From an uncultured virus (IMG/VR IMGVR_UViG_3300037189_025323) (taxonomy: Duplodnaviria; Heunggongvirae; Uroviricota; Caudoviricetes), in IMG/VR virus record IMGVR_UViG_3300037189_025323, positions 52,814-72,813 of that record: 20,000 nucleotides of DNA. One strand, 5' to 3'. Position numbers and translations under genes: made by a program. The stretch's first letter is position 1; each line of letters starts with the position of its first letter. The notes under the pieces are model-generated. The model saw nothing but the letters and a program-made list of their open reading frames with translations, was not told where the DNA came from and did not search any database. Below are positions 1-20,000 of this stretch, piece by piece.

Positions 1-837
1 CCGATCAATTCCTGTTCCAAAGGAAATGTAGAAGATAGCCTTCTTGAAAGGAGCAGCAGTCTTGTTCTTCTTTACATCTGCCTGAACCTTGCTCCCAACA
101 ATAATCTCTCCATCCTTCTCTTTTGAAATAGAAGAGATATTCACCCGAATAGAAGCGTAATGGCGCAAGGCTCTACCACCGGGAGTTGTTGTTTTATCCC
201 CATACATGACACCAATCTTTTCACGCATCTGATTGGTCCAAAAGATAGTAGTACCCCGCTTACCAGCCTCAGCGCAAAGAATTCGCATTGTTTGAGACAT
301 CAAGCGAGCTTGTTGCCCAACATGTTGATCGCCAATGTCACCATCAAGCTCAGCCTGAGGAGTCAAAGCAGCAACCGAATCGACAATGATAAGACCAACC
401 CCAAGCTGAATCAAATGACGAACAACCTTAAGAGCCTGTTCACCACTTTCAGGCTGATTCACAAGAAGCAAATCAGTATCTACACCCAAATTCCTAGCAT
501 ACTCTTCATCAAATGAAAACTCAGTGTCAACCAAAGCAACATCTTCATCCGGAGCATCTTTTTGGAACTCAGCGATAGCATGCAAGCAGGTAGTGGATTT
601 ACCGCCAGATTCAGGCCCAAAAAGTTCAATAAACCTCCCCTTTGGCCAACCTCCTCCCAATGCAGAATCCAATTCGGGACAACCAGAAGAAAAACGAGCA
701 ATAGGAATAGTATCACCAGAACCCAAAAAGGTAATAATATCCTGGGCTTTTTCAGCCTTCTTAATCGTATCACAAATCTTCCGCAACCGTTCAAACCGCT
801 TTTGCCGATCAGGAGTCATCTGAATATTTGAAGCCAT
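1..837 (-). CDS. recA: Recombinase RecA (3' end runs off the window)
   Basis: Not in the ORF track because its stop codon is outside the window. Manual translation from ATG 837 (RBS AGGAG upstream) gives MASNIQMTPDRQKRF...SSGCPELDSALGGGWPKGRFIELFGPESGGKST (Walker A)...LIIVDSVAALTPQAELDGDIGDQHVGQQARLMSQ...WTNQMREKIGVMYGDKTTTPGGRALRHYASIRV...VKKNKTAAPFK, all canonical RecA motifs. Confidence 0.97.
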   Translation of the reverse strand, partial: MASNIQMTPDRQKRFERLRKICDTIKKAEKAQDIITFLGSGDTIPIARFSSGCPELDSALGGGWPKGRFIELFGPESGGKSTTCLHAIAEFQKDAPDEDVALVDTEFSFDEEYARNLGVDTDLLLVNQPESGEQALKVVRHLIQLGVGLIIVDSVAALTPQAELDGDIGDQHVGQQARLMSQTMRILCAEAGKRGTTIFWTNQMREKIGVMYGDKTTTPGGRALRHYASIRVNISSISKEKDGEIIVGSKVQADVKKNKTAAPFKKAIFYISFGTGIDR

Positions 838-850
838 AAACCACTCTCCT

Positions 851-877
851 AAAAAAGGGGATGGACAATCCATCCCC
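851..877 (-). terminator. Rho-independent terminator after the SSB extension, immediately before the recA RBS
   Basis: Minus strand reads GGGGATGGA-TTG-TCCATCCCC-TTTTTT: a perfect 9-bp stem, 3-nt loop and U6 tract. Confidence 0.85.
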
Positions 878-893
878 CGGTTTAACCTCTATC

Positions 894-1181
894 TCAACCG
901 CCTTTTTTCTGCTCGCACTTAACTGCAAATGGGCATTCTTTGCATTCATGACTCTTCTTGTCATAAGTCCCAAAACATTCCCAGTCTTTTTCAGGATCAA
1001 TGTTTGAGAAATCAAGAGCCGATTTCGAGCTAGCAGAAGACTCTGACTTTAGAACCGGAATCTCTTTCTCCGGTTCTGGCTGGGAAACAGGAGCCGAAAC
1101 TGGCTTAACAGGCTTAGATTCTACAGGAGCAACCTGAGACTGCCTTGACGGTTCCGGCTTTTTCTCCTGAACCTCAGTTAC
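894..1181 (-). CDS. Start-less -1-frame C-terminal extension of the SSB (95 aa; P/E/K/S-rich linker plus C-x10-C-x2-C-x5-C domain)
   Basis: Manual translation: VTEVQEKKPEPSRQSQVAPVESKPVKPVSAPVSQPEPEKEIPVLKSESSASSKSALDFSNIDPEKDWECFGTYDKKSHECKECPFAVKCEQKKGG*. There is no ATG/GTG/TTG in frame. It fills the gap between the SSB stop and the terminator. Confidence 0.8.
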   Translation of the reverse strand, partial: VTEVQEKKPEPSRQSQVAPVESKPVKPVSAPVSQPEPEKEIPVLKSESSASSKSALDFSNIDPEKDWECFGTYDKKSHECKECPFAVKCEQKKGG

Positions 1182-2179
1182 TTTTTTTTTACACCCGAAG
1201 AACCACCAATTGCATCCTCATCCTCATCACCAAGAGCATCATCTTGCTCTTCCTCTTCAGCCATCTTCCGGGGAATCTTCCCAGCAGACTTAGGAGGAGT
1301 AGCAGGAGCAGCTTCCTCCTCTCCAGAATTCAGATCCAGCAACTCCCGAAGATCAGGATGGAGTGCATCCATAAGCAAATCAAAAGCTGTTTGCTTACCA
1401 CAAATGGTCTTCAAATCATGGAGATCCCAAGAACGCTCTTCAGCAGTCAAAGGAGTAACCTTGACGGAAAGAGGCTTCCCAAACAATACAGCCTTAGCTG
1501 CATAAGTAGTCTTAGCCCCACTCCCCTTGGTAACACAGATATCAATGCCTTCATCAGTATCAGTGATATCAAAACCACACTGATTGAAGACACCTTCGAT
1601 ATCACGCCACAATTCCTTTCCAACCGTAGCAATCTTCAAACCAGGGACCTTGATTTCGTTCCCATTATCAACCTTGATGATATACGGGTCATCACGATCA
1701 ATAATGTTCCACTTCAAAGCAACACGAGCATAAGAAGCCTGCTTAAGAGCCTCAAAGAACTTCTTCTCTTCAGCGTTGGGGTTCTCCTTAAGAGCCTGTT
1801 TTGCCAAAGCAGAAAGCTTGCAGAAGGGGCAAGTACGATCCTTCTTCATTTCTTCCTTGGCAATGTCCCAATCAAGGCAATTCACCGTAGCGGGAATCTT
1901 CCCTTCACCCTGAAAAGACTTGCCTTGGCACAGCCCACGTTCCCCACGTTTCGGATTGGGACAAACATAGTGAGTATGAACCTCAGTCATTTCCCCAACC
2001 AGACGGACAATGTTATCAGCATCTTTCCAAGAATGGAAGATACCCCGGAAAGAACTGAAGTTAGTCCGAACCGGTTCCCGTTCCTTCATCCGACGAATCT
2101 TGTCCAGTACGCTACTCATGACGCTACTCCCTTGTTTGCCTTTTTTTACCTTGGCATTAGCCTTGAAGTTTTTCCTCAT
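1178..2179 (-). CDS. Single-stranded DNA-binding protein, T4 gp32-like (start may be the ATG at 2119)
   Basis: N-terminal NIVRLVG strand, Cys/His cluster (HTHYVC...CPFC), DITDTDEGIDICVTKGSGAKTTY segment typical of gp32-like SSBs, and acidic tail EEEEQDDALGDEDED. Lies between a UvsY-like gene and recA. GGGAG precedes the ATG at 2119. Confidence 0.75.
   Translation of the reverse strand: MRKNFKANAKVKKGKQGSSVMSSVLDKIRRMKEREPVRTNFSSFRGIFHSWKDADNIVRLVGEMTEVHTHYVCPNPKRGERGLCQGKSFQGEGKIPATVNCLDWDIAKEEMKKDRTCPFCKLSALAKQALKENPNAEEKKFFEALKQASYARVALKWNIIDRDDPYIIKVDNGNEIKVPGLKIATVGKELWRDIEGVFNQCGFDITDTDEGIDICVTKGSGAKTTYAAKAVLFGKPLSVKVTPLTAEERSWDLHDLKTICGKQTAFDLLMDALHPDLRELLDLNSGEEEAAPATPPKSAGKIPRKMAEEEEQDDALGDEDEDAIGGSSGVKKK
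1181..1190 (-). other. Slippery site: A9G run containing the heptamer A AAA AAG, directly followed by the frame-0 stop TAA
   Basis: Minus strand GGT GTA AAA AAA AAG TAA CTG; the -1 frame reads AAA AAA AAA GTA ACT GAG and is open for 95 further codons. Confidence 0.7.
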
Positions 2180-2738
2180 GCCTTTGCCTAATCACAGATT
2201 TAACCCTACTAACACTGCTTGTCATCGAACCCGTATTCCTTGCCTTTTCCTCAGACAAAGAGGAATTAGAGTTATAGTTTTCCATGTTGTTTAAATTGGC
2301 ATATTCACGGATCGTAAAGGATTTTTGCCTCCAAGCCTCAAGATATGAATCCATCGTATCATAATCAAATTGAGCTTCCTCAATCCGCCTTTCCCAATCC
2401 TCAATCTGAATCTCATTATCAACGATGAATCTTGCCTCAATATCTGCTACGGTGGTTTTCCCGGTTCCAGCACCAAGACTAGCCTTAGCTTCTGCATATT
2501 TCTTCTTAGACCAACGATCATAAGCCTTCTTTAAATTACTCAACTGCCTACTAGCTTCCTTCTTCACTGCACCATAATAAGCAATTGCGTTTGGTTGCAT
2601 AATAACATGCATATCCAAATCAAGCTTACTAACGTCAAGAAGATCTGGACCTGCATCCTCAAGACGAATCCCACAAATGTCTTGCTGGCCTAATTTCATA
2701 GACATTTCAGCAATATTTTGAATCACAGCCATTGTCAT
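2157..2738 (-). CDS. UvsY-like recombination mediator (coiled coil), 193 aa
   Basis: Start reassigned to ATG 2738 (RBS AAAGGAG upstream). Helical protein; LEAWRQKSFTIREY resembles the T4 UvsY C-terminal LDAIKSRGFAIKHI. Adjacent to SSB and RecA. Confidence 0.6.
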   Translation of the reverse strand: MTMAVIQNIAEMSMKLGQQDICGIRLEDAGPDLLDVSKLDLDMHVIMQPNAIAYYGAVKKEASRQLSNLKKAYDRWSKKKYAEAKASLGAGTGKTTVADIEARFIVDNEIQIEDWERRIEEAQFDYDTMDSYLEAWRQKSFTIREYANLNNMENYNSNSSLSEEKARNTGSMTSSVSRVKSVIRQRHEEKLQG

Positions 2739-2748
2739 AAAAACTCCT

Positions 2749-3435
2749 TTACTGATTCGACTTAATCTGATTTTCCAAAATCTGAACTTCCTTCCTGAAC
2801 TCTGCAATCATTATACCCTTGTCCCGAAACTTTTTTAGGATTTCCAAAACTTTTGTTCTAATTTCCATATCTTCTGTAGAACGAGCAACAACCCTAGCCC
2901 GATTAATCAAATTAATGCTTTCAGATTGCTGCATAAACTCTTCTTTTTTCGTCTTAATTGCATCCTTATTGTCATAGATAAAGGTGTTCCAAGCTTTTGA
3001 AGAAACAGCAGTCGTAAATTCCGGAGGATTCAAGTATTGACGCTCTTCAAGATAGTCATCGAAAAACCAAGCCAAGTAAAAATCTGCATCAATGTGATTT
3101 TGACTAATTTTCCCGGAAATAAACTGGTCAATCATTTTAGAATCAAGAGGTTTTATGGTGTTAGGATATTCATATCCCAAATTAACCAAAAACCGATTCT
3201 TGAAGCTTGAAATAAACCTCTTTTTCTCATCGTTAACCGGATTCTTAACGGGTCCCTTATCCTTCTCATACAAATGAACGTCAGCCGCTCTTGCTAACAA
3301 TTCAATTTGATGATGAAGCTCAGGAATCTTATTTATCCCACAAAGCTCAGAAAACGAATAAACCATCCCAATGAAATATTCTACGTTGTTCTTAGGAACC
3401 GGAACCCTAAACACATTTTCTTTCTCGCTCATCAA
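2749..3435 (-). CDS. Hypothetical protein, 228 aa
   Basis: Long ORF on the coding strand overlapping the upstream gene; no motif recognised. Confidence 0.75.
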   Translation of the reverse strand: MMSEKENVFRVPVPKNNVEYFIGMVYSFSELCGINKIPELHHQIELLARAADVHLYEKDKGPVKNPVNDEKKRFISSFKNRFLVNLGYEYPNTIKPLDSKMIDQFISGKISQNHIDADFYLAWFFDDYLEERQYLNPPEFTTAVSSKAWNTFIYDNKDAIKTKKEEFMQQSESINLINRARVVARSTEDMEIRTKVLEILKKFRDKGIMIAEFRKEVQILENQIKSNQ

Positions 3436-3865
3436 AATACTCCTTGACTTGACTAACTATATTTTGATCCTGATCAAATAATAACGGGAACAAACAATCA
3501 ACATTTCCCGAACGTCTAAACATGGCGATAGCTTCTTGCTTCATCATAGAATCATTTGATTCTAAAATCCCAACTAGATCTTCAAGATTTCCCCCTCGCT
3601 TCCCTAGATGCCTCATAGCCTCAAATACAATTGATTTATCTTGCTCGTCTCTCAACACATTAAACAACAAACTAACATTCCCCTTTGCCCCTATAATCCT
3701 AATTGCAGCCATCCGTACAAGGGAATCTACATGATTTAAAAAAGGCTCTATCGGGGAAACATCAACTTTTATGCACTTCAAGATATTACGAATATCACTT
3801 TCGTAAACCTTTCCGGATTTAAGCCGGGATGCACAAGTCAAAACAGCCCTTTCAGGAAAAGTCAT
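3407..3865 (-). CDS. HEAT/PBS-lyase-like repeat protein
   Basis: Roughly 30-aa repeats: LNHVDSLVRMAAIRIIG, LRDEQDKSIVFEAMRHLG, LESNDSMMKQEAIAMFR, LFDQDQNIVSQV. Confidence 0.75.
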   Translation of the reverse strand: MTFPERAVLTCASRLKSGKVYESDIRNILKCIKVDVSPIEPFLNHVDSLVRMAAIRIIGAKGNVSLLFNVLRDEQDKSIVFEAMRHLGKRGGNLEDLVGILESNDSMMKQEAIAMFRRSGNVDCLFPLLFDQDQNIVSQVKEYFDERERKCV

Positions 3866-4838
3866 ATCCCTCTCCTAGAACATCTGTAAGGTCCATATGC
3901 TCTTTAGACTCCAATAATTCCTTACGATTGCTAATACCCCTATCCTTTAGGGCTATTGCCTGTCCCTTTGTTATACCGCCGATTTTGATAAGTTTGACAA
4001 GCTCCGAAGAAATTGCTTTTTTAGACCTAAGCAAAAGATCATCAAAAAAACTCTGCATTCCCCAATTAGATACATCAGAATCAATAGCAGAAAGAACCTT
4101 GTAAATTCTTCCAAAGTCACTCTTTAACTCGATTGATTGATTCTTTAACTTGCCAACCGGAGGACCACCAAAAACATGCCACCATAAAAGAACAGTCAAT
4201 ACACAACCATCATCTATCTCCAAGGGAACAGGAAGACGGTTGCGACAATCCTCTATTATCTCACCCAACTTGCTACAATCACCAGAACGACGATTGTTCC
4301 TTACATTACCCAAAGCCCAAGCCAAGGCAAGATCATCATTCTCTAAGCCAAGCTCAAAAATGAAAGAGAAATTATTCTTCCAATCACAAACATCTGAAGA
4401 ATGGAAATAATAAGAAGCAGTAATACTCCCCAGAGGAGTAATCTTTACGAAATTACCATCCCAAATTACACAACCATGCTCAGACAAAAACTCAAAAATC
4501 TTTTCCCACTTAACCTCAAATCCAAGATAAGAATGAAAACTTCTTTCATGCCATAACTCAGCACTAACTACATCCAAAACTTCTTCTGATGCAATCTCAG
4601 GAAGAATATGAAAAGCCAAAAGATTCTTTTTACTCAAGACAGAAGATATGCTCAACTCACTTGCAAGATTTAATCCATTCTCTACATAATCAGCATCGCT
4701 TTCAGCCACAATTAAATCAGCATGGCACTCCCCTAACTCATGCCCTCTTCCCGCTCGTCCGCACATTTGGCGTAAACTTCCAATGGGAATTCTCTCACCA
4801 CGCCGACTTGCGCCAACAATAATTACTCTATCAGCCAT
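3852..4838 (-). CDS. Ski2/Hel308-like SF2 helicase, C-terminal half (motif VI, probable winged-helix/ratchet region, HhH)
   Basis: Begins MADRVIIVG (compare Hel308 ...GVNL-PARRVII), has motif VI QMCGRAGR and a C-terminal HhH-like LIKIGGITKGQAIALKDRGI. Confidence 0.88.
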   Translation of the reverse strand: MADRVIIVGASRRGERIPIGSLRQMCGRAGRGHELGECHADLIVAESDADYVENGLNLASELSISSVLSKKNLLAFHILPEIASEEVLDVVSAELWHERSFHSYLGFEVKWEKIFEFLSEHGCVIWDGNFVKITPLGSITASYYFHSSDVCDWKNNFSFIFELGLENDDLALAWALGNVRNNRRSGDCSKLGEIIEDCRNRLPVPLEIDDGCVLTVLLWWHVFGGPPVGKLKNQSIELKSDFGRIYKVLSAIDSDVSNWGMQSFFDDLLLRSKKAISSELVKLIKIGGITKGQAIALKDRGISNRKELLESKEHMDLTDVLGEGYDFS

Positions 4839-5385
4839 TTTGTGAAATAAACTCCCGAATCTTCTTTAAGTCTTTAATAAAAAGATCTCTAGTCTCCACA
4901 TTGTTCATCACCAAAGGAGAAGGATGCAACAAAGGAAGAACCGGAATCATATATCGGGAAGAAATAATAAACTTCCCATGATGCTTCATCAAGCCATGCA
5001 TCCCTGTTAATGACTCGAAAGCTGATGATCCCAAAGTAACAATCAAAACTGGATTGACTTCCTTTATCTCTCTATCAAGATGAACTCGACAAGCTGAAAA
5101 ATTCTGCTCTGTAAGTAAATACTTTTCCGGAACCAAACACCGAATTACATTTGAAAAATAAAAGAATGAACGGTTTAGCCCAACATGTTCTTTTATTGCT
5201 TCATCAAAATTCTTACCAGAAACCCCAACGAAAGGCTCTCCCTCCCTTACCTCGTCCTTTCCCGGACTCTGACCAATAACCATGATAGAAGCTTGTTCAT
5301 TCATATTAGAAAAAACAACTCCCCTGCCACCTAAAGGGCAAGCTTTACAAGACAAACAATTTTCTTTAATTTCCTGCAAAGACAT
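4831..5385 (-). CDS. Uracil-DNA glycosylase, family 4 (Fe-S type)
   Basis: CLSCKACPL, MVIGQSPGKDEVREGEPFVGVSG, SNVIRC, ACR, LIVTLG and LLHPS motifs. Confidence 0.92.
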   Translation of the reverse strand: MSLQEIKENCLSCKACPLGGRGVVFSNMNEQASIMVIGQSPGKDEVREGEPFVGVSGKNFDEAIKEHVGLNRSFFYFSNVIRCLVPEKYLLTEQNFSACRVHLDREIKEVNPVLIVTLGSSAFESLTGMHGLMKHHGKFIISSRYMIPVLPLLHPSPLVMNNVETRDLFIKDLKKIREFISQNG

Positions 5386-5396
5386 AAAACACCATA

Positions 5397-6314
5397 TTAT
5401 AAATTTACACCCGCACCCAAAGTGCTTGTTGAGACCAAAATATCCAATCCAGATCTTGGATCAGAAAAAGCTTTTTCTATTTTGTTTCTTAAAGCAAATG
5501 ACAAAGAAGCATTATGGAAAGCAGATCTAAAACCGGAAGATTTCAACCTCTTGCATATATCAGCACCAAGAACCTTTGAATGAACAAAAATAATGATCTT
5601 CCCTTCATTATTAGAAGCAAGCTCAACAGCCTTATCTATCTTATCCTGATATCCATCCTCTACCACATGAATTTCAGTAGTAATAGCTGTTGGTCTCCAA
5701 CTACTAGTAAAACATTTCGTTGTTTTACCATTCAGCTTCTTCAACCACTTCGCCAAATCTATAGCATTACCCAGCGTAGCAGAAAGAAGAATAATCCTCG
5801 CTTGAGGATTTATCTTGGTTATTCTCATCAATGATGTCTCTATCGAACCATTTCTTTCCCCCATGATATGAGCCTCATCAACTACAACACAAGTAATTGA
5901 ATTGACCCAATCCCGGTACCGACTTCCCCGAACCTTTGAATCAAAAGACTCTGAGGTTACAATCGACAATCTCCCCTGTATGAATTCCTCAGGAGTAGTT
6001 CCATGGTCACTAGTGCTAATAACCACAGAGTACTTAGACAATTGATCGTTCGCTTTCCAAGCCTTAAACTTTTCCTCACTAAGGCTACGGAAAGGACAGA
6101 CAAAGACAACCCTAGCCGAATCATTTTGACTTAAGTGATAAGCAAAAGCACATTCGGCTAAGACTGTCTTCCCTGTTGCTGTTCCAAATGCTGCAACCAC
6201 GTTCATATCTTTATCAATGAACGGAATTACAGCACTTTGGACCGGATTATATTCCGGAAAAGGAGGCTGATAATAAGGAAAGTCAATCGTATACATATTA
6301 GAGAACAGCGTCAA
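5397..6314 (-). CDS. Ski2/Hel308-like SF2 helicase, N-terminal half (Q motif to motif V)
   Basis: YNPVQ (Q motif), GTATGKT (I), CPFRSL (Ia), DEAH (II), SAT (III), IFVHSK (IV), AFHNASL, and LVSTSTLGAGVNL* (V), ending at TAA. Alternative start ATG 6296. Confidence 0.92.
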   Translation of the reverse strand: MTLFSNMYTIDFPYYQPPFPEYNPVQSAVIPFIDKDMNVVAAFGTATGKTVLAECAFAYHLSQNDSARVVFVCPFRSLSEEKFKAWKANDQLSKYSVVISTSDHGTTPEEFIQGRLSIVTSESFDSKVRGSRYRDWVNSITCVVVDEAHIMGERNGSIETSLMRITKINPQARIILLSATLGNAIDLAKWLKKLNGKTTKCFTSSWRPTAITTEIHVVEDGYQDKIDKAVELASNNEGKIIIFVHSKVLGADICKRLKSSGFRSAFHNASLSFALRNKIEKAFSDPRSGLDILVSTSTLGAGVNL

Positions 6315-7056
6315 AGATTTCTTGAATCTTCTTGGTCTTCTCTTGATACGAAAGCCTTTCTTTCGTTGGCTTCCCTCCCTTTACCTTCACTGTCTTAAAA
6401 TAAGAAAACTCCTTCTTAACCCCGTCCTTATTCATGAAAACAGCATCACCAGATGCCTTTTGAAGGACAACCTGCAAACCCTTATCCTCTCCATAAATGA
6501 AGAGATAGACATCAGAACCAAACCCACCCTTAACATTCGGCTCTACTCCAAGCTTTTCCTTCAACATGTTAATGATAGGAAGCTGATCCAAATCATCCTT
6601 CTGAGGCTCCACAACCAACACAGGAGCAACTTCCGGGACAATCGCAAGAACCTTTGGCTCTTCCTTTTTTACCTCAATCTTAATTTCTTCAACAGGAACA
6701 TCCTCTTCCTGTTTTTTCACAACCTCAACATCAGCCGTCCTAACAGGAGTCGCCAAAATTTCTGGCTTAACCACTTTCTTATGGACAGGAGAAGAGGACG
6801 CAACACACCCAGAAGCAACAACAGGAGCCACAGGAGTAGCAATAACCACAGGAGCAGGAGTAACTGTAGCTACCGGCTTTGCCTTAGCAGGAGAAGCCTG
6901 TAGCGTGTTAATATTGACAGTAGCCTCCAGACACGCTTGGAAAACCAAGCACTGTGAGCATTCCTTGGCTTTCTTATCAAAATGTCCCCAGCAAGTAGCC
7001 GAATGATGAACCTTTGCTCCAGCAACAACACTCTTCTCAGCCTCTTCCGTTCCCAT
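6298..7056 (-). CDS. Hypothetical protein with N-terminal 4-Cys motif and P/A/V/E/K-rich linker
   Basis: CWGHFDKKAKECSQCLVFQAC at 6931-6993, low-complexity middle and a small C-terminal domain; RBS AGGAG upstream. Confidence 0.8.
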   Translation of the reverse strand: MGTEEAEKSVVAGAKVHHSATCWGHFDKKAKECSQCLVFQACLEATVNINTLQASPAKAKPVATVTPAPVVIATPVAPVVASGCVASSSPVHKKVVKPEILATPVRTADVEVVKKQEEDVPVEEIKIEVKKEEPKVLAIVPEVAPVLVVEPQKDDLDQLPIINMLKEKLGVEPNVKGGFGSDVYLFIYGEDKGLQVVLQKASGDAVFMNKDGVKKEFSYFKTVKVKGGKPTKERLSYQEKTKKIQEIFDAVL

Positions 7057-7087
7057 TTTTTTACATCTCCTCTTCTCTTCAGTTAAA

Positions 7088-7855
7088 TCACAACCCGAAT
7101 CTCTCAGAAAAAAAAGGTCTCACAACCTCTTTCATAAAGAGGTGAACCTCATTGTAAGATCTTCCAGCAACACGAGCAGACTTGGCAATACAAACAGCAT
7201 CGGGCATGCAATACCCAGCCTCCTTTGTATTACCAAATAAAGCAGTCAAGAAGCCCTCCCAAGCCGGGAACTCTTCTTTCAAGTCATCAATGGCTGATAC
7301 CATTTCAGCAAAAAGAAAAGAATCACCTTCTTTCTTGCCAATTAAATTAGTATCATCGTCAACCGGCTGAAAAACGTCAATATACCTCTTAGTCTTCTCG
7401 CACTGATGGCGAAGGATGTTTTCACAAACCGTCCAAACCCAAGTAGAGAACTCGTACTTTGGATCATACTTGTGAAGCATCTTGACGATTCGATTAAAAC
7501 AAATACCTCCCAAGTCCTTCACGTCATCTAATTTGCAAGTGATTGCATATTTATTAGCCAACTTCCAAACCAATTTATTTATTGATTCATAGAAAGCATC
7601 GCCAATATAAGCACTACTTTTGTGACACTTGCAGTTTTTGTCCTCACAAACAAACTTGCCAGAAAGAATGGCAACAGCATGCTTCTGAGTGACAGGGACC
7701 CGGACAATGGGGGAAGATTCGACAAGGTGAGAGTGATTAGCCATAGCTAAATGGCAACGACAATTCGGGTCTTTACACCGATTGGTCCCATTAAAATAAC
7801 TAACCAAATCAAGGAGAGAAACAGGGAAACGAGCAATATTGTCTGACATACCCAC
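7088..7855 (-). CDS. Sigma-70-family (region 2) RNA polymerase sigma-like factor with a duplicated Cys/His N-terminal domain
   Basis: KLVWKLANKY...DVKDL...KYDPKYEFSTWVWTVCENILRH matches sigma region 2, with a possible C-terminal HTH. Start is GTG 7855 or ATG 7849. Confidence 0.7.
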   Translation of the reverse strand: MGMSDNIARFPVSLLDLVSYFNGTNRCKDPNCRCHLAMANHSHLVESSPIVRVPVTQKHAVAILSGKFVCEDKNCKCHKSSAYIGDAFYESINKLVWKLANKYAITCKLDDVKDLGGICFNRIVKMLHKYDPKYEFSTWVWTVCENILRHQCEKTKRYIDVFQPVDDDTNLIGKKEGDSFLFAEMVSAIDDLKEEFPAWEGFLTALFGNTKEAGYCMPDAVCIAKSARVAGRSYNEVHLFMKEVVRPFFSERFGL

Positions 7856-7919
7856 GCCTTTTTTCTACAAGCCGATAATTCGGCAGCCTATTCAAAGCCT
7901 AATAAAGCCAACCACTCAA

Positions 7920-9014
7920 TTATACTCCAAAACCCTTATCTTTCAACCCATTAAATAGGGAAATTAACTCATTGGCTGATAAGTTCTTAGGATCATAACC
8001 ATTGGGGCAGAGGCACTTATGAACGTGTTTTTTTCCAAAAATTCTTACAAAACTCTCTCCGATCTTATCCATTGCAGCCAGACCTCGTGCATCCCCATCA
8101 TACATCAGAACAATGTTTTTGGGCATCAACTCGGCAAAAAGCCTATGCTGGCCTGGGGCAATGTTTATCCCCAAAGTAGCAACAGCATTAGGAAACCCCT
8201 CCTGCCAAAGCTTCATGACTTCTCTGGGACCTTCTGTGACGATTAGCCAGTCTGCACCCTTCTGACAATCATCAAAGCCAAATAGATATTCTGCCACCTG
8301 AAAGTTTATAGCTGTAAGAGTCTTCCTGTAATTATCGGACAAAGGATGCTTCTTCTTCCACTCGTCTTCCCCAAGAAGATCTATAGCAGCAAAACCCTTA
8401 AGCTCCTTCCTCATGTAAAAAGGAATAATAGCCCTATCCGAATAGTACCCCCACGTTCTTTCAAAGATACTATACCGATCAACCGTCTCTTTTTTTATGT
8501 TAGTTGGATGAGGCTTATTGGGAGGCTTAATGAAAAAATCGTAGCACCTCTGGGAAATTGGCTTTTCTACCAAATCCTTACCAATATCGTCCAACCCCTG
8601 AACGATCTTAGGAGCAACCACTTCTTCAACCTCACGCATCCTCCGCAATCTACCCCGAATGGAATTCAACTGAATCCTCTGTTCAGTCAAAGACCCAGAC
8701 TCTTCCCCCGTTATAATGCTAATCGCATCTTTAGGAGAACAATCAAAGAGACGGCAAATTGTCCAAAGAAGATTGCTTCCCCTGCCTTCCGTTAAACAAA
8801 AAGTCTCTCCAGTCTTAATGCTTAACATCCATCTAGGGTGGGACGGTCTCCTATTAATGAAAAGATGATGGTCAGGGCAAAATCCTATGACACGATCCCC
8901 TGACCATCCATGAATCTTAGTCCCTAGCTTTCCCATAACAGCTTCGATATCTACCCCTGACATTAACCAGGAAATATCTCGATACCGAAGCTGTTCTTTA
9001 ATTCCAAGTTCCAC
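7920..9014 (-). CDS. dnaG: DNA primase, DnaG-like (Zn-finger-like N-terminus plus TOPRIM)
   Basis: VDIEAVM...FCPDH...FCLTEGRGSN (CHC2-like), RAIIPF, YLFG, IVTEGP, NAVATLG, MYDGDARG (DxD), YDP. Confidence 0.9.
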   Translation of the reverse strand: MELGIKEQLRYRDISWLMSGVDIEAVMGKLGTKIHGWSGDRVIGFCPDHHLFINRRPSHPRWMLSIKTGETFCLTEGRGSNLLWTICRLFDCSPKDAISIITGEESGSLTEQRIQLNSIRGRLRRMREVEEVVAPKIVQGLDDIGKDLVEKPISQRCYDFFIKPPNKPHPTNIKKETVDRYSIFERTWGYYSDRAIIPFYMRKELKGFAAIDLLGEDEWKKKHPLSDNYRKTLTAINFQVAEYLFGFDDCQKGADWLIVTEGPREVMKLWQEGFPNAVATLGINIAPGQHRLFAELMPKNIVLMYDGDARGLAAMDKIGESFVRIFGKKHVHKCLCPNGYDPKNLSANELISLFNGLKDKGFGV

Positions 9015-9017
9015 TGG

Positions 9018-10025
9018 TTATGCACCCCGAAGATATTTACGTCCCTTACGAACGTCATAAGCCGTAAACTCTTCCGAAGTATTAAGATCATTGGAAATGA
9101 AATCGAAAGATTCAACCATTTCCTTATCACACTTAACAGCAGCAGAAAGAAGCAATGCCTCCTTAGACATCGGCTTTACAGAAGTCTCATCATAAGAAGA
9201 AACCGCATGCAGAATAAGCAGAATCAATTCCTGAGATACAGCCTTCCCCTGAGCCTTCGCCTCTGCAACAGCCTTCCTAATAGCAATGGACATCCGATTG
9301 AATGTCAAATTGTTCAAGCCCAACAACAAACCCTTCTTGGTTGTTTTAGGCAAACAATTCTTGAACTCAAAACCATCAACTGCACCAATCTTATGCAACA
9401 GAGCAGAAGTTAGAGCAATAGCCTTTTCCATATTAGACATCTCATAACGTCCAGCCAATGCCATAACATTCTCAGCAACGTTTACAGTAGAGACAAGCAA
9501 TCCTCCCATCCTTCCATAATAGGGATTCTCACTCCCCGGAGATTCCACAAACTTTTGATACAAAGCCTCATTAGCATCAAAAACCTCACCAAGAAGAAGA
9601 GTACAGGTTTCTTGCCCTTCTTGAGACTCCATCTTTACAACCTGATCCACAAGTTGAACAAACCGATCTTCAACCTCTTTAATATTCTCAAAAACAGCAA
9701 TGAAATCTGACAAATCATCTGGATCATCAACCTTTTCCAGATTCTTGGCAATGATAGAAGGGCTACCTTGATAATCCTCAACCATTGCAGAAACTAAAAC
9801 AAAGGTCCCAGCATTCACATCCTGAACCGTTCCCCAGTACTTTACGTTTCTCCCACCAGACTTATCCCGCAGAATCAAATCGGTATATTTCTTATTCTGG
9901 GCTGTCAGCTTAACATAAGCCGATTCAACATAATAAATCCCAGCAAAAGAACTCCCAATTCCCTGAGACATCAGCAAGGCATGCTCTTCAGCTTGATTAA
10001 CCATTTCTTCCTGATCCTTCTTCAT
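9018..10025 (-). CDS. YhaM/Cbf1-like OB-fold + HD-fold protein with degenerate metal ligands
   Basis: OB fold: KKYTDLILRDKSGGRNVKYW...VEDYQG. HD-like region: SPGSENPYYGRMGGLLVST, ALLHKIG, ILHAVSSY, PMSKEALLL. Confidence 0.8.
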   Translation of the reverse strand: MKKDQEEMVNQAEEHALLMSQGIGSSFAGIYYVESAYVKLTAQNKKYTDLILRDKSGGRNVKYWGTVQDVNAGTFVLVSAMVEDYQGSPSIIAKNLEKVDDPDDLSDFIAVFENIKEVEDRFVQLVDQVVKMESQEGQETCTLLLGEVFDANEALYQKFVESPGSENPYYGRMGGLLVSTVNVAENVMALAGRYEMSNMEKAIALTSALLHKIGAVDGFEFKNCLPKTTKKGLLLGLNNLTFNRMSIAIRKAVAEAKAQGKAVSQELILLILHAVSSYDETSVKPMSKEALLLSAAVKCDKEMVESFDFISNDLNTSEEFTAYDVRKGRKYLRGA

Positions 10026-10069
10026 CTGATTGCCCTTCTGTCTTTTGTTCCCAAATTGAACGACAAACC

Positions 10070-10077
10070 ATTATACC
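10070..10077 (-). promoter_or_regulatory. Putative -10 element upstream of the YhaM-like gene
   Basis: GGTATAAT in the 79-nt intergenic spacer. Confidence 0.4.
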
Positions 10078-10104
10078 GTTGAGAACCCAATCCTCACCCT
10101 GATC

Positions 10105-11928
10105 CTAAGAATTAAAACCTAAAATTTTTGGCTTCTTAATTGTACTTACCAAAGTTTTTTCCACCTTCGGCTGAGAAATGGCAACCGGCTGATTAGTAAT
10201 AACTAATTTTTTCACTTCTTCCATAGCCTCATCCGAAGTCTCTATTTCACTATTAGCTATTGGTTTCATTCCTGTTTTTTCCAAAGCCTTTTGTTTATCA
10301 AGAAAAGAAATTGGAACTCCCGCATCAACACCAACCTCCACCTCTTCCTCTTTTTTAACTTCCTCTTGAGGCTTTGGATCATCCTCTACTTGTTTTTCTT
10401 CCTGCTGTGAATCCTCTTTCGGTTTTTCCTCTTGATCCACTTCCTTTGTACTCTCTTCCTTTGGCTTTTCTTCCGTTGTCTTCTCTTCTTGCTTCTTGCT
10501 CTGTTTCCCTTTCTCTGTTCCTTTCCCTACTTCGCCAACAGCATTATTTAATGAATTATCTACCGCCTTATTCTGCTTAGGCTCCTCCTTCCTTTCCTCA
10601 ACAAATCCATATTTTACATGATGAACAGCCTTAAATGCGAAACAAGCACCATCACGATTCTTTTTGATATCAACACTCCAATAAACATCTCTTTCCCATT
10701 CTGGAATGCTGAGATCTGAATCGTCTTTCCCGGTTACAGTCACAGCAATAGAGGTATTTGCTACATGAACCTGCTCCTTAGATCCATATACATCCATCTT
10801 CCCAGCAGCCTTTCCCTTAGTCTGTTTCTTTTCTACTTCTGTTGAAGCCTGAGTTGCAGTAACCACAGCCAAATGGAAAGCCCTACCCAACTCCTTACAA
10901 TCAGTAGCAGCTTTCCCTTGTTCATCAAATTCCCCCCAAGCCTGCTCAACCGGTTTTACGTGGGGCAAATGGTCAATGATCACAACATCAATCTTAATTC
11001 CCTTTGCCTCTAATTCCCTAATCGCCTCCTCAATCAAAGTGATATCAGTAAAAGCTGGAACTTCTTTTACAAAAATTCTCCCAATTCCGGGTTGCCTTAA
11101 ATCTACCTCCATTATTGTTTTCCATTTTTCCAAATTTTCATCAGTAATCGTAGCCAACTTAAAATCCCTATATGGGATTCCACTCATTTGAGCATCAAAT
11201 TTTGTCTCAACCTGTAATAGATGCTCCTCATTACAAATATGAAGTACATTCTTATTCTTATTGCACTTAATAATTCCCGTCTCTATCTGCTTAAGAATAG
11301 TAGACTTACCCACACCAGTAATAGCAGAAAACAAAGTCAATTCACCAGGGAATAAACCACCAGTAGCATTATCAAAAGTAGCAAAGCCTGTCTTTATCCC
11401 AAGATATTTTTCTGGATGATCCTTCTTATCCTGAATAACCTCAAGCCGATGCTTATAATCCGTAAGCTCTACAATATCAGGAGTTTGCTTTTGATCCGAT
11501 ATCTTAGAAAGAGAAGTTTTGATGAAACGCTGAGCTTCATCAATCTTTCCTTTTTCAATAAACTCAGCCACAGATTCAGCAACGTCTAATAATTGCCTTC
11601 CAACATGAGCCTTCCCTAATCTTTCTAACAAAACCTCAGGCTCATCCTTACCTTGCAAGCCATTAATAAGGCTCCATTCCATTTCATAAAAATGAGCATC
11701 CTTAACATCAATCCGGCTTCTTACCTCATAATCAAAAATGTTTTGAGTCAACAACCCCTTAGAAGTCTTAAAGGTACGGACAATATTATCCCGGATAAAC
11801 TTTCTTTCTTTAGATGTAAAATAATCTTCTTTGATTTTATTGTGGATTTTCTGAAGAGTCATCTTCTGAGTAACAAGAAGATGCAAAAGCGAACGCTCTA
11901 GCTCCATAGTGTCATTAAAACCAGACAT
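10105..11928 (-). CDS. dnaB: Replicative DNA helicase, DnaB family, with a long E/K-rich C-terminal tail
   Basis: GIKTGFATFDNATGGLFPGELTLFSAITGVGKS (Walker A), CNEE, VIIDHL (Walker B), TATQ, KKNRDG (Arg finger); RBS GGAGAGG. Confidence 0.93.
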   Translation of the reverse strand: MSGFNDTMELERSLLHLLVTQKMTLQKIHNKIKEDYFTSKERKFIRDNIVRTFKTSKGLLTQNIFDYEVRSRIDVKDAHFYEMEWSLINGLQGKDEPEVLLERLGKAHVGRQLLDVAESVAEFIEKGKIDEAQRFIKTSLSKISDQKQTPDIVELTDYKHRLEVIQDKKDHPEKYLGIKTGFATFDNATGGLFPGELTLFSAITGVGKSTILKQIETGIIKCNKNKNVLHICNEEHLLQVETKFDAQMSGIPYRDFKLATITDENLEKWKTIMEVDLRQPGIGRIFVKEVPAFTDITLIEEAIRELEAKGIKIDVVIIDHLPHVKPVEQAWGEFDEQGKAATDCKELGRAFHLAVVTATQASTEVEKKQTKGKAAGKMDVYGSKEQVHVANTSIAVTVTGKDDSDLSIPEWERDVYWSVDIKKNRDGACFAFKAVHHVKYGFVEERKEEPKQNKAVDNSLNNAVGEVGKGTEKGKQSKKQEEKTTEEKPKEESTKEVDQEEKPKEDSQQEEKQVEDDPKPQEEVKKEEEVEVGVDAGVPISFLDKQKALEKTGMKPIANSEIETSDEAMEEVKKLVITNQPVAISQPKVEKTLVSTIKKPKILGFNS

Positions 11929-11940
11929 AAACCTCTCCCA

Positions 11941-14900
11941 TTAAAGCAATTTAGCAATATCTTTAGGTCCCAACCGATGTAAAACCATATCGTCTACATC
12001 ATCCCCAAGTGTCTCCGCTGAAACAACAGACTTTCCATATAAAACACCACGAATCCTTTCCTCGATCGTATTTTTACAAACAAAATTAATTACATTAACT
12101 ACATTTTTCTGGCCAAGGCGATGACAATTGTGAACAGCCGCCCTTCCAACAACAAAGGAAGAATCTTCCTCAACAGTTAAATCATAAACCCGAACTTTCT
12201 TACTGGTCTCTATTCTTGTCATAACCTCAGAAACAGGAAGACATACATAACCATCCACTTTCTTATTTAAAAGAGGCGAACTTCTGTAATCTCCATTTGC
12301 CGTTAAAGCGCCAATCCAATGGCCCTTATTATGGCAATTATCAACCTGCCTCAACGTTGAAGGATAACCCATCATTTCGGTTATTTTCGTCATTTGTAAA
12401 GAAAGAATTGGAGAAACAGTAACCCATTCTTTAGTGTTCCTTCTAAAATACCCATCCCCCTGGACATATGCTCCATATATTTTTTCTAAATATTTTATAT
12501 CCCACTTTACAAGCCAATCGTGGGGTATTTGTTTTTTAAAACATTCGCCCCCAAATAAACTTTCAAACCAAAAAGCCAACTCAGAGCTATATACTCTTAA
12601 TTCTATCCCGTTAGTTGCTGGCTTATTTATTGTTCCATTTATTCCAAGTATTTCCTTAGAATACTTTTTTATCCTTTCCAGAATACTCATCTCCTTAACA
12701 TGCCCAGAAAAAGAAACAAACTTGCCTTTGTCATTTGAAATAGAACAAAACCCTTCCGCCAAATACCAACCAACAACAAAAAGGAAGTCGTCATCTATCT
12801 TGATGGCTCTTGGCAATGGATGATATCTACCATTAACAAATTCAGCAGAACCATTTAATCTCTGCATCTTATTAAAAGAAAACTCCTCTGGAAATTCCAA
12901 TTCACCAGGGTCATTTCTTTCTTCAGACAAAATAGGAGATAATAAAAAATCACGAGGACGGACATCAACTGCCTCCATCCAATCTATTTTTTCACCCCTA
13001 AGGATCAAAACTAAATGATCATGGGTTACTTTTAATGGATAGCCATATCTTCTGTATTTGATTTCCGTTGTTAATCCACCAGTTGTATTAGATCTATGAA
13101 GTTTATTCCATACGTCTAATACCTTCCGATATCTACCCCGATGAGTTAAAACCATATCCCCAGTCTTAACATCCTCAATCTTAACCATCCCGCGATCCGT
13201 ATTGACATACTGACCCTCTATAACACACCGATCCTCCCTCTGAGCCATAATAGCAGGAGCCCAATTGTCATCATAATTAATTACATAATCAGCAGAGGTG
13301 AAATTCAAACCAGTAGACATAGCCTCTGTGCCAATCATCGAATCTATTGATTTATCCTCGTTGAATTGCTTTTGCATCCCCGCTCGAAGCTGCTTTGGTG
13401 TATCTCCGTCAATCCGAAGATATTTCAGATTCATCTCTTCCATTACTTTCACCAAAACATCTATCATCTGCTTATACTGACTAAAAACCAGAACCTTATG
13501 CCCATTTTGAATAATTACCTCATCCAAAATCTCCTTAAAAGCCTCAAGCTTAGAATTCACCTTGCAATTCTCACCAATTAATCCAGGATAATCACAAAAC
13601 TGCTTACATCTGATCACAGTAACCATGGCTTCAGTATCTTGGGTTGCTACATGACCCGAAGAAGCTAACGCCTTGTAGATTTTTTCTTCTTCCTTTGATA
13701 GAACCACAATCCTATTCTGATAGATTTTATTAGGCAAGTCCTTTAAAACATCAGCCTTTAATCTGCGAATAAAACAATGAGCTATCCGCTTCTTTACATC
13801 ATCAATATCTTTATACCCAGTCACCTTTCCCCAGAAATCAGTAATGGCATGCTTCTGAAGAAATCTGGTTCTTGATTCCAACAACCCAGGATAAACAAAT
13901 TCCATAACTGAATGTAACTCTTCTAATCTCCCATCCATCGGAGTACCTGTTAAAGCCACTCGGAATTTACTCTTCAATTGCTTTATACACTTACTTCTCT
14001 TGCTAGCATGAGATTTAAGGGCATGGGATTCATCCACAAGGATCATATCCCAATCTCGTTCTTTTACAGAACTTAAAATTTTCTTCCTAAATTGAGCCTT
14101 AGCTTTTAATTCTTTTTTTCTGGCAGTCTTCTCTTCATCATCATCTGGATCTTCTTTATATTCCCTACCTCCAAACAAATCCTCAAGAATAAGCTCAAAA
14201 TTAACAACGTAATAATAAACGTCATCCCGCATCCATTGAGCAATCCTCTCTTCTGGACTCCCATCAATTACCACAAACTTCTCATCTGTAAATTTTTCGA
14301 TTTCAATTGGCCAATTGTACTTTAAAGAAGCAGGAGTGACAATAAGACACTTTTTTGCCCCGTTCTTATTCTTCCTAACCAACGAAATAGCAAGACCTTG
14401 CAGGGTATTGTGTGTTACAATATGATGCTGAATAACATACGAATGATCTTTGGAATCAACAGCAATACATACCGCATCATCATACCGTACAGGCTCAATA
14501 CTTACAATATTCCTGACAAGTTTTGATGATCTCTTCCACTTCGCAATAGAAGATGGACGGGAAAATGGATTAAAACTAGTTCTAACAACCAATTGCCAAC
14601 AATCCTGCTCCTGAACCTGCTTCCCATCCCTTACCCTTAATCTGCCAGGAACAAGAGACTTAGTAGCCATTCCACCCAGACTATGAACAAGCTCGATAAC
14701 GTCATCAGCAAGACGTTCCGATACTGTTGAAAACCTAGTCCTAGCTTTCATTGCAGAACCATCTGTATCCAATAAGCCAGCCAACAACTGCTTCCGTTGT
14801 TCTATGCTTCCTTCAAGATATTCATGAGGAATAAACTTCCTTTCCCCAGTAACATTTAGTCCATATTTAACAATTTGAGTTTTTAGTGGGTTCTCGTATC

Positions 14901-15828
14901 CACTGCCTTTATAAACAATAGAATACCGAGTTGACGTTCCATAATCAGCATTCTTATGCAAGCTATAACCCGGAGGTACAGCCTTCTGTACAAGAAATGG
15001 AGTTTCATCATCCCCAGGAACAAAGGTTACTCCATCTGTCAAGGAACCATCCCCAAGCAACACTCCCATTAGATATGGTGGTATGATATACGTCTTAGTG
15101 TTATAGGCGATTGGTTCGACCAAGGGTATCCGCCACTTGGCCCTTTTATCCTTGTAGTGTAAGTCACCAAATAATTGTCGAGTGTCGAGAACTCTCCACC
15201 CCTGCTTCCTCTTCGCATTGTTGTCCGTCTGGGCTATCCAAAGATGCTCCCACCCACACTCACATGAAAACCCATCACTAAAAGTTACTTTCAGTAATTC
15301 TTTCACACCCTGAGGATAAACTCCATTTACCCGGCTAAGGGTTCCAGCCCTCGAATAAACCATGTCCCCGACCTTCAAAGAACCAATTGGTTGCCAGCCA
15401 TAAGCTGTTAATACGGGGGTGTTTATAGCACAAAATTTTCCCAAACCCATTTCGTCGGCAATTAATACCCCTTCTGCATTTGTTAAAGAATAGACAACAC
15501 CCAGTTTTTGGTAATTATAGAGTCTACAATTCTCCTTAAGACCAGGGACAAGAAGACGAACCGGAACATCCTGTTTGGACATTTCCCGGATTTTATTTAG
15601 CTTGTCTTCTTTTTCTATCTGTTGATGCAGCTTATCTTCAACAGACTGATCAACCGTTAAAGAATCAATCTCGTCAACTAAATATTCCACATTGGAAATA
15701 CTAAATGCAACAACCCAAGCCCTTTCTACTACATCCCATCTCCCACCTATCTCTTTTACCAAATTCCGTTGCTCATAATCACATTCAATAATTAAAAAGC
15801 CATCATTGCGAACCCACATTCTAGACAT
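11941..15828 (-). CDS. SNF2-family helicase/ATPase precursor with two inteins (spliced product about 585 aa)
   Basis: YQ, ADEMGLGK|T, PASLKYNW, DESH, LTGTPM, IRRLKADV, KVLVFSQY, RIDG, GLNF, QREDR|CHRLGQ, TIEE. Confidence 0.95.
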   Translation of the reverse strand: MSRMWVRNDGFLIIECDYEQRNLVKEIGGRWDVVERAWVVAFSISNVEYLVDEIDSLTVDQSVEDKLHQQIEKEDKLNKIREMSKQDVPVRLLVPGLKENCRLYNYQKLGVVYSLTNAEGVLIADEMGLGKFCAINTPVLTAYGWQPIGSLKVGDMVYSRAGTLSRVNGVYPQGVKELLKVTFSDGFSCECGWEHLWIAQTDNNAKRKQGWRVLDTRQLFGDLHYKDKRAKWRIPLVEPIAYNTKTYIIPPYLMGVLLGDGSLTDGVTFVPGDDETPFLVQKAVPPGYSLHKNADYGTSTRYSIVYKGSGYENPLKTQIVKYGLNVTGERKFIPHEYLEGSIEQRKQLLAGLLDTDGSAMKARTRFSTVSERLADDVIELVHSLGGMATKSLVPGRLRVRDGKQVQEQDCWQLVVRTSFNPFSRPSSIAKWKRSSKLVRNIVSIEPVRYDDAVCIAVDSKDHSYVIQHHIVTHNTLQGLAISLVRKNKNGAKKCLIVTPASLKYNWPIEIEKFTDEKFVVIDGSPEERIAQWMRDDVYYYVVNFELILEDLFGGREYKEDPDDDEEKTARKKELKAKAQFRKKILSSVKERDWDMILVDESHALKSHASKRSKCIKQLKSKFRVALTGTPMDGRLEELHSVMEFVYPGLLESRTRFLQKHAITDFWGKVTGYKDIDDVKKRIAHCFIRRLKADVLKDLPNKIYQNRIVVLSKEEEKIYKALASSGHVATQDTEAMVTVIRCKQFCDYPGLIGENCKVNSKLEAFKEILDEVIIQNGHKVLVFSQYKQMIDVLVKVMEEMNLKYLRIDGDTPKQLRAGMQKQFNEDKSIDSMIGTEAMSTGLNFTSADYVINYDDNWAPAIMAQREDRCVIEGQYVNTDRGMVKIEDVKTGDMVLTHRGRYRKVLDVWNKLHRSNTTGGLTTEIKYRRYGYPLKVTHDHLVLILRGEKIDWMEAVDVRPRDFLLSPILSEERNDPGELEFPEEFSFNKMQRLNGSAEFVNGRYHPLPRAIKIDDDFLFVVGWYLAEGFCSISNDKGKFVSFSGHVKEMSILERIKKYSKEILGINGTINKPATNGIELRVYSSELAFWFESLFGGECFKKQIPHDWLVKWDIKYLEKIYGAYVQGDGYFRRNTKEWVTVSPILSLQMTKITEMMGYPSTLRQVDNCHNKGHWIGALTANGDYRSSPLLNKKVDGYVCLPVSEVMTRIETSKKVRVYDLTVEEDSSFVVGRAAVHNCHRLGQKNVVNVINFVCKNTIEERIRGVLYGKSVVSAETLGDDVDDMVLHRLGPKDIAKLL
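12127..13227 (-). mobile_element. Intein 2 (class 1, 367 aa) with LAGLIDADG homing endonuclease, in SNF2 motif VI
   Basis: Starts CVIEGQYV, block B VTHDHLV, LAGLIDADG motifs VGWYLAEG and GAYVQGDG, block F VYDLTVEEDSSF, ends VHN followed by +1 Cys. Confidence 0.95.
14407..15435 (-). mobile_element. Intein 1 (class 3-type, 343 aa) with LAGLIDADG homing endonuclease, in the SNF2 Walker A (GK|T)
   Basis: FCAINTPVLTAYGW at the start, EHLW (block B Trp), LAGLIDADG motifs MGVLLGDG and LAGLLDTDG, AVCIAVD (block F Cys), VTHN followed by +1 Thr. Confidence 0.93.
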
Positions 15829-15856
15829 AATAATACTCCTGATCCCCAGTTAAGAT

Positions 15857-15865
15857 ATTATACCA
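15857..15865 (-). promoter_or_regulatory. Putative extended -10 promoter element upstream of the replication block
   Basis: TGGTATAAT in the intergenic spacer about 30 nt before the SNF2 ATG; no TTGACA at -35. Confidence 0.5.
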
Positions 15866-15879
15866 ACAGGAATAGGAGT

Positions 15880-16353
15880 TTACCCTACCGGCTTCTTAAG
15901 ATTTATTACACCCTCGTTAGTAGTATAGGGTCCATCATCCCCCACAAGCACAACCTTTACGTCATACACATATTGAGCAATATCTAAACTCTGAGTATCA
16001 GCCGGATTAACATAAAAGAAAGCCTCGCCCTGATCCGCTGAACCAATCATACCTTCTGCTGGATAATTAGTCCTCTTGGAAAAAACAACAGGACCACTTT
16101 TAATTTTCTTTAAAGTAAAAGTACAAACAGCACCAGTTAAATTAATTGGATTAAGACTTGCATCCTTAACATAAAGCCTAAGTCTACGTTTATTCCCAGC
16201 ATAAAGTTCTATAGCATCATATGGCACAGCAGTTCTCCTCAACGGATAATTATTAACAAGACCAATCAGCTTCGATTCTTTAATTAAAATACCAAGCAAG
16301 TCACAAGGATGAAGTGACTGGGGATTATAATATGCCTCAAACCCGTCTACCAT
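15880..16353 (-). CDS. BppU-like (baseplate upper protein N-terminal-like) Ig-fold phage protein
   Basis: AGNKRRLRLYVKD...PINLTGAVCTFTLKK...G...VNPADTQSL...YVYDVKV pattern typical of BppU-like domains. Confidence 0.6.
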   Translation of the reverse strand: MVDGFEAYYNPQSLHPCDLLGILIKESKLIGLVNNYPLRRTAVPYDAIELYAGNKRRLRLYVKDASLNPINLTGAVCTFTLKKIKSGPVVFSKRTNYPAEGMIGSADQGEAFFYVNPADTQSLDIAQYVYDVKVVLVGDDGPYTTNEGVINLKKPVG

Positions 16354-18026
16354 TGTTGACTCCTAGAATAAAAACTTTCCAGCTTTGGTATAACCATAGT
16401 CGGAACATTCTCTTGATTACCCCAAGAATATTCTTTGAAATTTTTATCTCCCATAACAATAAAAGCAGGAATATTAAACCATTGTGCTAAATGCTGAAGC
16501 CACCCCGCATTCCCAATAAATATTGAACCCTTCATAAAAAAAGAAACCGTCTCGTCAAAACCACCATCCTCACTAACCATTGCAATTGCCCTCTTACCCC
16601 CATTCAACATTTTTACCCGCTCAAGAACAGGAGAATCCATAACGTTTTGAAGTAAAATCGTATCTCTAGGGTTTTCAAAATCCCCGTTGATAATAACAGG
16701 ATCAATATTTAAATCATAAAAACCAGAAGATCTAGAAACCCATTCCAACAAATGCTTTTCTTTTAGCTTGGAAGGAAGTGATATCTTTGCTCCTAATTCA
16801 TTAGAAAGACTTATTTTGGCAAATTTGGACATCAAAGCCCTCTGCCAATCGTCCTTAACAAATACGCTTATATCAGCCAAGCCTTTATTAACACAATTAG
16901 AAAACACCATTGCTGCAATCATTGCCAAACCTTTATCTTCTGGCAATGTGAAATTACAAATACGCTTTGTAACTTCTTTTGCTTCAGGATTAGCTTCTGG
17001 TTGTACTGGCTGTACTACTTGTGCTAATTGCCCGGTTTCTCCAACCAAAGATAAACACTCACCAATTTTTGCGGTTGGATAATCAGAATAAGAATAGCGA
17101 GAAACAAAAAGTCTGGCATCTTTCGGATATGGAGTAGACAAAGCCATCTTATACCAAAGAATCGCCTTTTCATAGTCCTTAAAATAAAAAGCAACATCAC
17201 CTAAAAAACAAAAAGATTCTGCAAAACGAAAATCTTCTGTCAAAGACCTAAGAACCTCATTCCGGCTCTCTTCTAATTTTCCAGAACGAAATAAACACTG
17301 AGCTTTATAATACCTTGCAAAATATCTCTCCTCATTCCAATTGGAAACTTGAAGATATTTATCATAAAAATCTATGGCTTTATCATACTGACCATCTTCC
17401 CTATACCCATTAGCCAAGTAAAACATGGTCCTAGGATCTTGACGCTTCCTGCGGTAATAATCCTTTTCCATAATAGCAATATTACGCTTTGAGGAAGAAA
17501 CAGTCTTGTGCTCCGGAAGATGCTGAATAACAACGTCCTTCCGAATATAAAGAGGGAAGCCATTTGTGTTTAAATATTCATGACAAGCATGCGTCTCATC
17601 GAAAAAGATGTCTGCATTATTTTTGAAAAGACGGCAATGCTCAAAGCGCAAAAATCCATAAGAAATATCAAAAGAAAAAAGACAAGGGTTCTTTTCTGTA
17701 TTAATAATCCCCAAAATCTTATTTATATTCTCTTCATCTATGTAATCATCTGCATCCCACCAAAGCAGCCAATCTTTCGTACACTTCTTGATTGCCTCAT
17801 TTTTTGCTTTACCAAACTCAAAATCAGAAAAATGAGTATCTTTGTTAAAATATTCTGAATCAAAAAGCTTAACTCTTGAGAAGGTTGCTGCAATTTCTTT
17901 AGATTTGTCAGTTGATCCAGTATCAACAACAATAATCTCATCGGCAAATTTAGAAACTGTAGATAAACACCTTGCAATACAACCCTCTTCGTTTTTCATG
18001 ATAATAGATACAGACAAAGAACTCAT
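16347..18026 (-). CDS. Glycosyltransferase family 2 with TPR repeats and a C-terminal GT9-like segment
   Basis: LSVSIIMKNEE, EIIVVDTGSTD, DADD (DxD), RLF, HE; TPR repeats FYLANGYREDGQYDKAIDFY and FLGDVAFYFKDYEKAILWY; C-terminal FIGNAGWLQHLAQWFNIPAFIVMG. Confidence 0.9.
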   Translation of the reverse strand: MSSLSVSIIMKNEEGCIARCLSTVSKFADEIIVVDTGSTDKSKEIAATFSRVKLFDSEYFNKDTHFSDFEFGKAKNEAIKKCTKDWLLWWDADDYIDEENINKILGIINTEKNPCLFSFDISYGFLRFEHCRLFKNNADIFFDETHACHEYLNTNGFPLYIRKDVVIQHLPEHKTVSSSKRNIAIMEKDYYRRKRQDPRTMFYLANGYREDGQYDKAIDFYDKYLQVSNWNEERYFARYYKAQCLFRSGKLEESRNEVLRSLTEDFRFAESFCFLGDVAFYFKDYEKAILWYKMALSTPYPKDARLFVSRYSYSDYPTAKIGECLSLVGETGQLAQVVQPVQPEANPEAKEVTKRICNFTLPEDKGLAMIAAMVFSNCVNKGLADISVFVKDDWQRALMSKFAKISLSNELGAKISLPSKLKEKHLLEWVSRSSGFYDLNIDPVIINGDFENPRDTILLQNVMDSPVLERVKMLNGGKRAIAMVSEDGGFDETVSFFMKGSIFIGNAGWLQHLAQWFNIPAFIVMGDKNFKEYSWGNQENVPTMVIPKLESFYSRSQQW

Positions 18027-18042
18027 CTATAGCCACCTTTCT

Positions 18043-18273
18043 CTATTTACAACAACAACCAGAACCCGTGTTGGGTCTCCAATCAGGATGAGGAAGGAAA
18101 TCATGACCCTCTTGTAATTCTTGACTCTCTACCCTTAAAATAGCCTCTCTAATGTCTTCTACTCTCAACCCAACAGCAGGAGCCCTACTGGCTACAATTA
18201 GCTGTGCAGCCTCATTATACCGCCCAAAAATAGAATGAACCAAGGCTTCTTTAAGTTTTTCTACATCAATCAT
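18043..18273 (-). CDS. Small hypothetical protein (76 aa) ending in GSGCCCK
   Basis: ATG 18273 lies 11 nt after the upstream stop, and the ORF fills the gap before the GT gene. Confidence 0.65.
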   Translation of the reverse strand: MIDVEKLKEALVHSIFGRYNEAAQLIVASRAPAVGLRVEDIREAILRVESQELQEGHDFLPHPDWRPNTGSGCCCK

Positions 18274-18284
18274 AAAAACACAGA

Positions 18285-19067
18285 TTAAGGGGTTGTTGGG
18301 GGCCATTCATAGGGAAGAAAAACATAAGAAAAGTCACCACTTCCACTTCCAAGCTCCATTTTTATTACGTCACCAGCCTTTACCCTCAATGGATAAGCAT
18401 AATAAAACGCGGGATTTGTCGGAGTATACCAAACATATCCATTGATAGATACACGGAAAAAAAAAGCAGTGCTACTCCAAAATCTCATTACTCCATCAAG
18501 TGGAACGGTAAATTCAACTGGCATCTCTGTGTGAAGGATGTTTAATCTAGAGTGCTGAGGCAATTGACTTACACATACATCGCATGGGTCCCAAGTTCTG
18601 TGTACAGGTCCTAAACCCAAAGAACTATCATCATAATACCAAGTATATGACTGATAATTCAAAACATCGGTTGCGCCAACAGAAATAGTTGGAACTCCAG
18701 GAAGTGGCTGTTGAAGCTGAGCCGTCCCTGTGTAATTCCCATTATACATCCATCCTGGAAATGAAATAACAAAATGATCAGCGTCCGGAATCATCACCAC
18801 AGGATAGGTTCCATCAACCACATTCGCTGAACTGTTAACCATATTTACTTTTACAAAATTTGTTAATACCATGCCATGACTAGGCCATACAATTTCCATT
18901 ACATAATTACTATTGATCTCACCCGTTACATTTGTCTCAGGAAACCTCACCAACCCATAACAAGTCGCAAGGGAAGTTTCACCCCCTGTTACTGTTGTAT
19001 GGGTAGAAAAATGCTTCCAAGCATAACCATAATTATTAGGAGCATAAACAGTAGTAGCATCTGACAT
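18285..19067 (-). CDS. Hypothetical beta-rich protein, probably virion-associated; paralogue of 19076-19861
   Basis: SHGM...GTYPV...DADHF module, YTWYYDD..G.G..HR.W motif, C-terminal FLPYEWP. Confidence 0.8.
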   Translation of the reverse strand: MSDATTVYAPNNYGYAWKHFSTHTTVTGGETSLATCYGLVRFPETNVTGEINSNYVMEIVWPSHGMVLTNFVKVNMVNSSANVVDGTYPVVMIPDADHFVISFPGWMYNGNYTGTAQLQQPLPGVPTISVGATDVLNYQSYTWYYDDSSLGLGPVHRTWDPCDVCVSQLPQHSRLNILHTEMPVEFTVPLDGVMRFWSSTAFFFRVSINGYVWYTPTNPAFYYAYPLRVKAGDVIKMELGSGSGDFSYVFLPYEWPPTTP

Positions 19068-19075
19068 GAATCACC

Positions 19076-19861
19076 TCATGGCCAAGTATAAGGAAGAAAG
19101 ACAGATCCAACATGACCCTGTAAGTCATACCCTGGCACACTATAATGGGACTTCGCCCATTTAGTAGCTGCTGTTACTACGTCACCTGCTATTAATCTAT
19201 ATGGAACAGCATTACTTTGACCACCTTCGGTCGTTCCTACATAAACATCATTTATATAAATATAACCAGCTATCGCGCCTCTTTCCCGATAATCATGCCA
19301 CACCCTCAGAACTCCACTTCTGGTTACTGTAATTAAGCTAAGAGTCCTGTAAACTTCATTTACAGGTTCTCCAGCATAAACATCGTGACAATTTACTGGC
19401 AAATTACAAACAGCCATTTGGCAAGCCGTCCAAATTCTATGAGCACCCCCACCCCCTCTTCCATTATCATCATAATACCAAGTATAATCAGCATATCCGG
19501 TTGCGTCCCCATCCTCTATCGAATCTGTTGCTTGGCCAACTGAAGGTTGTGTCTTCTTACATATACCACTGGAAGAATGACCTATATATATTCCAGTAAT
19601 ATTCATAACATAAAAATTATCAGCATCTATTACTGAATAAACAGGCAAGGTCCCTGAATACGAACCACCAGTACCAGATATACTTAAATAAACACCGCAT
19701 CCTGCAACCAAACCATGAGCAACGTAAGGGACTCTCCACAAATTATTAGCAACATAAACAACCCCCGTTACGCTAACTCCCGCATCATAAACCTTGCCAT
19801 AAGCAATGCCATTAACTCGACAAGCTTCCCCAAAATTCATTGGAACTCTAATATTAGCCAT
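19076..19861 (-). CDS. Hypothetical beta-rich protein, probably virion-associated; paralogue of 18285-19067
   Basis: AHGL...GTLPV...DADNF module, YTWYYDDNGRGGGGAHRIW motif, C-terminal FLPYTWP. Confidence 0.8.
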   Translation of the reverse strand: MANIRVPMNFGEACRVNGIAYGKVYDAGVSVTGVVYVANNLWRVPYVAHGLVAGCGVYLSISGTGGSYSGTLPVYSVIDADNFYVMNITGIYIGHSSSGICKKTQPSVGQATDSIEDGDATGYADYTWYYDDNGRGGGGAHRIWTACQMAVCNLPVNCHDVYAGEPVNEVYRTLSLITVTRSGVLRVWHDYRERGAIAGYIYINDVYVGTTEGGQSNAVPYRLIAGDVVTAATKWAKSHYSVPGYDLQGHVGSVFLPYTWP

Positions 19862-19885
19862 AAAACTAAATCCTTTAACTTTATC

Positions 19886-19999
19886 TTAATAATAACTTGG
19901 ATAAGTACATTCTGCATATTCATAAGAAAGCTGAGTTTCATAATAAGTACAAGCCGCATATTCATAAGAAAGCTGAGTTTCATAATAAGTACAAGCCGC
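19886..19999 (-). CDS. 3' end of a CDS entering the window, with 14-aa tandem repeats
   Basis: Translates as AACTYYETQLSYEY AACTYYETQLSYEY AECTYPSYY*, stopping 24 nt before the next ATG. Confidence 0.6.
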   Translation of the reverse strand, partial: AACTYYETQLSYEYAACTYYETQLSYEYAECTYPSYY

Positions 20000-20000
20000 A
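19914..20000. repeat. Perfect 42-bp tandem repeat, at least 2 copies, reaching the window edge
   Basis: gcatattcataagaaagctgagtttcataataagtacaagcc at 19914-19955 and 19956-19997, then gca; partial ataagtaca at 19901-19909. Confidence 0.95.

Follow-up and report, generated by a model that had tools for sequence, protein, structure and literature searches.

Organization of the locus

The window, a 20,000-nt stretch of DNA from an uncultured virus of the Caudoviricetes (IMG/VR record IMGVR_UViG_3300037189_025323), carries a helicase gene in two pieces with a uracil-DNA glycosylase (UDG) gene in the gap between them, all genes lying on the minus strand. The N-terminal half (N-half; 5397..6296, minus strand), recognized from its ORF and sequence as well as from Pfam, PHROG and PDB matches, encodes 299 aa from an ATG at 6296 and ends in ...STSTLGAGVNL, followed by a TAA at 5399-5397. 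The full ORF (6314..5397) contains an in-frame upstream TTG at 6314 that would give 305 aa; the ATG is the more likely start, and the 299-aa form is entry P0001 of the protein database. A spacer of 11 nt in the sequence (5386..5396, minus strand) leads to the UDG gene (4831..5385, minus strand; 184 aa), a family-4-type gene identified as gap cargo by PF03167, PDB profile match, invariant columns and dN/dS. The C-terminal half (C-half; 3852..4838, minus strand; 328 aa), assigned from phrog_6819, PDB profile, structure model and Foldseek matches, begins with MADRVIIVGASRRGERIPIGSLRQMCGRAGR, the protein reading MADRVIIVG...QMCGRAGR. Its start codon lies together with the stop codon of UDG in the 8-nt overlap ATGGCTGA (4831..4838, minus strand), an arrangement typical of termination-reinitiation coupling, which may operate here. 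A preliminary description of this DNA, made from the sequence alone, had placed the genes at these positions, with the same 11-nt interval and the same start/stop overlap, and our ORF and sequence check agrees with it throughout.

The next ORF downstream (3407..3865, minus strand; 152 aa) is HEAT-repeat-like (PF13646 HEAT_2, 2.8e-06) and begins with a 14-nt overlap with the end of the C-half. In the related loci L005-L018, as in the window, the C-half is followed by an ORF of 149-171 aa with the pattern ...RAV..C...KRY(I/M)NE. We list this ORF as a conserved neighbour of the helicase genes.

Alignment with six unsplit relatives (...TSTLAAGVNL|PARRVIIAGV..QMxGRxGR) and 15 split ones (...GVN[LIM](0-3 aa)stop ... 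M-A-D-R-V-I-I-V-G) locates the junction exactly: the Met of the C-half takes the Pro position of the unsplit GVNL|PARRVII and nothing is lost. In unsplit forms, tblastn places N-half residue 299 and C-half residue 2 in a common frame at a distance of four bases. Both results bear out the earlier proposal that the halves abut without loss of residues, Met standing for Pro. The halves are also in the same frame in the window (561 = 187 x 3), as had been pointed out, but this is incidental because frames differ among relatives.

The same sequence was recovered from a viral contig of 180,758 bases (L001/L004; 100% identity over 3650 nt), from a contig of run X1, which may be the source, that spans 3400-6700 with zero differences, and from a 256-nt contig of sample X2 that bridges the N-half stop and the UDG start, also with zero differences. 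Since the junction is unchanged in all of these, the arrangement is not an assembly artefact, and the concern about misassembly raised in the preliminary description falls away.

Domain architecture of the two helicase halves

The N-half matches positions 21-302 of the 645 of phrog_6819, a family annotated as 'Holliday junction branch migration helicase', and the C-half matches positions 330-485. In Pfam the N-half is recognized as PF00270 DEAD (9.8e-24), with positions 1-81 of the 110 of Helicase_C at its end, and its PDB matches are to Brr2/Hel308 proteins (Hel308 2p6r, 5.5e-25). It contains RecA1, with motifs I (GTATGKT), II (DEAH) and III (SAT), and roughly the first two thirds of RecA2, ending with motif V (TSTLGAGVNL). 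Residues G42, K43, D140, E141, S172 and T290-N298 are invariant in 27 relatives, and H143 and A173 are each found in 90% or more of the 27 orthologues. The C-half starts with the last strands of RecA2 (the RVIIVG strand, a short hairpin and motif VI, QMCGRAGR), so that motifs IV-VI of RecA2 are all present but divided between two chains. Its invariant residues are Q24, G27, R28 and R31, and the remainder corresponds to winged-helix, helical ratchet and C-terminal helix-hairpin-helix domains, names assigned from aligned ranges; HHH_5 was found in the relatives L036 and L099.

The C-half profile matches Hjm (2zj2, 1.2e-28; chain positions 340-508 and 610-676) and Hel308 (2p6r, 2.4e-28). A structure model of the C-half (pLDDT 90.8), which shows a long helix at 229-257 and terminal helices, aligns over its whole length to the C-terminal half of Hel308/Hjm in Foldseek searches (Hel308 9b15, E 1e-10 over about 346 columns; about 345-359 columns and TMq 0.50-0.58 for Hel308/Hjm). 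In the model of an unsplit relative, which resembles the Pol theta helicase domain, Hel308, Hjm and Brr2 (TM 0.62-0.69), the cut site falls in a coil (306-313) between a helix (302-305) and a strand (314-317). Going by its motifs and the selection on them, the split helicase would carry out ATP-dependent 3'-5' DNA unwinding or branch migration.

The uracil-DNA glycosylase gene

The product of the inserted gene matches PF03167 (E 4.7e-26), and a profile of 27 orthologues finds family 4 enzymes in the PDB (4zbx 9.4e-41, 1l9g 1.8e-34, 1ui0 4.1e-34), with only 2.3e-08 for family 5 (2d3y). Five cysteines (C10, C13, C16, C83 and C99) are invariant in 27/27, and four of them would bind the [4Fe-4S] cluster of family 4 enzymes. 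In motif B (HPSP), H154, S156 and P157 are invariant and P155 occurs in 90% or more. Motif A departs from the family pattern: G38, Q39, P41 and G42 are invariant in 27/27, the window reading GQSPG and most orthologues GQNPG, and the expected GE(A/G)PG, seen as vGEAPG/vGEGPG in the 4zbx and 1l9g alignments, is absent. The preliminary assignment to family 4 thus holds for the closest structures, the cysteines and motif B and does not hold for motif A. The most likely role of the protein is that of a uracil-excision enzyme serving the phage itself. One UDG homologue (P0241) contains an intein directly after motif A.

Distribution of the split among relatives

A search of relatives for intact and split versions, as the preliminary description had proposed, found unsplit forms, a widespread split at the same point and varied gap occupants. 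Among the 120 N-half homologues listed (50-71% identity), 119 end 0-4 residues past G[VM]Nx and 116 are 299-307 aa long. All 18 viral loci at 36% identity or more are split; at 33-37% identity, 14 viral loci are unsplit or apparently so. In every one of the 71 metagenome loci with a visible N-half stop the ORF ends 0-8 aa past motif V; altogether, over 100 protein clusters and about 90 loci share the same cut.

The N-half stop codon in metagenome loci is TGA (32), TAA (22) or TAG (17), with tandem stops in some loci, and the interval to the next gene ranges from -4 to about +80 nt or is filled by extra genes. UDG occupies the gap in 16/18 viral split loci and in 45 of the 65 informative metagenome loci. 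It is mostly start/stop-coupled to the C-half, its stop overlapping (8-16 nt) or abutting the C-half start in L009, L010, L011, L013, L014, L017, L018 and L019. The helicase is split with no UDG in the gap in at least 20 informative metagenome loci and two viral loci. In 12 UDG-less loci with a spacer of 12-60 nt, a purine-rich SD-like run and an ATG, GTG or TTG start are visible, and the C-half has its own start codon always. The cistron boundaries are real, given the three stop types, the tandem stops, the SD-like runs with starts and the differing frames. A fused relative of 606 aa (P0123; junction GVNI-LSSNDRE-HVVIVG) may be placed inside or outside the split clade (AU p 0.43).

These observations bear on whether the halves are joined after all, be it through an intron or a split intein that trans-splices, or by bypassing ribosomes, stop-codon readthrough or recoding. 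The shared frame in the window and in some UDG-less relatives would suit such joining, and inteins are abundant in the helicase gene family and occur in the window's SNF2 helicase. Nevertheless, a search of 3400-6700 against Rfam gave no intron family at E up to 1 and no other family above chance, and the inserted ORF leaves 11 nt before it and none after it for a ribozyme. Neither helicase half has an intein Pfam match, and there is no room for intein halves because in 73/73 cases the N chain stops 0-8 aa past motif V, while the first residue of the C chain already stands in the Pro position. With frames varying by locus, three stop types and tandem stops in use, and a separate C-half start preceded by an SD-like run where the spacer is bare, joining is highly improbable; the earlier statement that neither intein nor intron is present stands.

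Selection and co-divergence

For the pair L005 and L006, dN/dS was 0.051 (N-half), 0.069 (UDG) and 0.095 (C-half), ratios that are rough because dS is near or past saturation (1.5-2.2 in this best pair and undefined in most others). Across the 27 orthologue sets there is no variation in motifs I, II, III, V and VI. Judged from these sequences, both halves and the UDG are under purifying selection, and the relaxed selection that the preliminary description had suggested looking for was not seen in any of the three genes. Pairwise distances of the N- and C-halves are correlated (r 0.91), and UDG distances follow those of the helicase halves (Mantel r 0.77-0.81; 0/2000 permutations reach these values), which indicates that UDG is inherited vertically.

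A stop codon within a conserved domain could be taken as a sign of pseudogene decay or of an assembly artefact, and nothing more speaks for either. The low dN/dS values, the catalytic motifs unchanged across 27 loci, the recurrence of the same cut and the recovery of the sequence from a second contig and from contigs of two samples leave this explanation with hardly any probability. The two-chain helicase very likely works, and the preliminary description of a genes-in-pieces helicase of the Hel308/Ski2-like type, with RecA2 built from two chains, has gained in weight, since the motifs are kept under purifying selection and show no decay.

Other cargo in the gap

UDG is the sole gap occupant in the window, where no homing endonuclease gene is found. 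Five relatives (L017, L048, L054, L059 and L088) have DUF559/Vsr-like and zinc-finger endonuclease genes between the N-half and UDG. The Vsr-like genes were seen in these five split loci only, which all belong to the UDG clade, and in no basal clade without UDG; pairwise identities among these genes (43-62%) run roughly parallel to those of the host. Further occupants are TnpB (L085, L100), a C5-methylase with a thymidylate-synthase-like (TS-like) gene (L093), TS-like genes (L104, L076), a SLOG gene (L019) and a family of genes of about 90 aa that lies between UDG and the C-half in at least 10 loci; UDG is often separated from one or the other half by additional genes. These occupants are best read as marking the gap as an insertion hotspot, of which UDG would be a long-term tenant.

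Order of events

In a quick LG+G4 tree rooted with unsplit helicases, which has long basal branches, the split forms make up a single clade (SH-aLRT 98), whose deepest branches are L021+L109, a clade of eight loci, and L101; the first two have no UDG where the gap is visible, and the gap of L101 is not on the contig. L021 is flagged in the tree, with a warning of long branches meeting. All UDG-bearing loci fall in one nested clade (support 94, 68 rows), within which UDG was lost in L016/L067/L071, L081, L057, L108 and L099; at least eight changes of UDG gain or loss are needed on the tree.

This topology is relevant to the proposal, implicit in the preliminary description, that a UDG cassette with its own stop and start context split an intact helicase gene, the UDG-less split forms being later deletions. 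UDG is indeed the commonest occupant and as old as the 68-row clade, several losses within that clade are certain, the basal UDG-less lineages sit on long branches, and the UDG-first order, at a cost of two to three extra losses, is only slightly less parsimonious than the cut-first order. On the other hand, all three basal lineages lack a visible UDG. UDG-less spacers consist of a clean stop, SD and start with no UDG remnant. Site-specific insertion by a UDG is not known, whereas genes for endonucleases and TnpB are found in this slot. We therefore regard a split made by UDG as unlikely, and UDG as an invasive element is not borne out either, given a single nested UDG clade whose distances track the helicase. 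The cut probably predates UDG. An origin of the cut by a homing endonuclease has about even odds; it is kept as a model because the Vsr-like genes occur in few loci, all within the UDG clade, with identities that track the host. The analogy with mobE of phage Aeh1 drawn in the preliminary description stays alive in this sense, since the gap holds unrelated genes including Vsr-like homing endonucleases.

Proposed model

The reading that we favour, to which we give a probability of about 0.8, is an old clade with a two-cistron Hel308/Hjm helicase in which the gap serves as a slot and UDG is a tenant. The helicase of this widespread clade of large uncultured phages, an SF2 enzyme, is interrupted after motif V (GVNL), ahead of the beta-strand that follows it (PARRVII to M-ADRVII). 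The N-chain comprises RecA1 and most of RecA2, and the C-chain the remaining strands of RecA2, which bear the arginines of motif VI, followed by the winged-helix, ratchet and HhH domains. Both chains would be translated separately from one operon and reassemble non-covalently into one helicase, which we infer because ATP hydrolysis needs motifs I and II of one chain and motif VI of the other; motif distribution and selection are the grounds for this two-chain assembly. The cut probably had a single origin before UDG arrived, with a free-standing homing endonuclease, for example of the Vsr-like type still at the site, as a plausible cause. The intercistronic gap may then have become a tolerated insertion slot, co-expressed with replication and recombination genes, in which the family-4-type UDG would be the oldest, most persistent and vertically inherited tenant. 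Nothing shows that the split needs UDG, yet UDG retention and its usual coupling to the C-half leave room for more than passive tenancy.

It is conceivable that the three products form one machine, with UDG docking on the two-chain helicase and scanning the extruded single strand while gene order and coupling set the stoichiometry. The tight operon would fit, with a UDG stop that runs into or directly meets the start of the C-half both in the window and in the eight relatives listed, as would the long retention of UDG and its co-divergence with the halves, and UDGs physically coupled to replication proteins are known (PMC13697223). Against it, the split helicase does without UDG in the gap in the UDG-less loci counted above, extra genes often separate UDG from either half, and unrelated flanking genes are also joined by tight overlaps; no UDG-helicase fusion was seen among the five longer UDG homologues found, which is weak evidence. 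We consider such a machine improbable.

Equally speculative is a broader version in which the split is adaptively maintained, the gap is a domesticated expression slot and UDG is a docked third subunit that links uracil excision to the separation of strands at forks or in recombination intermediates. Six UDG-less loci (L071, L103, L106, L107, L111 and L116) give a hint of selection for the two-chain state itself: their halves share a frame, with no more than one or two stops and a spacer of about four to seven codons between them, and have nevertheless remained unfused. If UDG is a physical partner, this would be a new way to couple base excision to unwinding, and a docked UDG subunit would be, on the side of the helicase, the equivalent of what is known for UDG and polymerases in pox- and herpesviruses and SP15-like phages.

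If the two-cistron reading is right, the long-lasting two-chain RecA2 implies that an ATPase of the RecA fold can live with a chain that is permanently interrupted between motifs V and VI. The relatives provide a natural series for the origin, persistence and exploitation of a split, with unsplit, bare-spacer, endonuclease-bearing, UDG-bearing, multi-cargo and possibly re-fused forms. They also reveal an annotation trap: proteins of about 300 aa labelled 'replicative superfamily II helicase' in metagenome catalogues are half-enzymes.

Comparison with known systems

By profile and fold the helicase shares the five-part architecture and motifs of archaeal Hel308/Hjm and of the DNA polymerase theta helicase-like domain (2p6r, 9b15, 2va8, 2zj2/2zj8, 5a9j). 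Those are single polypeptides, whereas here the chain is broken between motifs V and VI by a stop, a foreign gene of 184 aa and a new start, giving two ORFs; the hairpin between these motifs also appears shorter than in Hjm in the profile alignment, by eye. The UDG resembles family 4 enzymes (4zbx, 1ui0, 1l9g/1vk2) in its best PDB matches (E 1e-34 to 1e-41), in cysteines at the expected Fe-S positions and in HPSP, but its motif A is GQ(N/S)PG instead of the GEAPG/GEGPG of the solved enzymes. According to PMC13697223, phages often encode their own UDG, an active UDG domain is fused to phage A-family polymerases, and UDGs are bound to polymerases in herpes- and poxviruses. No description of a UDG inside a split helicase gene was found in the literature searched.

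Among fractured genes, those of Dassa et al. 2009 (PMC2677866) include an SbcD-like gene that has no intein and is fractured by a putative homing endonuclease of the Vsr-like type. Our case is similar in that a phage DNA-metabolism gene is in two ORFs, and a Vsr-like (DUF559) ORF of the same type lies between them in the five endonuclease-bearing relatives. It differs in that typical fractured genes, as presented there, carry split-intein halves at the cut that rejoin the protein, which the window gene lacks, that the listed gp41-type helicase host is not of the SF2 Hel308 type, and that the window gap has no endonuclease gene.

A further parallel is with the genes-in-pieces of T4-like phages, for which PMC2988022 describes the intein-less split nrdA-a/mobE/nrdA-b of Aeh1, whose gap carries an endonuclease gene, the gene for the large subunit of T4 topoisomerase, split by mobA (at 60.1/39), and gene 43A/43B of Aeromonas phage 25 with a seg gene, phage 44RR having a bare intercistronic spacer; the splits of Aeh1, T4 and phage 25 give functional or co-purifying enzymes. 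In those cases, as here, a replication or repair enzyme is cut in a critical region into two separate polypeptides that need to reassemble, and the gap holds an endonuclease gene or a short untranslated spacer with neither intein nor intron. The window likewise has two adjacent ORFs with the cut in a conserved region and unsplit homologues elsewhere. In contrast, the host here is a Hel308-type SF2 helicase cut inside RecA2, and the gap of the window and most relatives contains UDG and no nuclease, many unrelated cargo genes having gathered there. The known cases described there are single phages, whereas the present split is common to a deep clade (N-half identities down to about 36%), which extends genes-in-pieces to a deep, species-rich group.

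Organization of the split helicase locus

Every gene in the 20-kb window is encoded on the minus strand, and three tightly packed ORFs occupy 6296-3852. The N-half of a Hel308/Ski2-like helicase (6296..5397, minus strand; 299 aa from the ATG at 6296, or 305 aa if translation starts further upstream, at a TTG at 6314) ends in ...VSTSTLGAGVNL, with a TAA stop at 5399-5397. The uracil-DNA glycosylase (UDG) gene (5385-4831, minus strand; 184 aa; PF03167, E 4.7e-26) starts 11 nt past this stop, and its own stop overlaps the start of the C-half as ATGGCTGA; the C-half (4838-3852, minus strand; 328 aa) begins with MADRVIIVGASRRGERIPIGSLRQMCGRAGR. An ORF and sequence check of the window found the coordinates and sequence statements of the preliminary description to be correct throughout. 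Pfam recognizes DEAD and positions 1-81 of 110 of Helicase_C in the N-half and gives no match to the C-half, and the two halves cover profile positions 21-302 and 330-485, respectively, of PHROG 6819 (“Holliday junction branch migration helicase”).

The arrangement in the window is real. Across 3650 nt that include the locus, a 180,758-base viral contig (L001/L004; L numbers denote loci on viral or metagenome contigs) matches the window at 100% identity. Run X1, which may be the source sample, has a Logan contig that covers 3400-6700 with zero differences, and another sample from that study (run X2) gave a 256-nt contig that crosses the junction of N-half stop and UDG start, again with zero differences. 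The identical second contig and the contigs from X1 and X2 argue against misassembly, which had been raised as a concern. Pieces from a second study (run X3) match 4200-4568 and 4705-4852 with roughly 93-97% likeness; the latter reaches into the UDG side by fewer than 31 letters and is not counted as bridging the UDG/C-half junction.

The neighbouring genes of replication and recombination in the window encode a RecA/UvsX-like recombinase (1-873, minus strand, running past the window end), an SSB-like protein, a primase, a DnaB-like protein and an SNF2 helicase. Elsewhere there are a weak match to sigma-70 region 2, just under the cut-off (7088-7855, minus strand), and a GT2 glycosyltransferase fused to TPR repeats (16347-18026, minus strand). 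Directly downstream of the C-half lies a HEAT-repeat-like gene (3407-3865, minus strand; about 150 aa; PF13646, 2.8e-06). Such a gene, with start/stop overlap, is kept after the C-half in most split loci (L005-L018) and was not found after unsplit helicases; its product may be a partner protein of the helicase.

The junction and the predicted fold

Six unsplit relatives, from five viral contigs and the 595-kb uncultured phage LR756511.1, read ...TSTLAAGVNL|PARRVIIAGV..QMxGRxGR across the site, and fifteen split relatives read ...GVN[LIM] plus 0-3 residues, a stop, and then M-A-D-R-V-I-I-V-G. When the window's halves are placed on unsplit forms by tblastn, residue 299 of the N-half and residue 2 of the C-half fall one codon apart in the same frame. 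Judged from these alignments, the junction is complete, with no residue missing and Met standing for the Pro of “PARR”, as had been proposed from the window alone. Since the frame of one half to the other varies from relative to relative, their common frame in the window is incidental.

The halves are separate cistrons. The bare spacers of twelve different loci lacking the UDG gene (12-60 nt) are each made up of a stop codon or a pair of them, a purine-rich stretch resembling a Shine-Dalgarno sequence (AAGGA, GGAG or GAGG) and a start codon (ATG, GTG or TTG). A single reassigned stop codon is excluded, because TGA, TAA and TAG all occur at the end of the N-half (32, 22 and 17, respectively, in the 71 of 73 metagenome loci where the stop is visible). 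Rfam finds no intron family at the locus. Split-intein halves were also considered, and there is no room for them at the end of the N chain or the start of the C chain.

Solved structures matched by the N-half include Brr2, Hjm and Hel308 (2p6r at 5.5e-25); when 27 C-halves are combined into a profile, it matches Hjm (2zj2, 1.2e-28; chain 340-508 and 610-676) and Hel308 (2p6r, 2.4e-28). The predicted model of the C-half (pLDDT 90.8) aligns over its whole length to Hel308, Hjm, the Pol theta helicase domain and Brr2 (best E 1e-10), and that of the unsplit L022 helicase (pLDDT 75, weak at the C-terminus) gives TM 0.62-0.69 to the same four. In the L022 model the cut point, L310/P311, lies in a coil (306-313) between the motif V helix (302-305) and the RVII strand (314-317), and therefore the C chain is predicted to complete the RecA2 sheet with its final strands and to bring in the arginines of motif VI. 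Since the C chain holds these arginines, ATP hydrolysis should need both chains, as expected from established knowledge of SF2 helicases.

Breadth and age of the split

A protein search for N-half homologues limited to 167-534 aa found 203. Among the best 120 (50-71% identity, on contigs of up to 318 kb), 116 are 299-307 aa long and 119 end 0-4 residues past G[VM]Nx. On viral contigs there are 32 loci, 18 of them split, at 36-100% identity, with the UDG gene following the N-half in 16 and lacking in two (L016 and L021). The other 14, at 33-37% identity, are unsplit or seemingly so: L022, L026, L029, L030 and L032 each encode the helicase in one ORF of 594-608 aa, and in L022-L025 and L035 the tblastn matches of N and C adjoin without a change of frame.

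Metagenome contigs yielded 80 loci, a few of which duplicate viral loci from the same phages. The 3' end of the N-half is on the contig in 73, where the ORF ends 0-8 aa past the motif. As contigs end in 15 of the 80, 65 are informative: the UDG gene is present in 45, N-half and C-half are adjacent (≤65 nt) without it in 14, an 82-aa ORF is the sole occupant of the gap in one (L108), and other cargo follows, with neither UDG nor C-half within at least 700 nt, in five. The split is thus old and widespread. A first viral scan with a single N-half query had matched nothing beyond the identical contig and a helicase of 877 aa that is unrelated. In a phage collection of 50,697 records, blastn of the locus gave no match and tblastn gave only distant unsplit relatives (the 595-kb uncultured phage, at 32%, a Microcystis phage and archaeal lipothrixviruses), so that the split form is absent from this collection by both searches.

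Selection on the two halves and the UDG gene

For the closest usable pair, L005 and L006, dN/dS is 0.051 for the N-half, 0.069 for the UDG gene and 0.095 for the C-half, at a dS of 1.5-2.2, near saturation; most other pairs are saturated. Neither helicase half shows the relaxed selection of a pseudogene, a possibility raised in the preliminary description. Across 27 orthologue sets the N chain keeps (near-)invariant residues in motif I (G42, K43), motif II (D140, E141, H143), motif III (S172, A173) and motif V (T290-N298), and in the C chain Q24, G27, R28 and R31 of motif VI are invariant. Pairwise identities are correlated between N-half and C-half (r 0.91), N-half and UDG (0.77) and UDG and C-half (0.81), values that were reached by 0 of 2000 permutations and that a few near-duplicate loci push up somewhat. 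All three genes are evidently under selection and travel together. The earlier suggestion that the UDG gene had spread as an invasive element finds no support here, as its identities track those of both halves. The core idea of a helicase encoded in pieces holds, given the exact junction, the clade-wide split, the selection and the lack of an intein or intron.

Origin of the cut and gain and loss of the UDG gene

In a tree of 85 N-parts (quick IQ-TREE, LG+G4) rooted on six unsplit helicases, the split sequences form a single group (SH-aLRT 98). Its basal branches are L101, where the gap is off the contig, L021 with L109 (L021 being without UDG) and a clade of eight loci with bare spacers, and all UDG-bearing loci fall within one nested clade of 68 members (support 94). 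Presence of the UDG gene requires at least eight changes on this tree, including several losses within the nested clade (L016/L067/L071, L081, L057, L108, L099 and others). Because basal split lineages have no visible UDG and UDG-bearing loci are nested, the simplest history suggested by the sequences is one ancient cut, later capture of the UDG gene into the existing gap, and repeated loss. The UDG gene may instead have come first, with two or three additional losses. The basal split branches are long and were flagged by the tree program. Pfam does not recognize a UDG in the gene that comes after the unsplit helicases (204-211 aa), and adjacency of helicase and UDG is therefore not older than the split there. 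With capture after the cut as the simplest history, the earlier proposal that the UDG insertion itself split the helicase is unsupported, basal split lineages being UDG-less where the gap is visible.

One homologue, P0123 (606 aa, 45% identical to the N-half), is a single chain and reads GVNI-LSSNDRE-HVVIVG at the site, a linker unlike the ancestral PAR. It could have been re-fused when a bare spacer lost its stop, or it could have branched off early without ever being split; placement outside the split clade gives p 0.43 in an AU test.

The gap as an insertion slot

Proteins of 264-317 aa that combine a DUF559/Vsr-like nuclease domain with zinc-finger-like Cys pairs at the N-terminus are encoded directly after the N-half in L017, L048, L054, L059 and L088; a PHROGs scan, run on L017 only, annotates its nuclease as “HNH endonuclease”. 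TnpB genes (OrfB_IS605 and Cas12f1-like TNB) take the same position in L085 (5451-6569, minus strand) and L100 (5469-6650, plus strand), and neither UDG nor C-half is found in the remaining 1.3-1.5 kb or so of these contigs. A C5 cytosine methylase and a thymidylate-synthase-like gene occupy the slot in L093 (5334-7140), which has no C-half in the 4.5 kb after the N-half. Weak thymidylate-synthase-like matches under the Pfam cut-off occur in L104 (5440-6462) and L076 (1341-2360), and the L019 gap holds a SLOG/YspA gene.

A family of genes of about 90 aa (approximately 82-107 aa) lies between UDG and C-half in at least 10 loci. Its members are at L005:6006-6284, L006:5980-6258, L042:2449-2712, L047:5974-6297, L062:4037-4327, L080:5998-6285, L088:7048-7326, L102:1090-1368, L048:6826-7086, L108:5416-5664 and L061:5989-6288, the one in L108 being alone in its gap; they share an ...L(A/V)E...-type C-terminus, their kinship being judged by eye from ends and position, and have no match in Pfam or PHROG. 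Pfam likewise has no match to the 131-145-aa gap ORFs or the 226-aa ORF of L072. Taken together, the gap behaves as an insertion slot.

A reasonable model is that a homing endonuclease made the cut. Free-standing endonucleases are known to split phage genes and Vsr-like genes are found in the gap; however, the endonuclease genes are confined to the UDG clade, and the identities between pairs of them (43-62%) rise and fall roughly with those of the host. Selfish elements such as inteins target conserved active-site DNA, and this fits a cut exactly at motif V. The helicase family carries several such elements. P-loop LAGLIDADG inteins in the N-half are confirmed by Pfam in L085 (3190-5400) and L093 (2902-5331) and called by split HMM matches only in L044, L099 and L100. 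Precomputed annotation gives the homologue P0121 intein and LAGLIDADG domains, and its P-loop insert is bounded by GK|C...N|T; the DExH box of P0122 holds a probable mini-intein, as judged from its boundaries only, Pfam having no match on the insert. In the C-half, an insert after about residue 26, adjoining motif VI, is present in L099 (5287-7578; Intein_splicing, under the Pfam cut-off, and LAGLIDADG_3), in L106 (5443-7002; only Intein_splicing, under the cut-off) and in L107, where it is called by a split HMM match only. The cargo gene has itself been invaded, since a UDG orthologue, P0241 (562 aa, 48% identity), is interrupted by an intein immediately behind motif A (GQNPG|C...N|S), with LAGLIDADG_2 in the insert. 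The SNF2-type helicase of the window (11941-15828, minus strand; 1295 aa) has two apparent inteins, with LAGLIDADG_3/Hom_end around residues 333-416 and Hint_2/Intein_splicing at 868-1234; its PHROG matches to terminase, primase and RNR families are consistent with shared intein sequence.

The UDG in its replication context

The solved structures that best match a profile of 27 UDG orthologues are of family 4 (4zbx, 9.4e-41; 1l9g, 1.8e-34; 1ui0, 4.1e-34). C10, C13, C16, C83 and C99, the PFxGxxG block, N79 and HPSP are (near-)invariant among the 27, and motif A is invariantly GQ(N/S)PG, whereas the aligned solved family-4 enzymes have GE(A/G)PG. In L097 (5454-6185) the orthologue is 244 aa long, and a Cys-rich C-terminal extension with CxxC-type pairs overlaps the start of the C-half. 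The five longer UDG homologues found comprise one with an intein and four polymerase fusions, and none is fused to a helicase. It is common for phages to encode a UDG, either in trans or as a polymerase fusion, and the fusions are active (PMC13697223). The UDG gene is placed in a replication/recombination module because of its RecA/UvsX-like, SSB-like, primase, DnaB-like and SNF2 neighbours, and a uracil-excision enzyme would make sense there without a physical link to the helicase.

Comparison with known split genes

Full-text searches of a limited literature collection retrieved no description of a split Hel308-type phage helicase. An overview of jumbo phages mentions split Pol III and RNAP and neither Hel308 nor Ski2 (PMC7824862). 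One report describes free-standing endonucleases that split Aeh1 nrdA, the precedent cited in the preliminary description, and the T4 topoisomerase large-subunit gene (mobA, at 60.1/39), as well as gene 43 of phage 44RR, which is split with a bare intercistronic spacer (PMC2988022); another includes an intein-less SbcD-like gene among fractured genes (PMC2677866). The closest known systems are these intein-less split genes of T4-like phages and the fractured genes associated with Vsr-like endonucleases. The present case differs from both in the host enzyme, in a cut inside a RecA domain, in the depth and breadth of the split, and in a slot that holds multiple kinds of cargo.
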